Notes under the pieces: model-generated
Databases searched by the model: none
What the model saw: only the letters and a program-made list of their open reading frames with translations
Told to the model about the DNA's origin: nothing
Origin: a virus
Taxonomy: Duplodnaviria > Caudoviricetes
Strand: one strand, 5' to 3'
DNA length: 64,000 nucleotides
Virus record (IMG/VR): IMGVR_UViG_3300021135_000011
Span: 1,213-65,212 of that record
Translations under genes and position numbers: made by a program
In this document: piece by piece, positions 1 through 64,000 of the stretch
Numbering within the stretch: position 1 is the stretch's first letter
How the letters are laid out: each line of letters starts with the position of its first letter

Positions 1-285
1 ACAACCGCTCATTAAACACTGAGGGTTTATTTCAGGTGTTACATAAGGCGCAGTAATACCAGAAGTAACAGCATATAAATGCGCTATCTCAGAATTTATT
101 GTTGTAACTTCAGTAGATAGTGTTGTATAATTGCTAATAAGATTGTTTACACTTTGCCCAACTAATACTAAATAACTATATGGATATAATGATGTAACAG
201 GATTTCCGTTAGTATCATTATATTGTAAATTACTTGGAAGGGTTATTAAAATATTAGGAACCCAATTTGGTATTGGTGTAGGCAT
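1..285 (-). CDS. Partial virion/structural protein (runs off the window edge)
   Basis: ATG at 285, open to base 1 (MPTPIPNWVPNILITLPSNLQYND...NPQCLMSGC); follows the 290..658 gene in the late operon; absent from the ORF track. Confidence 0.65.
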   Translation of the reverse strand, partial: MPTPIPNWVPNILITLPSNLQYNDTNGNPVTSLYPYSYLVLVGQSVNNLISNYTTLSTEVTTINSEIAHLYAVTSGITAPYVTPEINPQCLMSGC

Positions 286-289
286 ATTA

Positions 290-658
290 TTAACAATTTG
301 TACATGGAACAGTACTACCTGTCCCAGAAGTTAAATTATTTACTTGTGTTTGTAAAGAAGTTATTTGTGTTTGTAAAGAACACATATAGTTTATCATTAA
401 CTGAAGTACTGGTATAAGTTGTGTTGGGTTTTGACACGATGGGCATGGTGTATAGAAACATGACAAATCTAATCCTGACATATTCAACATACTTTGTATA
501 TAACAAGATTCTTGACCTAAGTTGTATAATACATCGCTTACAGACCACCCGGTGCAATTAGGTAGGCATGGAATTGGTGTTCCATTATAAGGAACACAAT
601 TAGAACCAGTTACATCTCCACAATTATTACTTGTACTATTTGGTATCAATGGTTGCAT
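290..658 (-). CDS. Cys-rich putative structural protein
   Basis: NCGDVTGSNCVPYNG, CxxC pairs and a short coiled coil; late-operon context. Confidence 0.6.
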   Translation of the reverse strand: MQPLIPNSTSNNCGDVTGSNCVPYNGTPIPCLPNCTGWSVSDVLYNLGQESCYIQSMLNMSGLDLSCFYTPCPSCQNPTQLIPVLQLMINYMCSLQTQITSLQTQVNNLTSGTGSTVPCTNC

Positions 659-887
659 TATTATCTTTTGTTAATTGTGCTACTGAGGTCATTATAACTC
701 CAGCAACTAATAAATGAGAACAAATTTTAAGAATAGAGTCTGAAATAACTGCGCCTGTATACGTTGTGGGTATTGCCACTACTGGACCACAAATACCACT
801 TATACATAAGCCCAATGCTCTTATTTTTTTAAAAAAAGGCGGAGTTTTAGATATAAGTCTTGAAAAAATTTCGCTGTAAAACGGCAT
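636..887 (-). CDS. Holin-like two-TM membrane protein
   Basis: Basic N-terminus (TPPFFKKIR) then two hydrophobic segments; 83 aa. Confidence 0.55.
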   Translation of the reverse strand: MPFYSEIFSRLISKTPPFFKKIRALGLCISGICGPVVAIPTTYTGAVISDSILKICSHLLVAGVIMTSVAQLTKDNNATIDTK

Positions 888-888
888 A

Positions 889-1152
889 TTAGGACTGTTC
901 TAAAGTTAAAACGCGATGATCTAGTTCCTTCATTGTTGAAACGAGGTCATCAATTCTTGTAGTCATATTAATGATTTTTTCATCATTTTTTGCAAGTTGA
1001 ATAAGAACCTCTCTAATATCCTTATTCATTTCTTTAATTTCTCTATTAGTACTATCTTGACTCTTTTTTATTGCACTTAGAATAAAAACAATCCAAACAC
1101 CTAGAAGAGAAAGTATTATACCTGTAATTGAAACGATTACTGTTGCAGACAT
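889..1152 (-). CDS. Single-TM coiled-coil protein (lysis-associated/holin-like)
   Basis: N-terminal hydrophobic helix, heptad coiled coil ending RVLTLEQS. Confidence 0.55.
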   Translation of the reverse strand: MSATVIVSITGIILSLLGVWIVFILSAIKKSQDSTNREIKEMNKDIREVLIQLAKNDEKIINMTTRIDDLVSTMKELDHRVLTLEQS

Positions 1153-1175
1153 TAAATTTTATTTTGAGTTTATAA

Positions 1176-1997
1176 TTAATAACTTGACATACAATACCAT
1201 GTTGTATTAGAAGTTCTATATTTAAAAATATAAGTGTCACCTGTATTTGTAGATAAAGAGGATACTGGATTTTTTAACATATGCTGCCCTGAATTAGGTA
1301 AAATTGTAGTAGATGTACACACAATATTATTTCCTGTTAATTGCCCTCCAAAAGAAATTACTATTTCCTGACCATCTACAGGCGAGGAAGAAAGTGTTAT
1401 TGTACAGGATGCAACTAAAGAAGGTGGATCATAATATAATCCTCTTACACCATCATTTATCGTTAATGTACCACTTCCATTATCAACCTGCATTGTTGGG
1501 GTGGCGATTGCATTAGTCTGTATTGCAACTGAATTTACATAATCTTCCTCAAGATATGTTGTACTTAGATTATTATCTATGTCTCCCAATCGAGCATAGT
1601 TTTCTGTAAGCTCTACGTAATCTCCGAACTTAGTAGTAAATCCTGATATAAATGAAATAGGTGAAGTTGTACTTGTATAAAATTTTGCACCAGGAGTCAT
1701 ATTACCATCAATATCCCCGATTGCTTGTCGTTTTGTATTAATCTCTAATAATTTTACACCTAAAACACCTACATTTAATCCTTCTGTCCCACCTGCAATA
1801 TTACTGTAATTGAAATCACTAAATGATGTAATACCTGTACCGGAACCAACTACTATTTGATTTAATGGTTGTGAGTTACTACCACCTTCAGCTAAGATAG
1901 TTTCAATATAATTTATACGATTTTTTTGAAACTTACTCGCTTCAATTAACCAATAAACTTGATCTACTAATCCTAAATATTGTGGATTTGGTGTCAT
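1176..1997 (-). CDS. Putative virion (fibre-like) protein
   Basis: G/S/T/N-rich beta-type sequence; C-terminus TITLSSSPVDGQEIVI...GDTYIFKYRTSNTTWY resembles small beta-sandwich fibre modules. Confidence 0.5.
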   Translation of the reverse strand: MTPNPQYLGLVDQVYWLIEASKFQKNRINYIETILAEGGSNSQPLNQIVVGSGTGITSFSDFNYSNIAGGTEGLNVGVLGVKLLEINTKRQAIGDIDGNMTPGAKFYTSTTSPISFISGFTTKFGDYVELTENYARLGDIDNNLSTTYLEEDYVNSVAIQTNAIATPTMQVDNGSGTLTINDGVRGLYYDPPSLVASCTITLSSSPVDGQEIVISFGGQLTGNNIVCTSTTILPNSGQHMLKNPVSSLSTNTGDTYIFKYRTSNTTWYCMSSY

Positions 1998-2371
1998 ATT
2001 GCTAAATAAGAAAATGTTACATTAAAGGGTGTAGATGCAATAGAAGATTCATAATATACTATAATTCCGTTTGTAGTTGGCGTAGAAGATAGAACAATTA
2101 CAAAATTTGATAATCCTGTAAATGGAACCGCTGCTTGAACTACTGTACTTATAGGCGTAAAAGATAGTGGAATTATTGTATTACTTATTGTAGCACCACT
2201 AGTAGCAATATTTACATTATGTGATCCTATTGTCGGACCACCAGCGGTTCCTAAAAATTCTGTTATACCACTTAAGGCTAAGTTTAAATTTGCACCTGTA
2301 ATACTATCAGTACCATTAGTATTGACATATGTATTAATAAAAGACTGTAAAGATGCAATTGTTGGAAACAT
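1994..2371 (-). CDS. Putative virion protein
   Basis: T/S/G-rich; N-terminus NTNGTDSITGANLN; coupled to the downstream gene. Confidence 0.5.
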   Translation of the reverse strand: MFPTIASLQSFINTYVNTNGTDSITGANLNLALSGITEFLGTAGGPTIGSHNVNIATSGATISNTIIPLSFTPISTVVQAAVPFTGLSNFVIVLSSTPTTNGIIVYYESSIASTPFNVTFSYLAI

Positions 2372-2378
2372 AAATATA

Positions 2379-2729
2379 TTATTTAAAAAAATCTGAATTA
2401 AAATCTGAATTAAAATCGCCTACTGGAGAATAATTACATCCTGGAGTATTACAATACGGCGTTAACGCTACAAATGGAAATTGAGGATTTGAATTTTTTA
2501 CAGTAGTTAAAGACAATATACAGTTTTGTGGTGCATAACTTGATGCACACTGAGTACAGCAATCATCCAACTGTTGATATCTAAGTAATCGTTGTTCGAG
2601 CCAAACTAATTCTTTACTTTTTATATTACAATTTAAATCTATACCCCAAATAGTTTTATATGCAAACTTTTTAAAAGTGTTACAAAAATTACTAATTATT
2701 TCGTTTTTGTGTTGTAAAAAGTTTATCAA
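2379..2729 (-). CDS. Cys-containing hypothetical protein with GDFNSDFNSDF tail
   Basis: ORF track; 12-nt tandem repeat encoding DFNS at the 3' end. Confidence 0.55.
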   Translation of the reverse strand: MINFLQHKNEIISNFCNTFKKFAYKTIWGIDLNCNIKSKELVWLEQRLLRYQQLDDCCTQCASSYAPQNCILSLTTVKNSNPQFPFVALTPYCNTPGCNYSPVGDFNSDFNSDFFK

Positions 2730-2929
2730 AGTTTTCTATTTTTTATTTCTTCCTGTAATCGTTTTTCATCACGTACTCTTTTTTCATATTCTTGAAGACA
2801 TGCTGCACAACATTGCATACCATTTGTTGCAACTCTTTTTTGGCAGCTACAACTTAAAGACCTTTGACAGTTGGTGCACTTTTCCATATTATTATTGGTT
2901 TGGTTTATTTTTAATGACAAGTATGACAA
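2726..2929 (-). CDS. Small Cys-rich (Zn-binding-like) protein; probable start at MEKC
   Basis: CxxC...CxC...CCxxC; AAACCAAACCAA leader precedes the internal Met. Confidence 0.6.
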   Translation of the reverse strand: MSYLSLKINQTNNNMEKCTNCQRSLSCSCQKRVATNGMQCCAACLQEYEKRVRDEKRLQEEIKNRKL

Positions 2930-3465
2930 CCCCGACTTAAATCATTTAATTTTCTTTCAGCCAGACGATACATTTGTATTCCATCTGTAGGATTATTTTT
3001 ATCTTCAACTAAAAATTTTGCAGTTAATATTTGACTTTCTATTAATTGCATCTCTCTAATTAAAACTAATTTGTCATTTGTTGGATCGCAAGGTGTATCA
3101 TTTATCCAACATAATGTCTTTCTCCACCTCTCTTGTATAGCAACAATCCTTAACATGTTATACTCAACATAAACTAAAGAATTAGGACTAACAGAATATC
3201 TAAAGTGCCATATGCCGTCTGGAATATTTGGACATGTACTGCCACACCCTGTTTGTAACATACCTAATGTGCAAGCGTTTAAAAACAATCTAAATTGTTC
3301 AGATAAACCTGTATATACAGCAGGTGTTTGGTATCCTGGAGGAGTTATTTCTAAAGTTGGGCAATTAAATGGAATAGAAGAAGAGTAGATAGAACTATCC
3401 TCTACTCTAAGTATACCTAAGTTTGCATTCTCAGGAAAATCTAAAAACAATTGATGTCTATTCAC
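2911..3465 (-). CDS. Conserved crAss-like structural-module protein
   Basis: LEITPPGY, IPDGIWHFRYSVSPN motifs; own upstream promoter. Confidence 0.6.
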   Translation of the reverse strand: MNRHQLFLDFPENANLGILRVEDSSIYSSSIPFNCPTLEITPPGYQTPAVYTGLSEQFRLFLNACTLGMLQTGCGSTCPNIPDGIWHFRYSVSPNSLVYVEYNMLRIVAIQERWRKTLCWINDTPCDPTNDKLVLIREMQLIESQILTAKFLVEDKNNPTDGIQMYRLAERKLNDLSRGCHTCH

Positions 3466-3468
3466 AAT

Positions 3469-3500
3469 AAAATATACGTAAAATAATTGATAATTCCAAA
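3469..3500 (-). promoter_or_regulatory. Promoter TTTG-N20-TATATTTT
   Basis: Minus strand tttg 3500-3497, 20-nt spacer, tatatttt 3476-3469; Bacteroidota -33/-7 architecture. Confidence 0.65.
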
Positions 3501-3507
3501 TTAAGGT

Positions 3508-3543
3508 AAAAAGCCCCCAAATCCTATTAAGACTTAGGGGCTA
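3508..3543 (-). terminator. Rho-independent terminator
   Basis: Minus strand agcccctaagtc-ttaatag-gatttgggggct followed by a T-run, after the 3562..4935 gene. Confidence 0.8.
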
Positions 3544-3561
3544 GTTTTTAGAAATTTAATT

Positions 3562-4935
3562 TTAGAAATTTTCTAAGACAACTGTACTACCTGCTGCAGT
3601 TAAACAACCACCTATTAAGTTTGTAAAAGTTGTTGTAGTTGTACCTGTTGGTACATAGAATACAGCTTCCCATACACGGTTATTATCTGCGGGTTTAGGA
3701 TTAAACTGATCCTTATTTACATATCTGATATGTATTTCATCATATAGTGATTGAAGACTAACATTTACAAGAGTTACATCGTCTTCAATTTGACGCATCC
3801 TATAAAGATCAATTTCATAACCATCAGGGAAATTTTCCATCAGATACCTACGATAGGTAATCCATTCTCTAACAACCATTTGTCCAAGACCAGATACTTG
3901 CTGCACACTTTGTGTAGTAGCTACCATATTTGGAACAGATGTATTAATAGTTGTTGTAACTTGACACGGATCAGCACCTAAGCCATCATCCATTCTAAGA
4001 GATGCATAAATTAACAATGCATCAACATAGTAATAATCAGAAGGGGTAAATGTACAAGTATTAAATATTGTATCTACATATGCAGTTTGTAATTGTAAAG
4101 CTGCAGTTATTGTTGGTATTACTGTTCCACTTGTTGATGGTACATATGCACCACTTGCTACCGCTCCTGCACCTGCAGCTAAAGCTCCATAATAAGAACC
4201 CCCTACTACACCTGGTGCATTGATAGAAACATCATATGCAGAGAATACCTGAACAATACTTCCTGGAGCAATTGTATAAACTCCCGAACCTGCACCACCT
4301 GTAAGACTTGCATTAATAAATACTGCAGGATAGAACATTGTAGACAAGATTGGGTCTTGTTTTATAAAGTCTGACCATTGTAGCATAACAGTTGTCGGGT
4401 CTACTAATTGACCTGTACAACCTGATTGGCAATTCCCATTGCAACAACCTGTCCAAGCTTCAACATCACGATATACTTCATGTCCAAATACACGCAAGGC
4501 AGCCTCACCTTTAGCTTCCAAAAGAAGTCTATAAAACGTACCACATTGGAATGTAGGTCCAACTCCTTCGGTAGAGCCAGATACTGTTTGATTCCACCCA
4601 ACTGTAATTACCATTGGTAATGCAGTTTTTGCAGTTTTTTTCCAAAACCTTTGTATACCTAATACAGGTATTGTATGTGTCTTATCTGACATCTTATAAC
4701 CACCCATACCAGGAGCTATATTCTGTACTGTATGGTAAGATCCTGCGCCAATAAGTATTTGACCTGCAACACCGGTAGATATTGAAGTTCCTATAATACT
4801 ATTAGTTACAGGGAATACACCGATTCCACCTGCTGTAAGTGAAGTAGTGGTTGTTCCTGAACCAGCAAGAACCATTGTACCTCCTGACACTGCAGGAAGA
4901 AAAACCTCTCTAAAAGAACGAGTTTGGTAAGACAT
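3562..4935 (-). CDS. Putative auxiliary capsid/structural protein
   Basis: 457 aa, G/T/V-rich, WTGCC motif; downstream of MCP in crAss-like gene order; has its own terminator. Confidence 0.6.
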   Translation of the reverse strand: MSYQTRSFREVFLPAVSGGTMVLAGSGTTTTSLTAGGIGVFPVTNSIIGTSISTGVAGQILIGAGSYHTVQNIAPGMGGYKMSDKTHTIPVLGIQRFWKKTAKTALPMVITVGWNQTVSGSTEGVGPTFQCGTFYRLLLEAKGEAALRVFGHEVYRDVEAWTGCCNGNCQSGCTGQLVDPTTVMLQWSDFIKQDPILSTMFYPAVFINASLTGGAGSGVYTIAPGSIVQVFSAYDVSINAPGVVGGSYYGALAAGAGAVASGAYVPSTSGTVIPTITAALQLQTAYVDTIFNTCTFTPSDYYYVDALLIYASLRMDDGLGADPCQVTTTINTSVPNMVATTQSVQQVSGLGQMVVREWITYRRYLMENFPDGYEIDLYRMRQIEDDVTLVNVSLQSLYDEIHIRYVNKDQFNPKPADNNRVWEAVFYVPTGTTTTTFTNLIGGCLTAAGSTVVLENF

Positions 4936-4959
4936 GTTTATTTATTTTTTATTTATTGT

Positions 4960-5664
4960 TTAAGTATTATGTTGTTCTGCCTGATTTAGTCGTTGCATAT
5001 TTTGTTGCATATCTAAATCTCCAGATATTATAGCTGCGGCATCATCTATTATAAGTTCTATAACTGAATCTCTAAATTCACACAAAACATCTGATGTAGA
5101 GGTTAGACCTGTTTCTGTATCTGTACAACCATTAAATTGAACAGTTATAGGTTTTCTATAATAGATTACTTCAGGATTTATTATTTCAAATTTTTCTTCT
5201 GTATATATTCTTACTTTATTTCCAAAAAATGTAGAAAATGTTTCTGCCCATTTCCAACTGGGATTTTTGTTAGGGTCTTTAAGTAAAATGTCTACATCAG
5301 ATTCCTCAGCTTGATAAATTGTTAATCTTCTTGGCGGGCAACATTCATCTTTTTTAGCAAATGCAGATACTCTTGCAAAAACTATATAATCTGAAGGAAA
5401 ATCACAGGACTCATAAAATAAATGTCTATTTACAAATCCATCTTTCCATGTAACTAGTAGATTCTGTAAATCTGCAATAACTTGTGAATCGCCTTCACGA
5501 CCAACTCTTTTTTGATTTATTGCGTTTACTTGTCTACGAACCCACTCTCTTTGAGCCTTATTAAAAGCTTCTTGTATCTGCCAGCAAGGGATGTTGTCAA
5601 AATCTTCACTATCTAATTTGTTGACCCTTTGCTTTACTTTTAATTGTAGTAATGCATTATTCAT
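4960..5664 (-). CDS. Putative head-tail ring/adaptor protein
   Basis: VNKLDS...FNKAQREW, YYRKP, ELIIDDAAAI motifs typical of crAss-like ring proteins near MCP. Confidence 0.6.
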   Translation of the reverse strand: MNNALLQLKVKQRVNKLDSEDFDNIPCWQIQEAFNKAQREWVRRQVNAINQKRVGREGDSQVIADLQNLLVTWKDGFVNRHLFYESCDFPSDYIVFARVSAFAKKDECCPPRRLTIYQAEESDVDILLKDPNKNPSWKWAETFSTFFGNKVRIYTEEKFEIINPEVIYYRKPITVQFNGCTDTETGLTSTSDVLCEFRDSVIELIIDDAAAIISGDLDMQQNMQRLNQAEQHNT

Positions 5665-6121
5665 GATTATTATAAAATTTTAGATATTTTGTTAGATTTT
5701 CTAACACATTAATGTTATCATTAACAAAACCTAAAGCCTTATTACAGTTATCACAAAGTAATCCTCTTACCTCGCCTGTTTTGTGACTATGGTCAACACA
5801 TAATGATTTTTCTAAATCTGATTGATGTTTTCCACAACCTATACAATAACCTTCTTGTTTTTCAAAAATATTATTGTATTCTTCTATTGTTATATTATAA
5901 TTTAATTTTAAGAAGTATTCTCTAATTTTATCTTTATTTTTCTCTCGATATTTCTTATGTTGTAACTTTACTTCATTAAAATTATTATAGTAATATTCTT
6001 TATTATAAGTATTTCGCTTTTCTTTATTTTTCTTATAATAATTTTTAATATCTTCTTTATGAGTTTCTCTATATTTTTTACGATAAACTCTATCATATTC
6101 TCGTTTTTCTTCTTTTGTCAT
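5657..6121 (-). CDS. Endonuclease VII-family (HNH-type) homing endonuclease
   Basis: YNITIEEY...QEGYCIGC...LCVDHSHKTGEVRGLLCDNCNKALG. Confidence 0.9.
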   Translation of the reverse strand: MTKEEKREYDRVYRKKYRETHKEDIKNYYKKNKEKRNTYNKEYYYNNFNEVKLQHKKYREKNKDKIREYFLKLNYNITIEEYNNIFEKQEGYCIGCGKHQSDLEKSLCVDHSHKTGEVRGLLCDNCNKALGFVNDNINVLENLTKYLKFYNNHE

Positions 6122-6132
6122 AAAACGAGATT

Positions 6133-7209
6133 TTAGTTATTTAATTCGTTATCAACTTTTGCTTTTAATCTTTTTAATATATCCTGATTTAAAGGATTTT
6201 TTAAGAATGAAACTACTTCTTCTATTGTTCTACCGACAGGTATACCATCTTCCATAAAATATATTGTTCCTGTTCTATTTTGTTTATCTTCTATTCTGTG
6301 ATCTAAATACCTATATTTAGTTGCGCATTTTACTATAGAGCGAATTGCAAGTTCTTCGGTAGGTAATTTAGATAAATCAAGGAACCGTTGAGATGCCATT
6401 CTTTTATTCTTTTCCCAAAGTTCACCATCAATTCCTCTATCCATATTAAGATATACTATATCTGTAGGGGTTGAGCGTTTATATTGTGTTGGGTCTGGAT
6501 CAAAATTACGAGCAATTAGTAAAAGCTTTTCTACATCAGTATCTCTTAAATTATCAAGTATAGATTTTGCTTTATTTACAATTTTACGATATTCTGTATT
6601 AATTGCGGCAGTATTCTCTAATTTATCTAAATAAAATTTTGGGGGTGTTGGAAAAGGCCAACTATACGCATCTTCTAAAGATGGTGCTACTAAAGCTTTA
6701 TAACCACCTGCTCTTATTGCCCTTTCAATAAGAATGTCCATTGGACTAGTCATATCTAAAAACAATCCTGATTCAGTAAGTTCTAACGTAAATCCTTGTG
6801 GGTATTCTTTATCATTACCCCAAAAAGAAACATTAGTTGGTGCAAGTTCTGAACATTGTTTCCAGAAATCTTTATTTTTTAAAGATGGATCAACTTTATC
6901 TCCACCAAATAGCATATAATGTACAGTAGCAACTGTTTCTCTTATATCTTTACGTTCAGCTTCTCTTTCTTCATCTGTAAGTCTCATTAACTCTGGCGCA
7001 GTTTCATCAAGTCCATTTACTACTTTATAAACAGCTTCCCTTGTTAATGTACCTGGTGTAACTTCTTTTATAAAGATTGTATCTTTTTGCCGTGCACCAT
7101 CAAAAATGGACATACCATATTTCTCAAGTCCTGAATTACTAACATTTGGATTTACGAAGCATTTAATAGCTACGTTTGAACGTGCTTTTGATTTTGTTTG
7201 TACTTGCAT
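6133..7209 (-). CDS. Conserved crAss-like virion protein downstream of MCP
   Basis: 358 aa; C-terminal GRTIEEVVSFLKNPLNQDIL; synteny. Confidence 0.65.
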   Translation of the reverse strand: MQVQTKSKARSNVAIKCFVNPNVSNSGLEKYGMSIFDGARQKDTIFIKEVTPGTLTREAVYKVVNGLDETAPELMRLTDEEREAERKDIRETVATVHYMLFGGDKVDPSLKNKDFWKQCSELAPTNVSFWGNDKEYPQGFTLELTESGLFLDMTSPMDILIERAIRAGGYKALVAPSLEDAYSWPFPTPPKFYLDKLENTAAINTEYRKIVNKAKSILDNLRDTDVEKLLLIARNFDPDPTQYKRSTPTDIVYLNMDRGIDGELWEKNKRMASQRFLDLSKLPTEELAIRSIVKCATKYRYLDHRIEDKQNRTGTIYFMEDGIPVGRTIEEVVSFLKNPLNQDILKRLKAKVDNELNN

Positions 7210-7248
7210 ATATTGGTTTGGTTTTAAAAGAAAGGTATTATTATCTTG

Positions 7249-7452
7249 TTAGATTTTCTTTATACTGTCTGATACTTGTGTAGTGGTGTTATCTACTGCC
7301 GTGCTTATATCAGATTTTACTGTAGAAATATCAGTTTTTATTGTGTCTGTTGTATTAGTTACTTCTGTAGTTATTTCTTTTGATTCTTTTACACCAAAAT
7401 AAACAAGTGCTATTATAGCAGCAACCACACACATTGCAATTAATATTCCCAT
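7249..7452 (-). CDS. Small membrane-anchored protein
   Basis: N-terminal TM, T/D/S-rich heptad tail; own promoter. Confidence 0.65.
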   Translation of the reverse strand: MGILIAMCVVAAIIALVYFGVKESKEITTEVTNTTDTIKTDISTVKSDISTAVDNTTTQVSDSIKKI

Positions 7453-7473
7453 TAGTTTAATTTTTATTATAAT

Positions 7474-7505
7474 AAAATATACTAAATTTATTTGGATTTA
7501 CCAAA
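7474..7505 (-). promoter_or_regulatory. Promoter TTTG-N20-TATATTTT
   Basis: tttg 7505-7502, 20-nt spacer, tatatttt 7481-7474. Confidence 0.65.
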
Positions 7506-7512
7506 TTACTGA

Positions 7513-9198
7513 CTACAGTGAGTAGCCAGTAACAGGGTTTTTCATAACTATCTTTAGTACTTTGGTAGGGTCTTTTACCCATATTGCCTTATGTGGTTGG
7601 CGCATGAATACTTTGTAACCAAAGTCTCCCCCGTTTGATTGGAATCCGGTAGTACGACCCATATAGTCCATATTACCATTTTCATACCACCATCTAAGGT
7701 TGCTATCCCATGCTTTTTCAAGCATAAAGATATTATCATTTGCATTATCTGTGATATCAAAGATTAAGAAAGAATAAGAAGAAAGGTTAAACCCATTAAT
7801 CTTAGGATTTTCTATGTCGTTGTTATTAACATTATCAAAGGCAGGATTCAAAACAAAATTTACATTTGCTAAGAACGGTATTACAAACCCAGTGAAAGCA
7901 TAACCGTAGTTAAGATTCATTGACTCTAGTCTACCATCACCTGCTGCATTTGATGTAACAGCACCTAGTTCGTGAGCGTTTAATACAAGACCTGAGTTAA
8001 CTGTAGCTTTTTGAATTGCTTCATTAATAAGCTTCATACCACCCATACCTGTTTGTACTATAATTTTACGCTGAGGGTCTGGTCCTTTAAATTCTATTTT
8101 ACCATTATAAAAGTTAAACAATTCTGCTTTAAACAAATCAAGTGTAAAGTTTCCAAAATTATATATTCTCTTATAGTTATTATCAAGTTGTTTCCAAAGA
8201 CCTGTTGACAAACGCACACCGTCTGCACCATCTCTTTGTTGAATCAAACCGCCTTTACCCCACATTAATTGATATTCAATATCATGTGATATTTGGGCAA
8301 GACATTTGGCTTCAATAGCTGTTACGAAAGTACGAGAAAGGCGATTATCTTGCATTTGCTTTTTAGCCCAACCTTCGCCATTCCGCTTCATAGCTTCTTG
8401 GATATTTGGTATTGAAGGATCCGCACCCCAATCAAGCCATTTCCATATTTCAGTAACAAGCGATTCACCTTTTGCATTCATACCGCCCTTCATCATAAGA
8501 TCCAGTTTACCTGAAATCTCAAAAGAAGCATGTGCGTCTGATTGACCTACATAGTTATAAAACTCACGATAACCACCACGTATTTCTCCAAGATCATTAT
8601 ACTGTGTACCGTATTCTCCAATAGTTGAACCAGCAGAAAATATTTTTGTACCTGCAGTAAGATACTGATTATTTAAGAAATAAGTATTATTTGTTGTAGT
8701 TGGACCAGTTCCAAGTGTAGAACCTGCGTTGTTTACCAATTTAACGGTATACATCCAACCATCACCTTCCTGTATAATAGGTTCTGATGTAACATACATT
8801 TCAAGACCATTATACTTATCATAAGTGATGAGTGAACCATGTCCAAACGCGCGTTTATTCAAAAGTATTCTAAACGGCTGACCATCAACACCTTTAGTTG
8901 TGTTGTTAGGATCTATATCATATAAAATATATGGTAGTTCCTGTACAATTGGCAATTGCCATTTCCAACGACCTTGATAATCTTCAACTTTTTTAACATT
9001 TTTTCCACCAAATGAAGACATTTGATAAATAGGCATTTCTACCTTTTGAGTCATTGCCCAAAGATCAACAGGACCCATATCATCTGGACCAACATCTTTC
9101 AAAAAACTACGAAGATGGAATGAATCCATATTTGACCCATCAAGACGATACTGAGTATCACGAAGGAATATACCATTATTTAATACTGGTGTTGCCAT
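7513..9198 (-). CDS. Major capsid protein (crAss-like)
   Basis: 561 aa; YQLMWGKGG, TGMGGM, NPAFD, IWVKDPTK motifs; order terminase-portal-gene-MCP. Confidence 0.88.
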   Translation of the reverse strand: MATPVLNNGIFLRDTQYRLDGSNMDSFHLRSFLKDVGPDDMGPVDLWAMTQKVEMPIYQMSSFGGKNVKKVEDYQGRWKWQLPIVQELPYILYDIDPNNTTKGVDGQPFRILLNKRAFGHGSLITYDKYNGLEMYVTSEPIIQEGDGWMYTVKLVNNAGSTLGTGPTTTNNTYFLNNQYLTAGTKIFSAGSTIGEYGTQYNDLGEIRGGYREFYNYVGQSDAHASFEISGKLDLMMKGGMNAKGESLVTEIWKWLDWGADPSIPNIQEAMKRNGEGWAKKQMQDNRLSRTFVTAIEAKCLAQISHDIEYQLMWGKGGLIQQRDGADGVRLSTGLWKQLDNNYKRIYNFGNFTLDLFKAELFNFYNGKIEFKGPDPQRKIIVQTGMGGMKLINEAIQKATVNSGLVLNAHELGAVTSNAAGDGRLESMNLNYGYAFTGFVIPFLANVNFVLNPAFDNVNNNDIENPKINGFNLSSYSFLIFDITDNANDNIFMLEKAWDSNLRWWYENGNMDYMGRTTGFQSNGGDFGYKVFMRQPHKAIWVKDPTKVLKIVMKNPVTGYSL

Positions 9199-9238
9199 TT
9201 TGTATTTATTTTATATTTAATTTATTATTTATAATTTT

Positions 9239-10498
9239 TTATCTAGAAAAAGGAGAAGCGTTTCTTGTAATTTTAGGTGCTACTCTATTTGCATTTCCCC
9301 CATCATCAAACGCTACAGAAGTTGACCTATTACCTTGTTCGGTTTTTAGTTTACGAACTGTTTGTTCAACTTGAGCAGTAGCTCCTTTTTTCATTAATGC
9401 TGCTTCATAACCTTCTTCATCTTTTAATAACCATAAAACCTTAGCTATTTTTTGATAATTAGGTTCTTTATATTGATATTTTTCTAATAAATTTCCTAAT
9501 TCGTTAGTTCTTCCACCAGAAACAGATTCATAATTTGCATTTACTAATCCGTTATATAAACTTGTTTGTGTTTTTGAATCCAGTTTTATTCCTCCAATCT
9601 CTGCAGGCTTTAAAGCAGTATACACATTTTCTATATATTTTTCTGCTGCTAACCTACGTTGTTCTGCAAATTGTCTTTGATCTTCTAATTGATATTGAAC
9701 AATTTGTTCTTTCATTTTGTCCAACTTAGGTTTTAATTGAGAAGCCTTCTTTTCTATTAAACCTAAATCTTTCCACTCTTCAACTTGTCCTTTTACTTCA
9801 TCGCTAGTCCAATCTGTATTTGCATTTCTTAAATACTCATAAACTATTTCTTCTTGATGCTCTTCTTTTGTTGGGTCAAGATCTGCTAATTGTCTTACTT
9901 CCCCCAAGGCTCTATAAAGTGATTTATAATCAGTCCCGCCATTAGCTTCGTATTCATATACTATTTTTGCATCAGGAGAAAGACTTTCATAAAACTGTAC
10001 AGGTATGTTTTTCTTAAAAGCTTCTTCTTTTAATTGTAGATTTTCATCTATAAGTGCATGAAGATCTTTAGTGGGTAGTTTTGCAAGGTATTCGTCTAAA
10101 GGTACTTTTTCGTCATAATCATCAAAAGTAACAAATTCTTTAGCTTCAACCTTTTCTTTTATATATTCTGCTAATGCAGATTTATCTGTTTTGGGTTTAC
10201 CTGTAGTAATTGGGCGATCATCCGTTGGCTCAATATTTTCAGGTTTTGCACTATCTAAAATTTGATTTAATAGTGCGTTTTGATCCGTAGCCGTTTTTGT
10301 TGAGCCAGGTATAACTGTTGTTGCATCAATATTTGTTTCAGGAATAGGTGTGTTTTCATTTGGATCTGGTTGATCAAATTTTAATTCACCATCATTTCTT
10401 TTAAAAATTGCTGCTTGTGGTGGAATAACAAGACTTTCAGAAAGCATTGGAAATCCATCAACTTCTATTTCAACATTTTTTGTAGCATTTTCAGCCAT
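9239..10498 (-). CDS. Acidic helical protein between portal and MCP (putative scaffold)
   Basis: Disordered acidic N-terminus, coiled coils; synteny. Confidence 0.6.
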   Translation of the reverse strand: MAENATKNVEIEVDGFPMLSESLVIPPQAAIFKRNDGELKFDQPDPNENTPIPETNIDATTVIPGSTKTATDQNALLNQILDSAKPENIEPTDDRPITTGKPKTDKSALAEYIKEKVEAKEFVTFDDYDEKVPLDEYLAKLPTKDLHALIDENLQLKEEAFKKNIPVQFYESLSPDAKIVYEYEANGGTDYKSLYRALGEVRQLADLDPTKEEHQEEIVYEYLRNANTDWTSDEVKGQVEEWKDLGLIEKKASQLKPKLDKMKEQIVQYQLEDQRQFAEQRRLAAEKYIENVYTALKPAEIGGIKLDSKTQTSLYNGLVNANYESVSGGRTNELGNLLEKYQYKEPNYQKIAKVLWLLKDEEGYEAALMKKGATAQVEQTVRKLKTEQGNRSTSVAFDDGGNANRVAPKITRNASPFSR

Positions 10499-10661
10499 AA
10501 CTTATTGGTTTTAATTATTCGAGGAAAGATATATTCCTTTTGAGATTCAGTAATGAACTACTGACAAATAAAGTATACGTAAAAAACTTGAAAGATTTAA
10601 CTTTTTTTATTATTTAAAATAAAACTAGAAACAGATATGGATAAATAATTTCAACGGTATT

Positions 10662-13415
10662 TTATTTCTTAGTCTCTGAATTCTTTTTAGATATAGTTAA
10701 TCTTTGATTATGTAACATTTCCCTAGTACGTGCCTGTTCCGCATCAACCTTTCTTTGTTGTAATTCTCTATCTTTTTGTTTTTCTGCTATTTCATTTGCG
10801 TGTTTTGTTCTGTCAAAATTCATTTGTTCAGTCCATTGCTGTTGTTGTTGTAAATTTGCTTGTGCGTCTTGATAAGCACTTTCACTTGTATCAGGATTCA
10901 TTGTTGCTGCAGCGCGTGCAGAAGAAGTTATTTCAGCAATAAGAATTTTAGCTTGACGATCTTTTTCATTTTGAATATCTTCATGCGCCCATTCTTTTTC
11001 TTTTAACATTTCCTCTTGTTCAAGTTCTTGTTGATGTTGTTGTTGACTTTGCTGCATTTCTTGCTGTTTTTCGCTTTGCATCCGTTGTTCGATTTCACCT
11101 AACTTGTCATTTAAATCAGCAATATCTGATACCTGACGAATTTTTGCTATATCAGGAAGAGTGGCACCCATAGTATTATTAACTAATAGAACTTGTTGTA
11201 TATCTTTAATTATTTGGCGTGCATTTACATTTACTTCTGGAAATACATTAATATCTCTGAGTAGGAGCTTAGTGCCATCTATTTGAAATAAAACTGTTTC
11301 GTTAGAGGTAGTAGTATATTTAAGATTTACTGAAGGATTTTTAGATTGATAGTACTGCGCAAGTTCTGTTCGCATTTGATGCACTCGTGGCATTAAATAG
11401 TCACAATGTTCTATAAAATGCATTTCTGTCTGATCATAACTACGTCTAACAGATTCTTCATATTCCTTTGCGGATGTTTCTTGTCCAAGGGGTTGCCCCA
11501 TTCTATTAGCATTAAATCCAATAGACGCAAGACCTTGCTGCATTAAAAAATTATAAACCTGCATCCTAGATTGAAGTCTTTGTGTTTGACTTAAATCCAT
11601 TTGGTGATACTGATTAAAATTTACATTACCATTTTGGGCTATATTTTGCAATGAAGTATCTAAAGGTAAAAACCCGAATTGCTTCATTGAGGTGTAGGCT
11701 TGTTGGTATGGATTTAATCCCCAATCTTCTCCAAGACTATGTTTAGGTAAAGCATTTTGATCAAACATAACTACAGTACCTATTTCATCAACCATTATAT
11801 CCATAATCTGATTTGCCGCCATATTAATTCCTATTTGATAGGGCATTAATTTAGCAATCATCGGGACAGATACAGTGTTTCTATCTGAAAAAACAGAACC
11901 TTCTACTGGAAGTTTTACGCCATAAAGATTATCCTCTCCTTTAAATTGAAAAGGTAATCTACCAGGTTTATTTCCTGTTATACCAATATACATCGGTTGC
12001 ATTCCGCCGGGATTATTCATTCCCCACCAAGCAGGTCTATTTGGTCCAATTTTAATTACACCACGTACATCATTAATCCACAACCAATCTATATGCTCAC
12101 CATAAACAAGATTATATCGTGTTTTTTCTTTATATACTGAGGTGTCATATTGTGGTTTATCTACAGGCTTATAAAATTCATCTACAATATCCATTTCAGG
12201 CATACCATTAGTAGACTCATTAATATAAGTAAGGTGTCCTACTTTTCTAGCACTTTTAAAATATATAGTAGAAACTCTTAATAAATTAGAGTTACCAAAA
12301 TCCTGAAGATCCTCTGCGCCAAGTAAAATAGTTTGTACAATATCTCCATTATTATAAGCAATATCATATTTTGAAATAAATTGTCTATAGGCTAAACCTG
12401 GCATTTGTACGTTCCATTCATGGTCGCGTGTTGCATCATAATAAGAACCATCTGGATTTACATTATCTAGTAAATAACCTGCAGCACGAATAGGGTAAAT
12501 TGCCTCAATATTTCGAGTTTGTTCTTCGGTCATTATCCAACCATACTTATCTATAACATCTGAAGATGTCATTAAGTCTATATAACCAACCCAGTTAGCT
12601 TGAGAAATCCATCTCCTATCAGGAGATTTGTTGTAAAATGTTTGTAATGGATTCCAAAGTTCTACTTCATAATCATTTTCGCGCATTTTCATGTGCCAAA
12701 ACTCACAATCAAAAACAAGTTTATCTCTAAATCCTCTGTCTTCTAACTCATCAAAATGGAATCTTCTACAATCTACTTCCATTTGATGTTGCGCCCACTC
12801 TACATAAACATTTCTATATCCTGTTCTATACCACTGTTGTAAATTTGGTAGTTGTTTTAAAGCATCGGGTTGTAATTGTTTTTGTACTTCAGGATCACTC
12901 ATATTTGCGCCTTGCTGTTGCAACTTTTGTTGCATCATTATTTCAGCTTGTGCAAGTAAGATTTGTTCAAGTTTATCTTGTTTATCCTGTTCCATTTCTG
13001 AAATAGATATATCATCTACTGCAGTAAATATAAGTTTTGTTTGACGTTTTGCAAATTCAGATCTAAATGATTCTATAATAGAAGGAATCCAAGGAAAGAA
13101 GCGCAATTCCAATAGATTTTGAGAATTATCCATTAGATTTTCTACTACCTGAGAATTCATATTTTGTGGGCCAACTACGTAATCTTCTCTGTCTATAATT
13201 CCTTTAGAAGCCTTTTCCCACTTAAGTAATTTTGGAGCACGTCTTTGGAGTTGTTTTATTCCTTGCCATTCAAAAAAATCAGCACACCAACCATAGAATT
13301 GTTCATCTTTTTCCTCTTCAGGAATCATTTGAAGTGGTTGCACGAGAACGCCCATCCTATTATAGTAGGCTTTTTTCCCCGATTTCAGATCCATTGCATT
13401 GAGAATGCGCGCCAT
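10662..13415 (-). CDS. Portal protein
   Basis: 917 aa; WLWINDV, KLPVEG, MPYQIGIN motifs and Q/E-rich C-terminal coiled coil; next to terminase. Confidence 0.88.
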   Translation of the reverse strand: MARILNAMDLKSGKKAYYNRMGVLVQPLQMIPEEEKDEQFYGWCADFFEWQGIKQLQRRAPKLLKWEKASKGIIDREDYVVGPQNMNSQVVENLMDNSQNLLELRFFPWIPSIIESFRSEFAKRQTKLIFTAVDDISISEMEQDKQDKLEQILLAQAEIMMQQKLQQQGANMSDPEVQKQLQPDALKQLPNLQQWYRTGYRNVYVEWAQHQMEVDCRRFHFDELEDRGFRDKLVFDCEFWHMKMRENDYEVELWNPLQTFYNKSPDRRWISQANWVGYIDLMTSSDVIDKYGWIMTEEQTRNIEAIYPIRAAGYLLDNVNPDGSYYDATRDHEWNVQMPGLAYRQFISKYDIAYNNGDIVQTILLGAEDLQDFGNSNLLRVSTIYFKSARKVGHLTYINESTNGMPEMDIVDEFYKPVDKPQYDTSVYKEKTRYNLVYGEHIDWLWINDVRGVIKIGPNRPAWWGMNNPGGMQPMYIGITGNKPGRLPFQFKGEDNLYGVKLPVEGSVFSDRNTVSVPMIAKLMPYQIGINMAANQIMDIMVDEIGTVVMFDQNALPKHSLGEDWGLNPYQQAYTSMKQFGFLPLDTSLQNIAQNGNVNFNQYHQMDLSQTQRLQSRMQVYNFLMQQGLASIGFNANRMGQPLGQETSAKEYEESVRRSYDQTEMHFIEHCDYLMPRVHQMRTELAQYYQSKNPSVNLKYTTTSNETVLFQIDGTKLLLRDINVFPEVNVNARQIIKDIQQVLLVNNTMGATLPDIAKIRQVSDIADLNDKLGEIEQRMQSEKQQEMQQSQQQHQQELEQEEMLKEKEWAHEDIQNEKDRQAKILIAEITSSARAAATMNPDTSESAYQDAQANLQQQQQWTEQMNFDRTKHANEIAEKQKDRELQQRKVDAEQARTREMLHNQRLTISKKNSETKK

Positions 13416-13451
13416 GTATATTATATATTTTTACTTTCTAAAATCAAAGTC

Positions 13452-13688
13452 TTAGTTAGTAGTTAAAGTAAATGTTGGTTGAATAGATGTTGTAGAAATT
13501 GATAATCCTGAAGTTGCACCACACCAAGTTATAGGTAAAGTATAATGTGTTGGTTGAATAGGTTGTATGTAATATGGATAATTCTGATAAATATATTGCA
13601 CCTCTTTTTCTGAAAGTATTATAAATTCATCTAATGTAATAGTTTTATCTTGTAACAGTTTTGCTAAAATTTCTAATTTTGATTTCAT
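13452..13688 (-). CDS. Hypothetical protein
   Basis: ORF track; overlapping start/stop with neighbour. Confidence 0.55.
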   Translation of the reverse strand: MKSKLEILAKLLQDKTITLDEFIILSEKEVQYIYQNYPYYIQPIQPTHYTLPITWCGATSGLSISTTSIQPTFTLTTN

Positions 13689-14155
13689 ATAAACATATTT
13701 TTTATTTCATCCTCTTTTAATTTTGCATATCTACCACCACCCCAAGAACCTACATAAACTATTCTTTCATCTTCAGCAACAGGTTCATTTATTAACTGCT
13801 GTTCATCATTAGTTAATGGTCTACTTTGAATATCAAATGGACAAAATTCTAATTTAGATGTATTACCGTTAATATCTTCTTTTTCTATAGTGGTACAATC
13901 ATGGGTATAGGCTAGTGGGTTTGCACTCTCTCCACGAAAAATTTTAGAAAACCTTCTTACTATTTTTATTTTACTAAAGTCTTCAAAATTATCATTAATA
14001 TATTGTATCAAATCTTCTTTTGAAATTCCTGGGTTTTCTTTTTCTTGATATGCTCCATATTCATTTAATATAAACATATCAATATTTTTATTTTCTTGCA
14101 TAACATATTGGTTTAAAATCTCATATTGCGAAAAGCTTGGGTTGGTTTTGCCCAA
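13685..14155 (-). CDS. Hypothetical protein (start probably at MQENK)
   Basis: ORF track; annotated N-terminus overlaps TerL. Confidence 0.55.
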   Translation of the reverse strand: MGKTNPSFSQYEILNQYVMQENKNIDMFILNEYGAYQEKENPGISKEDLIQYINDNFEDFSKIKIVRRFSKIFRGESANPLAYTHDCTTIEKEDINGNTSKLEFCPFDIQSRPLTNDEQQLINEPVAEDERIVYVGSWGGGRYAKLKEDEIKNMFI

Positions 14156-16347
14156 GGATTAGTTTTTTTGGTAGACGGACCTCCATATATAAAGTTACGT
14201 AATTTATTTGGACTTTCCAAATCAGAGGTTTCTATAGTCTGTTTGCGAAGTCCTTTATTTGCATTTTCTATAGAAATAAATGCTACAAGTGCTGCAAAAG
14301 CTACAAGTCTATCATAGTTTCCCTTATCATCTTGAAATTCCTGCATTTCTTTTAAAAGCATTGAATCTGGAACTCTTTCTACTCCGTAGGTTGTTTTATA
14401 TACTTTTCCTTCTTTATCTTCTATAGTATCTAATTCTTCTTTTAAATAATTTATAGTATAAGATAAAAGGTGTGAAAATACTGCACTGGAGTTTTTCCAC
14501 CCGTATTCTTGAAACGTATTAGAAACACCTTTCATATCTTTATTAAAAGATAGTAATCTATCTCTTGTTACAAGTCTATGTTGTTTTTTACGGTGTTGCA
14601 TATAAGTTATAAATTCTGATATATTTGCCTCACATATAATTTGTGCATTATATAAGTCAGAAATCATTTCAAGTAATTCGTGTGTTTTCTTTAAATCATC
14701 GTATCTACCACACCAAGAAAGTACTAATTTGCCACGTTCTAAATTATTTTCTATTTCTATTTGTTTACCATTCCTCTCAACTTTTGTAATTTCAGAGTCC
14801 GTTTTATAAACAAATACAGAACAAAGTGATTCTGAAGATGTTGTTTTACCTTCTTTTACAGGGTCAACAGACATATAATAAGTTGACCAATCAGGAACTT
14901 CACATATTGGTCTTTCATAAATACATACTACACCTGTTTTATCTTCAAGTGTTTTAACCTTATTACCTAAAACAGATATTGGGTCTTTATACGCAGTTTT
15001 TATTTCTACTTTACCTTCTGCATTTCTTTCTAGGTTAACTGTTTCTTGAGGATATTTTTTTTCTTCAATCCGCAATAATTGTTTATTAATAAGCCCTAAA
15101 GGAAAAATAGATTCCTTTCTATACGCAAAGGCTTCATGTATATTAATAGGCTTTTGAGAAATACGCAATTGGTATGTTGCGGGGTCTAAACTTTTTTTCC
15201 AAACTGCACGTTCTTCTAAAATTGCTTGCAACGCACCCTCAACATCGGAATTTCCATATTTATCTATAAATGGTGGCATAGACCATTGTTCTGGAATAAA
15301 TAATCCGGATAAACCAAAAGTTTTTTTATCATCTATTAAGTCTGTTTCTACAGCATAAATAGAATTACCTACTGGATTAAGAACCATTTCCTTAAGGGGT
15401 TTACATTGATCTAAATCACCTACTGATCCTGCAGCAATAAATAAACCTGTAGTAATCATACCCGAAGATAACGCGGGGCGTATATACTCATACGTTGTAT
15501 TCATTTTTGGGGCTATTCCTGCCTCTTCATGATAAAATATAGATATATTACCACCAACACCAGAAGTAGGGTCCTTTTCAAAAGTATGCCCTAATATTGT
15601 TGATTGATTACCTTGATAAAATACCTTATCACCCTGTCTAACGCCTTGACGTTGTTGCCAAAGAAGTGTTTTATCTGGATCACAGGAACGATACCACCCC
15701 ATTCCAGGTTTATTTAAAAAGTTTTTATATTCATTTAAAAACTTCCACGCACCTTTTTCATTTATATAATCCTTTTGAGAAGCACCTATTTTTAGAGTTT
15801 GCCCTTTTTCAAACCAAAATCTATTAATAAGTTTTGCAGCTTTCATGTAAGTATTTCCCCACTGACGTTTTTTTAATTCTGCAGCATGTTTATAATGAAG
15901 TTCAGCTAAAAGTTCATAAAGATGAGAGTGATATTGAGAATCCCATATTTCAGGAAAATCAAATTTCTTTTTATCTTTATCATAAATAGGTAAAAAATTA
16001 ATCCAAAAATAATAATCACGGGTAAGATAGAACGTATTTGTTTTACTTTTAAAAATCACACCCCGCCTGCATTTTGATTTTTCTGAAAGTGGATTCTCAT
16101 CTTCAAGTGTACCCCAATATTCTAACCAATCTTTTGAATTTTCTGGTACAGAGATATATGAACCTGTTTCGTGGAACTTTTTTGCCTGTTCATTAAAAAA
16201 ATAAGAAGTTTCATCAAAGTTATATTTACCTGGTTCTTTAAACATAGAAAGGACAAACTCTTTAAAGTCGTCCCTTGTTCTAAACTCAGTTAAAGTCCAA
16301 GTACCATCATAATTTCTTGTTGGCACTTCTATATAGTTATTTTGCAT
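14113..16347 (-). CDS. terL: Terminase large subunit
   Basis: Walker A-like LKKRQWGNTY, Walker B FYHEEAG, nuclease MSVDPV...EAN...GNYDRLVA; 744 aa. Confidence 0.92.
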   Translation of the reverse strand: MQNNYIEVPTRNYDGTWTLTEFRTRDDFKEFVLSMFKEPGKYNFDETSYFFNEQAKKFHETGSYISVPENSKDWLEYWGTLEDENPLSEKSKCRRGVIFKSKTNTFYLTRDYYFWINFLPIYDKDKKKFDFPEIWDSQYHSHLYELLAELHYKHAAELKKRQWGNTYMKAAKLINRFWFEKGQTLKIGASQKDYINEKGAWKFLNEYKNFLNKPGMGWYRSCDPDKTLLWQQRQGVRQGDKVFYQGNQSTILGHTFEKDPTSGVGGNISIFYHEEAGIAPKMNTTYEYIRPALSSGMITTGLFIAAGSVGDLDQCKPLKEMVLNPVGNSIYAVETDLIDDKKTFGLSGLFIPEQWSMPPFIDKYGNSDVEGALQAILEERAVWKKSLDPATYQLRISQKPINIHEAFAYRKESIFPLGLINKQLLRIEEKKYPQETVNLERNAEGKVEIKTAYKDPISVLGNKVKTLEDKTGVVCIYERPICEVPDWSTYYMSVDPVKEGKTTSSESLCSVFVYKTDSEITKVERNGKQIEIENNLERGKLVLSWCGRYDDLKKTHELLEMISDLYNAQIICEANISEFITYMQHRKKQHRLVTRDRLLSFNKDMKGVSNTFQEYGWKNSSAVFSHLLSYTINYLKEELDTIEDKEGKVYKTTYGVERVPDSMLLKEMQEFQDDKGNYDRLVAFAALVAFISIENANKGLRKQTIETSDLESPNKLRNFIYGGPSTKKTNPWAKPTQAFRNMRF

Positions 16348-17205
16348 TTAATTTATTTTACATAAAGTCCAACTTTCTGGATAATAGTTGGGGTTATCAA
16401 ATTTAATTCTACATTCACCTGCAAGATTTTCTCCACAATGAACTACTTTACCATTATTAAAATTTTTCACGTACCACATTTGCCACCAAGTAAATGTAGA
16501 CGATCCGCCTATAAAATGATCACACAAAGTTCCAAGAATAAATTGTTCCATTGGATTTTGATGATAATATTTAAAATTTTCTGCATGAGTATGTGTACCA
16601 TTTGGTTCTGCAAAAAAGAAATTATCACCTTTAAATATGGTTTTAATTTCATCTATATTATCTGAAAAGAAAAGAATATTATATTCTTTCCAGTCTGGAA
16701 ATTCTATTTCTAATGCTTTTAAATACCAATCTAAGGGAATTTGATAAAAGCATCCATGATTAACAAAATCTCCTCTACGGATTCCTATACCAATTGTTTT
16801 TTTACTATTACCTAATATATGTGAATATTTTTTACAAACATCGGCTATAACAGGTGGCGTAAATTTTGCGTGTTCTTTAATATAGTCTAAACTATCTTGA
16901 AACCATAATTCAGATTGATTATTACTTCCTAAATTAATATTTAGAGTTTTGTGTTTATTTTCTTCAAAAAACTTATATAACCAGTCCATTTCTTCTCTAG
17001 AATAGTGGTTGGTTCTAAAATGAAACAACTCGTCTTCTTGAATCCCATCATCTATTTTAGGGGGGTATTTAAAGTATTGCCAAGCAAAATAATTTGGAAA
17101 AGCTAATTCGTGCCCTGTTTTATGTGCAATTCCTAAAAGTGCAAAATAGTTAAATAACCAATTACCAAGTCTAAGATGTTTACCCCAATCTTTATATAAA
17201 ATCAT
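16348..17205 (-). CDS. GT11 alpha-1,2-fucosyltransferase-like
   Basis: RLGNWLFNY, IGIRRGDFV (HxRRGD-like), FFSDN, SSTFTWW (NSTFSWW-like). Confidence 0.85.
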   Translation of the reverse strand: MILYKDWGKHLRLGNWLFNYFALLGIAHKTGHELAFPNYFAWQYFKYPPKIDDGIQEDELFHFRTNHYSREEMDWLYKFFEENKHKTLNINLGSNNQSELWFQDSLDYIKEHAKFTPPVIADVCKKYSHILGNSKKTIGIGIRRGDFVNHGCFYQIPLDWYLKALEIEFPDWKEYNILFFSDNIDEIKTIFKGDNFFFAEPNGTHTHAENFKYYHQNPMEQFILGTLCDHFIGGSSTFTWWQMWYVKNFNNGKVVHCGENLAGECRIKFDNPNYYPESWTLCKIN

Positions 17206-17207
17206 AT

Positions 17208-18068
17208 TTATTTATTTTTAAACCAATCATAAGAATCGCTAATTAATTTTTTTACTTGGCTTATAGTTTCTTCTTCTTGTTTTTGTAAATCTTCTGAGAC
17301 TAAATGTAATGTATCTTTAGCCCACTGTATTTGATTTAAACCATAAGCAATACCATTTCTTTTTGTATTTGCCGGGCCATAACTATTTAAGTAACCGTCA
17401 TTTGGGTCTCTTGGGATTACTATAGGAATACATCCACATAATGCCGCCTGCACAGGAATAAAAGATACATCATCGTAACAAATAAAATATTCATAATGAT
17501 TAAATACTTCTTTAAGATATTCTTTATCCCCTTTTTGTGCAAAATCATCTATGCATAAGGCATCTTTTGGATGAAAATCAAAACTATCTCTATGATGCCC
17601 CTTTCTTATCATATAGCAAGTTGTTCCGAGGATATGTCTATTTTTATTTTTAAATATTAGATTTTCTTCTAAATTAGTCATTTCAAGAAAACCCTTTACT
17701 AAAGACATATCTGGAATAGTTACTCCCTCTCGCCATAAATAAGCTAAATCGTTTTTAGAATAATCCCCATGATTTCCACCAGGGGTTCCTAATACCCATC
17801 TTATACATAACTCTGAATAAAATGGATTTCCGGTACTGCATATTTCAGGATATATGCCTACTGAATTATGCTTAGATATTTGTAACTCATGCCATTTTGA
17901 ATTTATTGCTTTTAGCCCCCATTCGGGATGAGTGTTACCATTATCTACTACAACAGTAACGTCTTCTCCCAACTGATTTAGATGCCAAGCAAGTTTATGT
18001 AGATACATTCTACCTGCATCTCCTTTTTCGTATGGTAGTGCCGCAATATAAAATTTTAATTTATCCAT
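17208..18068 (-). CDS. WavQ-like putative glycosyltransferase
   Basis: GRMYLHKLAWHLN, IYPEI..GNP....IRWVL, FICYD...QAALCGC. Confidence 0.6.
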   Translation of the reverse strand: MDKLKFYIAALPYEKGDAGRMYLHKLAWHLNQLGEDVTVVVDNGNTHPEWGLKAINSKWHELQISKHNSVGIYPEICSTGNPFYSELCIRWVLGTPGGNHGDYSKNDLAYLWREGVTIPDMSLVKGFLEMTNLEENLIFKNKNRHILGTTCYMIRKGHHRDSFDFHPKDALCIDDFAQKGDKEYLKEVFNHYEYFICYDDVSFIPVQAALCGCIPIVIPRDPNDGYLNSYGPANTKRNGIAYGLNQIQWAKDTLHLVSEDLQKQEEETISQVKKLISDSYDWFKNK

Positions 18069-18646
18069 TAATTATGTATAGTTAAAATATTAGCAATTTT
18101 TGTTTTAACTTTAAATAAATTTAATTGTAATCCTTTTTCTAAAGTAAGCCAGTCTGCACAATACTCCTCCGGTTTTGGAATAGATAGTTTTTTTGCAATA
18201 GATGTTTTTAAACAAAAGTTTCCCCAATCAATATAATTTTGTTTTAATGAAACAATTAATGGTTCATAACCTGCTAAATGGTTTATTGAATCCCACATAC
18301 AAATATCAGCATTTGTTTCTTTTAATCTATTTAATACAAGTTCAACTGCCCACGATAAAAAATAATCTTGTACAGATGTTTGTATAACATATTTTGTGTC
18401 TACACTATTTTGTAGAGCGTCTATTCTATTATAAGTACCCCAATAACCTGTATTATTTTCTGATTCTAGGTAGATTATACGTGAGTCGTTATAGTTTTTT
18501 GCCCACTCTTTTAGATTACTATTTTGACCATTATTATAAATAATAACTTTCCAGTTAGGATTAGTTTGACATATTAGTGAGTCTACTAAAGGTCTATTAA
18601 AGGATTCTTCATTAAAAGATGGGGCTATAAAAGTTATTTTATTCAT
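18068..18646 (-). CDS. GT2-like glycosyltransferase (paralog type A)
   Basis: FIAPSFNE...SLICQTNPNWKVII, WGTYNR; paralog of 20069..20635. Confidence 0.8.
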   Translation of the reverse strand: MNKITFIAPSFNEESFNRPLVDSLICQTNPNWKVIIYNNGQNSNLKEWAKNYNDSRIIYLESENNTGYWGTYNRIDALQNSVDTKYVIQTSVQDYFLSWAVELVLNRLKETNADICMWDSINHLAGYEPLIVSLKQNYIDWGNFCLKTSIAKKLSIPKPEEYCADWLTLEKGLQLNLFKVKTKIANILTIHN

Positions 18647-19335
18647 CGAACTATTTGTCTTTGATTATATCTATTATTATGAAACTCTTCAATTTCCTGA
18701 CTAGTCATACTATACTGTATTCCCCACTTTCTATCTTTATTTATTTGACTTAATCTATCTTGACTTTCTTTAAATTTATTTTGCATATATACAAGCGAAT
18801 GTGCTTTCATATGAAATAACTTAAATGGCTCATTTAAATAAATAATATTTCCTATAGGATTGCATGTATGTGCACCAACTTCATAATTTATATCGGTAAT
18901 ATCTTTGGGACTAAATACACACGTTTTATCTTCTGGTGTATGACGTATACCATTTTTAATATCTAAAGGTGTATATATACCATAGCCTAACATATCATAT
19001 CCTTCTGATTTAACTATAGTGCAATTTATTAATTTATTTGGCACTATTTCTATAAATTCGTCACAATCAATGATTATTACATAATCTGCTTTTGAATCCT
19101 TCCATACATTATTTTTAAAGTTCATTAAAAGTAAATCATTCACTTTTGAATCTGTATAAAAATAACCTACATTACAACCTAATTCTTTTACAATTTCTAT
19201 AGTTTTGTCCATAGAACCGTTATCGTAAATATTAAAATTTATTGTATGCCCATTTAGGCACCTTCTATAATGTTCTACCATAAAAGGTAGCATGTATTCT
19301 TCATTATAAACTGGGCAAAATAAATCAAATATCAT
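18643..19335 (-). CDS. GT2 glycosyltransferase (paralog type B)
   Basis: PVYNEE, IYDNGSMDKT, IIIDCDEF (DxD). Confidence 0.88.
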   Translation of the reverse strand: MIFDLFCPVYNEEYMLPFMVEHYRRCLNGHTINFNIYDNGSMDKTIEIVKELGCNVGYFYTDSKVNDLLLMNFKNNVWKDSKADYVIIIDCDEFIEIVPNKLINCTIVKSEGYDMLGYGIYTPLDIKNGIRHTPEDKTCVFSPKDITDINYEVGAHTCNPIGNIIYLNEPFKLFHMKAHSLVYMQNKFKESQDRLSQINKDRKWGIQYSMTSQEIEEFHNNRYNQRQIVR

Positions 19336-20069
19336 ATGTGTGAATCTTTTATATAATCACTAAGTGCATAATGTGTATTAAACCAATCAGTATGAACTGT
19401 ATCAGGTAAAGCAAAATGTGTGCTATGACCTCTTTGTATATTTTCTGTAGACTGCCTTTTTCCTAATTCATGCGAACGATTTAAATGCCAAATAGGTGAC
19501 CAATGTTTATAATGAAACAGATTAAATTCTTTATTTGACCAAGATATCTTGCTTTCTGTATTGGCTACTAATTGATTTATTCTATGCGCACCCTCACCAA
19601 ATTCTATTAAAGAAAAGCAACCTGTTCGTAATAATACAGGTTTACTATAACCTGGAGATTGACAACCTCTTGGGTTTAATGCAGCTTTTGAAGGAGAATC
19701 TTGGTTATCAAATATATCCCAACCTTGAAATTCAACTACATTTATTCCTCTACTTTCTAATTCGGTTAAGTCTTTAGAATTAATCATACATTCTTCATCA
19801 CAATCTATACACAAAACCCATTTTGATTTTGCATTCATTGCGGCCTCAGATTTTATTTTGGATTGTATTGTATCATTCATACCTTCAGTTATAAATGGTA
19901 TGATTTCACATCCTGCAAGTTTTGCGAGCATTAATGTATCATCGGTTGAACCATTATCATGAATAATAAATTTTGGATTATCAAACATTTTACGATAATG
20001 TGTTATAGTAAATGGTAACATTATTTCTTCGTTATAAGTAATAACGTGAATTTCAATTAAATTCTGCAT
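19332..20069 (-). CDS. GT2 glycosyltransferase (paralog type B)
   Basis: TYNEE, HDNGSTDDT, LCIDCDEE. Confidence 0.88.
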   Translation of the reverse strand: MQNLIEIHVITYNEEIMLPFTITHYRKMFDNPKFIIHDNGSTDDTLMLAKLAGCEIIPFITEGMNDTIQSKIKSEAAMNAKSKWVLCIDCDEECMINSKDLTELESRGINVVEFQGWDIFDNQDSPSKAALNPRGCQSPGYSKPVLLRTGCFSLIEFGEGAHRINQLVANTESKISWSNKEFNLFHYKHWSPIWHLNRSHELGKRQSTENIQRGHSTHFALPDTVHTDWFNTHYALSDYIKDSHI

Positions 20070-20635
20070 TAGTTTTTTATATTTAAAATTAAAGGTAGTT
20101 TTATTTGTGATTTTATTAATCCTGAGTTCATTAAATCCTCTACATACATGCCATCACAACAATATTCTTTTGGATGATTTATCCCTACTGACTGCGCAAT
20201 TTTAGTTTTTACTGCGAAGTTAGACCAATCTATAAAAGTTATTTTTGGGTAGGAGTTTAAAATCCTATATCCGAAAGAGTGGTGAATTGTATTCCAATAA
20301 ATAAAATCATTTTTTGATTCTAATATTTTATCTACGGTAATTGGAATGTAATATTCTTGCAGAGTAGTTTGTATTACATACTCTGTATCAACCATTTCTA
20401 ATGCTTTAATTCTATTAAATGCCCCCCAGGAACCTAAATTTTCTTCGTTAGCAATATATGTGAATCTAGTGTCATTAAAAGAATCTATTATTGTTTTTAA
20501 TTCTTCATTTGGACCATCGTGCCAAATAATACATTTCCAATTTGGGTTTTTTTGTAAAAGCATTGAGGCACAAAACATGTATGCTTCCCAATACTCTTTA
20601 TAACATATTACAATAAAAGTTACAGCTTTTTGCAT
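20069..20635 (-). CDS. GT2-like glycosyltransferase (paralog type A)
   Basis: QKNPNWKCIIWHDGP, WGAFNR, IDWSNF, EYCCDG. Confidence 0.8.
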   Translation of the reverse strand: MQKAVTFIVICYKEYWEAYMFCASMLLQKNPNWKCIIWHDGPNEELKTIIDSFNDTRFTYIANEENLGSWGAFNRIKALEMVDTEYVIQTTLQEYYIPITVDKILESKNDFIYWNTIHHSFGYRILNSYPKITFIDWSNFAVKTKIAQSVGINHPKEYCCDGMYVEDLMNSGLIKSQIKLPLILNIKN

Positions 20636-20641
20636 ATTTAA

Positions 20642-21310
20642 TTATTTTCCATATTCATAGTCTAAAATTTTACCAACTAAATCTGAACGGTGATTAGTTT
20701 GTAATTTTATCCATTTAATCTCTTCTATCTTTTTAGAAAGTTCTATTACAAAACTTAGTCCGTTTATTTCTCCTGTTGATGTTTTTATATCAACTTGTTC
20801 ATTATCACCATTAATGACTATTTTTCCTGTTTTACCCAGTCTTGTTAGTATAGCTAACATTTCTGATTTAGTGAGGTTTTGTGCCTCTTCTACAATCAGA
20901 ATATCTTCTATTGTTTTACCGCGTACAAATTGTACAGGAAATGCCTTTATTTTTTCTTCTTCTATTAGTCTTGCAACCTCACCTTTATCTGCACAGCATT
21001 TTTGTAAATTTTCCATTAGAGCTTCCATATAAGGATCGAATTTTTGACCTAAATCACCAGGAAGATAACCTAAACTTTTACCTACCTCGATAGTAGCCCT
21101 AGTATTATATATACAGTTAACTTGTTTCTTTTTTAAGAAGTCCAGGGCAGATTGTGCACATACTAAACTTTTACCACATCCTGCTCTACCTGTAACTACA
21201 ACTATTTGATTTTCAATAATTAAACGCTTTGTATCTTTTTGTTCTGCATTTAACTGCACAACATTTATACTTTTTATATCTGTCTTTCTTTCTCGGTTAG
21301 GTTCTTTCAT
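20642..21310 (-). CDS. phoH: PhoH-family ATPase
   Basis: GRAGCGKS, LGYLPG, FVRGKT, IVEEAQN, LTRLG, GDNEQVD, NHRS. Confidence 0.95.
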   Translation of the reverse strand: MKEPNRERKTDIKSINVVQLNAEQKDTKRLIIENQIVVVTGRAGCGKSLVCAQSALDFLKKKQVNCIYNTRATIEVGKSLGYLPGDLGQKFDPYMEALMENLQKCCADKGEVARLIEEEKIKAFPVQFVRGKTIEDILIVEEAQNLTKSEMLAILTRLGKTGKIVINGDNEQVDIKTSTGEINGLSFVIELSKKIEEIKWIKLQTNHRSDLVGKILDYEYGK

Positions 21311-21813
21311 TATTTAAGTTTAGTTAGGTGGTATAGTATTGGATAAATTTCTCCTACACGCAAAAATCCTTGTGGGTTACATCCTGGTCCGTCATAATGC
21401 ATATCTTTGATAACATGTGGGTCAAATATGCAAAATTTATCAAACTTAGGATTTCTATTATCTTGTGTCAATTCTTTTACACTTACAACATCATAGCCTT
21501 TAGTTTTTACTAAGGAACAATTTTGAAAAATATTTGGTGTTACGTCTATAAATTCATTTATATCTGCGATAATAACGCAATCAGTTGCCATATTTTTCCA
21601 ACAATTATTTTTCCATAAATCTTTTGTATTATAGAAATCTAAGTACCGCTTTACATTGCATTTTTCTTCGCGTGCAATTTTTACAGTATTATCTGTTGAG
21701 TCCATATCCCAAATATTAATTCTAATATCAGGTATTCTTGAACGATAAAAGTTTATAAACTCTTTTAAAGTTGGCTCATTGTTAAATGTTCTTGTGTAAA
21801 GATTTGCTATCAT
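21310..21813 (-). CDS. GT2-like glycosyltransferase (short, divergent type B)
   Basis: FNNE, IWDMDSTDNT, IIADINEF (DxD changed to DxN). Confidence 0.75.
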   Translation of the reverse strand: MIANLYTRTFNNEPTLKEFINFYRSRIPDIRINIWDMDSTDNTVKIAREEKCNVKRYLDFYNTKDLWKNNCWKNMATDCVIIADINEFIDVTPNIFQNCSLVKTKGYDVVSVKELTQDNRNPKFDKFCIFDPHVIKDMHYDGPGCNPQGFLRVGEIYPILYHLTKLK

Positions 21814-21816
21814 ATT

Positions 21817-22191
21817 TTAACTAAATATATAATCACATATTTTTTTATGAAATGCATTTGCATCCTTTAAAGTTTCAAATACAATTTCAATTGCCTCGTC
21901 TACATTTGCAACAGGTATAACTACTGAATAAATTTGTACACTTGGGTCACCTTCATCTTCTCCGTCTAATACTCTTGATGATAATGATGCGCCTATAATG
22001 CAACTTTTTTTATATACTACCTTATCTAAGACTCTAATTTCTTCTTCAGGATGGTCTTCATCCTCAGGTAATAGTGCATCATAATCGTGTACATATGCTA
22101 ATCTATCGTCTGATAATTCTACATAACATTTAGAAACATTACTAACTACACTATTTGGTAATTTAAAAACATTTATATCTATTCTTTCCAT
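21817..22191 (-). CDS. Acidic hypothetical protein
   Basis: ORF track. Confidence 0.6.
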   Translation of the reverse strand: MERIDINVFKLPNSVVSNVSKCYVELSDDRLAYVHDYDALLPEDEDHPEEEIRVLDKVVYKKSCIIGASLSSRVLDGEDEGDPSVQIYSVVIPVANVDEAIEIVFETLKDANAFHKKICDYIFS

Positions 22192-22196
22192 ATTAA

Positions 22197-22709
22197 TTAA
22201 GTTAATGAATTAAATCTATTTCCTCTTACTTCTAATTTTGATTCTTCCATATAAGCTTTATAAGCTTCATTAAAGGCTCTATTTAATCCTGGTAACTTCT
22301 CCATTGCACTCATTATAAATGGTCCATTACCATCCTTTCCTGTAGTTATTTTACTTACTTTTACAAAAGATTCTATATTCGCTAAAGCAAGTTTTAATGC
22401 TTGCCAAGTTCTATAGGCGGGAAGTTCAAATAATTTTTCACAATTTTGCATTGCAATTTGTATCAAATCATCTTCTGTAGAAAAATCTGCCTTAATATCT
22501 TTAAGAATGGTTTCTTCTCTATCTTCTTCTTTCATTGCAAGATAAGGATTATCTTCAGGGTTCCAAGAATACATAAATTGAAGATAAGCAAATATCTTAG
22601 TATAATTCTTAGGATAATTATCTATAATATCTTTAAGCCAAGAAATCACATAACATGATTCCGTTGGTAATGCAATATTATCTTGAACGGTAAATAGTTT
22701 TATATACAT
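22197..22709 (-). CDS. Conserved crAss-like protein (possible terminase small subunit)
   Basis: NPY...EEDRE, ITTGKDGN, C-terminal VRG; function is inference only. Confidence 0.5.
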   Translation of the reverse strand: MYIKLFTVQDNIALPTESCYVISWLKDIIDNYPKNYTKIFAYLQFMYSWNPEDNPYLAMKEEDREETILKDIKADFSTEDDLIQIAMQNCEKLFELPAYRTWQALKLALANIESFVKVSKITTGKDGNGPFIMSAMEKLPGLNRAFNEAYKAYMEESKLEVRGNRFNSLT

Positions 22710-22930
22710 TAATCTAATTTAACAGTTTTAAGAATAAATTTATCTTTAACTATTGAATAGAATTCTACCCCGTCTATTCTAAACTTATATCCAAGATACA
22801 TAGTTTCTTTATTTATAAACTTACGTCTAAGTTCTAATGGACTATAGGTAAGATCGTTTTCATTTAGATCTATTGTCCAATAATCAAATCCATCTTTTAT
22901 TGCTGCTTGTTCTACGATCAGGTCTACCAT
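22709..22930 (-). CDS. Hypothetical protein
   Basis: ORF track, coupled to neighbours. Confidence 0.55.
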   Translation of the reverse strand: MVDLIVEQAAIKDGFDYWTIDLNENDLTYSPLELRRKFINKETMYLGYKFRIDGVEFYSIVKDKFILKTVKLD

Positions 22931-22932
22931 TT

Positions 22933-24000
22933 CTATTTTATTAAGTGTTTAAATATTTCATATCTTTGCGCAGACCAAATTTTTATATCAAATTTCTCTT
23001 TAACCCGTTCTGCTAATTCCTTACCCAAAGATACAACTTCTTTTTGATTTTTCAAACAATATTTGATATTTTTTTGCCAATTATCCCAAAATAATCCAGG
23101 AAACCCTTTTAAATTAGAATAAGGAAGTGTATCAGATACTATACAAGGCAACTCTCGTGTTGCAGCTTCTAAAATTTTTAATTCAGATTTGTATCTGTTA
23201 AATTCATTATTAACTAACGGAATTAAAGCTACATCCGCTTCATCGTAGAAAGTCATGTGTTGTTGAAGCGGTCTGGTATCTAAAATTTGATAAGATTTAG
23301 TTCTAGAAAATATTGATGCCATTTTATCCCACTCACAATGTTTATCTGGTAAAGGATTAAATCCCGCCAAAGTAAATTTTGCATTATCTGTAATATATTT
23401 TTCTCCACCTAATTTAGTAAACGTGTTCTTAAGTAGAAGTATATCATTATAATGTGTACTGCCGCCAGCATAAAGAAAATTCATTTTAGAATCAACCCTT
23501 TCAATATTATTATCTTTTGTCCAAAAAGGTGTTCCAAATGGAACTGCGTTAGGAGTAACTATGCAATTCTTATTATATTCTAAAACTCTTTTTCTAAGTA
23601 TTTCTGTGGTAACAAGAACTAAATCTGCCTCTAAAATATTTTCTATAACCCTTTCGTTCATTTTATCTTTATACCACATTTGGTATACAGGGTGTGCAGT
23701 ACTTATCTCCCAATAATCATCTAAGTCTAGAACTATTTTTACTCCTTTTGCCTTTTGCTCTTGAATAAATTCTATGGTCCGCAAAGACACATCTCTATTA
23801 TAAAATATAATATCTGGTTCAAATTCGTTTATTGTAGAAATATAATCAACATTTACTTTTTGAGATTCATCAAGTGGCGTTGTTTCAGGAAGAAACATTT
23901 TTACTTGGTCAAAATCTGTAAATGGAAAATACTCTATTGGTAGAACGCATCTGTAGAAATCACATCCGTTATTTGGTTTTACTATTACGGCTATTTTCAT
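22933..24000 (-). CDS. GT-B (GT4-like) glycosyltransferase
   Basis: GCDFYR, VLDLDDYW, ADLVLVTT, PNA, YAGGSTH, DVALIPL..NEFNRYKSELKILEA. Confidence 0.88.
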   Translation of the reverse strand: MKIAVIVKPNNGCDFYRCVLPIEYFPFTDFDQVKMFLPETTPLDESQKVNVDYISTINEFEPDIIFYNRDVSLRTIEFIQEQKAKGVKIVLDLDDYWEISTAHPVYQMWYKDKMNERVIENILEADLVLVTTEILRKRVLEYNKNCIVTPNAVPFGTPFWTKDNNIERVDSKMNFLYAGGSTHYNDILLLKNTFTKLGGEKYITDNAKFTLAGFNPLPDKHCEWDKMASIFSRTKSYQILDTRPLQQHMTFYDEADVALIPLVNNEFNRYKSELKILEAATRELPCIVSDTLPYSNLKGFPGLFWDNWQKNIKYCLKNQKEVVSLGKELAERVKEKFDIKIWSAQRYEIFKHLIK

Positions 24001-24096
24001 TTATACTTTTTACTATTATTAATAACATTTTAAACCACTGATAAAATAAATATATAAACCCTAAACATAAAAGACTTTGTAAAATATCACAAATGC

Positions 24097-24999
24097 TCAT
24101 TTTTTGGTTTTTAAATAATTTAAAATAGATATAACTTCATCTTTTAAATAAGGCAAATCATAATTTTTAATTTCTTCTATTATGGGTTCATTATTAATAT
24201 CCCTATCGTAGATTGGATTATCATTTGAATCTCTATCTATTTCTTTAAATATTATATGGTTAATAGTTAGTTTGCCAAATTCTAATTGTGGATTGTGCTT
24301 TAAGATAACGTACATATAAAGACTTAATTGTATATTATACACATTTAATTTGCACTCGTCTAAATGCCCAAGTGGAAATAAAAGTTTACTTGTTATACCT
24401 TTCCAATTAGTAAAACCTTTAGTAGTTAAATTCTTATTGGTTTTATAATCTGTTATATATACTTTGTTATTTCTTACCTCTACTAAATCAGATTGCCCAC
24501 AAATTCCTGCACTTTTTAAATAAACAAAATGTTCAGGGTAAATGTAAAAGTTATCTAACTTTTGTTCTGGGGCGTATTTAACACCATCTTTTATTATTGG
24601 TTTAGCTATAGAACAACTTATTTCATCTCTTTCTATGGAGTCAACGCCGCAAATTTGTTTTTCACGCTCTCTGTGATACCAATTACCCCTAATTACAGAT
24701 TCTTCATTTGTTTGTTTCCAAATGGCCTTTATTTCTTCTGGGTCTTTGCCATACCACTTAGATTTTTTATTTTTAGAAGAGCTAAGTGCCTTTGCTTCAA
24801 CATCAAATTCTTCCTCAAACATTTTAACAACAGAAGTTACGGATACCCATTTGATATCGTCTTCAGGATTAATAGAATTATATTGGTGTTGGTCTTCTAC
24901 AAATTTTACCATATTATTGTTTAAAGGATTTGTTATTGGAATTTTTGCAGATTGTTTTGCAACAAATACTAATAAGATTATTACTATAATTATTACCAT
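24097..24999 (-). CDS. PD-(D/E)XK (Cas4/RecB-like) exonuclease
   Basis: SVTSVV, RGNWYH, ICGQSDLV, ITDYKTN, YNIQLSLY; start at 24999 or 24912. Confidence 0.85.
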   Translation of the reverse strand: MVIIIVIILLVFVAKQSAKIPITNPLNNNMVKFVEDQHQYNSINPEDDIKWVSVTSVVKMFEEEFDVEAKALSSSKNKKSKWYGKDPEEIKAIWKQTNEESVIRGNWYHREREKQICGVDSIERDEISCSIAKPIIKDGVKYAPEQKLDNFYIYPEHFVYLKSAGICGQSDLVEVRNNKVYITDYKTNKNLTTKGFTNWKGITSKLLFPLGHLDECKLNVYNIQLSLYMYVILKHNPQLEFGKLTINHIIFKEIDRDSNDNPIYDRDINNEPIIEEIKNYDLPYLKDEVISILNYLKTKK

Positions 25000-25274
25000 A
25001 AAGGTTCTTGTTCTAATTCTTGTAAAGAACATTTAGAATCTAAAGATGCTGTAAGGAATGCAATATTACAACCACAAACACCACAAGCAGGTTCACCTTT
25101 TATGAAAGCTTTTTCTGAATTACCTTCTTTATCATAAAAACCGCACTTATTAGACTGACATATCTTTAATCGTTTCTTTGCCTGTTCTTTTGCCTTTTTA
25201 GACCCAAAAAAATGATTATAGATACCGTCAACTATTAGACTCTTTTTCTTCCAAATCTCTTGCAGCTTGTTCAT
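24993..25274 (-). CDS. Cys-rich Zn-binding-like protein
   Basis: RLKIC...C, CGVCGC, C-terminal C...W. Confidence 0.65.
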   Translation of the reverse strand: MNKLQEIWKKKSLIVDGIYNHFFGSKKAKEQAKKRLKICQSNKCGFYDKEGNSEKAFIKGEPACGVCGCNIAFLTASLDSKCSLQELEQEPLW

Positions 25275-25647
25275 CTAACATTTTTTGTTTATGTATAAAA
25301 AAGAATTGTTTTCTTTCTTTATCCGTTTTATATTCTTCTTGTATTCGTTTAATATTTTCTAACTGCTCACTAACTCCCCTTTCAATTTGTTCTTTTCTTG
25401 GGCCATCTGAATAATCTTTAACATGCTCAAGTATTCTTTCATATTTTCTTTTAGTACTTTCCATTGTGCGTTCTTTACAATAAAAAGCCCCTAAGTTGTC
25501 TACTACTATTTTTTTTGAGGACATACTTGAAAGTTTCTCACGTAAGTGTTTATAGAATAGTTCTATAACTTGTTTACAAACCTCCTCAGAAAATTCTGAT
25601 TGAACAGCAGTTTTTGGTATAAGGGTTTTAGCTTTCAGTGGGGTCAA
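25228..25647 (-). CDS. HU/IHF-like DNA-binding protein
   Basis: Helical N-terminus then KIVVDNLGAF (IxGxGxF-like); usual position in crAss-like late modules. Confidence 0.6.
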   Translation of the reverse strand: MTPLKAKTLIPKTAVQSEFSEEVCKQVIELFYKHLREKLSSMSSKKIVVDNLGAFYCKERTMESTKRKYERILEHVKDYSDGPRKEQIERGVSEQLENIKRIQEEYKTDKERKQFFFIHKQKMLDEQAARDLEEKESNS

Positions 25648-26065
25648 GGCAAAGTAATTGATAGTTAATTAATAAATTAGCGTCTGTATGAATTTCCATT
25701 AACGGGTTAATCCAAACTTGGATATTACTTTTATTCCTGCCCTTTCTTGAGACCAACCCCAATTCGGACATCTTAGATAAAGCATTCCTAGCCGATTGGC
25801 AAGAATCAAATATATATTTATATTCTTTCTCTGTGCCTTTATACTTTTTAATTTTTGTACCACAACTAGATTCAGTTTTAATTAATTCTTCACAAAAAGT
25901 AGAAAGTTTAGTTTTACCAAGTATGGCTAATAGAACAAGCATATCCAAATCCGCATTAGTAATTTGAATGCCTCTTAGTGCACACCAAGAAAGAATCTGA
26001 TATCTAATCAGACCCCATCTTGATATACGTTGTTTTATTTGAACTGGTTTAACTGTTGCTTTCAT
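25628..26065 (-). CDS. Winged-HTH-like protein
   Basis: QSARNALSKMSELGLV. Confidence 0.5.
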   Translation of the reverse strand: MKATVKPVQIKQRISRWGLIRYQILSWCALRGIQITNADLDMLVLLAILGKTKLSTFCEELIKTESSCGTKIKKYKGTEKEYKYIFDSCQSARNALSKMSELGLVSRKGRNKSNIQVWINPLMEIHTDANLLINYQLLCLDPTES

Positions 26066-26328
26066 TATTTAGTCTTTAACTTCTTTTCTGTTGGTACTTC
26101 TTTTTGCTTTGGTACATCTACTCCATCTTCTAATGGGTTTTGTTCTTTCTTTGTGGCTAGAACTTCTTCCATTTGCAAAGTAGTAAAAATTTCATTTGCG
26201 CGGGCAGTTACCATTTTAGTTCTAAGTTCCTGTAATTCTGTTTGAAGCTTCTGCAATTCGATTGCCTCTTTAAGATTCTTCATTATTTCTTCTTGTGTGT
26301 AACCCTGTGGGTGTTTCTGATTTTCCAT
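26065..26328 (-). CDS. Coiled-coil hypothetical protein
   Basis: ORF track; preceded by a promoter. Confidence 0.65.
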   Translation of the reverse strand: MENQKHPQGYTQEEIMKNLKEAIELQKLQTELQELRTKMVTARANEIFTTLQMEEVLATKKEQNPLEDGVDVPKQKEVPTEKKLKTK

Positions 26329-26349
26329 TGTTATAATTTAATCGTTAAT

Positions 26350-26381
26350 ATAATATACGTAATTAATTTGAATTAAACAAA
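26350..26381 (-). promoter_or_regulatory. Promoter TTTG-N20-TATATTAT
   Basis: tttg 26381-26378, 20-nt spacer, tatattat 26357-26350. Confidence 0.6.
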
Positions 26382-26530
26382 TTTAGTTTAAACTTTTTAT
26401 ATTTAATTGCTCCTCTAATTCTTTTATAGCTATTTTTAGTTCACAAATTCCCTTCTGTATACTATATATTAGATTTGGATACACCTTATTACCATTTTTA
26501 TCTATATAAAATTCTAATGCTTTTTCCATA

Positions 26531-26764
26531 TTAATTAAAATCTATTTGTGATAATTGTTTTAATATTTCTTGCCAATCTTCAAATTTTTCATAAACGCAT
26601 TTTATATCTCTATCCTTAGTACTATATTCAATTATATATTTATCTTCTTGGATAATCCATGATTGTATTGATATTACTTCTTTGCGTTTTATAAAAAAAT
26701 GTTGCAACCCACTAATAAAAATTCTAATACTAAAGTAATCTTTTTCTATATTAATTTTATTCAT
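26531..26764 (-). CDS. Hypothetical protein
   Basis: ORF track. Confidence 0.55.
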   Translation of the reverse strand: MNKINIEKDYFSIRIFISGLQHFFIKRKEVISIQSWIIQEDKYIIEYSTKDRDIKCVYEKFEDWQEILKQLSQIDFN

Positions 26765-26777
26765 TATATCTTTTTAG

Positions 26778-26848
26778 TAGTCCTGCATGGAATCAAACCA
26801 CAATTAAAGGCTCCAAAAACCATTGTCTTATCATTAGACCACAGGACT
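26778..26848 (-). tRNA. tRNA-Gln(UUG), degenerate
   Basis: Acceptor AGTCCTG/CAGGACT, D-stem GTCT/AGAC, anticodon loop TTTTGGA (stem has a T-T mismatch), T-arm TGTGG-TTTGATT-CCATG; no encoded CCA. Confidence 0.75.
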
Positions 26849-26853
26849 TAGTA

Positions 26854-27864
26854 TTAGAAATTAAACTGATTGGTAGTACTTATCCATTGTTGTAAAGCTC
26901 TTTTAGAATTCCTTTTTAAAAGTCTTTTATTAGACCAGGTACTTATTCTTGGGTATTTTAAAGAATAATACATTGCGTTTATCGTGTCTGTAATATCTTT
27001 AGTTGATGCCTGTGAATGTTTATTAACAAATTCTATTTCATGTGAAGTAACTATTGGAACTTCTTGATTTACAAAATCTGCAGACACAATATTATAGGTC
27101 TCAGATAAAGAGACCTGCATCCCTAAATCCATAGTTCTTACTATATCTAAGAACTCAGTGTGTGAATGCCAAGTGTGTTCAATTAAATAATTTTGAGTTC
27201 CATCAAACAAACTTCTTAGATTCTTAAGTACTTCTTCTCCTTTATTCTCTACTCTAGAACTATTTATATGAAAATATAAAGTTTTTTTAGTTTGCCTTGC
27301 AAATTCTATTGCTGCTAATGCCTGAATTAATTGATTTTTTAAAGGGCGAATTGCACCAAAGCAGCCTATGTGTAACTCAGATTCAGGATAAGTATTTAAA
27401 ATATTTACAGGTTTAGATATAGGATAGTAGTTTGGTAAATATAAAACTACCTTATTTAATATCCTTTCTAAGGATTCCTTTGTTTGATAATAATTAACAG
27501 CAACAAATACATTAGAATATTTAGTATATTTCTTTAACCATTCTATTGCTACCCCTTCGTTAGCCAAAAACGGTATGTGGGAATGCAACCTAATAACCCA
27601 TCTTACATTAGGGTGTAGTGCCTTTAATTCTTGAAATTTTTCTGGCACAACCCATAACGCTTCAATTATAACTAGGTCTGGATTAAATAAAGTTACTTCT
27701 TTGTCTATACAATTATTGTCTTGTACCTCTACAACTGTACTATTTATATTATTTTTATTTAGCATACCTACTACAAACTGCGCAGAATTAAACAATCCTC
27801 CAGAAACAGTAGAATAACTATTAGTATATTCTGTCTTGGCTTTAACAATAAAAAGAATTCTCAT
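26854..27864 (-). CDS. GT-B fold glycosyltransferase-like
   Basis: MRILFI, PDLVIIEALWV, LPNYY, CFGAIRPLKNQ, QVSLSETYNIVSAD. Confidence 0.75.
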   Translation of the reverse strand: MRILFIVKAKTEYTNSYSTVSGGLFNSAQFVVGMLNKNNINSTVVEVQDNNCIDKEVTLFNPDLVIIEALWVVPEKFQELKALHPNVRWVIRLHSHIPFLANEGVAIEWLKKYTKYSNVFVAVNYYQTKESLERILNKVVLYLPNYYPISKPVNILNTYPESELHIGCFGAIRPLKNQLIQALAAIEFARQTKKTLYFHINSSRVENKGEEVLKNLRSLFDGTQNYLIEHTWHSHTEFLDIVRTMDLGMQVSLSETYNIVSADFVNQEVPIVTSHEIEFVNKHSQASTKDITDTINAMYYSLKYPRISTWSNKRLLKRNSKRALQQWISTTNQFNF

Positions 27865-27962
27865 ATATTTAATTTAAGTTTTTACAAAGGGTTCCCGTTA
27901 ACTCAGGTCAAATCGCTTGATAGATTATATCTACACGGAACAAATAGATTACTCCTGTAATA

Positions 27963-27994
27963 CAAAGATAAACTAAATAAGTTTATAAAACAAA
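27963..27994 (-). promoter_or_regulatory. Bacteroidota-type promoter TTTG-N20-TATCTTTG
   Basis: Exact -33 TTTG and -7 TAnnTTTG, facing the 26854..27864 gene. Confidence 0.75.
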
Positions 27995-28138
27995 TATTTT
28001 TTAAAAAATTTTATTTTGGATTTTTTGGTGTGTAGATGTGTATGATATAGCTCACCCATACAACGCACCGCCTTAGATATATATGGGGAAGTACCCCCGT
28101 ATCAATTTCATTTTTCACCAAATCAAATACGTACTATT

Positions 28139-28642
28139 ATGGTAACGACTGATGTTCAATTAAAAGTAAAGACCGTTACATTGACTAACGGCACCACGAG
28201 AAATAATCTCGTAGGATTTGTTCTCGGCAGAAAGGCATATGTGCCTGATTGTAATTCTGTTGCTGAATTCATTGCAGACGTGAATGCAGGTCGTCGTGAT
28301 CTCACAGGCATCTCTGAAGGTAAGGAAGTGTCCAATTGGACTAATCCTAAGACTGGATTGGTTGAACCATTTGTTGGTACGTCTTCATGCGTTTGGGGCA
28401 CAACAAGTCCTGTTCAGACTGCGGCACAGGCTCTGGAGTACCAAAAGAAAATGGACGCTCTATTAGCCCGTAAAGAGGGTCGTGATACATCTGCGCCTGT
28501 TGTGGATTATGTTCAGGCTGATCTGCAAGCTGTAACTGCACGTAGGGAAGCTATTCGTGCTAAATTGGCTCAAGCGGCTGAATTAGAGGCTCAAAAGCAA
28601 TTAGCTGCGGCTGGTGCTAATACTGAACCTGTATTGCCTTAG
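28139..28642 (+). CDS. First plus-strand gene; Ala-rich hypothetical protein
   Basis: 167 aa, visibly higher GC than neighbours. Confidence 0.75.
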   Translation: MVTTDVQLKVKTVTLTNGTTRNNLVGFVLGRKAYVPDCNSVAEFIADVNAGRRDLTGISEGKEVSNWTNPKTGLVEPFVGTSSCVWGTTSPVQTAAQALEYQKKMDALLARKEGRDTSAPVVDYVQADLQAVTARREAIRAKLAQAAELEAQKQLAAAGANTEPVLP

Positions 28643-29028
28643 TACTTAAATTACTCTCATTGACTGGACACATGATACTTGAACGTATTGTGTGTCCTTG
28701 TTAATGGGTTAAGTCTTGAGTAAGGGTGAATGCAATTTGTTGTAAGTCGTATGTAATCTAATCATTATATGTGATGGTATCGAATGCATTATCTCATCTA
28801 CTCGAATGTGAACTCGTGGAAGCTCTACTCATGTTTAGGGTTCACAATTTGTCGAAGATATGAGACACAATTGTAATGGGTGGGTGGGAAATATCATACA
28901 TCCTTCCAAGTTCTACCATTACGGCAATCCCAAATAGTAGAGAAATGAACACCGTATAAGGAGTTTTCTATTGTATAGCTAGTATAGATTTAATTATCTA
29001 AGCATACTATTCTATTTTAGTTAAGTGC
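28642..29028 (+). ncRNA. Putative ~390-nt multi-hairpin RNA
   Basis: ggacacatgatac/gtattgtgtgtcc (13 bp, 2 G-U), ctcattgac/gttaatggg, tgtgaactc/gggttcaca, gtaatgg/ccattac; ends gtacttaa/ttaagtgc. Confidence 0.55.
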
Positions 29029-29040
29029 AATTCTAATTTA

Positions 29041-29313
29041 TTACATTGTAGTCTTAGGTATGAATTGTAAGTTGCAATTGTATTCCAATACATTAGCAAT
29101 TTCTATTATAAGACCTAATTGCAATTGCATTGGATTATTCAATAATAGATTCAATTGCTTTCTACTCATCTTTAATCTCTTTGCTAATTGCACTTGAGTA
29201 TATTTTTTAGACTTAATTAGTTCTTTTAAGTCAAATGTAACTTCTGTAGGGATAGAAAGTAATAACTTAGATTGCATTGTGTAACATTTTTTAGTACAAT
29301 ATAATATAAACAA
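29041..29313 (-). CDS. XRE-family HTH regulator (start probably MQSK)
   Basis: YTQVQLAKRLKMSRKQLNLLLN; promoter TTTG-N20-TATATTAT at 29332-29301. Confidence 0.8.
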   Translation of the reverse strand: MFILYCTKKCYTMQSKLLLSIPTEVTFDLKELIKSKKYTQVQLAKRLKMSRKQLNLLLNNPMQLQLGLIIEIANVLEYNCNLQFIPKTTM

Positions 29314-29501
29314 TTAGTTTTAATTAAACAAATTGGCATTTTAATTAAGGTTTTATATTAATTTATATAAGAATATGAGGGGAAATTGGGTATTAATCCT
29401 TTTATTTATGTAGTCACTTAACTACAAATCACCTATTTAAAAATAAAAAAATTCGGACGAATATGGGTAAATAATTTAATTCACGCCTAAATCTATTAAA
29501 A

Positions 29502-29774
29502 ATGGATAGAAGATTTGATGATACAAATGAAAGATTAATTCTTAATTGTATTAAAGAGTATTATCCTTTAGAAGTATATACAGATAGTCTTATGATAAGA
29601 TTTGTTTATTCTAAGGTATTTAGTAAACAGATATTATTTAATTGTTTGAATAAGCTTTTAGATAAGAATTGCATTTTGCAAAATAAAAAAGGCAAATATT
29701 TATTTCATAAAGGATTAGATAAATTTGAATTAATTAGTTCTTATTGTAATAAATGTATTTATTCTATTAGATAG
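29502..29774 (+). CDS. Hypothetical (wHTH-like) protein
   Basis: ORF track; LFNCLNKLLDKNCI...GKY. Confidence 0.5.
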   Translation: MDRRFDDTNERLILNCIKEYYPLEVYTDSLMIRFVYSKVFSKQILFNCLNKLLDKNCILQNKKGKYLFHKGLDKFELISSYCNKCIYSIR

Positions 29775-29824
29775 ATTTATTATAACAATTGCACACCAAA
29801 AAATAAAAAAATTTAAGTCTAAAA

Positions 29825-29982
29825 GTAATAGATAGCAGTAGGATCTAGTAATAATACATAAAAAGAGCCATGAGACGAATCCCAATAATGCCGAGGGTAG
29901 AGGCAAGTGTTATTACTATTACAATAAGATTTTCCAATAAACAACTATGTATGGGTAAGAGTTGTATCTTATTATCTATTAT
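29825..29982 (+). ncRNA. Putative structured RNA
   Basis: Closing gtaatagata/tatctattat; inner tagtaataatac/gtgttattacta, aataagat/atcttatt, acaact/agttgt. Confidence 0.55.
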
Positions 29983-30008
29983 GAATTGCACATTTATTTT
30001 TAAAAATG

Positions 30009-30396
30009 CATCCTTTGGTATGAAGGCTGGTAATAATAAACAAGCATATCACCCTCACCCAAAGGATGATATGCTATTGTTCATTACCAATTATTATCCT
30101 CAGTATAAGTTAGTTTTGGCTGTTAGTGAGCAACAAGCAGTAAGACTCTGCTAACATTTAAAATGCATTTCGACTTATATGGAGTCTTTAGGGGTGATTT
30201 CTAAAGGCATACAAGTCTGATTACGTCAATCTTACAGGATTGTGGCGATATGCCTGAGTACTCAATACAAAAGGCAATTAGATGAGAGATATGGACATAA
30301 AAAAGCCCATTGATTGGATGTAGGAGCATCTTCTCAACAGGCTAGATATAAGTGTTTATGCTAATATCTCAAAAGTTATGATCAGTTGCTCCTACA
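30009..30396 (+). ncRNA. Series of stem-loops (one or several RNAs)
   Basis: catcctttgg/ccaaaggatg (30009-30068), ttgttcatta/tagtgagcaa (30077-30133), tgtaggagca/tgctcctaca (30319-30396). Confidence 0.5.
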
Positions 30397-30452
30397 ACTA
30401 TAATACAATATAAACAAAGTATTTGAATCTACCAAATGGTAGAAATCTAAAG

Positions 30453-30484
30453 CAAAGATACGTAAGTTTATTTAATTAACCAAA
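30453..30484 (-). promoter_or_regulatory. Bacteroidota-type promoter TTTG-N20-TATCTTTG (antisense orientation)
   Basis: Exact consensus; no minus-strand ORF of 60 aa or more until 29313. Confidence 0.7.
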
Positions 30485-30492
30485 TTTATTTT

Positions 30493-30651
30493 AAATAATA
30501 AAGGCTAAATATAAAAATATCGTGGATAGTATGAAACGGTATAATTAGAATAGAATAGTTGTAAAAATGCATAGCCCGGAAAAACGGTTGTTAAGGTTTG
30601 TGCTATACCTAAATCGTCTATTAATTCTAATTTGTTTAGTCTTTATTATTT
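30493..30651 (+). ncRNA. Putative structured RNA
   Basis: 19-bp closing stem aaataataaaggctaaata/tgtttagtctttattattt (2 G-U); inner aattagaat/attctaatt. Confidence 0.6.
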
Positions 30652-30716
30652 ATAATTAGTTGCATGCCTAAAAATATTTATATTACATTTATTCATTATA
30701 TTAAAAACTCAAACAA

Positions 30717-30929
30717 ATGAAAAGTATAATCACAATATCAAATCTGGATAAAAACCAATTTTTCTTTACAACAGATCATTGTCAGCCACATAATTTAGGC
30801 GATGCATGGGTTAGTTGTACTACGTCCAATACTACAAGAGAAATAGTAAAAAATCAGGAAGAAAATGCAATTAATGAATGGACTAGATGTATTGAAATAC
30901 CTAATCCACAACCAGAATATCAGGCTTAA
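30717..30929 (+). CDS. Hypothetical protein
   Basis: AAAACTCAAACAA leader then ATG. Confidence 0.6.
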   Translation: MKSIITISNLDKNQFFFTTDHCQPHNLGDAWVSCTTSNTTREIVKNQEENAINEWTRCIEIPNPQPEYQA

Positions 30930-31300
30930 TAATTAATTGTGTCTTAAAAATTGAAAATTATTATTTAATCCTATTATAAAAATTCAAACAAATGCAAACA
31001 AAAGAAATAATAATAAATAAAGAATTAGCTTTAAAAGTCAAAGAAACAGTTTCTCATGGCTTATGTAAGGGAAAATTTTCAATTCATAAATCATAAATTA
31101 ACTAATATGAAAAACAAACTATTATTCTGGATCTATATAACAGCTATTTTATGTTTAGCTGGTTGTATACAAAATTATTAAATATACTAGGATCGTTAGT
31201 TAACATTACATCGAAATGAATTAGATATGTAGCAACCTCTCAAAGAAGTTCATGGACTATATATTATTTATAATATTATTAACTATTAAAACTTATTAAC

Positions 31301-31498
31301 ATGTTTTTTAACTTATTTGAAATAAAGATAATAAAGAAAGTCAAAAGAAAAAAGATTAGTAATGCAAAAGTAAAAAATAATACGTGCCCAAATTGTGGTA
31401 ATAGGTTAATAAGAAGTAACACAGATGATTTTAGTGATCCTTGTGATGATTTAGATTGTGATAACTGTGGATTTCATACTGTTGAATTTGTTGCTTAA
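31301..31498 (+). CDS. Zn-ribbon protein
   Basis: CPNCG...CDNCGF. Confidence 0.65.
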   Translation: MFFNLFEIKIIKKVKRKKISNAKVKNNTCPNCGNRLIRSNTDDFSDPCDDLDCDNCGFHTVEFVA

Positions 31499-31612
31499 TT
31501 GCACATCAATTTTATAATTTTTATCCGAAATGGTCGTTATGAAACGCAAGTTTCTTATACTGTTTCTGAGAGAATTTCGTTTGTTTAATTGCCTAGTTAT
31601 TAAAATTTATTA

Positions 31613-31763
31613 ATATAAATAATGTCTTAGGTAAAGGTGATGTGTAATATTATTATATTCTTTTGCACTGTAAACGCAAAAATTGTAGAAATACATATAT
31701 AATATATTGCAATTTTGGGGCCGCAATCCGCAAGTTTACTTTTATCTAAGATCTTATTTATAT
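31613..31763 (+). ncRNA. Putative structured RNA
   Basis: Closing atataaataa/ttatttatat plus tcttaggtaaaggt/acttttatctaaga (G-U pairs). Confidence 0.6.
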
Positions 31764-31813
31764 ATTATTGCGTTTTTAAGAAAATTTTTTAATCTATTAT
31801 TAAATATTATTAT

Positions 31814-31990
31814 ATGTATATTCACAATGCAGGAAAATTTCGGTTAAAAGGTAATAATATATATTTTATGCTATTTGGATTAATACCTGTTTATTTAGGT
31901 TATATATCTGGAGCAAAATATAGTGATAGAGAATTAATAAATGGCGCAATATCTAAAGAATTTTATGATATTGTAAGTAAATTTAAATAA
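31814..31990 (+). CDS. Micro-ORF (58 aa)
   Basis: MYIHNAGKFRLKGNNIYFMLFGLIPVYLGY...; below the track cutoff. Confidence 0.45.
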   Translation: MYIHNAGKFRLKGNNIYFMLFGLIPVYLGYISGAKYSDRELINGAISKEFYDIVSKFK

Positions 31991-32184
31991 TTGCCTTATT
32001 TAGGCTTTAACTAATAAAAATTAATAATATGGAAAGATATAGATTTATTGGTACAGTATCATATGATAATACATATATTTGTGATATTTATTGGGATAGA
32101 TTTGATTTATGTAAAGTTTATAGTATCGGTTATCTGTAATTAATTGCATTTATAAAAATATTTTTAACTCAAAAACTTAAAAAC

Positions 32185-32463
32185 ATGCGTACGAAAGTAG
32201 AAGTAATCGAAGTAGATGGAGAAGGATTAGAATCACTTCTCAACAAAAATGTAATGATAATGTGTTTTAATTATTTCTATACAGGTAAACTTGTAGGAGT
32301 AAATGATACATTTATTAAATTAGAAAATCCCCATATTGTCTATGAAACAGGTGCATTTTCTGATAAAAAATTCAAGGACGCACAAAAAATATCTGATAAT
32401 CCACACTACATTCAGATATCAGCAATAGAATCATATTGTGAATCAACAAAAACTTTGATATGA
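32185..32463 (+). CDS. Sm/LSm-like fold protein
   Basis: LESLLNKNVMIMC..YFYTGKLVGVNDTFIKLEN (Sm1-like) and HYIQISAIES (Sm2-like). Confidence 0.65.
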   Translation: MRTKVEVIEVDGEGLESLLNKNVMIMCFNYFYTGKLVGVNDTFIKLENPHIVYETGAFSDKKFKDAQKISDNPHYIQISAIESYCESTKTLI

Positions 32464-32630
32464 GCCTAAGACCACAATCTCGATTAAATAAAGTTTATAG
32501 GTCAGGGTCAGGGTCAGGGTCATGGTCAAGGTCATGGTCAGGGTCAAGGTCATGGTCAAGGTCAGGGTCAGGGTCATGGTCAAGGTCAAGGTCAAGGTCA
32601 GGGTCAGGGTCATGGTCAGGGTCAGTGTAA
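32460..32630 (+). CDS. 56-aa RS/GS/WS dipeptide-repeat peptide
   Basis: ATGA overlap with the Sm-like stop; MSLRPQSRLNKVY-RSGSGSGSWSRSWSGSRSWSRSGSGSWSRSRSRSGSGSWSGS-V*. Confidence 0.7.
   Translation: MSLRPQSRLNKVYRSGSGSGSWSRSWSGSRSWSRSGSGSWSRSRSRSGSGSWSGSV
32499..32624 (+). repeat. Tandem hexamer [A/G/T]GGTCA x21
   Basis: 21 contiguous units; only the first base varies (7 A, 9 G, 5 T). Confidence 0.98.
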
Positions 32631-32635
32631 TATAC

Positions 32636-32769
32636 TAAACTAATTCAAATAGGATAGACTGCAGCGAAGAGTTTTAACCTCATTTATGATATCCGTAGAA
32701 AGATTAGAAGGTAAGTCAATGTTTATGTATAAAGATAGATATACTATTACAACTCTTTCAATTAGTTTA
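32636..32769 (+). ncRNA. Putative structured RNA
   Basis: taaactaatt/aattagttta closing stem, gaagagtt/aactcttt inner stem. Confidence 0.4.
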
Positions 32770-32801
32770 AATTGCATGACTCAAAAAAATTATTATTGTT
32801 T

Positions 32802-32898
32802 AAGATCTTTAGTAGGTAGACAGGTAAATTGTAAGACTTGGAAATAAACTATATCTACAACAAGAAATTTATTTCTTTATCTATCTACTAAAGATCTT
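32802..32898 (+). ncRNA. Putative structured RNA
   Basis: 19-bp stem aagatctttagtaggtaga/tctatctactaaagatctt (1 G-U), 59-nt interior. Confidence 0.6.
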
Positions 32899-33100
32899 TT
32901 ACTAAAACAACAAAATTATGAAAACAAAAACTAAACAAATAAGATTTCTATCTATATTAACTATAGGTAGATTTGAAGACGGTGATATTCTTTTAAATAA
33001 ATCTAGAACTAATTGTGTTATGTTTACTCTTTTTGGTTTAGATGTTTATTTGAATTAAAATGCACGACAATTTTGCAAAAATATTAAATAAAAATTCAAT

Positions 33101-33340
33101 ATGAATCAACAGGAAAAGCAAAAAACATTACAAAAACTCTACGATATGACTTTTGTACCAAAAGAATGGGTAGAATTTAATGGAGATTATAAAAAATGCA
33201 TGCAAGATATTAGACTCAAAGATGGTACAGAAATAGAAGAATGTTGGCCTAATGCTGGAAAATTTAATGTTTTTTCTATTAAACATAAACCAATACCTAT
33301 TTCTGAAGTTACCCATGTAAAAGCACATAAAGGATGGTAA
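33101..33340 (+). CDS. Hypothetical protein
   Basis: DIRLKDGTEIEECWPNAGKF. Confidence 0.65.
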   Translation: MNQQEKQKTLQKLYDMTFVPKEWVEFNGDYKKCMQDIRLKDGTEIEECWPNAGKFNVFSIKHKPIPISEVTHVKAHKGW

Positions 33341-33353
33341 ACAAATTAAAAAC

Positions 33354-33431
33354 TAAATAGGCAGAGAGAAAGATAATAGTAATCTATATACAGGCAGGAC
33401 TTAAGTTGTTTGTATTATCTCTGTCTATTTG
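33354..33431 (+). ncRNA. Putative structured RNA/processing hairpin
   Basis: taaataggcagaga/tctctgtctatttg (14 bp, 2 G-U). Confidence 0.5.
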
Positions 33432-33783
33432 ATTAAATTGTAAAAAATATTTTTTAATCAATTAAAAACTCAAATTTATGGTAACAACAATTGTATTTGG
33501 TATTGCATTAATATATTCTATAATGTATATACAGCTATTTGTAATGACAATATATGCAAAAAGCAAATTAGAAAATATAGACCTCGCAATATGTCTTTTA
33601 AGTTGTATTTTATGGTCTTGGTTATGGTATTTATGTCATTAAAACTCAAAACTTATGAAAAATAGAATAGCAAATAATTTTGAAAATAGTCAAAATACAT
33701 ATGGTAATGGTAATGGTTATTCACTATTAATTAGAATCCGACTATTTCCATAGTTGGATTATTTTTAAAATAAATGCAAAATT

Positions 33784-33993
33784 ATGCATAAAATATTAAA
33801 AAAATTTGCTATATGGCCCACGCAAGTTACAATAAGTTGGGATAAATATAAATTCACTTGGATATTTCTTAAAACATATTATGTAATAGATAATGTAAGA
33901 TTTAGATGGCGCAAAGATGCATTAGAATTTTCTACAAGATTTTTAAAAGATGAATTGCAAAAAGAAATAAAAGAATTAAAAGAAAAAATATGA
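33784..33993 (+). CDS. Hypothetical protein
   Basis: KKFAIWP...WIFLKTY. Confidence 0.55.
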   Translation: MHKILKKFAIWPTQVTISWDKYKFTWIFLKTYYVIDNVRFRWRKDALEFSTRFLKDELQKEIKELKEKI

Positions 33994-34186
33994 AAAAAGA
34001 ACATTTTACACCGTTATTCACGGCTATAATATTATACTTAGTTTGGTTTGCATTTTTTGGATTATGTGTGCATTTACCAATTAGTATAGTATTAGTACCT
34101 TGGATAATAGGATTAGTAAGTTATATTATATTGAAAAGATTAAAATTTTTTATTTAACAATTAACAACAAACAAAACACAAACAAA

Positions 34187-34762
34187 ATGAAAAAGTACCT
34201 ATTAATTGCAATTAGTTTATTATCTCTTACAAGTTGTGAGTATGATAATCATCCGAGAAATACATCTGCAATAGATGAACAAGCACACACGGAATTAAAT
34301 CAACGCGATTTAAACCAAAAACAACCTGCACCTACAATTACATGGAGCCTTGAAAGAGATAATCTCATTAAAAGGTTTAAACTGCAAAATGATCGTGCAG
34401 TAATGTTTTATATGTATATATTCATAGAAGGACAAGGGCAACCAATTGGTTATTATCAGATAAATAAAGTATCTTCTGTAAATAGCCAACTTACAAATAC
34501 ACAACAAGTTGTACCTTTTCACATGTATGGTGGTGGGTATACTTATGATATTCTACCAAGTCCCGCAGAAGATGGTTCTTATGGTACAAATGGTGATGGT
34601 ATGTTTGGATTTACACCTGATGACATCTATATAGAAACAGATATGCATTATATTACAAGCACAATCCCACTTACATTTGAGAAACCTGTTAATTGTATAG
34701 CAATAATTACAACAGAACAAGCACGAAAAGCATTAGAAATTTCTAAAAAAGCAATGCAATAA
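34187..34762 (+). CDS. Lipoprotein
   Basis: MKKYLLIAISLLSLTSC lipobox; SLERDNL, KVSSVNSQLT, PAEDGSYGTN. Confidence 0.8.
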   Translation: MKKYLLIAISLLSLTSCEYDNHPRNTSAIDEQAHTELNQRDLNQKQPAPTITWSLERDNLIKRFKLQNDRAVMFYMYIFIEGQGQPIGYYQINKVSSVNSQLTNTQQVVPFHMYGGGYTYDILPSPAEDGSYGTNGDGMFGFTPDDIYIETDMHYITSTIPLTFEKPVNCIAIITTEQARKALEISKKAMQ

Positions 34763-34764
34763 TT

Positions 34765-35151
34765 ATGAAAACATTTGGAATAATAGTATTATGCTTATTA
34801 GGTGTAGTTGCCTTAAGTATTTTTGGGTTTATGGGTACAACCTGTAATAATGCACAAAATCAAGTGCAAGACCATGTAGTAAATAATTCATTTAACAGTT
34901 ATGAAGAGTTTCAAGAGATATATAACACTTGTCAACAAGTTAATGATGATCTTGGAACTATAAAAGATGCGAATGAAAATGACAAAATGTTTGCTCAATT
35001 TTCAAAAACTTCTCAGCAAACCGCATTAAAAAAGAAAATGAATCGTTGGATAGAAGAATATAATGCAAAATCTAAAATGTGGAATAGAAGCATGTGGAAA
35101 TCAAATACATTACCATATCAACTATCTGCAAAAGATTTTAGTAATTACTAA
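34765..35151 (+). CDS. Membrane-anchored partner of the lipoprotein
   Basis: N-terminal TM; IEEYNAKSKMWNR. Confidence 0.7.
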   Translation: MKTFGIIVLCLLGVVALSIFGFMGTTCNNAQNQVQDHVVNNSFNSYEEFQEIYNTCQQVNDDLGTIKDANENDKMFAQFSKTSQQTALKKKMNRWIEEYNAKSKMWNRSMWKSNTLPYQLSAKDFSNY

Positions 35152-35170
35152 TTAAAAATTGTGCATAATA

Positions 35171-35270
35171 ATAAAATAGCAGAGAATGTGTATAAAACAA
35201 GAAACTTGCTCAGTCTAAGGATTAGAAATCTAAGAACGCAGTCGTATTAAGCACTTCTCTACTATTTTAT
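35171..35270 (+). ncRNA. Putative structured RNA
   Basis: ataaaatag-c-agagaa/ttctct-a-ctattttat closing stem. Confidence 0.5.
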
Positions 35271-35438
35271 CTATTAGCTCTGTAAAAAGGGTTAGGCTGT
35301 TATAATCTGCATAAACATTGTTCACCAATTTTGGGTATAATACAATGTGAGAAGATGTGATTTCTATAGGGTAAATGCAGACTAATATAGAAATTGTTCA
35401 TATTATAGCAGTGCTTAAACAATTTAAAACTCAAAAAA

Positions 35439-35654
35439 ATGCAAACGCAACCAAAAATTTACATCATCGGAGGGCAAATAACAGAAATACCTCAAATTGC
35501 AGAAGCTACACAGTATCCTCAGATACAAAAACAGTTTCATCCACGCACACACCCAAATATAAAATTGCAGCAAAAAATTCAAAAGAAACTGCATAAACAG
35601 TCAAAGTTTACCAAAAAAATACACAGTTTAACAGAATTAGAAGTAAGACATTAG
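35439..35654 (+). CDS. Basic hypothetical protein
   Basis: AAAACTCAAAAAA leader before ATG. Confidence 0.55.
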   Translation: MQTQPKIYIIGGQITEIPQIAEATQYPQIQKQFHPRTHPNIKLQQKIQKKLHKQSKFTKKIHSLTELEVRH

Positions 35655-35666
35655 GATTTTTGAGTT

Positions 35667-35732
35667 CTCAGATAATAGGTGCGGTGTGTATAAGCCGTTA
35701 AATAGTATCATATATACAGCCTGTTATCTGAG
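35667..35732 (+). ncRNA. Stem-loop (RNA element or terminator)
   Basis: ctcagataatagg/cctgttatctgag (13 bp, 1 G-U), inner gtgtata/tatatac, T-run follows. Confidence 0.5.
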
Positions 35733-35782
35733 TTTTTAAAACGCAAATCTATTAAAATTTTTTAAAATTCAATCTAAATAAA

Positions 35783-36004
35783 ATGACAACACTAACAAAA
35801 TTTTCAAAAAAACGCAGTGCAATTAATAGAAGATCTATAGTTAAAACACGACTAGAAGAACAATTACTTGCAGGAACTAAACAAAAAAAGTTTTTTGTAG
35901 ACGCAGAAGGTAACTTTACCCCCGCAATAGAAATGATTCCCTTAGAAGAATTAGATAAAGTACGCATTACTAAAGAAATAGCAACCTTACAAACAAGAAT
36001 GTAA
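35783..36004 (+). CDS. Hypothetical protein
   Basis: ORF track. Confidence 0.6.
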   Translation: MTTLTKFSKKRSAINRRSIVKTRLEEQLLAGTKQKKFFVDAEGNFTPAIEMIPLEELDKVRITKEIATLQTRM

Positions 36005-36005
36005 A

Positions 36006-36320
36006 ATGGAAACACTTATAATAGTAATTGGTGTAATAGCAGGCTTAGGTCTGCTAATGTGGTATTCTGCAGCAATGGGAGGTTTTGTGGTATATAAATT
36101 TTGGTATTGGTTTTTGTTACCAATTTTTCCAAATTTACCACATATAAACTATTGGGAAGCAGTTTCTTTAATGATGTTTATTAATTTATGTAAAAGTTCA
36201 TACACAGATAATATAAAAAAAGAATATAAAGATTCACAAAATTTTTACATAATAAAGGCAATACTTAATCCAATTTTACAATTATTAATTGGATATATTG
36301 TCTACAAATGTATTTATTAA
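36006..36320 (+). CDS. Multi-TM membrane protein
   Basis: GFVVYKFWYWFLLPIF, several hydrophobic segments. Confidence 0.7.
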   Translation: METLIIVIGVIAGLGLLMWYSAAMGGFVVYKFWYWFLLPIFPNLPHINYWEAVSLMMFINLCKSSYTDNIKKEYKDSQNFYIIKAILNPILQLLIGYIVYKCIY

Positions 36321-36400
36321 AATACTATAGGTTTTATCAGTTTAGATTCTTGTAAGAAAACTGATTTTTAAATTATTGAAAAACTCTAAAAAATTTATTT

Positions 36401-36739
36401 ATGAAATTATTATCAATAGCTTTAATTCTAAGTATAGGATTAAATGCATCTGCTCAATCTGATTTATATACTCAATCTTTTAAAGGAGATTCTATTAGAA
36501 TTGAAAAGCAAAAATATTGGTGTTATGCGTCTGTAGAAAATATTTTTGAAAATGCAACACCCTTTATAACAACAGATAACCTATATTTTACAGTATCTTA
36601 TAGTAAGTACATGCTCTATGATAATCTAACGCAAACAAGGTATATCTGTACATCACTTAGAGATTCTAATATTACACCCCACTTAGTATATCTAATAAAT
36701 CTAATCAGAGAAAATCGTGTATATAACAAATCTTATTAG
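36401..36739 (+). CDS. Secreted hypothetical protein
   Basis: Bacteroidota-like signal peptide ending ASA-Q. Confidence 0.6.
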   Translation: MKLLSIALILSIGLNASAQSDLYTQSFKGDSIRIEKQKYWCYASVENIFENATPFITTDNLYFTVSYSKYMLYDNLTQTRYICTSLRDSNITPHLVYLINLIRENRVYNKSY

Positions 36740-36834
36740 TATGGGAAACTTTCAAGCAATTTGCCACTATCTTACAATAATAATAGTGGTACAGATTATT
36801 TCAAAAACAATTTTAAGGTGGCAAGAAAATAAAT

Positions 36835-37359
36835 ATGAAGATGAATGAAAAGGAATTTCAAGAAGATTTATATAGAAATTATTTAAGTAGATTTATTGGA
36901 TATGTATTAAAACGTCGTTGTAGTTTACAATATTGTGATGCACAAGAAATTGCACATAATGCATTTTTAAATATATTTAAATATAGAAACAATATTAAAA
37001 ATGATGCGGCGTTTGATTCGTGGATGTTTAAAGTGTTACATAACGCCATGAACCAATATGTCCAAAGAAATTATGAAAAAATTTCTGCAATAAAGATTAC
37101 GCTATTTGAGAATCTCCATGATAATGTATTACAAGATATACCAAATTATCAAGAGATTGAAGAAGAACTTATTAAAAAAAAATTAGAAAATGCAATAGGT
37201 CGGGAATCTGCATATAAAAAACATGCTTATACAATAGTAAAAATGTATAATCAAGGATATAATTGCCGAGATATTTCAGAAAAAATAGGATTAGCTTATA
37301 GGCATACTAAAAGTATTAAACAACACGCATATAAACAACTAAAAAACTTATTAAAATGA
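36835..37359 (+). CDS. ECF-type sigma-70 family factor
   Basis: Region 2 DAQEIAHNAFL...FDSWMFKVLHN; region 4 GYNCRDISEKIG. Confidence 0.85.
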   Translation: MKMNEKEFQEDLYRNYLSRFIGYVLKRRCSLQYCDAQEIAHNAFLNIFKYRNNIKNDAAFDSWMFKVLHNAMNQYVQRNYEKISAIKITLFENLHDNVLQDIPNYQEIEEELIKKKLENAIGRESAYKKHAYTIVKMYNQGYNCRDISEKIGLAYRHTKSIKQHAYKQLKNLLK

Positions 37360-39642
37360 GTAAGAATAGCCGTAGAAACCAACGCAAATTATTTAAAGAA
37401 ATTTGTGATAACGTATTAGGGTTAGATATAATACCTAATAGAAAACGCAATATACATAATATAAAAAGCCACAAAAATAAGGCAACGCATTCATTGCACA
37501 AAGATTCAAAAGAGACAAAAATAAAACGTGCCACAGGATTTAGACCTTTTGCACACAGTAATCACGGAGCAGAATAAATAAAAACTAATGGAAAAGGAAG
37601 ATAATATAACAGAACAAGAATACTTAGGATTATTAAATAGCTTGGATTGGTATTATAATTTTTCTGATTCAAATGCCGTGCAGGAAGAAAATTTTTTAAA
37701 AGACGCAAGATTAAAAAGACTTGCAATAAATAATTCAAGATTCAAAGAATTATATCATAACGAACAACAAAAACGATTTAAAAGAAATTAAAATGAAAAA
37801 AAGCAACGGATTCGGTATCAGCTATATATCCTTAATATACATTAAATAATGCAATTAATAAAAAATTTAGAAGATTTGCAATTTGTTTTGAATTCCAAAG
37901 AAGAATATAGCTTATATACAGATCATTGTGGAAAAAAGATATTAATTTCACATGAAATGGTTTTAAGAACGCAACTTTGTCAAATAATTGCAAATATAAA
38001 AATAAAAAAATATTGGTTTGAACTCAAAAAATCTTAAATATGTCTAAAAAGTATTGCAAAAATTGCCACGCTATTACAAACCATACACGAGATTTAGATT
38101 GTTCTAAATGTGGTAGTACACACGAGGACACAATTGAAGAAGAAAAAGACACTGAATTAGACCTTGCCTGGAAAGATTCAGATTTTGAAGAAAGATATAG
38201 TAAAAGAGAACATAAAACTCATAGTTTAAGGGGTTGGTAAGTAATTAGAATAGTAGGTGTTGTAAGCAAAAGCAAATCAGAGATGATAACACACTGTCCA
38301 AATATTTTATTTGAGTTTTTTATTTGGAAGGAATTTTGGTATTAAATAGAGTCCAAACCTATTATTTTTTAAAATTGTCGTGCAGAATGGTACAAAAAGT
38401 AAAAAAATTAGTCACAGTGCGCAATCAAGCATGTGACAGAATTGAAGAATTTATATATTACTTAAGTGATTACGAAGAAAAAGAAGAAGAATTAAAAAAG
38501 TGTATACAAGAAATAATTATAGAGTTAAACCAAATTAAAGGAATGCATTCTATAATAACGTACCAAGATAAACAATTGCAAAAAGTCAAAAAAATTTTAA
38601 AGGCAAGCAAATACCCAGATGATTTATTTAAAAATCTTAAAGATCTGTGTAAATGTTTTGGAATAAATTAATTTTATGAAAAAAATAACAAATAAATTTA
38701 ATATAAACGACACTTGTTGGGTTATGTATCGTAACAAACCCTTACAAGTACTTGTTACAAAAATTAATCTATCAGAAGATGAAAAAAACATCTATTATAG
38801 CGTTAGAGCAACAAATAAAGAATTTCCAAATAGTTCATATGTAGATGCTGTAAATATATATAGCACTAAAGATGATTTAATAAGTTCATTATGACTACAA
38901 AAAATGAAATACCAATAAAACCATATAATAACACAGAAATTTTAAAAAAGGCAATGCAACCCACATATACTTTAGAAGATATGGAAAATCTTTGGAAATT
39001 CAAATCAAAAGTAAAATCAATGGATTGCACATTTAAGGAATATATGGAATCATTAAATGAACATAAAAATAAAAAATAATTACCGATTTATCAAAATTTT
39101 TTCGTAAATTTGTAATAAATAACTAAATTATGTCAGTAGAAAGAAAAAGTGTAGAAAAATCAGAATATCAACATTGGTCAAAGCATCCTAGTTATCTTGG
39201 ATTTGTAGCAATTCCTTCAGAATATCCTTCAGCTAAAATAAGTGGAATACAAGAAAATTCTAAAAATGAAAATGCACACCCTAGTATTAAAGAAAAACTA
39301 GAAAATGCTCTAAAGAAAAAATAATTATTAATAAAATCTAAATTAAAAACTCAAAAAATGAAAAAGCAAATCACAAAACCAGTATTAGAAGTAAAATCTA
39401 TTTTTAAGGGTGGGCAAGTACTACCAGAAACAGATTTAACTAAGAAGCATTCAATTTTAGAATTAGGGGTGCAAAAGAAGTATGAAAATGAAAAAGGTAA
39501 TATATCTATTCATAAATCAGAGAAATTGCGCGAAAAAAATTTAAAAAAAATGCAATTTAAACAAAAAAAGTCATTAAACCATCTATACAACTTCTTAGAA
39601 AAGAAATTAGAAGGAATGTTAATGGTACAAGGTAATAATTAA
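37356..39642 (+). other. Run of about ten small hypothetical CDS (37356, 37588, 37849, 38040, 38324, 38676, 38891, 39130, 39358)
   Basis: Co-oriented, closely packed ORFs in the track; 38040 has a CKNC/CSKC Zn ribbon, 38676 is KOW/SH3-like. Confidence 0.55.
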
Positions 39643-39651
39643 ATAAAACTC

Positions 39652-40124
39652 GGGGGTAAAAGGTTTTGATTTAATAAATGCAGGAAAGTGAGTGTCTAGG
39701 CAGGTGTATGTATTGCCTTAAATAATTCATATAATAATAAACGTAGAAGTTTCTAACGTACAGGTAGGTAACGATATAGACGAAATGCTTATGTCTATGG
39801 GCTTGATGAGTGAATTAGAAGTAGCTTAGTCAAAATTACAATTGAGTTGCAACGCATTTGACAACTTTAAAAACATAGATGCGTCAAAATTCCAGAGATG
39901 TATAGGACAATAAAATAAGAAATCTCCTAGTTTTTGTTATTTTTTAATAGTATTTTGAATACCTGCAGATCGCCTTTGCTTGCTTGCAAGATTAGCCTAA
40001 TGAGGTCAAAAGAGAAATAGAAAAGAATAACTAGCCAAGTCAAGGCAATAAAACAGACTATAGACATAAGATAATCATAATTTGGCTTTGTTAAAGACGA
40101 GGCTCTCGGATGCCTCTACCTCCA
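39652..40124 (+). ncRNA. ssrA: tmRNA
   Basis: 5' GGGGGTAAAAGGTTTTGAT; 3' GAC-GAGGC-tctcggat-GCCTC-TACCTCC-A; acceptor GGGGGTA/TACCTCC with G3-U and discriminator A; tag frame after ATAAAC at 39743-39829. Confidence 0.88.
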
Positions 40125-40194
40125 GATTTACAAAGAACAACTACTTCCACGTAGTGTAAATTGGGATAAATGCAAAATGTTGTTCACAAAGTTT

Positions 40195-40266
40195 GGTAGT
40201 ATAGTGTATTGCATCGCACGAATTTCTTCTAAAAATTAAGGCTTGGTTGAATTCCAAGTATTACCA
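40195..40266 (+). tRNA. tRNA-Arg(UCU), atypical T-loop
   Basis: GGTAGTA/TATTACC, D GTGT/GCAC, AATTT-CTTCTAA-AAATT, CTTGG-TTGAATT-CCAAG; no encoded CCA. Confidence 0.8.
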
Positions 40267-40349
40267 CAATTTAAACTAATTTCAGTCATGGCGACTGAGA
40301 TATCGCAAAGTCTTTATATAGTAAGAAGTATAAAGCACTACTTATAGAG

Positions 40350-40388
40350 AAAGAGATTATCTATTAATTTAGGTAATCTCTTTTTTTG
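40350..40388 (+). terminator. Rho-independent terminator
   Basis: agagattatct-attaattt-aggtaatctct followed by a T-run. Confidence 0.8.
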
Positions 40389-40693
40389 TTAAGATTTTGA
40401 GTAAAAATAAATGCACAACAAAATTTTAAAAAATGCAAGATAAAATACCACATAAATTAAAATTTGCCTCAATTAGATTTGAAAATAATTAGAAAAATGA
40501 TAAAATATATAAATTAATAGAGTGTTACTTTATATTTATTACAACAAAATTGGATTTTAGAGATTCACAAACAATTAAATGCCGACCAATTTTTGGATTT
40601 GCATTATTAAATTTTGGATTTGTAATACTCTTTGAACCTTATATAATAAAAAAATAATTTTTATAAAAACGCAATAAATTAAATTAATAATAT

Positions 40694-42469
40694 ATGCAAG
40701 TAGGAGATTACGCAATATTAAATAATAATGTACCATCATATCAACGTGTAGGATTAGATTATAGTAATGTTTTTAATCAATACAATTCTTATTTTACATT
40801 TCCGCATCAAATAACTACTGTTACTGCGAGAGATGGTACTAAAGTAAGATTAGATGGATTAGTTAATCACTATTTTGATAGGGCATCCGTTATTTTAACA
40901 GATGCCAGTGGAGTACCACTTACAGAAGAAAGAGAAGAAGAAACAATAGAAGTAGGTGATACAATTAGATTTACTTCTAATATATTCTTAGATGAAAATA
41001 GATTAAGCTTAACAACTTCTTATTTAAGAGTTCTTGCAGGAAGTAATTATGAACGCGAATATCTAGTGCAGGCTATTAACGTATCAGGTAATGTAATATT
41101 AGAAGGTATTTCTATGTATACTTTTTGTAGCAGAGGAGTGCAAATTGTACGAAAAAAACTTGCAGACCCCGTATTCAGAGTAGGATCAAAAGTAAGAATA
41201 GTAAATAACCCAATAAGATTACAAGAAGATTCTATTTTTGAGGGTGTTTATACTGAATTACTAAGAGATATAAGTAATGATTTCAATCATATCTGGACTA
41301 TTACAGAAAATAGAGGCGTTACCAACGCCGTATACGGAGATTGGTTTAAATTAGATACTCCTGGTAGACTTATTTTTAGAAAAGGCAATTTAGAATTGGT
41401 TTCTAATAATTTACAAGTAGGAGATATAGTTAAAATAAATAGAGATGTTTTATCTGAAGGTGTAAGAATATCTGTAGAGTCTAATTTTGGTTTAAAGGCG
41501 TTTATTAGAAATTTTACAGTAACGGAAATACAGCATTCAGCAGAAAAATGGATTTCTTTAGCTAATAATACAAGAATGCTATTCTTAGAAACAGAATTAA
41601 TTTTACAACCATCAACTGCACAAAATTTGAAAAAAATTCCTACATTAAAGCCTATAAAAGAAAAGAAACTAGAGACCCTGCCAACACTTGAAGAAATAGT
41701 TGCAATGAGTGCTAATGATGTTTACGACAAATATTATGCAAACTTTAAAAAAATTATTGAAACTAAACTTTATAGTGCTGCAAAATATACTATAGGACAA
41801 GGTAAAGACAAAAAAGAATTTAAAAATAAATTAGAAGAATATTTTTTCGGTACATCAAGCTGCAATATAGAATCTGAAGAAGATGCAAAAAAGATTGTAG
41901 TAAATTGGCTTACTTTAGGCGCAGACCTACAAAAAGAATTAGCAGATTTGCAAAAAGTTGAACAATTAAGATGTGACTTTTTTGCAGTTTTAAGAGATTC
42001 TTACATAGAAGAAACTAAACAAAGAGCTACAATTATTCTAAATAGGGGTAAAACACAATTATTTGATCAACCTTCTGAAGAAAATTGCAAAAACTTTTTT
42101 GAAAAAACGCAGGAATATATAAATAATTTAGCAGAATTAAAACAATTATTTAAAACAGCCAAAGAAAATATTCAAAAAATAGAAGAAATAGCAAAAATAA
42201 TTTTATTAAATCAAAAAGAATTAGGAGGTTTAAAAGCAAGATTAGATATATCTTATAAGAATGACACAAAAAAATTAGGTCTCGCGCAATATCGAGTAAC
42301 CCTAAGAAAAATCCTAACAGAAATACCAATAAAAGACTCAAATATAAAAGAAAAGAATAATAGAGTAGAATTATTGGAAAATCTGAGTATAAATTGGGAT
42401 AAGGGCAATGTACTAAGTATATATAAAACTTGCAAGGAGTTTATTTTAAGAAATAAAGAAAAAATATAA
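40694..42469 (+). CDS. Tandem KOW/SH3-like repeats plus coiled-coil protein
   Basis: Four modules starting MQVGDYA, IEVGDTI, FRVGSKV, LQVGDIV; helical C-terminal half. Confidence 0.65.
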   Translation: MQVGDYAILNNNVPSYQRVGLDYSNVFNQYNSYFTFPHQITTVTARDGTKVRLDGLVNHYFDRASVILTDASGVPLTEEREEETIEVGDTIRFTSNIFLDENRLSLTTSYLRVLAGSNYEREYLVQAINVSGNVILEGISMYTFCSRGVQIVRKKLADPVFRVGSKVRIVNNPIRLQEDSIFEGVYTELLRDISNDFNHIWTITENRGVTNAVYGDWFKLDTPGRLIFRKGNLELVSNNLQVGDIVKINRDVLSEGVRISVESNFGLKAFIRNFTVTEIQHSAEKWISLANNTRMLFLETELILQPSTAQNLKKIPTLKPIKEKKLETLPTLEEIVAMSANDVYDKYYANFKKIIETKLYSAAKYTIGQGKDKKEFKNKLEEYFFGTSSCNIESEEDAKKIVVNWLTLGADLQKELADLQKVEQLRCDFFAVLRDSYIEETKQRATIILNRGKTQLFDQPSEENCKNFFEKTQEYINNLAELKQLFKTAKENIQKIEEIAKIILLNQKELGGLKARLDISYKNDTKKLGLAQYRVTLRKILTEIPIKDSNIKEKNNRVELLENLSINWDKGNVLSIYKTCKEFILRNKEKI

Positions 42470-42774
42470 TATATGAAACACACATATCATGTGGTTTGGT
42501 TTGAAAGAGAAGAGGATCATATGAGCACTGGTAGAAATTTTGAGGCAAAAACACCACAAGAAGCACTAAATCAATGGGAATCTGAATATCCAGGAACATT
42601 TTTTTTCGCAATTTATATAAAACAATAATTTTATGGGTTATTCAGATAGATGTGATATAACTGTACTTATAGGAAAAATTTTAGAAAGTGCAGTTAGAAA
42701 TAATGACAACAATGAAATAGTATTTAAAACCTCTACAGGGGAAGAATAGCGGTTGGTTTATATAAAATTATTAT

Positions 42775-43371
42775 ATGAAAATAAAAACATACGAGAATAG
42801 CATAAATAAAAGGTTAGTCCAATATTTATGCTATTCTCAAATTTTTGGTATCGAATCAGATTTATTATGTTTAGCAGGACCAAATGCAAAAGAATTTATA
42901 GAATTTGCACAAAGTCAAAATAAAAAAAAGATAATTAGTTATGAAAAAGAAATGTCTATATATTTAGAACAATTAAATCTTTTATATAGTACGAAAAAAT
43001 TAAAAAATAAAGTGCAATTTAAATCGGGGGATATAATAAATGCACAACCACAACAAGTAATAGATTTAGATTTAATGTGTACCTTTAAATCCGCACAAAA
43101 TACAATTTCAAAATTATTATATAGACAATACACTATGAATTCTAATATAAAATGCTTTATGTTTTCAGTTTCTTATATGCGAGAAAGTTCTTCAATAGAG
43201 CCAATTCTTAAATTTATAAATAAACTATTAGGTGTAGAATGTTTTTTAGTAAATTCATTAAAAATGCAATATGGCGTTCAGCACTTTATTAATTGTAGAA
43301 AAAATGTAATAGTAAGGGCATACTCATATTGTGACACTTCACCAATGCACACAATTCAAATTATTTATTAA
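42775..43371 (+). CDS. SAM-dependent methyltransferase-like fold protein
   Basis: LCLAGPN, IISYEK, GDII, IDLDLMC resemble Rossmann MTase motifs. Confidence 0.45.
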   Translation: MKIKTYENSINKRLVQYLCYSQIFGIESDLLCLAGPNAKEFIEFAQSQNKKKIISYEKEMSIYLEQLNLLYSTKKLKNKVQFKSGDIINAQPQQVIDLDLMCTFKSAQNTISKLLYRQYTMNSNIKCFMFSVSYMRESSSIEPILKFINKLLGVECFLVNSLKMQYGVQHFINCRKNVIVRAYSYCDTSPMHTIQIIY

Positions 43372-43396
43372 CAACTCAAACTAAAAATTCAAAAAA

Positions 43397-44143
43397 ATGC
43401 AAAAACAACAACAAACTTGGAAATGGTTAAAATTAGACGGACGCAAAGTATGGTCACTTTTAACAGGTATAAATCGAGAAGTACTACCAAAACAAATATT
43501 AAAACTTGCAACATCTATAGATAGGAAATGCATTACTAGGCCAGTTATAGTGTGTACTATATCTTTTATTACAGGAAAATCAACAACATATATAATAGAC
43601 GGGCAACATTTATATCACGCTTGCTTGCAGTTAAGATTAGATATTCCTTATATTGAAATAGAAATTAAAGATATGCGGGACTTAGTTGAAACCATTGCTT
43701 TTTTTAATAGTTCTTCAAAATCTTGGACAAGTAATGATTATATTTTAAGTTGGTCTGCTGTACACGAGGACTACAAAAAATTAATGCATTACTTAAATAC
43801 TTATCAGTTAGAGTCTAGAATAATAACAGGAGTTTTATCAGGATCTGGTATAAATAATCACACAAATTTAGTAAGACGTGGGGATTTTAGAATAAAAAAT
43901 GAAAAGTATGCTGCAAACTATTTAAGTTTATTTTCAGATATAGTTAGAGTTTTAACCCCAAAAGACAAATACGGTCTTAGAAACTTTGCAAAAGAATTTT
44001 ATATTTATTATAGTAAGATAAATACATCTTATAATCATAATAAATTTATGCAATTTTGTAAAGAAAATAAAGCACAATTAAATAGAGCAATGATGTTTTC
44101 GGATGATTTAAAAAAAATTTTTTATAGTTTTCAAAGAATATAA
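43397..44143 (+). CDS. ParB/Srx-like (DGQH motif) protein
   Basis: INREV...KLATSI...RPVIV...YIIDGQHL...N...KSW...DY. Confidence 0.75.
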   Translation: MQKQQQTWKWLKLDGRKVWSLLTGINREVLPKQILKLATSIDRKCITRPVIVCTISFITGKSTTYIIDGQHLYHACLQLRLDIPYIEIEIKDMRDLVETIAFFNSSSKSWTSNDYILSWSAVHEDYKKLMHYLNTYQLESRIITGVLSGSGINNHTNLVRRGDFRIKNEKYAANYLSLFSDIVRVLTPKDKYGLRNFAKEFYIYYSKINTSYNHNKFMQFCKENKAQLNRAMMFSDDLKKIFYSFQRI

Positions 44144-44188
44144 TAAAAATAAATTAGTCAAAATATAAAATATTTTGTATTTTTGCTA

Positions 44189-44632
44189 ATGAATAAAAAA
44201 TTAAAACAATGTACTGAATGCAAGAAAGATGTAATTTATTATAAAAATAAGTTATGTCTTTCTTGCTTTAAAAAATTAAATCCAGAAAAATTTTTGATTA
44301 AAAAAAGTGTTTTAAAACACAAAAGCCCCCCTAAAACAACTATCAAGAAAACACCTTTAAAAAAATCTCAAAAGGCAATATCAAAATTTAGTCAAAAACA
44401 AATAGGTAGACAAAAACAATATCAAAAACTAAGATTGGAGCTATTAGAAAAATTTCCTATATGTACTATATGTAATAAAAATCCAGCAACAGAAATTCAC
44501 CATGCTCGCGGCAGAGGTCTTTTTTTGCTAGAGCATCTGATTCCTACTTGTCGCCCATGCCATTTATGGTGTCACCAAAATGTTGAAGAAGCAACAAAAT
44601 TAGGTTATATAATTTCTAGAATTAAGAACTAG
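44189..44632 (+). CDS. HNH endonuclease with N-terminal Zn finger
   Basis: CTIC..ATEIHHARGR...TCRPCHLWCH; upstream -7 element TATTTTTG. Confidence 0.8.
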   Translation: MNKKLKQCTECKKDVIYYKNKLCLSCFKKLNPEKFLIKKSVLKHKSPPKTTIKKTPLKKSQKAISKFSQKQIGRQKQYQKLRLELLEKFPICTICNKNPATEIHHARGRGLFLLEHLIPTCRPCHLWCHQNVEEATKLGYIISRIKN

Positions 44633-44719
44633 ATTTGTATGAAGGAATGAATCTAAATAAATTTAAAGATTGGCATCCGAACAGAGAAATGTTTTTAGTA
44701 TCTAAAATAACTAAACCAA

Positions 44720-46263
44720 ATGAATAAAGCACTAAAAGAAAAATTAATTATAGATATTAATTATGATAGATTTGGATGTTTTGGAGGTAGTTTACAAATG
44801 AATTTAATCCATTTAATTAATCACATAGATCAACAAGATCAAAAAATAGAAAAAATGCAAAAACAAATTCAACAATTAGAATTAAATAAAAGATATGACA
44901 CCGGAAGATAAAATAGGGTTAACAGAAGAATTATCTATGGTAAATATATCTAAAGATGCCTGTGAATGTATTATAAATTATATAGAATCTTTAGAAAATA
45001 GAATAGAGAAATTAGAAGATGCACCAGAATTGCAAAGTTTTGAAAATAATAATGATGATGCATTTAGAAGACACCCAGAAAGAGCTTAATTATGAAAACA
45101 ATAATAATTTTAGTAATAGTACTGCTGATTTATTGCCTTGCGATTTTTAAATTTTGGACTTTACCGATGTCAGATATTAGATCTTGGCTTGCACTATTAG
45201 TTCCAGAATTACTTACAGGATTTATTATACATGAATATAATATAAAAAATAAATAAATGTTAGAATTAAAATGTTTTGGAGTAGTTCTTGTATTTACTCT
45301 TTTATGTAGAATTGTATTTGGTAATCCTTTTGATAAATCTCAAAGACATGAATCTGAAAATACAAGTAAAGAATAATAAAATTTTAACAGAAGTGCCACT
45401 TGAAGATGATACGTATCAAATAAAAATATATCCTAATAGAAATAAAACTCTTAGAGATTACCAAGAAGAATTATTTGTATGTATTGACGAGTATTGTGTC
45501 CATTCTGGAAATTCTAGATATGATATTTGGGGTGCATTTAAAAAAGAAAATGAAATAACATCTTCTAGAAATATTCCTTTAGAAGAATTTCCAATGATAA
45601 TAGAAAAATTAAAATTTTATTTAATTAGTATATCTTAAAAAATTTAAAAAATGAAAGCTGGAAATTATAAAGTACGTTGGTATTATGATTCGTGTGAAAA
45701 AGAATTACACAATCAAACTACAACACAAAATTGCACAAGTTGTATAATAGATGAGTTTACAGGAAATACTGAAGAACCATTTAGGGAAATAGTAAAAGTA
45801 ACTATTAAGAAATATCATAAAGATATTTTTAATAAGTCGGTGGCAAGAAAAACAAGTTTTAAATTAGCAATTGCAGGATTTCCAAAAAATGTTCGTGCAA
45901 TGTTTTGGGATGAATTTAAGAAAACAGTAAAAATACATTAATAAACTAAAACAACCCTAGATATATAAATTCAGGGTTGTTTTTTAAAATTAATAGATGA
46001 ATATAAAAAATATAAAATTTCAATTAAATTCTGACGAAGAAAATAAGTTGCATTTTCTAGAAATTTTTGATGCAAATCGAAGAGAATCAATCGTTAAAGG
46101 AGAACTAATATCTATAGAACAATCTGCAGAAGTAACTTGGGAAAATCTTTTATTTAGAGTTTATTCTGGACAAGTATGGATCTCTTTTGATACATTAAAC
46201 GCATTTATTCAAGGCCCTAAGATAGTTGAAGAAATAATTGAACAACAAAATTTACCACAATGA
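44720..46263 (+). other. Small hypothetical CDS (44720, 44895, 45288, 45651, 45997)
   Basis: ORF track; 45651 has KYHKDIFNKSVARK. Confidence 0.55.
45948..45985 (+). terminator. Rho-independent terminator
   Basis: aaacaaccct...agggttgttt followed by a T-run. Confidence 0.75.
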
Positions 46264-46437
46264 GTATTTGGGAAGAAATAAATAAAATTTTAGAAAATAA
46301 ACGCGCATTAATTACTATAGAAAAAAATCGAGTTATAGTACACTATGAAATGGAAAAACCATTAGTAGAACAACGAGATGGAGAAGAATCTATAGAAGTA
46401 ACAATGCGCAGATCATTAATAAATTTAAAATAAAAGC

Positions 46438-48396
46438 ATGAGAGAAGGAAATAGTAATGTGAAGGAATTTGATATAGAGGTGTTTCCTAATTATTTTGAA
46501 GTAGGAATAAAGGATTTTAGAACTAAAGAAGTCATAAATTTAGAAATATCAGAAGAGTTTGATGATAGACAAAAGATTTATGATTTCTTTAGTAAATATA
46601 AAGGATTTTTAATATCTTTTAATGGAATACATTATGATGAAGTAATTATTAAGTATTTTTTAAAAGATTGGCAAAAACTTAAAAATCTTAAAAAAGAAGA
46701 TTTATTACAAAGAATAAAAATTTGTTCTGATAAAGTAATAAATACAGATTTAAATAGAGATTTTTTAAAATCTTATATATACTTTAAAACTAATTGGATT
46801 TCTATAGATTTGTATTTATTTTGGGCAAAAATGTTGCGTATTTCTAAAAAAATTAGTTTAAAATCATTAGGAATACAAATGAATTATCCTGTAGTAATGG
46901 AACTTCCATATAATCCAGAAACTATTTTAAATTTAGAACAAATAAGACAAGTTAGAGAATATAATAATATTCATGATTTAGGAATTTTAGATTTATTAGC
47001 TGAAAAACAAAAAGGAGAAATTACTTTACGAAAAAATATTTGGAAAGATACAGGTATTCAATGTATGTCTTATGATGCAATAAAAATTGCTTCTGAATCT
47101 CTTTTAGAAGATTATTGTAAAGAAAAATGGAATAATGGAGAAGTTTCTAATATGTCCGAAGGATATGAAACATTTGTAAAAAATACAAGATATTTGCGAT
47201 TTGATAAACCTACGATATATATTAAAGAAATTTTACATGATTTTAATCCTAATTTTAAATTACCTGTTTTTCAAAAATTATATGAACGTATTTTAAATTC
47301 AGTAAATGAATTTTCAGAAGAAGTTCCTATAATAGAGAAAAACACAACAATTAGATTGTCTTATGGTATAGGAGGATTACATAGTGTAAATGAAAATGAA
47401 TTGTATGATACTACTTCTACTCATAAAATAATGACTTCTGATGTTGCTTCACTATATCCAAATTTAATTATAAATTATAGATGTATTAGATTTCCTGAAG
47501 TTTTACGCAGATATACTTCTATTAAAGACGAGAGAATTATTGCCAAGAAAGCTCGGCAAAAAGCCAAAGATATCTTTTTTAAATTAATTTTAAATGGGGT
47601 AAGTGGTTTATTAGATCAACAACATTCATGGCTTTATTTTCCAGAAGGCGCATTAAGATTAAGACTAATTGGACAATTAATTCTTACAAAAGCAGTTGAA
47701 TTATGTATTTTAAATAATTGGCAGGTAATATCGGTAAATACAGATGGTATTGAAGCTATTGTACCTGTGAATGAACAAAAAAAATACAAAGAGGTTTTTA
47801 AAGAGATTGAAGAACAATTTAATCTTAATTTTGAACATGAAGAATATAAGTTTATTTATTATAAGAATGTAAATAACTATATTGCTTTAACTGAAAAAAA
47901 TAAGGCAAAACGAAAAGGATTATTTAAACTTTTAAAAGATGAAGAAGGAAAAGATGAAATACCTTTAGGAGATTCAACTAATGAAACAGTTATTGCAGAA
48001 GCGTTGAATAATTTTTTTGTAAAAGGCATTCCAATAGAAGAAACTATAACAAATCCTAACAAATTTAATTTTAATATATTTCATTATACTTGTGCTAAGA
48101 AAATTAGTAAAGATTATGGTGTTTATTATGAAAATGAACAAATTCAGAATTTAAATAGATATTATTTTTCTAGACCCGCAGCGTATCTTTTAAAAAAGAA
48201 AAAAAGTAGTGCAAAAAAATATAAAGCTACTGCAACTTTTGAACATGTAAATGCAAGTAATCCTGTATTATTATATAATAATCATAAAGAAAAATGTTGG
48301 GAAGAATATAAAATTGATTATTCACATTATATTGCAGATACACGAAAAATTATACAGGAGATGCAAGCACCTAAAATGCAATTAAGTTTATTTTAA
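46438..48396 (+). CDS. polB: Family B DNA polymerase
   Basis: ExoI FDIEVFPN, ExoII FNGIHYD, motif A DVASLYPN, B KLILNGVSG, C NTDG. Confidence 0.93.
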   Translation: MREGNSNVKEFDIEVFPNYFEVGIKDFRTKEVINLEISEEFDDRQKIYDFFSKYKGFLISFNGIHYDEVIIKYFLKDWQKLKNLKKEDLLQRIKICSDKVINTDLNRDFLKSYIYFKTNWISIDLYLFWAKMLRISKKISLKSLGIQMNYPVVMELPYNPETILNLEQIRQVREYNNIHDLGILDLLAEKQKGEITLRKNIWKDTGIQCMSYDAIKIASESLLEDYCKEKWNNGEVSNMSEGYETFVKNTRYLRFDKPTIYIKEILHDFNPNFKLPVFQKLYERILNSVNEFSEEVPIIEKNTTIRLSYGIGGLHSVNENELYDTTSTHKIMTSDVASLYPNLIINYRCIRFPEVLRRYTSIKDERIIAKKARQKAKDIFFKLILNGVSGLLDQQHSWLYFPEGALRLRLIGQLILTKAVELCILNNWQVISVNTDGIEAIVPVNEQKKYKEVFKEIEEQFNLNFEHEEYKFIYYKNVNNYIALTEKNKAKRKGLFKLLKDEEGKDEIPLGDSTNETVIAEALNNFFVKGIPIEETITNPNKFNFNIFHYTCAKKISKDYGVYYENEQIQNLNRYYFSRPAAYLLKKKKSSAKKYKATATFEHVNASNPVLLYNNHKEKCWEEYKIDYSHYIADTRKIIQEMQAPKMQLSLF

Positions 48397-48397
48397 T

Positions 48398-48802
48398 ATG
48401 AATACAATTACAAAAGAAGAAATGGATGAATTTCTAGTATCTATAGGAGGTCTAGAAAGTGGAATAAGAACAGATATAGGACCATTAACTGATGCTTATA
48501 TATTTTCTGTAGGACCTGGTTGGTATGGATTAATTAAGTCTTTAATAGAAGAATTAATAAATGCCGGTTGGGATAAACAAGTTTGTCAGATTAAGGAAAA
48601 ATTTGGTGGATTGCGTTTTTATGTAAATTCTGCGCCAAAAGAAGTACATGACATAATATATAAATACGAAAGCATTTCTATGAAAACTTGTGAAGTTTGT
48701 GGTAATCCTGGAACTATTCAAGGTAATCCAAGATGGCTTACTTGCTTATGTGAAGAACATAAATATAAACCAAAAGAAGTTTCTGATTCAAAATCATTGT
48801 AA
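48398..48802 (+). CDS. Conserved phage protein with Zn ribbon
   Basis: GPGWYGLI, QIKEKFGGLRFY, CEVCGNPG...CLC. Confidence 0.8.
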   Translation: MNTITKEEMDEFLVSIGGLESGIRTDIGPLTDAYIFSVGPGWYGLIKSLIEELINAGWDKQVCQIKEKFGGLRFYVNSAPKEVHDIIYKYESISMKTCEVCGNPGTIQGNPRWLTCLCEEHKYKPKEVSDSKSL

Positions 48803-48811
48803 ATTTGCAAC

Positions 48812-49261
48812 ATGGCAGAAAAATTTAAAACAGTAGGTGCATTTTGGAATGGTTATTCAATAATGACTAAAGAAGAAGTACATAAAGCAATGATTGAGTA
48901 TTGTAAATATCAAATAGACCAGATATTAGATAATTCAAGTATGATTTATATACGGAAAGATAAAGGCAATTCAATATTTGGCCTCGATACAGCTGTATAT
49001 GATTATGATGCGTTTGAAAAATTTAAAAATAATTTAAAATAAAATAGAATGGATAATACGATAGAAACGATTAATGAATATATTGACATATTCTATAATA
49101 ATGAAGAAGAAGATGCAGAAAATTTTGAGTTTACTTTGGGAGATGTTCGTTATTGCATGAAAATGTTTGCTTCAAAGGCAATAATGGAGTTCAGAAAAGA
49201 AGTAGGTAGCAACGATAAAGTTATAGAAGTGAGTGATTATCTATTAAAATCTTTGAAATAA
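48812..49261 (+). other. Two small hypothetical CDS (48812, 49049)
   Basis: ORF track. Confidence 0.55.
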
Positions 49262-49263
49262 TT

Positions 49264-49956
49264 ATGATTAATATTCAATTTAATAAGAATGTGATAGCAG
49301 AATTAAAAAAACATGACATACCTGCAGATTTATCAGGTACAGTTATGTTTGTTTTACTCTGTATGGATGAGAGAAAGGAGTATTTATTAGATTTAATAGA
49401 TGATAGTTCTCGGCAAAAAAGAATGTTAATTTTATATAGGTTTATGTTTCGCAGAGATTTTTTAGTAGAGTCTTCTGAAAAAAATGCACAATATTTATAT
49501 AAAATTTCTAAAAAAGGATTAGAGTTAGTAAAAATCCTTAGAAATGCATTTTCTGATGAAGTATCTGCTGAAGATCTTTTAGAGCCTAGAATCGAAGACA
49601 AAGTGGCAATACAGGCAAAAGAAATGACTTTGAGTGAATTTTGTGAAAGATATGCGCAATTATTTCCAAGGACTCACACAGTAAATCCAAAAATAGCAGA
49701 AATAAGATTTGCAAGATTCCTTAAAGAGTTCCCCGAATATAATTTTAATTTAATATTAAACGCAGTTGCAGAATATATTAAAGAATTTAGTAATTCAGAA
49801 ACAGGTACTAAATATATGAAAACAGCTAAATATCTTATTTGGAAACTTGAAAATAAAGAAGTAACTTTTGATTTAGCTACTGTTTGCCATCAATATATAG
49901 AAAGAAATAATAATAAGATAATGGAGTTTAATATGGATTTCCTGAATACTGCGTGA
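49264..49956 (+). CDS. Putative replication initiator/helicase-loader-like protein
   Basis: N-terminal wHTH-like, FCERYAQLFP, YMKTAKYLIWK; upstream of the helicase. Confidence 0.5.
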   Translation: MINIQFNKNVIAELKKHDIPADLSGTVMFVLLCMDERKEYLLDLIDDSSRQKRMLILYRFMFRRDFLVESSEKNAQYLYKISKKGLELVKILRNAFSDEVSAEDLLEPRIEDKVAIQAKEMTLSEFCERYAQLFPRTHTVNPKIAEIRFARFLKEFPEYNFNLILNAVAEYIKEFSNSETGTKYMKTAKYLIWKLENKEVTFDLATVCHQYIERNNNKIMEFNMDFLNTA

Positions 49957-49960
49957 GTAA

Positions 49961-50096
49961 TTTGTTAGAATGAAAAATTTTCCGTATATTTTATTTGTAA
50001 TAGTCTTTATCCAAGAGAATTAACCTTAAAATATTAGTTCTCATCTCAGATGTCTTCCCTTGGTTGACTATTACACTCTGATTTGGGAACTTTTTT
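49961..50096 (+). promoter_or_regulatory. Promoter plus structured 5' leader (interleaved helices, U-tract)
   Basis: tttg-N20-tatatttt; tgtaatagtc/gactattaca and agttctca..tcaga/tctga..tgggaact followed by a T-run. Confidence 0.65.
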
Positions 50097-50102
50097 ATTT
50101 TT

Positions 50103-50744
50103 ATGGAAAATGAAGAAATTTTACAAAAATGTAGTATTTGTTACAAAGAAAAGCCATTAGAGTGTTTTCACAAATCTAAAGTATTTAAAACGGGTCATGA
50201 AACCAGGTGTAAGGCTTGTAAAGCTTTAACTTTACGATTAAGTAAAGATAATTTAACAAAAGAAGAATTTGAAGAGGCATCTAGTTCTTTTTTAAATCAC
50301 TATTATAGAAATTGGGATAGATATAGACAGCGAGCTAACGAACTAAATGCTATTGTTGATGAGAATGGATTTAATAGACAACAAAGAAATAATATATTAA
50401 AATATGGTATAACCCCAGAAGAATATTTAGAAATGCTTAATACACAAGATGGAAAATGTTCTATTTGTGGTAATAAAGAAGCTGGAGTACTTAATAATAC
50501 ATTAAAAAGATTGGCTATTGATCATGATCATGAAACTGGACAAATTCGAGATTTACTGTGCTCTAAGTGTAATACCGCTTTAGGATTATTAAATGAGGAT
50601 TTAGATTTAATATATAAATTTATAAACTATATTAATAAACATAAACAAAGGTGTAAAGATGTACCAGAGTCTATTAAATATACAAAATTTCAAGATCATT
50701 ATGATAAGAAAAAGAAAAATAAAGAAAAAAATAAAACAACATAG
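50103..50744 (+). CDS. Endonuclease VII-family homing endonuclease
   Basis: CSIC...CKAC N-terminus; KYGITPEEY, QDGKCSIC, LAIDHDHETGQIRDLLCSKCNTALG. Confidence 0.9.
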   Translation: MENEEILQKCSICYKEKPLECFHKSKVFKTGHETRCKACKALTLRLSKDNLTKEEFEEASSSFLNHYYRNWDRYRQRANELNAIVDENGFNRQQRNNILKYGITPEEYLEMLNTQDGKCSICGNKEAGVLNNTLKRLAIDHDHETGQIRDLLCSKCNTALGLLNEDLDLIYKFINYINKHKQRCKDVPESIKYTKFQDHYDKKKKNKEKNKTT

Positions 50745-50762
50745 CTATGAATTTAAATATTA

Positions 50763-51220
50763 GTGAATATACAGGAGAAGATACGATTGCATTTGCAAAT
50801 TATTTTTTTGAAATACAAAATAATGAAAATACAATTAATACAAAATCTGATCAAGAAATTTTACAGGACTGGTTACAAATATGCAATAATACTTAATAAA
50901 TGGCTTCAACCAAAATGTGACTCATGTGGAATTAATACTAAACATAGATATTGTATTGAAGAATTTACAGAATCAGGATTTTATATATGTGAACAATGTA
51001 AAAATAAAAAATAATGGAAGACGCATTAATAATATGTGATAGATTAAGGAAATATCTAGGTGCAAATCCAGAAATTCGTTTTGGACAGGCATTATTTAAT
51101 TTAGGTATAAATCAATTTGCAGAAATCCAATCCCCAAAAACATATAATCAAGATTTACATTTACGGGATATTTACAATGATTCAGATATAGAAATATTAA
51201 AACGAATAAATAACGGCTGA
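50763..51220 (+). other. Two small hypothetical CDS (50763, 51014)
   Basis: ORF track; Zn ribbon in the first, NPEIRFGQAL in the second. Confidence 0.55.
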
Positions 51221-51336
51221 TTTTGATATTATTTTTGAATCTATTTTATATTTAGCTAAATATAAAAATTTCAATATAGTTCAATTTCTACAAGAAAAAT
51301 TAGAAGAATTAATAAAAATCGAGGAGGATAGAAATC

Positions 51337-52404
51337 GTGGGATTATTTGAAACTACAATGGCTGATATAATAGCTAAAAAAGAACGAAAAGAGAAGGGAT
51401 TACACAACTCCGTGCCATTTCCATTTTCTAGGTGGCTGCATAGTGTAGACGGATTTGATCCAGGAACTTACTATCAAATTCTCGGAGGAACAAATACTGG
51501 TAAATCAAAACTAAAACGATATTTTATTTACAAAATTGCAGAATTTGCATTTGAAACAGGATATCAGGTTAAAGTGTTAGATTTCAGTCTTGAGGACGAT
51601 CGTAAAGAAGTATATAAGAAAACAATGAGCCACTATTTATGGAAGCATCATAAAGAAGATTTAGGTCTTAAATATATGAATTCTCGTGAATCACCTCTAA
51701 ATCAAAAGTATATTGATTTATTACAGCAAGATTCTGGATTTTTTAATGAATATGATCAAATTGTAAATGTGATCAATGGAGCTACTAGTCCAGACGAGAT
51801 ATTTAATATCTGTAAAAGGGCACATGATAAGTGGGGTAGCACTCATCAGATCATAACCTTCGTTGACAACATATCAAATATTACCAAAGATCCCCAAGAT
51901 TCAAATGAATTCGAGGCGATCAAACGTTGGAGTCGTAATATAGCCCGTTTAAAGCTCTGTAAGGAGATGCAAATGACTATTGTGGATATTATGCAATTGG
52001 ATTTTGATAGTGAAAAATTTGCCCATAGAAATGCAAATAAAGGTACTATTGCAAGTGTAGAGCCATCGCTATCCAGCATTGGGGACTCAAAAATTTCTGC
52101 CAGAAATTCGCATGTTATAATGGCACTTTTTAGTCCCAACAGGTATGATATTCACCAATACCCAAACTCTGACGGATATAATATTGATGTACTTAGGGAT
52201 AACTTCAGGTCTTTGCTAATGTTGAAAAATTCGCACGGAGAACTTGGTGGTAGACTTCCATTACTGTTTGACGGAAAACATGAAAATTTCGATGAATTAC
52301 CTAGATTAGAAGATAGAGATGCGCTAGATAAGATATATCGAGAGATAGTGGAAACAGAGAAGCAAAAATTAGCTAAGTATGGATCACAAAAATCAATGTT
52401 TTAA
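51337..52404 (+). CDS. DnaB/RecA-like replicative helicase
   Basis: GGTNTGKSK, FSLED, FVDNI, IMQL, GDSK, LFSPNRY, MLKNSHG. Confidence 0.85.
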   Translation: MGLFETTMADIIAKKERKEKGLHNSVPFPFSRWLHSVDGFDPGTYYQILGGTNTGKSKLKRYFIYKIAEFAFETGYQVKVLDFSLEDDRKEVYKKTMSHYLWKHHKEDLGLKYMNSRESPLNQKYIDLLQQDSGFFNEYDQIVNVINGATSPDEIFNICKRAHDKWGSTHQIITFVDNISNITKDPQDSNEFEAIKRWSRNIARLKLCKEMQMTIVDIMQLDFDSEKFAHRNANKGTIASVEPSLSSIGDSKISARNSHVIMALFSPNRYDIHQYPNSDGYNIDVLRDNFRSLLMLKNSHGELGGRLPLLFDGKHENFDELPRLEDRDALDKIYREIVETEKQKLAKYGSQKSMF

Positions 52405-52640
52405 GATATGCAAAATAAAATAAGTAAAGATTTAGTAAGAAATACTAGACAAAGAACTACACATAGAGGTGCTTGTCTAGATAAAAGAAGCGATAAATGG
52501 GTTGCGTTTTTAGATTTTAAAACACCTGCAGGTAAAAATATTCATTTGCATTTAGGATTTTTTGATACAGCAGATGAAGCAGTTAATGCAAGAAAATTAT
52601 ATATTTTAAGTTTATTGTAAAATCAATGTTTTAAAATATG
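52389..52640 (+). repeat. 22-nt direct repeat flanking the AP2 gene
   Basis: aaaatcaatgttttaaGatatg (52389-52410) and aaaatcaatgttttaaAatatg (52619-52640). Confidence 0.85.
52408..52620 (+). CDS. Stand-alone AP2-domain DNA-binding protein
   Basis: HRGACLDKRSDKWVA...HLGFFDTADEAVNAR. Confidence 0.85.
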   Translation: MQNKISKDLVRNTRQRTTHRGACLDKRSDKWVAFLDFKTPAGKNIHLHLGFFDTADEAVNARKLYILSLL

Positions 52641-52808
52641 GAAGAAGATATAGAAAAAATAAAACTAGATGCAAAAAGATGGAATGAATTAGAAGCATAT
52701 GTTGATAAAACTTTTATAAATGGTGGGAGTGAGATGGATGATATTGGGGCATATGTTTGTTGGTTATTTGGATACGATGTTTAAATTTAAAAATTAAAAC
52801 GCAAAATC

Positions 52809-52991
52809 ATGAGTAAGAAAATTTATGAAGATGAGCAATTCCCACAAGATGAAAATTGGGATGAAATAGACGAAGATATGTCTCCAAAAAATGGAAAAGA
52901 TCTTGCAGAATTTGAAAAATATTTACAGCAAGCCGCATTTAATTTAGATATTTTAGATGAAGATGAATATGAAGAAGATGTCTTTGATTAA
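52809..52991 (+). CDS. Highly acidic small protein
   Basis: D/E-dominated 60 aa. Confidence 0.6.
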   Translation: MSKKIYEDEQFPQDENWDEIDEDMSPKNGKDLAEFEKYLQQAAFNLDILDEDEYEEDVFD

Positions 52992-53014
52992 GAAAAGATA
53001 AATATTTTGAAATA

Positions 53015-53046
53015 GTTGTTGAATTGAATAAAGAGTTGTAACTTTG
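53015..53046 (+). promoter_or_regulatory. Bacteroidota-type promoter GTTG-N20-TAACTTTG
   Basis: -7 consensus at 53039-53046 upstream of the AAA gene. Confidence 0.65.
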
Positions 53047-53071
53047 TGTAAAGAAAAGAGAGAAGAGATAT

Positions 53072-53848
53072 ATGGGAGCAGTTTCAGTTTTGTGCCTCGG
53101 TCAATCGGGAAGTGGTAAATCAACCTCAATAGGTAATATACCGGAGTTAGGAATAAAAGGTCTTGATCCAAAAGAGACTATAATTATTAATGCTTTAGGT
53201 AAAGACTTGCCTTGGCGTGGTAGTAAGAAACAATATACAACTTGGTCTAAAACAGATAATCCGAAAGGTAATTTGATATTTACTTCACATCCAAAAGAAA
53301 TATTGGGTTGGCTTAAATATGTGAATGAAAATCGTCTTGATATCACTAATATCGTGATTGATGACTCAACACATACTTATAGTATGGAGTTTATAAGACG
53401 TATTGGAGAGAATGGTTGGGAAAAATTTAATGATATTAGTTATTATATGGTTACTATAGCTAATGAAGTTAAAAAATTTAGAGATTCCCTTACTATATTT
53501 TTCATGCATCACGTAAAAACTGACGGCGACGATATATTATCTCCAAAAACCGTTTCTGCACAAACTATAGGAAATGTTGTAGACTCTAAAATGTCTAGCT
53601 ATGAATCATTTTTTACAATAGTTTTATTAGCTGAAAAGAAGTTAGAAGGAGAAGATATTAAATATCATTTTTTAACAGAAGCCGCAAATACAACAGTAAA
53701 GGCACCAGTGGGGATGTTTCCTTCTCGCGAGATTCCAAATGATTTAGGTTATGTGAAGGATATGATTCATTGTTATTATAATGATGAAGATTGTCAAAAA
53801 GAAGAAGAAAAACCAGTTAAAGCTAAAAGAAAAGAAATAGTAGAATAA
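53072..53848 (+). CDS. AAA_24/Sak4-like ATPase
   Basis: GQSGSGKSTS, IVIDD, FFMHH, KAPVGMF, IPNDL. Confidence 0.85.
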   Translation: MGAVSVLCLGQSGSGKSTSIGNIPELGIKGLDPKETIIINALGKDLPWRGSKKQYTTWSKTDNPKGNLIFTSHPKEILGWLKYVNENRLDITNIVIDDSTHTYSMEFIRRIGENGWEKFNDISYYMVTIANEVKKFRDSLTIFFMHHVKTDGDDILSPKTVSAQTIGNVVDSKMSSYESFFTIVLLAEKKLEGEDIKYHFLTEAANTTVKAPVGMFPSREIPNDLGYVKDMIHCYYNDEDCQKEEEKPVKAKRKEIVE

Positions 53849-54017
53849 TGGAAGATACAATTACTATAAGTAAAAAGGAGTATAATTTATTAATTGAAAA
53901 TTATTTATTATTATCTTGTTTACAAGAATTTGGTGTAGATAATTGGGAAGGTTATTCAAAAGTAGTCGAAGAATATAGAAATAGAAGTAAAATAATTGAA
54001 AATTAAAAACAAATCAT

Positions 54018-54653
54018 ATGAGTGGAAATAACAATGTGGCACATAGAAGTGCAGAAAATGAAATGATGGATTTTGGAAAGATTAGTATTCCTGAGCGTAC
54101 AGAATATGTAAGTATGGGTAATTATTGGATGCATGTTGAATCTGCAAAATTTATAAAACCTACTGAAAATAATAAGGAGGGTAAGCTTAAATGTCCTTAT
54201 TTAGAAGTATTATTTTTAGGAAAGAGTGGGCAATTAACAGAGAAGTTCTATGTTAGTCCTGCAGAAGGTCTTATGAAGAGATTGCAATATTTGCATTTTG
54301 CGCTTACAGGAAAAGAATGTACCAAAGCATTTAAATCTGTAGATGAGGTAGGTAAATATTATGAAACACTCCTGAATGATTCACGTATTACCCAAAAGAA
54401 ACTTGCAATGATAGTTGCAGGACAAGAAAGTGCTAATGGGAAAATTTATGGGCAATTACCTTATCTACATTTCATTATAGATACAGATTTAGCAAATAAG
54501 AGTGGATTTGAAGAAGGTAAATGGGAAGAAGGTAGTGCAAATTGGAATAATTTTCTGAAGAAATTGGATAAAAACCCAAGTCACGAAACAGAAGATATTA
54601 TTTTGAGAGCTTCTGCACAAGTTCCTGATGTTTCGGATGATCTTCCGTTTTAG
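54018..54653 (+). CDS. Putative ssDNA-binding protein
   Basis: Acidic C-terminus VSDDLPF; follows the AAA ATPase. Confidence 0.65.
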   Translation: MSGNNNVAHRSAENEMMDFGKISIPERTEYVSMGNYWMHVESAKFIKPTENNKEGKLKCPYLEVLFLGKSGQLTEKFYVSPAEGLMKRLQYLHFALTGKECTKAFKSVDEVGKYYETLLNDSRITQKKLAMIVAGQESANGKIYGQLPYLHFIIDTDLANKSGFEEGKWEEGSANWNNFLKKLDKNPSHETEDIILRASAQVPDVSDDLPF

Positions 54654-54795
54654 AATGGTAATTATATAATAAAAATAATAAATTTGTTATAGCAGGTCGA
54701 GTAAGGACGTAAATATAGGGTATCGTGCAATCAGATCAAAATATCATATATAACCTACTTTTTTTAATCAAGTAACCAATTAAAATTTAAATATT

Positions 54796-54933
54796 ATGGC
54801 AGATAAGAAATCAACTGCAAAAATTAATCCAAAAGTGACTGCTTCAAAGAGTCCAACACCTTCTAAGACTAATAATCTTAATGAAAAAGGTAAAGTAATG
54901 CCAAAAGCAGGTAAGGGTGGTAAAATGTGCTAA
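54796..54933 (+). CDS. 45-aa Lys-rich peptide ending KAGKGGKMC
   Basis: A-rich leader, ATG...TAA, terminator directly after; below the track cutoff. Confidence 0.6.
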   Translation: MADKKSTAKINPKVTASKSPTPSKTNNLNEKGKVMPKAGKGGKMC

Positions 54934-54967
54934 GAAAATCTAAATAATAATAGTAGATAAAATATGT

Positions 54968-55007
54968 AAACGGTGTGGGTGTAAAATCCTGCACCGTTAT
55001 TTTTTTT
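54968..55007 (+). terminator. Rho-independent terminator
   Basis: aacggtgtgggt-gtaaa-atcctgcaccgtt followed by a T-run. Confidence 0.8.
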
Positions 55008-55393
55008 AAAATATTTTATGAAAAAACTCATTTTGAATATAGTTTTTTGGGTTCCATTTTTTGGTATTTTTGTTGCGCTACATTTAGAAAATAGAACAGG
55101 AACTATAGAAAAACTTTTAGTAAACGCAATGCATCATGCTTATTGTATGATTATTATTATAGGATATATATTTTTTTAATTGGAAATCTACATTAATTTG
55201 GCCAAGTCAGAAAATAAAGACTAAATATTTTAATATATATGTATTTGGTTATGTAATTTCTATAAAACTTAAAAATTATGAGTAATGAAGAAACTACAAT
55301 TTGTCTTTTAATATCTATGGGATATTTTAGAGAAAATAAAGAAGATTATAAAAAGATTGCACTATATAAAAAATTTTTAAAAATTTTAAATAA

Positions 55394-56419
55394 ATGCAAG
55401 AGTTAGATTTTAGTAAAATAAGTGTAAAAATACCGCTTACACCTGAATACATCCTATCTAAAATAGATCAAATAGCGATAATGATGTATTATTTGGGATC
55501 TTTTAAAATAGGAAAGGCATTTAATTCACCTTTTAGAAAAGATGATTTAGCAAGTGCGGGAGTATTTATACATACTAATGGAACACTTCTTTTTAAAGAT
55601 TTTAAAACTTCTGAGGTATTAAATTGTTTTCAGGTAGTAAAAAAGAAATGCAATTGTAATTTTGCAGGGTGTCTACAAATTATTGCAGAAGATTTTGGAT
55701 TATTAAATAGACAATCAAGAATTCCTAAGAGTTTTTATAAAGAATTAGAAGACTTAGATAAAGAAATTAAGAAGGAAACTCTAATACAATTTGAGCCAGA
55801 ACCTTGGACTAGAAAAAATAGTTTATTTTGGAGGCGAGGGGATATTACTATAGAAGAATTAAATGCCTCAGGAGATATTTTTTACACAAAAACGCTTTAT
55901 ATAAATCATCAAGAAATATATAACCCTAATAAATTTCATAGATATGCTTATGTGCAAAAATGTGAAATAAAAAATAAAATAGAATCTCGTGTAAAGGTAT
56001 ATAGTCCTCAGGATAATAAAATGAAGTTTGTTTCTAGTATACCTTTAGGGTGTATGGGTGGCATATTTGATTTACCTAAAAAAGATGATAGAGTATTTAT
56101 TTTAAAAAGTCGAAAGGATGCATTAGTTGCCCAAAAATTTTTTACAGATGTTTGTTGGACAAATAATGAATCTTTACAGGCATTTCCAGATGCAATACAA
56201 AAAAGACTTTTAGGTGAATATAAAGAAGCATATATAGTGTATGGGAGTGATCCACACGCAGTTGAGGTGTCAAAAAAGCTTACAGAAAGAGGCTTTAAAT
56301 ATTTTAATACTTATAAATCAGACTATGAAAAGTATAAGTGTGAAGATTTATTTGATATTTCTACTATGTTTGGAATAGACGAAGTTAAAGTGCAATTAAA
56401 AAGTAAAAACTTAATATAA
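55394..56419 (+). CDS. DNA primase (crAss-type, TOPRIM)
   Basis: SPFRKD, FKDF, ILKSRKDALV, NNES; TOPRIM DxD reads YGSD here. Confidence 0.8.
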   Translation: MQELDFSKISVKIPLTPEYILSKIDQIAIMMYYLGSFKIGKAFNSPFRKDDLASAGVFIHTNGTLLFKDFKTSEVLNCFQVVKKKCNCNFAGCLQIIAEDFGLLNRQSRIPKSFYKELEDLDKEIKKETLIQFEPEPWTRKNSLFWRRGDITIEELNASGDIFYTKTLYINHQEIYNPNKFHRYAYVQKCEIKNKIESRVKVYSPQDNKMKFVSSIPLGCMGGIFDLPKKDDRVFILKSRKDALVAQKFFTDVCWTNNESLQAFPDAIQKRLLGEYKEAYIVYGSDPHAVEVSKKLTERGFKYFNTYKSDYEKYKCEDLFDISTMFGIDEVKVQLKSKNLI

Positions 56420-56420
56420 G

Positions 56421-58064
56421 ATGCTACAAAAAGAAATATTAGAATACGAAGAAACAATAACTTTCCTAAAAGAGCAGATAGAATTACGGGATAAAGAAAT
56501 AGCTAAATTAGAAGGTATAAATAAAATAAAACAAGCTCAAATAGATGCTCAAGGTAAGATTCTACTTAGACAGAATATTCAATTGCGCCACCAAAATTTT
56601 ACAAGTGCAAGTAATTTACCTGTAATAGTAAGTCAAATAGATAATGCAACAGTAGATGCAATTTGGGAAGAGCATAATAAAGGAGAATTAGGAGAAGTAC
56701 CTAACATAGAATTTTTAGAAGAATTTAATAAATCTATGGAAATAGTAGACGGTAATATTGCAAAAGATTAAAAATTTTTAGAAAATGCAAAAAAAAATTT
56801 CAACATAAAGTAAGAAAAATAATTGCAACACCTTGGGATAATGTTTATTATAGAATAGACGGAGAACATAATTTAGTCCCAAAATGGATGATTGAAAACT
56901 CAAATGATTGGGAAGAAATAATAGAAAAGAAATATCACTTTACTACTTCCGACGGAGTTCCAATATTTGAAGGGGATTATTGGTGGTGGGTTAATCAACA
57001 ATTTTCAATTTACAATTTTTTAGTTAGTAAATTCGGAGGAAATTGCAATGATACACGGTTTGCATTCTCCACTGAAAAATTAGCACGAGATTATATATTA
57101 GAAAATAAACCAATATTTACAATGCAAAATATAAAAGCAATTTTAGGAAATAATATTGCAATTTCTACAGATAAAGTAAAACAAGATTTTTTATTTTATA
57201 CACAACAAAAATTAGGTTATGATAAATGAAATAGATTATAAGATATTAATATGTGCCTATCCAAGTGGATTTGAATATAAATTAGATGAAACAAAAAATG
57301 AGTTTAGAAGCCCCACATTTAATATACCCTATACATATAAGAAACAAATGACGTATCTTACACGATCTTTTAATCCTTGTTTTATTAAATCAATAAAAAG
57401 ACTTAAAGATGGTGCAATTTTTACAATAGGTGATCAAATAGGAAATAAAGATTTTGATGTAGTATATAATGTTATTCCATTTCAGATTTTAAGTATAGAA
57501 ATGGGAGTGGGGTTTGTAAAATTAAAAGGAAATCAACAATCGGTTTTATTACAAGATGCAACTTTTCTATTAAAAAATTCTGAAAAAACGCAAATAAAAG
57601 AAGAACAACCAATTAAAATAAGTAAAAATGTGAAGAAAGTAGAAGAATATATAGATAAGGATAACAACATATATACATTATCAGAAGATGAAACTTATTA
57701 TTCAATAGTAGGACAAATGAGTAGATTTTCTGAAAATGCATTAAAATTGTTTTGCACTCCTTACGATGAAACTAAAGATGGTAAAAAATCTAAAACAACT
57801 AAAAAAGATAAAGAAATGAAAGTTTCAGTTAAAGCAGGTAAAGTAAGACCAATTAAGATTGGTGATTTAGTATATAATAAAAAAAGTAAATATATTGGTA
57901 TATTAGCTGGAAACGGTAACGTTGGAGCTATAGCTAAAATTTTTGTTTTGCACGTAGAAAATCCCAAAAACCACACTACAATTGCACCGTTTAAATATTT
58001 AGATACAAATCCTTTAGATTGTGAATTATTTGAAGGAGAAATAATTTTAAATAATGACAAATAA
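56421..58064 (+). other. Hypothetical CDS (56421 coiled coil, 56888, 57219)
   Basis: ORF track; FTTSDGVPIFEGD and IKSIKRLKDGAIFTIGD motifs. Confidence 0.6.
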
Positions 58065-58070
58065 ACACAT

Positions 58071-58523
58071 ATGCAAACAACAACAAACACAAAAAAACTT
58101 TTACAGATAGATGGGGATACTAAATATATCCTCATCTGTTGTTTTGGTTCGCTTCGTAAGAATTTCGGATCAAATTATGACAGGTATTTAAAAAATAAAA
58201 GTCAATGGCTTGGGCAAATTAGAACTAAGCCTGAATATAAAATGCTATCTATGGGTACTTATCCTGTAGTAGTAAAAGGTACAAAATCAATTATATGTGA
58301 TGTATTTAAGATTTCTTCTAATAGAGTATTGCAAGATATATTTACTTTAGAGGGTATTTGTGAAAATTGTGAATCAAATGCACATAAATTACAAAAAATC
58401 TTAACAGAATTTGGTGAAGCATATATATTTTTAGACGAGAATATAGATATAAAACACGGGATATTGGTTAATGAAGGTGACTGGTTTAAAAGACCTCTTA
58501 TTAGAAAAACTTTACAATTTTAA
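58071..58523 (+). CDS. Gamma-glutamylcyclotransferase (AIG2/GGCT-like)
   Basis: FGSLRK, SMGTYP, DVFKI, LEG, GDW. Confidence 0.8.
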   Translation: MQTTTNTKKLLQIDGDTKYILICCFGSLRKNFGSNYDRYLKNKSQWLGQIRTKPEYKMLSMGTYPVVVKGTKSIICDVFKISSNRVLQDIFTLEGICENCESNAHKLQKILTEFGEAYIFLDENIDIKHGILVNEGDWFKRPLIRKTLQF

Positions 58524-58527
58524 AAAA

Positions 58528-59724
58528 ATGAGCACAACACAACAACAAATAAAGGTATATGACAATGTAATAATAAAACCAACAGGCACACTATTTTCAC
58601 AGATGTCTTCAGAAATGAATCTATTTAGAACTAAAAAGATTTATGGTATAGTGTTGTCTGCAATTTGCCCGGTAGGTATGGCAGGTTATAACTCTACTAA
58701 TTGGTCAATTTCGGTGCAATTTCTAAAAGATAGCAACTACCAAAAAACCTATAATGTTAAGCAGGCAGATTTAGAAATTGTTTCTACTAAAGACCTAGAA
58801 AAACTAAAAAAGATTACTGAAGAGTATTTAAAAGACTTTGGTAAAAAAGATGAAGGCTTAATATCCGCATTAAAAACACCTGCAAAAGGTGATTATTCTA
58901 AAATAGATGTAAATGCAAATTTGTTTGAAAAATTTAATAAAATTTTATTAACAAATAGAGTATTTGCTTGTAAAACACAAATAGATTGGAAAACAGGTAA
59001 ACATAATTCAGATTGGACTTCTGTAGAAGGTAAACAAGATTGCGGATGGTATGCATGTTGCTGTGATTATCTAAAAACAACAAAAGATGTAATATTTTAT
59101 ATACCTGAGTATTATTTAAATTTATATGGTTATACTGTTTATGATTTACATAAATGGTTGCAGTTTTTAGAAAATTGTCAAATAGATTTTAATTATATAT
59201 TAGAAGGTGAGTGTACATTTCCCGAACAGTATAAGTATAGATTAAGTGATACGGAAAGACACTCTAAAGAACCTTATAGTTTATATTTACACACAAATGA
59301 AATAAGGCCAAATTTAAATACAAAGTTTATTGAAATAAAAATGAAAAATCCTGGTGCAGCTTGGCATAACCATTTACATGTAATTTGTCTTAGGTATATA
59401 CATAGTCAATGGCATTGGTTTATTCCTGCTTTAGCTATGCAAATAAAAGATGCATTAGGTAAAAAAGTTTCTAATTGGGAAGCTTTAATGATGGCGCATT
59501 TTCACAAAGATATGTTACAAACTAATGATAGATCTTTAACGTATCGCAATAAATTTCACAATTGCTTTGTTTCACCAAAAACTATTGTAACAAACATAAT
59601 AAGTAATAGTTCAATGCAAAGAAGTTTTGTATATATTGAATCAAGAAATAAAGATTTGCCAAAATGCCAAGAATTTATAGAAAAAAAAGATTTTGAAGGT
59701 TTATATAATTTTATAAAAAAATAA
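58528..59724 (+). CDS. Hypothetical protein of the ligase cluster
   Basis: ORF track (probable start MSTT); YACCCDY, CLRY. Confidence 0.6.
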   Translation: MSTTQQQIKVYDNVIIKPTGTLFSQMSSEMNLFRTKKIYGIVLSAICPVGMAGYNSTNWSISVQFLKDSNYQKTYNVKQADLEIVSTKDLEKLKKITEEYLKDFGKKDEGLISALKTPAKGDYSKIDVNANLFEKFNKILLTNRVFACKTQIDWKTGKHNSDWTSVEGKQDCGWYACCCDYLKTTKDVIFYIPEYYLNLYGYTVYDLHKWLQFLENCQIDFNYILEGECTFPEQYKYRLSDTERHSKEPYSLYLHTNEIRPNLNTKFIEIKMKNPGAAWHNHLHVICLRYIHSQWHWFIPALAMQIKDALGKKVSNWEALMMAHFHKDMLQTNDRSLTYRNKFHNCFVSPKTIVTNIISNSSMQRSFVYIESRNKDLPKCQEFIEKKDFEGLYNFIKK

Positions 59725-59725
59725 T

Positions 59726-60328
59726 ATGGAAGTTTTAGAAAGACAACAAATTAAAAATTATACACTTGGTAGCGATGTAGAATATTTTTTACAAGATAAA
59801 AATACTGAAGCAATAGTAACTGCTGAAGGAAAAATAAAAGGTACAAAGCATGAACCATTTCGATTTGATGCAGAAAATAAATATTTTGCAACTAGTTTAG
59901 ATTGTGTTTTAGCTGAAGGTAATATCCCACCTTGTAAAACACCAGGAGAATTCTATTTAGCAATTCAGAAACTTCTAAGATATATTAATGGAACTATTCC
60001 AAATCACTTAGAGGCAATAGCAATTCCTGCTGCAAGAATGGCAGAAGAAGAATTAGTTTCTGATACTGCAAAAGAGTACGGATGTATGCCTTCAATAAAC
60101 TGTTGGACACTTGCCGAAATTAGACCTATTCCAAGTGGTGATAACTGTCGCGCGGCAGGATTCCACATTCATATAGGATATGATGAACCAAATTCTAAAA
60201 TGAATTTGCAATTAATTAAAGCAATGGATTTATTTTTAGGAATACCAAGTGTTTTAATAGAACCAGAAAATGAAAGGAAGTCTGTAGGTTATGGTTGCGC
60301 TGGAAATTTTAGGGAGTGCCACTATGGT
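59726..60328 (+). CDS. phiEco32-like COOH-NH2 ligase type 2, exon 1
   Basis: LGSDVEYF, KGTKHEP, AEGNIPP, GCMPS, RAAGFHIHIGY, MDLFLG, YGCAGNFRECHYG. Confidence 0.88.
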
Positions 60329-60378
60329 AGAGAAATAAAAAACACATATAGTTTAAATTAGTAGTTTTTATTGATTAA

Positions 60379-60410
60379 TTTGGTAAATTCAAAAAGTTTT
60401 TGTATATTTT
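60379..60410 (+). promoter_or_regulatory. Intron-internal promoter TTTG-N20-TATATTTT
   Basis: tttg 60379-60382, tatatttt 60403-60410, upstream of the LAGLIDADG ATG. Confidence 0.7.
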
Positions 60411-60433
60411 ATTATACATAGACTTTTAACCGA

Positions 60434-61354
60434 ATGATTAAGAAAGAAATATTAAATAGAGTAGTAGAATTACACGAAAAAGGACTAATTGATACAGAAA
60501 TTGCAAAACAAATAGGAAAGAGTCCCGATACAGTTGCATATTATAGAAAAAAATTAAATATTGAAAGTAATTTTCGATTAAATCATCCAAATATTGATGA
60601 GTTTATACTTGAAGATTTAAATAATAAACTTTCAACTTATGCAATTTGTAAGAAACACCAAATAAGTTCTTGTTATGTACGTAGAGTTGCAAGAGATAAT
60701 GATATACAACCCTTTAAGCAATATCTAAACCAAAATCGAAGATTTGTTAAAAATAATCCATTTGAAGATCTATCTAATCCAGAAGTTCAATATTGGTTAG
60801 GTATGTTGGCTGCTGACGGAACAATTTCTGGAACAAGACTTACTTTAGGGTTAAAAGAACAAGATAAAACTCACATAGAGAAATTTATCAAATTTTTAGG
60901 TGGTAAAGTAAAAATAAGAAAAACCTGTAAAGATGAAAAATATTATTCTTACACATGTTCTTTTAGAAATAAAGAAGTGATTGATTTTTTAGAAAAATTA
61001 GGTATTATAGCAAACAAAAGCTTAACACTTGACTATAAGGGAGAAATTACTTTAGATTTTTTAAGGGGAATAATAGATGGGGATGGATATATTAGAAAAA
61101 AAAGTCTTGATGAAATATCAATATTAACAGGTTCAAAATTATTTGCAAATCAATTAGTAACGGCTATTAAAAAATTATTTAATATAGAAGCAAAACTATA
61201 TATTCGTATGTTTAAAAACGAAATGTATTATGTGGCTATATTAGGTAAAAAACGTGTACCAAAAATACTTGATGAATTATATTTAAACGCTTGTATTTTT
61301 TTAGATAGAAAATACAATAATGCCATACTCGATAGAAATATTGAGAAAAAATAA
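60434..61354 (+). CDS. LAGLIDADG homing endonuclease with N-terminal HTH
   Basis: YWLGMLAADG and FLRGIIDGDG; GLIDTEIAKQIG. Confidence 0.93.
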   Translation: MIKKEILNRVVELHEKGLIDTEIAKQIGKSPDTVAYYRKKLNIESNFRLNHPNIDEFILEDLNNKLSTYAICKKHQISSCYVRRVARDNDIQPFKQYLNQNRRFVKNNPFEDLSNPEVQYWLGMLAADGTISGTRLTLGLKEQDKTHIEKFIKFLGGKVKIRKTCKDEKYYSYTCSFRNKEVIDFLEKLGIIANKSLTLDYKGEITLDFLRGIIDGDGYIRKKSLDEISILTGSKLFANQLVTAIKKLFNIEAKLYIRMFKNEMYYVAILGKKRVPKILDELYLNACIFLDRKYNNAILDRNIEKK

Positions 61355-61549
61355 CACTTTAAATTCAGGGAACCAGCGTTGGGAATCCTGAGCGAAATCC
61401 ATTAAGTAGATGAAAACCTAGACCAGAAAAAATGTGGGGTCTAGGTTTTTTGATTTTATTTATAAGGAGACGTGCAACGACTATAATAAGTGCATCTTAA
61501 CGTAAAGACGAAGATGAAGGGATAGTCTGGCTAGCAGAGAAGCTAGAGG

Positions 61550-61762
61550 GTAGAGTACAGGAGTTTGTCTTCTCATTTTGCCTCCACCCAAGAACTTATT
61601 GAATGGTCTTTTAGAAATACAGAGGCGGCAATTCAATTTGTAAACGAAGGAAGAATAGAAGAAATAGAAAACTTTGGAGATGAAATCCAACACATAATTA
61701 ATAATACAGATAAAGAATTAGCCCAGCAATGGGTAGATAGGTTTAAAATAGAAATGCCATGA
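61550..61762 (+). CDS. COOH-NH2 ligase type 2, exon 2
   Basis: GTA GAG TAC AGG = VEYRSLSSHF; restores YG-VEYR; spliced product 271 aa. Confidence 0.88.
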   Translation, partial: VEYRSLSSHFASTQELIEWSFRNTEAAIQFVNEGRIEEIENFGDEIQHIINNTDKELAQQWVDRFKIEMP

Positions 61763-61971
61763 ATAAAACAATAAAAATGTTAAGTCATTATAGAAAAATA
61801 TTAGCTCCAATTCTTGGAGTAAAGGAAGAGGCAATTATTTTTTTATCTAATAATAAAGAAATTGGAGAAACAATAGAATATGCTAAAGAACATATAACTA
61901 CTACTTGGAATTTAGGAGATTATAAAGTAATTGTAAGAAAAAATAAAACAACATTATGCAGAAAAAGATAA
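61759..61971 (+). CDS. Hypothetical protein
   Basis: ORF track, coupled. Confidence 0.5.
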   Translation: MNKTIKMLSHYRKILAPILGVKEEAIIFLSNNKEIGETIEYAKEHITTTWNLGDYKVIVRKNKTTLCRKR

Positions 61972-62576
61972 GAAAAATATATTGTGTTAGAGGCAGTTCA
62001 GGATATGCTCGTTGGATGCAAGGAGAAATAGTAAAAAATATGGAAGAAGCAGATTTAGTAGTATTACCAGGAGGTAGTGATGTGCCAACTAAGTATTATG
62101 CAAAATCTACACATCCTTCAACATGGGGATTTAGTTCTGGAGAAGAAGAATATAACGAAATACAAAAAGCACTAAGTCTTGGTAAAAAGATTTGGGGGAC
62201 TTGTAAGGGCCTTCAATGGTCGTCGGTAATTTCAGGCGGCTCGCTGATTCAAGATTTAAATCACCCCGGATCACATAAAATCACTACGGAAGATGGTAAA
62301 ACGTTGATAGTCAATTCGTTGCATCATCAGGCAGTATATCCTTTTGATTTACCAAAAGATGAATACAGAATTATTGGTTGGGCAGAAAATTTATCACCAC
62401 ATCATCAAGATGGAGATTGTAAGGAAATGGAAGTATCTGTTGAACCTGAAATCGTATATTTTCCAAAAACAAAAATGTTAGGGACGCAATTTCACTGCGA
62501 ACTAATGTCAGAAACTCACCCAACAGTACAATATTGCCAAGATTTATTAGATAGATTCATGGAAGATAAATTATGA
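61956..62576 (+). CDS. Class I glutamine amidotransferase / peptidase C26
   Basis: LPGGSDV, GTCKGLQ, VNSLHHQ, QFHCE (Cys-His-Glu triad). Confidence 0.9.
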   Translation: MQKKIRKIYCVRGSSGYARWMQGEIVKNMEEADLVVLPGGSDVPTKYYAKSTHPSTWGFSSGEEEYNEIQKALSLGKKIWGTCKGLQWSSVISGGSLIQDLNHPGSHKITTEDGKTLIVNSLHHQAVYPFDLPKDEYRIIGWAENLSPHHQDGDCKEMEVSVEPEIVYFPKTKMLGTQFHCELMSETHPTVQYCQDLLDRFMEDKL

Positions 62577-63558
62577 CAAATAAAGAATTAATAAAACAAT
62601 TACAAAATTATCCTGAAAACGCAATGGTTTTTACACATAATCCAGAACAATTTCCCGCAAGTACTTATATACAATTATTAGAATTTGGGAAAGAGATAAG
62701 TATTTTAGATAGTGTAGATAAACCAAAACAAGGAGATAAAATCATTATAATATATTGAAAAATGATTCTATATAAAAACAATAGTAAATTAGATCAAAAA
62801 GTAGTTACTACTATAGATGGAAGTCTTGAGTATAGGCGTAATTGCAAATTTATCAAAGAAAAATATTATAGGATGGGTGACCATGTGCATTTTATAGAAT
62901 CAGAAAATCTTTGGTATAGGGTAGAGTTAAATAAAATAAAATACAATAGTCTAACTAAAAAATGGGAATTAAAGAATAAATAATGGAGATAAGAGAAGTT
63001 CCAAAAGTAGAAAATAAACCTATTGAGGTTATTTTAGAAACAGTTGCAAAAAATGAAAAAAAATATTTGCAAGAACGCAGATTTAAATTAGATAGAAAAG
63101 TAAATCCTAAATCATTTGAAAATATCACATCTTTTTTAGAGTGGTTTTTAAATGACGAAAAGGGTAATAAGACATCAAGATGTGTTTGGGTAGACCAAGA
63201 AATAGATAAGGAAAATCCAACGGCACACATACAATGTCAGGTTTATAAAAATAGAAGTACGCATGATTTATTTTTGTTAACAAATTATTATTTTTCTGAG
63301 GCAACTCTCGAACAAGTAATTTGTGCTCTAATAAATCTAAATGAATCTTTTAAAATTAGCACTCTTTGGTGCCCAAATATAGAAGCTAGAGTTTGGTATA
63401 GAAATACAAGAATAGATAATCAAACAGAAGGTATTGTAGTATCAGATTATGATAACTTATACCCACGTAGATTTAATAATGAAACAGATAATCTAAACTA
63501 TAACGATTTAAAAAACTTATATGAATATTGTAATAAAGAAGAAGAAATTAGTGCGTAA
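62573..63558 (+). other. Three hypothetical CDS (62573, 62762, 62983)
   Basis: ORF track. Confidence 0.55.
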
Positions 63559-64000
63559 TTCTCAGGCAACAAAAAAAGTTGCGGCACCTGTAAAAAAAAG
63601 TGTAAAAAAAGTAGTAGCTATACACACTGAACAAAAACCAGTACAAAAAAAGATATTAACAAATCATAAGTTTCAAATATTAACCCGTCATCCTTCTTAT
63701 GCAGAATTGCGTAAAAATTTACCTAGAATGCCTTTTAAGCTAATAGCTCGTTTTGGTAGTACTACAGAAGTGGCTGATGCAATGAGCAAAGGGGGTAAAA
63801 CACTTGAAATAAATGAAATAAAGGCAATAAGAAACAGTGCTTCTAAATTATTGATGAAAAAATGTTTTACTAGCGCAGGTGTAAAAACAGCAAATTGGTT
63901 TACTGTTAGAGCAGGAAAAATATGTATTGCGGATGATCAAAATAAAATAATAGTACAAGATAAGTTGCCTTATCCACTTATAGTAAAAAGTCATCATGGG
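63521..64000 (+). CDS. ATP-grasp ligase (partial, runs off the window)
   Basis: Open from ATG 63521: TRHPS, RFGSTT, AIRNSASKLLMKKCF..AGVKT, LPYPLIVKSHHG; absent from the track. Confidence 0.75.
   Translation, partial: MNIVIKKKKLVRNSQATKKVAAPVKKSVKKVVAIHTEQKPVQKKILTNHKFQILTRHPSYAELRKNLPRMPFKLIARFGSTTEVADAMSKGGKTLEINEIKAIRNSASKLLMKKCFTSAGVKTANWFTVRAGKICIADDQNKIIVQDKLPYPLIVKSHHG

Follow-up and report, generated by a model that had tools for sequence, protein, structure and literature searches.

Hairpins and small RNAs in phage early regions

In phage T7, RNase III processing hairpins lie between the early genes, leaving a protective 3′ hairpin on the upstream message; these sites are not known to release functional small RNAs. 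The locus described here belongs to a 64,000-nt window (the whole stretch of viral DNA that was analysed) and appears T7-like in its long, irregular, intercistronic mRNA-strand hairpins without good U-tails, of which those at 28630, 33355 and 35161 would fit the T7 layout. Unlike the T7 sites, several elements of this phage carry U-runs and may simply terminate transcription.

A second parallel is provided by the promoter-early stem-loop (PeSL) cassettes of the T4-type phages RB49 and phi1, whose stem-loops are described as short, often with a G/C tract, and set in a repeated, conserved motif agreeing with the sigma-70 consensus of the host (PMC2839356). Shared with this account are a hyperplastic early region composed of small ORFans, boundaries with an upstream stop codon in AT-rich DNA and a recurring promoter-type motif, and gene boundaries that often bear a stem-loop apt to act as terminator or attenuator (PMC2839356). 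Unlike the PeSL elements so described, the hairpins of this phage measure 60-180 nt, have unique sequences and stand at only some boundaries, and its recurring AATTGCA motif fails to match the Bacteroidota consensus.

Phage-encoded small or non-coding RNAs have also been reviewed (PMC12197685). As in the examples covered there, a candidate RNA of this locus, ncRNA-1, consists of promoter, structured RNA and terminator with no ORF, and the element at 31613 has paired 5′ and 3′ ends. In contrast to typical sRNAs, ncRNA-1 is longer (~410 nt), no Rfam family match was found for it, and the phage is lytic, probably with an uncultured host of Bacteroidota type. Finally, proteins with an LSm-like fold are described from Tevenvirinae, e.g. 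T4 GoF (PMC12152347). The Sm-like gene product of this locus resembles it: both are small early proteins of phages, an LSm-like fold is predicted for them, and homology at the sequence level gives no useful lead. Unlike GoF, to which it is unrelated in sequence, the Sm-like gene here is coupled to a conserved (Ser-Gly/Arg/Trp)n ORF, and its family is found in freshwater and soil viral contigs.

We hold with moderate confidence, as one joint reading, that the hairpins, found on both strands, are transcript-level elements of mixed kinds rather than one processed library, and that the locus is an early or control region, rich in ORFans and poor in genes, of a lytic freshwater phage that is uncultured and the host of which is probably a member of the Bacteroidota. 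The sequence shows the folds, their strand asymmetry, their positions relative to ORFs, the absence of ORFs and a promoter family; from these we infer transcription, RNA ends, processing and any target.

Excess of stable folds

The excess of stable folds in this region is real. In an RNALfold-type scan with SVM z-scores, controlled by 30 block-wise dinucleotide shuffles, seven non-overlapping plus-strand folds with z<=-5 were observed in 29780-35760, compared with 0.13±0.34 (maximum 1) in the shuffles. Along the window, such folds numbered seven in 28600-35800, four in 35801-64000 and three in 1-28599, placing the density in the hairpin region ~7-fold above that of the remaining window. Given these counts and this density, the stem frequency therefore does not match that of shuffled AT-rich sequence, the outcome that would have spoken against the sequence-only reading.

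That reading had listed eleven long-stem RNA modules, each of which was compared by MFE with 100-200 dinucleotide shuffles (z is quoted for the plus strand unless marked). Seven of the eleven beat their shuffles on the plus strand (z -3.9 to -6.4) and module 35171 did better on the minus strand, whereas modules 29825, 30077 and 32636 were no better than chance. Two of these were rejected: 29825-29925 (z -1.1/-1.2), which lies in a gap that as a whole (29775-30035) gave z +0.4 on the plus and -1.0 on the minus strand, and 32636-32769 (z -0.5 on the plus, -0.9 on the minus strand), which overlaps the ORFan 32686-32847 (coding score +0.19 per codon, matching only itself). Module 30077 (z -1.3/-1.8) was not significant. 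ORF 29870-30154 also matches only itself and has a coding score of 0.00.

The description of the modules as unrelated in sequence holds: a second copy of any element was not found in the window, no loop motif recurred or was shared among the elements, and Rfam returned no family match for them. Other features ascribed to them stand in part. Their loops had been called large and their U-tails absent, yet the interiors form further helices, T5 directly follows the upper stem of 35667, and 33735-33760 is a canonical terminator. As to the proposed plus-strand G-U pairing, MFE folds of the eight supported elements hold 33 G-U pairs on the plus strand vs 17 on the minus strand, and for 30483, 31613, 33354 and 35667 the plus-strand fold is the more stable one by at least 12 kcal/mol; 30009 and 35171, however, are more stable on the minus strand, and 30319 and 32802 are about equal on both.

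About 37% of the region's bases lie outside any plausible ORF, and no stop-codon reassignment opens the gaps as coding. The nearest loci have two genes in common with this one, at 52-67% amino acid identity, and none of the elements, for which no conservation was seen outside near-identical strains. Such restricted conservation would also be expected if the hairpins were mostly non-functional leftovers (remnants of ORFan cassettes that have decayed, and palindromes hitch-hiking in a hyperplastic region, where the canonical terminators alone would be functional), as would the three of eleven modules at chance level and the promoter-like motifs without ORFs. We regard this as improbable: decayed coding sequence would not fold 5-8 sd beyond its own shuffles, seven folds stand against 0.13 expected, and fold density is 7-fold lower in the remaining genome, coding or not.

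Hairpins at gene ends

Five of the supported hairpins start close to a stop codon, from 12 nt ahead of it to 20 nt behind it. On the plus strand, the long hairpin 28630-28735, located beyond the range covered by the sequence-only reading, begins 12 nt short of where ORF 28139-28642 ends and comprises 43 pairs, 9 of them G-U; it reaches E -43.6 on the plus vs -21.9 on the minus strand (z -8.1 and -2.9, respectively), and the terminator scan also picks up its inner part. The plus-strand hairpin 33355-33431 (module 33354) starts 15 nt past the stop of ORF 33101-33340 and has 5 G-U pairs on the plus and 0 on the minus strand, with z -5.0 on the plus and -2.2 on the minus strand at these bounds and -1.8 at shorter ones. 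ORF 33655-33753 has a structured gene end at 33698-33816 (plus strand; z -5.2 on the plus, -2.3 on the minus strand), within which the terminator scan places a canonical terminator at 33735-33760 (plus strand) followed by ATTTTT. Both 28630-28735 and 33698-33816 are additions to the original list.

The minus-strand hairpin 35161-35281 (module 35171) is found 10-20 nt past the stop of ORF 34765-35151, with E -28.5 on the plus vs -36.8 on the minus strand (z -3.5/-3.0 and -5.8/-5.3). Last in the series, 35655-35745 (module 35667; plus strand) starts 1-4 nt past the stop of ORF 35439-35654, forms 6 G-U pairs on the plus strand (z -5.9/-5.8 on the plus, -3.9/-3.1 on the minus strand) and includes a terminator-like structure at 35667-35733 (plus strand), with T5 immediately behind its upper stem. 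In each arm of the hairpin an octamer is complementary to the AACTCAAA leader box, namely TTTGAGTT at 35659 and TGAGTTTT at 35729. Behind 28630, 33355 and 35161, U-tails are weak or absent.

Four to five supported plus-strand hairpins look like terminators or T7-style stabiliser/processing hairpins. Those at 28630, 33355, 33698, 35655 and perhaps 35161 would end or stabilise short mRNAs of single small genes, acting as intrinsic terminators or, alternatively for the long ones poor in U-tails, as T7-style RNase III or 3′-exonuclease barriers.

A candidate non-coding RNA gene on the minus strand

A perfect match to a Bacteroidota-type promoter lies on the minus strand at 30453-30492 (TTTG-N20-TATCTTTG, with AAATTTGGTTAATTAAA as the upstream part). 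The same 41 nt recur at higher depth in metagenome contigs, where the surroundings differ, and stand directly before an ORF in L002; the promoter pattern is present in 16 other IMG/VR loci and precedes an ORF in all 16, with the ATG 4-32 nt downstream. Perfect minus-strand matches number three in 28600-35800, compared with 0.51 expected (P=0.015), and none was observed on the plus strand between 28 and 64 kb, where 1.2 were expected.

Downstream of this promoter, 30036-30446 (minus strand) is an ORF-free candidate gene for ncRNA-1, a structured non-coding RNA of ~410 nt, spanning the claimed modules 30009 (z -4.25 on the plus, -4.4 on the minus strand), 30077 and 30319. The whole RNA has z -7.55 on the minus vs -3.56 on the plus strand, and a second fold computation gave z -5.67 with 0/100 shuffles as stable. 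Its putative terminator hairpin, 30032-30094 (minus strand), is followed by a U-rich tail, has the strongest Lfold z in the window (-8.55 on the minus strand) and contains a terminator scan match at 30075-30043 on the minus strand. The only informative SNP in the population evidence, the natural variant 30068 G>A, falls here and keeps a G-U pair on the minus strand vs a C.A mismatch on the plus strand. Against shuffles, the hairpin scores z -7.6 on the minus and -6.1 on the plus strand, and because it is stable on the latter too, the terminator may be bidirectional. The inner hairpin 30315-30401 (module 30319) is about equally stable on both strands (z -4.55/-3.9 on the plus, -4.7/-4.3 on the minus strand); its 4 G-U pairs on the plus and 0 on the minus strand fit a purely minus-strand reading badly.

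The first ATG in ncRNA-1, ~120 nt from the promoter, opens a 42-aa ORF (30329-30201) with a partly hydrophobic product, and the 30319 hairpin encloses the start codon of this ORF, as is seen in some tightly controlled small-peptide mRNAs. The unit could thus be the mRNA of, e.g., a toxic or membrane peptide with a long structured leader. We consider this doubtful at best: the coding score of -0.49 per codon is in the range of random ORFs in the window, the homologue search found none, the ORF is uncalled in the source record, and the ~120-nt spacing departs from the 4-32 nt seen in 16/16 loci of the promoter family. On the preferred reading, the gene 30446->30036 would yield a non-coding, structured RNA of ~410 nt which, given its canonical host-type promoter, would probably be made at once after infection, and its stop would be a strong, possibly bidirectional terminator blocking plus-strand read-through from the upstream unit.

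This arrangement bears on the original proposal of a single long plus-strand early transcript, cut by host RNase III at the closing helices into a library of trans-acting small RNAs with decoy or regulatory functions, in which the Sm-like protein might take part. In favour of this idea are the folded interiors at 30483, 31613, 32798 and 33355, closed by helices of 13-27 pairs, the plus-strand G-U bias, the Sm/LSm-fold gene in the middle of the array and the absence of perfect plus-strand host-type promoters within it, as would suit long transcripts from a small number of promoters. Nonetheless, it is unlikely. A single polycistronic plus-strand transcript is broken by the minus-strand unit (promoter 30492-30453, terminator 30094-30036), which fills 30036-30492 and holds three of the claimed modules, and by plus-strand terminators inside the stretch (33735-33760 plus T5 and 35667-35733 plus T5); moreover, three of eleven modules are at chance level, four to five elements are ordinary gene-end hairpins, and a shared loop motif is missing among them.

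Cassette and leader RNA candidates

Three further elements, 30483-30662, 31613-31764 and 32798-32903, are candidates for stand-alone or leader RNAs; two or three would be ORF-free or leader cassettes with their ends paired in a long helix, like stable small RNAs. The clearest strand preference among the three is that of 31613-31764 (plus strand), an ORF-free cassette with a ~27-pair closing helix containing G-U pairs, a three-way interior and 5′ and 3′ ends paired as in stable RNAs (z -5.86, 0/200 shuffles as stable; z -5.3/-5.4/-5.9 on the plus, -2.6/-2.7 on the minus strand). An AATTGCC motif is located 26 nt upstream.

The inverted repeat 30483-30662 (module 30493) may be read on either strand and has 27-nt arms around 125 nt (E -41.5 on the plus vs -29.2 on the minus strand; z -3.9/-4.45 and -4.3/-3.9). 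Its 5′ arm shares bases with the upstream part of the minus-strand promoter, and its 3′ arm adjoins the next cassette at its AGTTGCA motif. The near-perfect hairpin 32798-32903 (module 32802; ~20 pairs) is symmetrical on both strands (z -6.4 on the plus, -6.0 on the minus strand) and stands between an AATTGCA motif (32770) and an ATG at 32918, and could be either the 5′ leader of the ORF starting there or a stand-alone RNA. A perfect minus-strand promoter match (32943-32911) points into it and may be due to chance, as it falls in an A-rich start region.

Since 30483 and 32798 fold equally well on both strands, a DNA-level role may apply to them. Extended to all elements, such a role would make them markers of cassette boundaries and hot spots of recombination or shuffling, protein-binding or cruciform sites, or parts of replication control. 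Besides the equal stability of 30483, 32798 and 30319 on both strands, this is suggested by hairpins at module boundaries beside the recurring AATTGCA motif (the enrichment of which is only ~3.5-fold), by the cumulative GC skew minimum at ~28 kb, which is also where a strand-switch lies, and by the PeSL cassettes, for which a part in shuffling is described (PMC2839356). The strong asymmetry between the strands at 28630, 31613, 33355, 33698 and 35655, where G-U pairs occur, would be meaningless in duplex DNA, and the elements have no sequence in common, so homologous exchange between them is impossible; as a general explanation, a DNA-level role is therefore one we rate as rather unlikely.

The Sm/LSm-fold gene and its neighbour

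The Sm-like gene placed in the array by the sequence-only reading lies among the hairpins at 32185-32463 (plus strand), and its product is predicted to adopt an Sm/LSm fold (AF2 model, mean pLDDT 76.5). In Foldseek, the PDB matches listed were all Sm/LSm chains (TM 0.55-0.78); in Pfam, a weak DUF6897 match (E 0.005) was the only one. Overlapping its stop codon (ATGA), a small repeat ORF at 32460-32630 (plus strand) encodes a product with a basic N-terminus, behind which comes (Ser-Gly/Arg/Trp)n, spelled out in 21 GGTCAN hexamers. Judged by sequence, the Sm-like gene is coupled to this conserved repeat ORF: the hexamer array stands behind the Sm-like gene in 11 of the 12 loci examined, and in 8 of these 11 the Ser-frame ORF has an ATG start.

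Stable folds exceed chance in the early region

The sequence-only reading had seen eleven long-stem RNA modules in 29780-35760 and had inferred that they are processed from a polycistronic early transcript. Stems are indeed in excess there: seven local plus-strand folds reach z <= -5 compared with 0.13 ± 0.34 in 30 block-wise shuffles, so the frequency of stems is not what shuffling of AT-rich sequence yields; the feature is real. A window-wide scan at this threshold returned seven plus-strand folds in 28600-35800, four in the 28 kb downstream and three in the 28.6 kb upstream. When the folding of each claimed element, on either strand, was compared with that of 100-200 dinucleotide shuffles, seven of the eleven stood out on the plus strand (30009, 30319, 30493, 31613, 32802, 33354 and 35667; z -3.9 to -6.4). 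The module at 35171 is marginal on that strand (z -3.0 to -3.5) and clearly stronger on the minus strand (-5.3 to -5.8), while those at 29825, 30077 and 32636 are no different from shuffles, with z +0.4 for the gap 29775-30035 as a whole.

The accompanying argument that G-U pairs place the modules on the plus strand holds for part of the set. The structures at 28630, 30483, 31613, 33355, 33698 and 35655 have 11-22 kcal/mol more stability as plus-strand than as minus-strand RNA, and form 4-9 G-U pairs in the former and 0-2 in the latter; 30319 and 32798 show little difference between the strands, and 30009/30032 and 35161 favour the minus strand. Transcription units, processing and targets are what we infer from here on.

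Genome layout, host and coding content

The window spans 1213-65212 of a 65-kb virus record in IMG/VR. Comparison of 60 ORFs with PHROG placed the genes for portal, terminase and major head on the minus strand, up to 27864, and the replication genes and a phage sigma factor gene (36835-37359) on the plus strand. Bacteroidota lack Shine-Dalgarno sites and have a promoter grammar of another kind, with a consensus containing TAnnTTTG that was used in our scans. Since A-rich tracts without Shine-Dalgarno sites precede the start codons here, and a perfect TTTG-N20-TATCTTTG promoter stands at 27970, ahead of the minus-strand block, these sequence features fit a host among the Bacteroidota. Of the cultured phages, Tenacibaculum phage Gundel_1 alone gave a nucleotide match, 68% across a pair of genes (lipoprotein and 128-aa genes). 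Freshwater metagenomes carry near-identical DNA: contigs from four DNA runs are near-clonal, with 15 single-base differences and two single-base indels over 9.5 kb, and just two of the differences fall in a supported element.

About 37% of 29780-35760 lies outside all ORFs with a positive coding score. At E <= 0.01, Pfam gave no match for 15 of the 17 ORFs tested from the region and two matches, both weak (zinc ribbon, DUF6897), for the set. No single stop-codon reassignment opens the ORF-free gaps of the region. As hidden genes, we rejected ORF 29870-30154, which has a coding score of 0.00 and returns itself alone in a homologue search, and ORF 32686-32847, which likewise returns only itself.

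Hairpins at gene ends

Five supported hairpins start close to a stop codon, no more than 12 nt ahead of it or 20 nt behind it. On the plus strand these are 28630-28735 behind ORF 28139-28642, 33355-33431 behind ORF 33101-33340, 33698/33735 behind ORF 33655-33753 and 35655-35745 behind ORF 35439-35654; the fifth, 35161-35281 behind ORF 34765-35151, folds better on the minus strand. Most of the claimed modules had been described as having loops too large for terminators, which is partly wrong: in these hairpins the interiors form further helices, giving long irregular hairpins of 31-46 pairs. T-runs are found in two of the five: the terminator scan recognised an intrinsic terminator at 33735-33760 (plus), and 35667-35733 (plus), with TTTTT directly after it, also has the make-up of one; behind the closing helix of 28630-28735 there is no direct run of at least 5 T (tail TTTGTTG).

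In T7, the RNase III sites between early genes are long hairpins with a poor U-tail. That site layout, i.e. an intercistronic, irregular duplex of some 20 or more pairs on the mRNA strand, recurs at 28630 (43 pairs) and at 33355, 35161 and 35655 (31-46 pairs including inner helices). By analogy, the gene-end hairpins would be laid out as intrinsic terminators and, where the U-tail is poor, as T7 early-gene RNase III sites. The comparison with T7 put forward earlier is reasonable for these hairpins; its extension to a library of functional small RNAs is not implied by the layout.

The hairpin 28630-28735, where the GC-richer ORF 28139-28642 ends, has nine G-U pairs and z -8.1 on the plus strand versus -2.9 on the minus strand. 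It is the strongest plus-strand-specific structure near the array, beyond the range first read.

A candidate RNA gene on the minus strand

The modules at 30009, 30077 and 30319 are held within what we take to be a candidate minus-strand ncRNA gene, 30446-30036 (ncRNA-1). The Bacteroidota promoter scan found a perfect TTTG-N20-TATCTTTG at 30492-30453 on this strand; in 28600-35800, perfect matches number three on the minus strand versus 0.51 expected (P=0.015) and none on the plus strand. In metagenome contigs, the same 41-nt promoter stretch is common to several other sequence contexts, at higher depth, and in the related locus L002 it lies 4 nt ahead of an ORF. A family pattern derived from two copies matched 16 viral loci, all 16 with an ATG 4-32 nt downstream and 15 with an ORF of at least 58 aa. 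Behind the promoter at 30492-30453, the first ATG is about 120 nt away and opens a 42-aa ORF with a coding score of -0.49 per codon, for which a homologue search gave no candidate.

The roughly 410 nt behind this promoter fold with z -7.55 on the minus strand versus -3.56 on the plus strand relative to shuffles, and a second fold test of ncRNA-1 gave z -5.67, with 0 of 100 shuffles equally stable. The unit ends in a hairpin at 30087-30032 (z -8.55), the strongest on the minus strand in the whole window, followed by a U-rich tail; within it, 30075-30043 combines a hairpin with a direct U-run, which the terminator scan scores as an intrinsic terminator. The natural variant 30068 G>A changes a G-C to a G-U pair on the minus strand and to a C.A mismatch on the plus strand, which, being a single SNP, is weak evidence. 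Taken as predicted, 30036-30492 (minus) has the parts of a bacterial-type sRNA/ncRNA gene: a promoter, no ORF, a structured body and a terminator. Counter-evidence comes from the 30319 hairpin, which has four G-U pairs on the plus strand and none on the minus strand. The terminator is also stable on the plus strand (z -6.1), so it may halt convergent plus-strand transcription.

Two further perfect minus-strand matches, 32943-32911 and 35586-35554, lead into the hairpins 32798 and 35161. The extended family motif is absent from them and they lie in A-rich coding or start regions; they may be chance matches. The 397-nt stretch behind 35586-35554 is not unusually structured (z -3.0).

Cassettes without ORFs and a boundary motif

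The best remaining candidates for stand-alone RNAs are 30483-30662, 31613-31764 and 32798-32903. The second of these lies alone between two small ORFs, folds on the plus strand only (z -5.9 versus -2.7 on the minus strand) and has its 5′ and 3′ ends paired in a helix of about 27 pairs. The first overlaps the upstream half of the minus-strand promoter 30492-30453. The third has an AATTGCA motif on one side and the ATG at 32918 on the other and may therefore be a 5′ leader. In none of the three is the closing helix followed at once by five or more T (tails GTTGCATG at 30483-30662, TATTGCGTTTTT, 8 nt off, at 31613-31764 and TTAC at 32798-32903).

A motif made up of AATTGCA and a following A/T tract is found repeatedly where modules meet, often overlapping the preceding stop codon: it overlaps or follows the stop codons at 31497, 31989, 32142 and 33058, and lies 14-38 nt ahead of the hairpins 29825, 30009, 31613, 32798 and 35171 and 40-58 nt ahead of ATGs. 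Its enrichment on the plus strand is modest, with 14 copies in 28-37 kb versus 12 in the following 27 kb, and it may act as a promoter, operator or processing signal.

An Sm-like gene and its apparent repeat partner

The sequence-only reading had placed an Sm-like gene in the middle of the array, and this label is right at the level of fold. The AlphaFold2 model of ORF 32185-32463 (plus), built from 11 homologues (mean pLDDT 76.5), has a helix (H14-18) and five strands, in keeping with the N-terminal helix and strongly bent five-stranded β-sheet of Sm/LSm proteins, and all PDB matches listed by Foldseek are Sm/LSm chains (probability 1.00, E 9e-4 to 4e-3). The predicted fold of its product is that of Sm/LSm proteins.

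In 11 of the 12 loci examined, GGTC[A/T]N hexamers (6-35 units) lie 21-53 nt downstream of the Sm-like gene, at 32460-32630 in the window and just downstream of the gene in the related loci L007, L008, L009, L011, L013, L014, L016, L018, L021 and L023. One frame only, TC[A/T]-NGG, yields the same product in both flavours of the array, (Ser-Gly/Arg/Trp)n, and in 8 of 11 loci this frame has an ATG overlapping the end of the Sm-like gene, then a basic N-terminus. The latter is kept via synonymous codon-family changes (Ser AGT/TCT, Arg CGA/AGA); position 5 of the hexamer is uniform within an array and position 6 variable. The repeat ORF looks like a real small gene coupled to the Sm-like gene, and the LSm-fold gene and the SR-like repeat gene look like a coupled pair. 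In L025 and L026, the place directly behind the Sm-like homologue, which the hexamer array takes in other loci, has a tRNA-like T-arm sequence (GGTTCGATTCC); the array comes further on.

Possible control of the plus strand

Over 28-64 kb, the whole plus-strand gene block, there are no perfect plus-strand matches to TTTG-N17-22-TAnnTTTG, with 1.2 expected, and the extended TTTGNTTAATTAAA family occurs on the minus strand only (26384, 29335, 30487). A different factor, perhaps the phage sigma factor, may be required for the plus-strand cassettes. A sigma-70 consensus scan was uninformative (73 matches versus 70.8 expected).

The AACTCAAA box has nine copies, all on the plus strand, at 30706, 32166, 33467, 33643, 35428 and 38021 and also at 39348, 43373 and 56897. 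All six of the nine copies checked lie 3-12 nt ahead of an ATG, mostly 3-4 nt, which is where related phages (L002, L028 and others) have the -7 promoter box in their leaderless genes; the AACTCAAA box may be a leader or promoter element. Hairpin 35655-35745 holds TTTGAGTT and TGAGTTTT, both complementary to it. Elsewhere, TTTGAGTTTT at 38310 is a full 10-nt complement of AACTCAAA.

Relation to known systems

At gathering score, the sole Rfam match in the whole window is a tRNA at 26778-26848; at E <= 5, 28000-37000 gave three chance-level matches (E 0.9-3.3), none on an element. We accordingly rejected Rfam families (sRNA, riboswitch, ribozyme, GOLLD/ROOL/HEARO, tmRNA, 6S and others) as identities of the elements, no covariance model matching any of them, and a tRNA/tmRNA scan of the region found none. 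Protein-anchored scans returned 5 + 5 viral and 16 metagenome loci at 50-67% amino acid identity, and two further protein anchors gave no related loci. In the loci so found, blastn (words 9 and 7) detected none of the elements, and no relative among them is near enough for covariation.

Integron attC sites carry RYYYAAC ... GTTRRRY cores at the palindrome ends, with an integrase nearby. Such cores stand at no end of the closing helices compared here, and no integrase appears among the PHROG matches of the 60 ORFs. For no element was a second copy or repeated unit found in the window, so the elements are neither MITEs, or another repeat family, nor attC sites. RNA anti-CRISPRs imitate a host's CRISPR repeat in sequence and structure and are often grouped in short arrays; the elements have no repeated unit among them.

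The closest architecture is that of the PeSL cassettes of T4-type phages (PMC2839356), in which ORFan boundaries bring together stop codon, AT-rich tract, promoter and terminator stem-loop. Like PeSLs, the elements described here lie at the borders of small ORFans, in a variable early region. Unlike them, the stem-loops are long and each is unique, and the recurring AATTGCA motif is not the host consensus; a repeated motif with a host-consensus early promoter is absent.

Possible functions

A far-reaching reading, which we consider improbable, is an RNA-centred take-over module made up of the 410-nt RNA, the ORF-free cassette RNAs and the LSm-like protein with its SR-like partner. The 410-nt RNA would be an immediate-early, structured transcript of a canonical host promoter, one that in all its other settings drives a protein gene, and several ORF-free cassettes would yield end-paired, stable RNAs. 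The 35655-35745 RNA would complement, at two sequences, the AACTCAAA box before at least six early genes, and the dedicated LSm-like protein and (Ser-Gly/Arg/Trp)n partner would bind or chaperone the RNAs. Together they would form a phage-encoded RNP system that either times the expression of early genes or disarms RNA-based defences of the host.

To our knowledge, the punctuation and timing of early transcription in Bacteroidota phages are little understood. This locus offers concrete parts: gene-end hairpins that are long and rich in G-U pairs, cassettes free of ORFs, a conserved LSm-fold/SR-like gene pair and a promoter family that elsewhere always lies beside an ATG and here precedes a 410-nt ORF-free structured RNA. 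If expressed, the RNAs would be new RNA families, contributed by a phage lineage that is abundant in freshwater; if not, the region would be a set of terminator-rich ORFan cassettes comparable to the PeSL regions of T4-type phages.

Further motif clusters

Six AATTG[C/T] copies, including AATTGCAATTGCATT, lie within 130 nt at 29063-29192. They fall in a possible minus-strand ORF, 29277-29041 (78 aa, coding score +0.06), that is preceded by a weaker TTTGTTTAATTAAA copy of the promoter family at 29335-29319; the cluster could be an operator array or no more than a codon repeat. Finally, the metagenome contigs show the 36-nt stretch 33774-33809 (AAATGCA ... AAAATATTAAAAAAATT), immediately ahead of the ATG at 33784, in other sequence contexts as well. 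This points to a second regulatory cassette that is shared, of the AATTGCA/AAATGCA type.

Follow-up and report, generated by a model that had tools for sequence, protein, structure and literature searches.

We identified a conserved and self-contained accessory module of uncultured tailed phages which, as judged from the homologous loci, combines the gene of a small Sm-fold protein (approximately 90 to 110 aa) with downstream peptide genes. The peptides range from 25 to 100 aa and begin with a short leader that is conserved; their low-complexity tail of (Arg/Gly/Trp)-Ser dipeptides is hypervariable, and their genes are usually start/stop-coupled. No description of an Sm/XS-peptide module was found in the open literature, which was the scope of the search. 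The window, i.e., the whole 64,000-nucleotide stretch of virus DNA analyzed here, carries such a module with the following features.

32185..32463, plus strand: gene of the Sm-fold protein (family A1), a 92-aa ORF with a mildly acidic product
32460..32630, plus strand: gene of the (X-Ser)n peptide, a 56-aa ORF with a net charge of approximately +11
32460..32498, plus strand: peptide leader MSLRPQSRLNKVY, 13 aa, basic, of the class M-x-R-S-x-K-Q-K-Y/W
32499..32624, plus strand: hexamer array of 21 NGG-TCA units in codon register, encoding 21 (R/G/W)-Ser dipeptides

The ATG of the peptide gene overlaps the stop codon of the 92-aa ORF (ATGA; offset of -4), and the 56-aa peptide reads as MSLRPQSRLNKVY, 21 X-Ser dipeptides, and a valine before the stop. 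The X codons are AGG (7, Arg), GGG (9, Gly), and TGG (5, Trp), each followed by TCA (21 of 21). Thus, ORF reading and codon counts bear out the initial annotation, which had described the overlap of the two plus-strand ORFs and a basic leader followed by 21 X-Ser dipeptides (X = R, G, or W) from [A/G/T]GGTCA units. Tandem Repeats Finder reported the array at 32500-32625 (period of 6, 21.0 copies, 89% matches, score of 175), and the pattern GGTCANGGTCANGGTCA occurred 19 times in the window, always within the array, against an expectation of 0.00 in 100 shuffles. Around the gene pair lie small ORFs of an early region, and a sigma-factor-like gene, a ParB-like gene, and the DNA polymerase gene follow downstream.

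By structure prediction, the 92-aa protein has the Sm/LSm fold. Its AF2 model (pLDDT of 87.9) contains the N-terminal helix (residues 14-18) and the five strongly bent antiparallel strands (22-27, 30-39, 43-54, 65-68/74-77, and 81-86) that characterize this fold. In a VIA-align comparison with 48,161 PDB chains, Sm/LSm proteins came out on top (Z of 10.2 for 6ppv_A and 1n9r_A; rmsd of 1.7-2.5, 65-67 residues aligned); 29 chains had a Z of at least 8, and the 28 chains listed at a Z of at least 7.9 were all Sm/LSm or Sm-like. Foldseek likewise gave 4m75_K as the best PDB match (E of 7.7e-4), and its top matches were all Sm/LSm or NatC Sm-like chains. The AlphaFold check proposed with the initial annotation came out in favor of an Sm fold, with Z values of up to 10.2. 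That annotation had also recognized Sm1/Sm2-like patterns by eye; the predicted fold agrees with them, but the Pfam LSM profile (PF01423) matched neither the window protein at an E of 10 or lower nor any of 28 A1 members at an E of 1 or lower.

The Hfq (PF17209) and Phage_Hfq (PF23874) profiles likewise found neither the window protein at an E of 10 or lower nor any of the 28 members, a sequence-profile search of the PDB with the window protein gave a chance match only (E of 1.4), and PHROGs gave the window proteins nothing better than an E of 0.04. The window protein matched DUF6897 (PF21838) with 17.0 bits and an E of 0.0048, below the cutoff of 23.9, and this profile also matched 4 of the 28 family members at an E of 1 or lower (best, 7.6e-4); the NCBIfam model MM0924_fam reached 18.9 bits, below its 45-bit cutoff. 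A distant kinship of the A1 proteins to the DUF6897/MM0924 family is therefore possible at the sequence level. A PF21838 search of the window's own virus record gave no match.

The invariant residues of A1 include Y30, Y32, G34, G38, N40, Y53, T55, G56, D65, and E82. A canonical Sm uridine pocket is built from an aromatic residue or His and an Asn in loop 3 and an Arg(-Gly) in loop 5. When the A1 alignment was inspected by eye against the strand boundaries of the model, loop 3 corresponded to N40-D41-T42 with an invariant N40, and no conserved Arg-Gly was seen ahead of the last strand. Since this pocket is not evident and the LSM and Hfq profiles do not match, the protein may be an LSm-type domain that binds protein, or may have another role. 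Such domains are known: the LSm domains of EDC3, Gemin6/7, and the NatC subunit Naa38 bind short linear motifs or partner proteins, not RNA. Structures of this kind are among the neighbors of the model (EDC3 2vc8_A, Z of 8.8; NatC 7l1k_C, 8.6; Gemin6/7/8 7bbl_D, 7.3), and by analogy this precedent is consistent with a putative role in docking the peptide leader, although there is neither a sequence relationship nor a common partner, and the biological setting is another. A complex prediction with two copies of the Sm protein and the 56-aa peptide, run without controls, scored 0.02 against a mark of 0.32, which counts neither for nor against binding. Natural tandem double-Sm proteins were found in the family (P0121, P0127, and P0180). 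With Hfq and Phage_Hfq the protein shares its small size, its Sm fold, and its phage origin, and an Atlas feature search pointed to a Phage_Hfq (PF23874) cluster at 0.80, a similarity at the level of a lead only. However, Hfq structures scored lower (Z of 6.5-7.3) than Sm/LSm structures, the Pfam profiles did not match, and Hfq is not known to us to have an XS peptide as a partner.

The pairing of the two genes is widespread. A search with the A1 protein gave 618 homologues, and 506 clusters of family A1 at 50% identity were found among 1.84 billion representative proteins. One to four (X-Ser)n peptide genes lay directly 3' of the Sm gene in 68 of the 74 distinct A1 loci with enough downstream DNA, and most A1 loci without an intact peptide gene retained remnants of one. 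Besides, a second, distantly homologous Sm-fold family with the same peptide pairing was recognized by profile comparison (hhalign, 95.2% with an E of 2.6e-8 and 95.8% with an E of 7.7e-9). The AF2 model of this sister family (A2/A3) had a pLDDT of 92.5 and was closest to SmAP1 (Z of 9.3); Pfam matches of the A2 proteins were weak and below the cutoffs (E of 0.017 or weaker), and no PHROG family matched at an E of 0.01 or lower. XS peptide ORFs followed the Sm gene in 59 of 67 A2 loci. Confirmed loci in IMG/VR numbered 346 and 373 for the two families. Taken over the module as a whole, a locus has one to five peptide genes, and the peptide start lay at the offset of -4 in 25 of 68 A1 and 24 of 59 A2 loci. 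The view of the initial annotation that the genes form a two-gene module thus survived its own refutation test, a lack of the coupled repeat ORF next to homologues.

Contigs of public runs end at the array. This might be taken to mean that the array is a meaningless microsatellite or an assembly artifact whose openness in one frame is accidental, the more so as neither the X-Ser frame nor the one after it (GGT-CNN) can contain a stop in an NGG-TCN array, so that an open frame alone proves nothing. Yet many studies have yielded independent contigs, hundreds in all, with this arrangement, in which leader, start, stop, and partner gene are conserved, and at least 12 public DNA runs contain half or more of the words of the window locus. 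We rejected this hardly credible reading because it is contradicted by the linkage (68/74 and 59/67), by the conservation of the leaders, and by the placement of the stops.

Among 50,697 GenBank phage records, each family had one match, both from uncultured phages, and no cultured phage with the module was found. By the numbers of IMG/VR loci and of A1 clusters, viral dark matter often contains the module; a bench study in a cultured phage cannot have taken place. XS peptide genes also occurred in some phage records in which an A1 search found no A1 gene anywhere, including one 110-kb record rated 100% complete; in the 2.5-kb locus of this record (L133), no A2 gene was found either. No Sm-XS fusion protein was seen in the survey of homologues.

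The evolution of the peptide genes argues that the peptide frame is under selection, from which we infer that it is translated. In 71 distinct aligned leaders, K, Q, Y, and R were conserved with mixed synonymous codons (Lys as AAA 87 times and AAG 29 times; Arg with all six codons). Each array keeps essentially one Ser codon, while TCT, TCG, TCA, TCC, AGC, and AGT all occur across loci; the main "spacer" triplet was a Ser codon in all 68 arrays examined, its choice tracking the GC content of the flanks. After the array, the first stop followed at a median of 1 codon in the peptide frame versus 11 and 12.5 codons in the other two, and lay within 3 codons in 57 of 78 cases versus 14 of 77 and 23 of 78. 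The constancy of Ser across codon classes, the synonymous variation in the leaders, and the stop at the array end all point to the peptide frame as the selected one.

Other products of the locus were rejected. In the other two plus-strand frames, the meaning shifts with the Ser-codon class (frame 2 yields G-H/Q, G-L, G-R, G-P, G-A, or G-V) and the stops do not fall at the array end, and both objections also apply to the minus-strand ORF at 32443..32613. A frameshift or readthrough fusion of both ORFs is at odds with the start offsets (-4, -1, 0, and +1 to +7), which put the peptide in differing frames relative to the Sm gene. We also rejected a diversity-generating retroelement (DGR) as the source of the first-base variation, because the other adenines of the unit (TCA, AGC, and AGT) do not vary and no reverse transcriptase is among the conserved neighbors.

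We propose that the Sm-fold protein is a hub on which the leaders dock and from which cationic, Trp-rich tails reach RNA or DNA during the replication phase, a tentative model to which we assign a probability of roughly 40%. Translational coupling would supply matched amounts of Sm protein and peptide. The mildly acidic Sm-fold protein, which is probably oligomeric like other Sm proteins, would then dock the leader, and would chaperone and multimerize the tails, whose polyanionic target in the replication phase of infection would most likely be RNA or DNA. Slippage could rapidly alter the array length and the order of R, G, and W. Docking of the leader is suggested by the change of leader class with the Sm subfamily: leaders paired with A2 belong to the MNxAxLRxGFD or MIILKANEW class, unlike the basic KQKY class of A1. 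Further support comes from charge complementarity (median charges of -3 for A1, -4 for A2, and +10 for the peptides), from the hint of an oligomer given by the tandem double-Sm proteins, and from the replication-gene context. The latter is seen in the same-strand neighbors: 30 of 110 could be assigned to a named PHROG category, and most of these are genes of replication and recombination (21 for DNA/RNA/nucleotide metabolism, 2 DNA methyltransferases, 2 integrases, 1 tail gene, and no head or lysis gene). The lack of an evident uridine pocket, the missing LSM and Hfq profile matches, the NGG bias of the arrays described below, the XS phages lacking A1, and the absence of fusions count against the model.

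Basic dipeptide-repeat tails (RG/RGG) are fused to the C terminus of the eukaryotic proteins SmD1, SmD3, and LSm4. The phage module resembles them in joining an Sm-fold core, with Sm/LSm subunits as the closest structures, to an Arg/Gly-rich low-complexity repeat, but the repeat is here encoded by a separate coupled gene, alternates strictly between X and Ser, and is rich in Trp; the setting is a phage, and no LSM Pfam match was obtained. The outcome of the hub model would be a "split" counterpart of such an Sm core with basic dipeptide-repeat tails, an idea that has no fused precedent in the family, since no Sm-XS fusion was seen. If translation and binding of the peptides take place as in this model, the module would be a counterpart from viruses of prokaryotes of Sm cores with basic repeat tails, and a tractable model for sticker-and-spacer peptides. 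The module unites one of the oldest RNA-associated folds with short, low-complexity, repeat-encoded products of a kind that annotation pipelines drop.

The composition of the peptides (S, 40%; G, 16%; R, 14%; W, 12%; median charge of +10), together with the acidic partner, would also suit an effector with a chaperone or antidote. The cationic Trp/Arg peptide would be active and potentially toxic toward membranes, ribosomes, or another polyanionic machine, and the Sm protein would inactivate or deliver it, in the service of host takeover, rival-phage exclusion, or lysis timing. Arg/Trp-rich peptides are membrane active, and poly-basic dipeptide repeats block ribosomes; moreover, the coupling is tight, the tandem peptide paralogues are multiple and fast changing, and the module is placed among small early or accessory genes. 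However, the peptide has neither a hydrophobic segment nor a signal sequence, its amphipathicity is diluted by the Ser at every second position and by the many Gly residues, neither the families within 3 kb on either side nor the named neighbors include a holin, endolysin, or other lysis gene, and none of the three products compared with PADLOC (Sm protein, A2 protein, and peptide) had a match at an E of 1 or lower. We regard the effector reading as a whole as unlikely.

Peptide length varies even beside identical Sm genes: the peptides of loci L043 and L044 have 60 and 46 aa and those of L045 and L046 have 51 and 27 aa, and within each pair the Sm genes are identical over the last 270 nt. Such variation in array length and order would fit an arms race in which the peptide is a counterdefense decoy or mimic that soaks up a host kinase, protease, glycosyltransferase, or Trp-pocket protein (like the GW/WG "hooks" of Argonaute partners). 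The cassette is mobile and self-contained, occurring in accessory-gene neighborhoods and unrelated genome contexts with flank GC of 0.26-0.61, and no other gene family within 3 kb on either side is common to more than 8 of 82 loci. Slippage alone, however, accounts for the hypervariability, a pure decoy would leave the strictly conserved Sm partner without an obvious task, and no family of defense or antidefense matched, which makes this reading improbable. Long X-Ser repeats from short tandem DNA repeats are likewise found in the RS domains of SR proteins and the Ser-Asp regions of staphylococcal Clf/Sdr proteins, which belong to large proteins, either next to RRMs or as stalks anchored in the wall, and which dedicated enzymes phosphorylate or glycosylate. 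Here, the peptide is free-standing (25 to 100 aa) with a mix of R, G, and W, and no RRM, kinase, or other enzyme is conserved nearby, unlike in an SR-protein RS domain. Of the Pfam profiles, TP2 matched the peptide at a subthreshold E of 0.52, and its matches to ClfA, ClfB, SdrC, and SdrD models were weak and of low complexity (E of 0.2-0.4), far under the cutoff.

The covariation of leader class with the partner, the variable core, and the one to five tandem copies are also reminiscent of RiPP precursors, in which case the Sm protein would recognize the leader, and an enzyme of the host, or one whose gene lies far away, would modify Ser. This is very improbable: leader and core are present, but the conserved surroundings of the 82 loci (3 kb on either side) include no protease, no transporter, and no tailoring or other modifying enzyme, the cores are simple dipeptide repeats and not diverse, and to our knowledge the Sm fold does not serve as a RiPP recognition element.

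The arrays carry an unusual evolutionary signature, in that Ser is fixed at the amino acid level while the adjoining codon is fixed at the nucleotide level (NGG) with a free first base. The X codons of 60 distinct arrays were GGG (528), TGG (377), AGG (230), and CGG (163), i.e., 1298 NGG versus approximately 100 others; GGA (2), GGT (2), AGA (2), and CGA (1) total 7. Thus, Gly was GGG in 528 cases versus 4 others and Arg was AGG or CGG in 393 cases versus 3 others, whereas the leaders of these ORFs use all six Arg codons. Near-exclusive NGG points to a constraint beyond what a pure peptide model requires. It may indicate an RNA-level element, in which the (NGG-N3)n mRNA is a periodic platform wrapped by the Sm oligomer or titrating it (autoregulation or an RNP) and the peptide is secondary or dual-coded. 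The Sm fold is the classic RNA-binding ring, and the array RNA folds better than its shuffles (z of -3.73). NGG can also be explained without an RNA function, since Trp has only TGG and only within NGG can R, G, and W interchange by a single first-base change. Furthermore, the spacer is always a Ser codon in one frame, including a switch from TCN to AGY that shares no nucleotides, the array follows a start codon and a conserved leader and is closed at once by a stop, GGUC self-pairing is absent from AGC and AGT arrays, and canonical uridine-pocket residues are not evident. On balance, an RNA-level element appears rather improbable. TRAP binds (G/U)AG repeat RNA and CsrA binds GGA-rich sponge RNAs; like them, the module would have a small oligomeric protein and an RNA with G-rich motifs at a spacing of 5-6 nt (GG every 6 nt, 21 times in the window), but the fold is another and the repeat is framed as an ORF whose spacer is always a Ser codon. 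If the RNA reading were true, this would be a new pair of ring protein and periodic RNA. A speculative extension of the hub model, to which we give little credence, has a "split Sm" ring that docks several hypervariable leaders and perhaps grips its own GG-periodic, dual-coding mRNA, with tails that, in uncultured phages of many hosts, would condense RNA or DNA at the time of replication to form an RNP or a compartment made by the phage, and with array slippage as a tuning or arms-race device.

The analysis gave no support to the particular functions that the initial annotation had offered (a condensate, a kinase or defense decoy, or a beta-strand polymer). The flanking structured RNAs that it had envisaged were not supported either: no Rfam family was found at 28000-36000, where one snoRNA match was at chance level (E of 0.83), and the downstream spacer, which contains a 40-nt imperfect inverted repeat, folded only modestly better than shuffles (z of -2.44). 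In the freshwater metatranscriptome run X21, 406 contigs matched the array only (32500-32625) and none matched the flanks, indicating that they derive from other arrays, possibly by DNA carryover, and are no proof that this locus is transcribed; other RNA runs contained at most 0.06 of the locus words. Among the results of an IMG/VR scan for NGGTCT arrays were also pure repeats of (RS)n, (GS)n, and (WS)n that lie within other proteins; they are unrelated and were set aside upon inspection.

We found a widespread, self-contained phage module in which the gene for a Sm-fold protein is coupled to genes whose (R/G/W-Ser)n peptides carry a leader. The copy in the window lies in a 65-kb IMG/VR virus record with a completeness rating of 54%. 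This virus is a tailed phage, with the major head protein, portal, and large terminase on the minus strand and a rightward block of small ORFs followed by genes for sigma-factor-like, ParB-like, DNA polymerase, primase/helicase, Sak4-like annealing, and endonuclease VII proteins. Tenacibaculum phage Gundel_1 is the one named phage with any DNA similarity to it (a weak match over 195 bp), and at least half of the sampled words of the locus were present in at least 12 DNA runs from freshwater or freshwater sediment. The relevant features are as follows.

Features of the window
32185..32463: 92-aa ORF, Sm-fold protein gene; its stop overlaps the next start (ATGA)
32460..32630: 56-aa ORF, XS peptide gene; MSLRPQSRLNKVY, then 21 X-Ser dipeptides (X = R, G, or W), V, and stop
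32790-32829 / 32871-32910: imperfect inverted repeat of 40 nt, 75% complementary, arms 41 nt apart
40195-40267 (+) and 26777-26848 (-): phage-encoded tRNA-Arg(TCT) and tRNA-Gln(TTG), respectively
16348-17205 and 22933-24000 (minus): two glycosyltransferase-like genes among structural genes

ORF reading, codon counts, and Tandem Repeats Finder (6-nt unit, 21.0 copies) confirmed the overlapping 92-aa and 56-aa ORFs and the 21 X-Ser dipeptides described in the initial annotation. The X codons are AGG (7), GGG (9), and TGG (5), each followed by TCA, and the three-unit array pattern occurred 19 times versus none in 100 shuffles. The inverted repeat, whose core is a 19-bp perfect-looking stem, lies in the spacer of 470 nt that follows the peptide gene (whole-spacer folding z, -2.44); it matched no Rfam family and could be a terminator or regulatory hairpin.

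At the sequence level, the 92-aa protein fits no curated family: it failed against the LSM, Hfq/Phage_Hfq, and DUF6897 profiles (17 bits for DUF6897, below the cut-off of 23.9), the score for NCBIfam MM0924 was also below its cut-off, and PHROGs, PADLOC, and the PDB sequence profile gave nothing usable. Among 28 relatives, four touched DUF6897 at an E value of ≤1, and none touched the LSM or Hfq profiles. AlphaFold2, run on a 28-sequence alignment, gave a confident model (mean pLDDT, 87.9; pTM, 0.75) in which five long bent strands come after a short N-terminal helix. When this model was compared exhaustively with the structures of 48,161 PDB representatives, 29 chains reached Z ≥8, and among the matches listed, all 28 at Z ≥7.9 were Sm/LSm or Sm-like, including Schizosaccharomyces pombe Lsm1-7 and yeast SmF (Z, 10.2), archaeal SmAP1 (10.0), AF-Sm2 (9.8), and the EDC3 LSm domain (8.8), with Gemin6/7/8 and Hfq lower (7.3). 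Foldseek against the full PDB gave an identical ranking, and the ESM Atlas independently pointed, at lead level only (0.80-0.83), to LSM, Phage_Hfq, and Gemin7 clusters. Thus, the earlier Sm call, made by eye, was right at the level of the predicted fold. The canonical uridine-binding residues were not evident when the A1 alignment was inspected against the strand boundaries of the model (loop 3 reads N40-D41-T42, with no Arg-Gly ahead of the last strand), so the modeled protein may resemble protein-binding LSm domains more than RNA-binding rings. In three natural proteins (P0121, P0127, and P0180), the domain occurs twice in tandem. Among predicted viral structures in BFVD, the nearest (E values, 6e-4 to 5e-2) were uncharacterized cultured-phage proteins (Agrobacterium phage Atu_ph07, a Rheinheimera phage, and cyanophages), along with several "DUF6948" or "Sm-like domain" proteins.

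The family of the 92-aa protein (A1) comprises 618 relatives at an E value of ≤0.01 in a 5.8-billion-protein collection, and none of the 120 listed carries a Pfam domain or an informative name. A 1.84-billion representative set held 506 A1 clusters at 50% identity. We confirmed 346 A1 loci in IMG/VR and 15 further ones in GTDB genomes, all on MAG contigs of scattered taxonomy; a single record among 50,697 GenBank phage records, from an uncultured phage, matched. The 96 fetched loci and the window gave 83 distinct sequences, 74 of which continue for 200 nt or more past the gene. An XS peptide ORF (at least eight [RGW]-Ser dipeptides) directly follows the A1 gene in 68 of these 74 loci. The offset of its start to the upstream stop was -4 in 25 of the 68, -1 to +7 in 28, and larger or uncertain in the remaining 15, and tandem peptide genes, two to four per locus, occur in 12 of these loci. 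The six exceptions mostly retain remnants: a peptide cut off after the leader (MTRGLKQKYRSGS-stop; L053), a shortened peptide of 23 aa, with an array on the upstream side of the Sm gene (L091), degenerate versions (L056 and L050, the latter also having another peptide gene upstream), an array that lies upstream instead of downstream of the Sm gene (L059), and a degenerate sequence on a 3.4-Mb Nitrospinales MAG contig (L097).

Besides, scanning IMG/VR for NGGTCT arrays gave at least 80 loci and revealed a sister family. An A1 gene was present in 27 of the 80 listed, and in 13 more, a different gene of ~110 aa (family A2; motif RTVT..G...ASW[VI]AD[ST]GRF...EVEP) sits immediately upstream of a mixed R/G/W-Ser ORF. 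Profile-profile comparison indicated homology between A2 and A1 (95.2%; E value, 2.6e-8 over 74 columns; second comparison, 95.8% and 7.7e-9), and the A2/A3 alignments of this sister family gave a predicted Sm fold (pLDDT, 92.5; top match SmAP1, Z of 9.3; all 21 matches listed at Z ≥8.0 being Sm/LSm or Sm-like). IMG/VR holds 373 confirmed A2 loci, and of 67 distinct loci that extend far enough downstream, 59 have one to five XS peptide genes; in GenBank, A2 matched a single phage record, also from an uncultured phage. The other 40 array loci were cut at a contig end, had unrelated repeats of one dipeptide, (RS)n, (GS)n, or (WS)n, within other proteins, or, in a few cases, encoded genuine mixed peptides on retrieved DNA that contained no Sm gene. 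When whole records of five such mixed-peptide loci were searched with the A1 profile, A1 was found elsewhere in one and not in four, including a 110-kb record rated 100% complete. Eight loci (L085, L086, L096, L219, L226, L252, L258, and L293) carry peptide genes in tandem sets of three to five, in which every gene has a separate leader copy and a differing repeat order. Two other loci (L102 and L139), in which no Sm-fold gene was found, encode a different small ORF with an MLSPWSWS start, a pure Trp-Ser repeat, and a Leu/Ala-rich hydrophobic end that appears membrane spanning. NGGTCT repeats inside a ~648-aa protein conserved across three contigs (L145, L166, and L167) are unrelated to the module and were set aside.

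Since an NGG-TCN array cannot hold a stop in the X-Ser frame or the next frame (GGT-CNN), openness alone is worthless as coding evidence. In all 68 arrays examined, the triplet after NGG is a Ser codon, essentially a single one within an array (median purity, 1.00), although all six are used across arrays (TCT, 546; TCG, 398; TCA, 227; AGC, 71; AGT, 62; TCC, 39). The TCN and AGY classes have no nucleotide in common, so the conserved entity is serine, and the X-Ser frame alone retains one meaning across these classes. The Ser codon tracks flanking GC (medians: TCA, 0.37; TCT, 0.43; TCG, 0.53; AGC, 0.52), and Arg likewise moves from AGG to CGG, which looks like the behavior of translated sequence. 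Leaders are conserved at the amino acid level, and their codons vary synonymously in the usual way (K: AAA 87, AAG 29; Q: CAA 28, CAG 9; Y: TAT 16, TAC 11). In the X-Ser frame, the stop follows the array end by a median of 1 codon (≤3 codons in 57 of 78), versus medians of 11 and 12.5 in the other two frames. By these comparative measures, the peptide frame is under selection and the XS peptide is very likely translated; that the module is an artefact is scarcely credible.

The X codon shows a further peculiarity. Its first base is free, with R, G, and W all accepted, whereas its synonymous third base is frozen: GGG (528), TGG (377), AGG (230), and CGG (163) stand against GGA (2), GGT (2), AGA (2), and CGA (1), while leaders of the same ORFs use all six Arg codons. 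Minor variants mostly change the second base and retain the final G (ATG, 17; TTG, 15; GAG, 11; AAG, 10; GTG, 9). Arrays homogenized by slippage and then rediversified might stay within NGG, as Trp is TGG only and single first-base changes interconvert R, G, and W only inside NGG. Array turnover is indeed fast: phages with identical Sm genes (last 270 nt) encode peptides of 60 versus 46 aa and 51 versus 27 aa. Alternatively, the freeze could equally well be a real nucleotide-level constraint, e.g., an RNA platform for the Sm protein. In the window, Arg in the repeat is exclusively AGG (7/7) within a low-GC genome region. A UCU anticodon decodes AGA and AGG by standard wobble rules, and a connection of the phage tRNA-Arg(TCT) with this usage is possible.

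Within ±3 kb, no other gene is conserved: the Sm gene (with its antisense shadow) occurred in 82 of 82 loci, and the next ORF cluster was common to 8. We compared 110 same-strand neighbor ORFs of at least 110 aa from 61 distinct IMG/VR A1 loci, which remained once module-overlapping and opposite-strand ORFs had been removed from the nearest 150 of a total of 299. PHROG matches were obtained for 51: 21 for DNA/RNA/nucleotide metabolism (helicase, polymerase, clamp loader, ligase, annealing proteins, exonucleases, HNH, replication initiators, resolvase, and dCMP deaminase), 21 in families of unknown function, 6 others (2 DNA methyltransferases, 2 proteases, 1 phosphoesterase, and 1 lipoprotein), 2 integrases, and 1 tail-lysozyme-like; none was a head or lysis gene. 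The module adjoins a QueD-like gene (by sequence motif only) and a C5 DNA methyltransferase-like gene at A2 loci L118/L252/L255 and L131, consistent with a DNA-metabolism neighborhood.

The Sm-fold proteins are mildly acidic (median net charge, -3 for A1 and -4 for A2), and the XS peptides are strongly basic (median, +10; range, +2 to +18; S 40%, G 16%, R 14%, W 12%). Leaders behind A1 genes are of a basic type (M-x-R-S-x-K-Q-K-Y/W), and those behind A2 genes read MNxAxLRxGFD or MIILKANEW. From this covariation of leader class with Sm subfamily, the charge complementarity, and the coupled translation, we infer that the Sm-fold protein would dock the peptide leader. It might then serve the cationic, aromatic tails as a chaperone or multivalent hub, and the tails would bind RNA or DNA in the replication phase; the system would in that case be a split counterpart of Sm cores that bear basic repeat tails. 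No Sm-XS fusion was found among 10 longer representatives or the 2 matches of a dedicated longer-form search. We hold this whole proposal tentatively, at a probability of about 0.4. The pair could instead be an effector peptide with its chaperone or antidote, which we regard as unlikely; an RNA-level platform or dual coding is improbable, and a decoy for a host enzyme or Trp-pocket protein is a poor candidate. A RiPP-like precursor set is very improbable; XS peptides resemble RiPP precursors only in the leader-plus-core layout, and the X-Ser repeat is all that they share with RS domains and Ser-Asp repeat stalks. In staphylococcal adhesins, Ser-Asp repeats are glycosylated at their Ser residues, and no linkage of glycosyltransferase-like genes to the module was seen in the other loci compared (±3 kb). 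Full-text searches of openly accessible articles yielded no description of a Sm plus XS peptide module, so the system, though not its fold, appears to be new.

In addition, 406 contigs of one freshwater metatranscriptome (run X21) matched only the array at 32500-32625, at 90 to 99% likeness and a summed word depth of around 1400 to 1600, indicating that such arrays are abundant in that library, as RNA or carried-over DNA.

Follow-up and report, generated by a model that had tools for sequence, protein, structure and literature searches.

Homing endonuclease genes have been described within P1 of group I introns from several kinds of host. In the tRNA-fMet intron of Synechocystis PCC 6803, a PD-(D/E)XK endonuclease is encoded in P1, and its reading frame overlaps P1/P2 by 61 nt (PMC3073962, Table 1). 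The same table places the endonuclease of the Physarum rDNA intron in P1; there the enzyme is of the His-Cys box type, the host is nuclear, and the core is not overlapped. The P1 loop of the fungal mitochondrial cox3-i2 intron holds LAGLIDADG motifs in an organellar host, as described in PMC4964425. Among phages, the T4 td intron interrupts the thymidylate synthase gene, and the 3′ end of its I-TevI (GIY-YIG) ORF is part of the ribozyme; that ORF lies in P6 and overlaps P6a/P7 (PMC3073962, PMC3984707). Other phage introns, in the account of PMC3984707, occupy conserved-motif codons of conserved protein genes, including those for DNA polymerase, ribonucleotide reductase, and terminase.

In the 64,000-nt stretch of DNA analyzed here (the window), a PF14395 carboxylate-amine ligase gene from an uncultured freshwater tailed phage is very probably interrupted by a mobile group I intron, at positions 60329 to 61549. 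As in the Synechocystis intron, the endonuclease gene lies in P1 and overlaps P1/P2, here by 33 nt; the likeness is one of description; that intron has a bacterial tRNA host and a PD-(D/E)XK enzyme, whereas ours has a phage protein gene and a LAGLIDADG enzyme. It shares a phage protein-coding host and a ribozyme-forming ORF 3′ end with td, LAGLIDADG motifs in the P1 loop with cox3-i2, an endonuclease in P1 with Physarum, and the choice of conserved-motif codons in a conserved protein gene with the phage introns of PMC3984707. Unlike the latter, its host is an amidoligase, a gene not listed in that review. Literature searches on P1-loop, L1-loop, and P1-stem endonucleases returned mitochondrial cases and reviews and no phage case in print. 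The layout itself, P1 insertion with P1/P2 overlap, is already in print; the novelty lies in the host gene and in the intron family.

Predicted splice junction and interrupted ligase gene

The intron is 1,221 nt long, a multiple of 3, sits in phase 0, and ends with G61549 (Table 1); every coordinate that the first-pass annotation gave for it holds in the sequence. Exon 1 closes with the codons CAC TAT GGT, and the bases after G61549 (GTA GAG TAC AGG AGT TTG, VEYRSL) continue its frame, giving a predicted ligated-exon junction of CACTATGGT-GTAGAGTAC. The predicted spliced product of 271 aa aligned without a gap across HYG/VEYRSLS (the slash marks the junction) to 80 of 82 database homologues, which bears out the junction originally proposed. 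The two remaining homologues, P0008 and P0041, end exactly at the same Gly, past which P0008 continues with KEIKNTYS, resembling the REIKNTYS of the window.

Exon 1 alone matched PF14395 (phiEco32-like COOH-NH2 ligase type 2) at 31.1 bits (cut-off, 25), and the ligase matched phrog_3815 (“COOH.NH2 ligase”) with an E value of 6e-33; a search of the ligase profile against PDB sequences returned nothing below E 0.1. The uninterrupted homologue P0002 (65% identical), standing in for the window protein, was predicted with a pLDDT of 95.5 to adopt a fold that resembles glutamate-cysteine ligase, glutamine synthetase, and YbdK, with Foldseek matches that include 2gwc (E 5.8e-5) and 1r8g (YbdK, TM 0.52). 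The first-pass annotation had taken the interrupted motif to be conserved and important. In agreement with this, the residues that lie one and three codons past the junction, E203 and R205, are invariant in all 32 aligned homologues. Placement of the intron one codon before the invariant Glu-x-Arg independently flags this motif as the most constrained DNA of the gene. Across 69 distinct sites, the empty-site consensus reads TATGGT/GTtGAATATAGA.

The same annotation had called the host gene unusual. This stands insofar as a literature search found no published link between a group I intron and an amidoligase or COOH-NH2 ligase; it is tempered by the occupancy of the same site in three more metagenomic alleles. 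With the ligase intron, amidoligase genes would join the range of genes known to carry phage group I introns. Automatic gene calling at this locus yields a truncated ligase of 211 aa plus orphan ORFs; recognition of the intron restores the full enzyme. Database entries P0001, P0008, and P0041 resemble such truncated ligase calls. Additional introns turned up both within the same ligase gene and beside it. The window has a G+C content of 29% and is without Shine-Dalgarno signals.

Ribozyme core in seven related introns

Assignment to group I, as first proposed, is upheld by a match to Rfam family RF00028, by six related introns with covarying helices, and by the gap-free colinearity with uninterrupted homologues. 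The RF00028 match, the only one and just 1.9 bits over the cut-off, was obtained when 311 nt were searched (61315 to 61547; 51.9 bits versus a cut-off of 50; E 1.3e-12). Rfam searches of 4 kb, of the whole window (gathering threshold), or of the whole record returned no intron match. Standard Rfam scans miss introns with a 1-kb P1 insert unless the core is searched alone. The minimum-energy fold of the core has a z score of −4.9, equal folding was reached by 0 of 200 shuffles, and the unconstrained fold includes P2, P4, P5, P6, P7, P8, and P9.

Core patterns of 17 to 22 nt recovered six distinct relatives from metagenomes. Three occupy the same ligase site (L002, L009, and L011), two lie in DNA polymerase A genes (L001 and L007), and one lies in an Amidoligase_2-like gene (L008). 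In L001, DNA_pol_A profile positions 30 to 160 and 162 to 303 abut at the splice junction. The family cores share 54 to 68% nucleotide identity over aligned columns and score 144 to 204 bits with model R1. Four of the seven members carry a P6 extension, and across these long members the 12-nt P6b loop is conserved while its stem covaries.

A hand-made helix table for the seven sequences has 278 of 283 positions paired, with P2, P3, P8, and P9 differing in sequence among members; being hand-built, this table leans toward structure, and it contains P6 of L007 with an impossible 2-nt loop. RNAalifold alone recovered P2, P4, P5, P6, and P7, and 13 of the 28 pairs carried double changes. Since the MAFFT alignment misaligns P3, P8, and P9, pairs were counted by script instead. 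When each member was folded separately by minimum energy, P4, P5, and P8 were complete in all seven, P9 was complete or one pair short in all seven, and P2 was complete in five and partial in two. P3 appeared in just one of the seven nested folds, as expected because it forms a pseudoknot with P7. J4/5 (AA), L5 (GCGU), and J5/4 (GAA) are invariant throughout the family. P5 is 3 bp long and J3/8 only 0 to 2 nt, which leaves no room for P7.1/P7.2, an absence that may exclude subgroup IA. P6b was also considered as a transcription terminator and rejected, since only the window has its U run and the stem covaries as an intron helix; a terminator scan of positions 59500 to 62000 did not call the hairpin.

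In P1, the wobble pair is U60328·G61322, and the exon end GGT stands opposite GCC in all seven members, with GCC directly 5′ of P2 in each (overlap of at most 1 to 2 nt). The guide bases beside GCC follow changes in the exon (window, UAU/AUA; L008, GU/AC; L001, AG/CU). Outside GGU/GCC, P1 is weak in L002, L011, and L007, where only 3 to 4 of 6 positions are paired. By eye, P10 in the window amounts to 2 bp at best, and the 105 nt of intron before the ORF hold no candidate guide sequence.

Table 1. Positions in the window of the predicted intron elements, the flanking exons, and the neighboring gene
Feature	Position	Strand	Evidence or remark
Exon 1, COOH-NH2 (amide) ligase gene, 201 codons	59726..60328	+	PF14395, phrog_3815, 83 database relatives
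P1 5′ strand TATGGT; predicted 5′ splice site after U60328	60323..60328	+	6/6 pairs with 61322-61327
L1, 993-nt P1 loop holding the endonuclease gene; intron 5′ end AGAGAAATAAAAAAC	60329..61321	+	Intron 5′ end conserved in relatives
TAG ending the exon 1 frame, 10 codons into the intron	60359..60361	+	ORF 59726-60361
Motif conserved in relatives, plus small TGTATA/TATACA hairpin, preceding the endonuclease start	60393..60418	+	Similar in L002, L011, and the L008 remnant
LAGLIDADG homing endonuclease gene (double motif), 306 aa, N-terminal HTH	60434..61354	+	Pfam, phrog_4645
Internal guide sequence GCCATA (P1 3′ strand), within endonuclease codons Ala-Ile	61322..61327	+	GCC invariant in 7/7
P2 hairpin CUCGAUA-GAAA-UAUUGAG	61328..61345	+	7/7 pairs; GNRA loop in 7/7 members, covarying stems
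P3 5′ strand CACUU; partner 61488-61492	61355..61359	+	Different complementary strands in each member
P4-P5 domain UCAGGG / AA / CCA-GCGU-UGG / GAA / UCCUGA	61365..61391	+	Folds, alignment, helix table
P6 and long P6a/P6b extension; P6b loop AGAAAAAAUGUG	61398..61468	+	Folds, alignment, helix table
P7 5′ strand GACUAU; partner 61522-61527	61479..61484	+	Rfam match, alignment fold, helix table
P3 3′ strand AAGUG	61488..61492	+	Hand-made helix table
P8 hairpin AUCUU...AAGAU	61494..61515	+	Folds; outer helix sequence differs among members
P7 3′ strand AUAGUC	61522..61527	+	Rfam match, alignment fold, helix table
P9 hairpin CUAGC-AGAGAA-GCUAG	61531..61546	+	Folds; covarying in all members
Terminal intron G (omega G); predicted 3′ splice site after it	61549..61549	+	G in 7/7 family members
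Exon 2, ligase gene, 70 codons and stop, starting VEYRSLSSHFAS	61550..61762	+	Colinear with homologues; E and R invariant
Class I glutamine amidotransferase gene, neighbor; amidoligase-GATase module	61956..62576	+	Peptidase_C26, GATase, phrog_7218

Endonuclease gene in the P1 loop

The endonuclease gene is the sole large ORF inside the intron. Its product matched the Pfam families LAGLIDADG_1 (E 5.4e-5, residues 135 to 198) and LAGLIDADG_3 (E 1.6e-11, residues 207 to 281), the two domains carrying the motifs LGMLAADG and LRGIIDGDG, each with an acidic residue. It also matched phrog_4645 over nearly its full length (E 3.6e-38) and shares 36 to 42% identity with endonucleases from related introns; PDB sequences gave no match at E ≤ 0.01. 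The first-pass placement of this gene in L1 is supported: the loop holds the ORF, and the guide sequence and P2 come only after it. In all relatives, likewise, the guide sequence is separated from the 5′ splice site by an endonuclease gene or its remnant. A location in L2 was considered and rejected, because P2 forms a full local hairpin right behind the guide sequence, so that the ORF cannot lie in its loop.

The last codons of the ORF had also been placed on the guide sequence and P2. The ORF tail, the last 11 codons with the stop (61322 to 61354, 33 nt), does cover both, together with J2/3, and its TAA (61352 to 61354) adjoins P3. Across the family, the overlap with the core ranges from 24 to about 99 nt; in some members the stop lies within P2, and in others it reaches the edge of P3 or extends as deep as P6. 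Because these 33 nt are shared, a ribosome finishing the endonuclease ORF and a splicing-competent fold are mutually exclusive on one RNA. Competition between translation and splicing is thus plausible on this analysis, and the endonuclease is probably made from RNA that is not about to splice (for example, excised intron RNA or a transcript of its own), unless its translation is kept low. Gibb and Edgell reportedly found in 2010 that endonuclease translation must be restrained for the td intron to splice. Precedents for the control of core-overlapping ORFs are given in PMC3984707 and PMC3073962; for the “core creep” idea set out in the latter, the seven-member family provides a small natural test set. 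The conserved motif upstream of the endonuclease start is possibly a promoter or a translational control element. A sigma-70 promoter scan of positions 59500 to 62000 found 10 promoter-like sites, not above the 14.5 ± 4.2 of shuffles.

We propose that transcription would run through the intron, with ribosomes on exon 1 halting at the in-frame TAG. Once transcribed, the guide sequence about 1 kb downstream would pair with the end of exon 1 to form P1 with its U·G pair, and the compact P2-P9 core would fold. External guanosine would then attack after U60328, and the freed exon 1 would attack after G61549. The ligated mRNA would encode the full-length ligase (...CHYG-VEYRSLS...), its invariant Glu-x-Arg motif restored. 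In a mixed infection, the LAGLIDADG protein would cut intron-less alleles around TATGGT/GTNGARTAYAG, and repair of the cut allele would copy the intron in (homing). Both activities, splicing and cleavage, are predicted from the sequence.

Alternative readings, target sites, and occupancy

A decayed intron that no longer splices would leave the ligase as a pseudogene, or as a source of only the truncated product. Such decay would fit the weak P10, the Rfam score barely over the cut-off, and the damaged endonucleases of the relatives. It is nevertheless improbable: helices P1 to P9 are all intact in the window, with P1 fully paired and both the U·G pair and the terminal G in place; the endonuclease ORF is intact; exon 2 has an open frame that keeps the invariant E and R; and the same form recurs in contigs of several metagenome runs. 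Less probable again is a real intron that uses other splice sites, either both shifted by −3 (exon end CACTAT, intron end G61546) or set by another guide sequence. After the shift, the exon would still end in U and the intron in G, and the frame would be kept. However, the product would read HYR-VEYR at a column where most homologues have Gly, and the pairing with GCCATA would be lost. The relatives, in three different genes, all have the exon-end GGT opposite GCC, and the first 105 nt of the intron offer no rival guide.

The least credible reading, with hardly any probability, dispenses with RNA splicing: the endonuclease gene would stand free between the halves of a split ligase gene or would belong to an intein. 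Phage genes can indeed be split by endonuclease genes where no intron is involved, and a free-standing HNH ORF is present elsewhere in the window. Here, however, a covarying ribozyme core fills the space from the endonuclease ORF to exon 2. Exon 2 is without an ATG of its own, and its only listed start, TTG at 61565, falls within the region of the conserved motif. A stop and a further 72 nt separate the endonuclease ORF from exon 1, so it is not an in-frame intein.

The three host sites of the family (PF14395 ligase, DNA polymerase A motif A, and the Amidoligase_2-like gene) share the pattern Gly(GGT)/x-Glu-(Tyr/Leu). Of 18 central nucleotides, 12 are identical between the L011 ligase site (GGT/ATGGAATAC) and the L001 polA site (GGT/ATGGAACTC), as close a match as ligase alleles show to one another. 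It is conceivable, if doubtful, that the intron lineage hopped among unrelated genes through this shared short target. Such hopping would fit ectopic spread, by reverse splicing or a tolerant endonuclease, into conserved GGU/NNNGAA sites, and in freshwater phages the amidoligase modules would then be a hot-spot for introns.

Among the best 80 viral-contig relatives of the ligase, the site is uninterrupted in all 80. Only the window, L002, and L001 have an intact endonuclease; in the other four of the six relatives (L009, L011, L007, and L008) it is truncated, frameshifted, interrupted by stops, or reduced to a remnant. Sporadic occupancy together with decayed endonuclease copies indirectly suggests that intron-less alleles would be cleaved. 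When the locus was compared by blastn with 50,697 phage records, the sole match was 132 nt of exon. A search of sequencing runs for the stretch listed no RNA run. Contigs from four DNA runs (X16 to X19, each sharing part of the sequence words) were examined for an intron-less allele; only the intron-bearing form was found, and in X16 and X18 contigs bridge both intron-exon borders.

The intron and its splice junction

The first-pass annotation, which read this segment as a group I intron in an amidoligase gene with a LAGLIDADG endonuclease gene in the P1 loop, was correct; the intron is real, and everything reported as seen in the sequence held on checking. Exon 1 ends in CAC TAT GGT at 60328, and GCCATA at 61322 to 61327 pairs with this end at 6 of 6 positions (including a U60328·G61322 wobble), as had been proposed for the 5′ splice site and its guide sequence (the 3′ strand of P1). 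The intron is 1,221 nt long and in phase 0. A TAG codon 10 codons into the intron closes the exon 1 reading frame, and the sequence after G61549 reads GTA GAG TAC AGG AGT TTG. In-frame stops past the 5′ splice site are common according to the excerpted text of PMC3984707.

A query with exon 1 returned 83 database proteins, one of which was the window's own 211-aa call. Among the 82 other homologues, 80 continue across the junction and match, gap-free, the protein encoded once 60328 is joined to 61550, which supports the predicted junction at G61549/GTA. P0008 and P0041 end at the same Gly and look like two further occupied alleles; P0008 then continues with KEIKNTYS, compared with the intron-encoded REIKNTYS of the window. 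The claim that the interrupted ligase motif is conserved was also upheld: E203 and R205, one and three codons past the junction, are invariant in a 32-sequence alignment. The predicted fold of P0002, an uninterrupted homologue with 65% identity (pLDDT 95.5), places the junction in a β-strand (residues 201 to 204) and matches glutamate-cysteine ligase, glutamine synthetases, and YbdK; by this family resemblance, rather than residue-by-residue mapping, the conserved Glu and Arg may be catalytic. Occupancy of the site is sporadic. It is uninterrupted in all 80 best viral-contig relatives, whose sites, in 69 distinct versions, have the consensus TATGGT, junction, GTtGAATATAGA. Contigs from freshwater-metagenome DNA runs carry the intron-bearing form, and no intron-less allele was seen in the contigs of four DNA runs; the run search listed no RNA data set.

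Features of the window and relatives of the intron in other contigs (a slash marks the splice junction)
Feature or locus	Position	Assignment	Junction residues
Ligase exon-1 ORF, 211 aa	59726-60361	PF14395, phiEco32-like COOH-NH2 ligase type 2 (31.1 bits, cut-off 25); also phrog_3815	
Intron	60329-61549	Group I	
Endonuclease ORF, 306 aa	60434-61354	Two LAGLIDADG domains, N-terminal HTH; phrog_4645 match almost full length	
Class-I glutamine amidotransferase gene	61956-62576	Downstream of ligase gene	
L002 (same as L006)		PF14395 ligase, exactly same site as window	NG/IEYRTL
L009 (same as L004, L010)		PF14395 ligase, exactly same site as window	YG/VEYRTL
L011		PF14395 ligase, exactly same site as window	HG/MEYRSL
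L001 (same as L003, L012)		DNA polymerase A	YSG/MELRI
L007		DNA polymerase A	FSG/MELRL
L008		Host gene with exon 2 weakly matching Amidoligase_2 (21.7 bits, cut-off 22)	

A covarying ribozyme core

When 61290 to 61600 was searched alone with Rfam, the group I intron model RF00028 matched 61315 to 61547 (51.9 bits against a cut-off of 50; E = 1.3e-12); this match was absent when 4 kb, the whole window, or the whole record was scanned. The minimum-energy fold of the core contains P2, P4, P5, P6 with a long extension, P7, P8, and P9 (z-score, −4.9). J3/8 measures 0 to 2 nt, leaving no room for P7.1/P7.2, and P5 has 3 bp, features that may argue against subgroup IA.

Four intron loci in viral contigs, plus a chance hit within coding sequence, matched a 17-nt core word, and six metagenome-contig loci matched a 22-nt pattern; L001 was first reached via its endonuclease, which shares 42% identity with that of the window. 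Merging duplicates left six distinct relatives. Across the resulting seven cores, RNAalifold recovered P2, P4, P5, P6, and P7, with 13 of 28 pairs keeping pairing although both sides had changed, so that a covarying core joins the RF00028 match in support of the group I assignment. Because MAFFT misaligned P3, P8, and P9, helices were assigned by hand, and their order and pairing were checked by script: every one of the seven sequences has all 16 strands in the canonical order, and 278 of 283 positions are paired, in a table that is biased by construction and whose L007 entry has an impossible 2-nt loop in P6. As an unbiased check, each core was folded separately without constraints. P4, P5, and P8 formed fully in 7/7 folds, P9 in 6/7 (the window's having 4 of 5 pairs), and P2 in five (partially in two). 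P7 appeared in five folds and P3 in one; P3 and P7 are mutually exclusive in nested folds. The sequences of P2, P3, P8, and P9 vary between members (for P3, CACUU/AAGUG, GCGUC/GGCGC, GAACC/GGUUC, GUGUC/GGCAC, and AUCUUC/GGAGAU), and a GNRA loop in L2, AA in J4/5, GCGU in L5, and GAA in J5/4 are present in all seven. P6b (window 61405 to 61450) is capped by a 12-nt loop, AGAAAAAAUGUG, that is kept in the four long members (window, L002, L009, and L008), above a stem that differs in all four.

An endonuclease gene in the P1 loop

GCC directly 5′ of P2 and GGT at the upstream exon end occur in all seven members, and the bases 3′ of GCC follow changes in the exon (UAU/AUA in the window, GU/AC in L008, AG/CU in L001); in L002, L011, and L007, just 3 to 4 of 6 P1 positions pair. 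The first 13 to 15 nt of the intron are likewise conserved (GGT, junction, AGAGAAATAAAAAAC and variants), and in every member the endonuclease or its remnant follows this start and precedes the guide sequence. P2 forms a complete local hairpin right behind the guide sequence, which rules out a location of the ORF in L2, and no guide candidate was found within the 105 nt of intron preceding the ORF. The ORF therefore lies in the P1 loop. As the first-pass annotation had noted, its last codons run through the guide sequence and P2: the final 33 nt comprise the guide sequence, the P2 hairpin (61328 to 61345, GAAA loop), and J2/3, and P3 follows directly after the stop codon.

ORF and ribozyme share 24 nt in L001, 33 nt in the window, and about 93 to 99 nt in both L002 and L009, whose frame continues as far as P6; such a variable 3′ extension is predicted by the "core creep" proposal, as excerpted from PMC3073962. 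The window, L002, and L001 have an intact endonuclease; in L009, L011, L007, and L008 it has decayed to a truncated, frameshifted, or stopped form or to a remnant of 74 aa.

The RNA would splice itself at 60328 to 61550 and the element would home through its LAGLIDADG enzyme, while a ribosome on 61322 to 61354 and formation of P1/P2 would be mutually exclusive. The excerpted text of PMC3984707, which cites Gibb and Edgell 2010 and Ohman-Heden 1993, places group I intron ORFs usually in loops and describes core-invading ORFs as tightly controlled, sparing splicing. At 60393 to 60418, 20 to 40 nt upstream of the endonuclease start, a small hairpin accompanies the motif AAAGTT..GTATATTT, and the element is conserved in L002 and L011 as well as in the L008 remnant. 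It might act as an internal promoter or gate translation; its motif may resemble a Bacteroidota −7 box, and a sigma-70 promoter scan gave no support for a promoter there.

Distribution of the family and its phage context

The placement of an endonuclease gene in P1 is already known from earlier cases. Table 1 of PMC3073962 lists the Synechocystis tRNA-fMet intron, with a P1/P2 overlap of 61 nt compared with 33 nt in the window, and a Physarum rDNA intron with its gene likewise in P1; the excerpted text of PMC4964425 describes a mitochondrial intron with LAGLIDADG motifs in the P1 loop, as here. Usual phage intron targets, per the excerpt of PMC3984707, are polymerases, reductases, and terminases, and our literature searches found no description of an intron within an amidoligase gene. 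The case adds a new host gene, and a small family of introns, to a known kind of element.

The three host sites share Gly (GGT), the junction, and then x-Glu-(Tyr/Leu); in L001, DNA polymerase A Pfam positions 30 to 160 and 162 to 303 abut at the junction. The ligase site of L011 and the polymerase site of L001 are identical at 12 of 18 central nucleotides, compared with 11 to 15 of 18 among ligase alleles, a likeness that suggests a route between genes. Identities to the window are 37 to 57% for ligases of the other occupied alleles, and 36 to 41% for the endonucleases of L002 and L001, and the cores are 54 to 68% identical; because all are so diverged, the association is old, with no recent sweep.

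R1, a covariance model built from the seven cores, found one site in the window (211 bits) and weaker, different introns in the loci. An ORF-less intron at L002:2826-3050 (− strand; 31 bits) occupies a second site in the same ligase gene (FRSCG/GHLHMAW), at the His-x-His motif; this second site is empty in the window. In L011, the same ligase gene holds a second LAGLIDADG ORF (52 to 789; 246 aa) farther upstream, immediately ahead of an HVHIGYE motif, which suggests another occupied site; neither R1 nor Rfam matched at these coordinates. Just upstream of the L009 ligase gene, at the 3′ end of a glutamine amidotransferase ORF, is an ORF-less group I intron (2102 to 2354, − strand; RF00028, 71 bits; R1, 45 bits). 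The polymerase gene of L001 contains a second intron (R1 match at 4290 to 4466; 34 bits), followed by an HNH-like ORF (4516 to 5145). Other viral contigs have weaker R1 matches (28 to 43 bits) upstream of their uninterrupted ligase genes (L092:1603-1753, L087:1-139, and L057:1123-1251); these are probably further introns in neighboring genes.

The source record (65 kb; estimated at 54% complete by CheckV), of which the window spans positions 1213 to 65212, belongs to a tailed phage, and the window, with a G+C content of 29.2%, carries genes for terminase, portal, major head protein, PhoH, DNA polymerase A, primase, helicase, and Sak4. Shine-Dalgarno-like 4-mers occur at −20 to −4 in 3 of 57 long ORFs, compared with 4.8 ± 2.1 at random positions, and the host probably initiates translation without such pairing. 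The window's DNA polymerase A gene (46438 to 48396; 652 aa) is uninterrupted; intron relatives occupy polA in other phages (L001 and L007). A free-standing HNH endonuclease ORF (44183 to 44632; 149 aa) separates a ParB-like gene from the polymerase region, and a tRNA gene (26778 to 26848, − strand; 53.1 bits) was the sole gathering-level Rfam match in the whole-window search.
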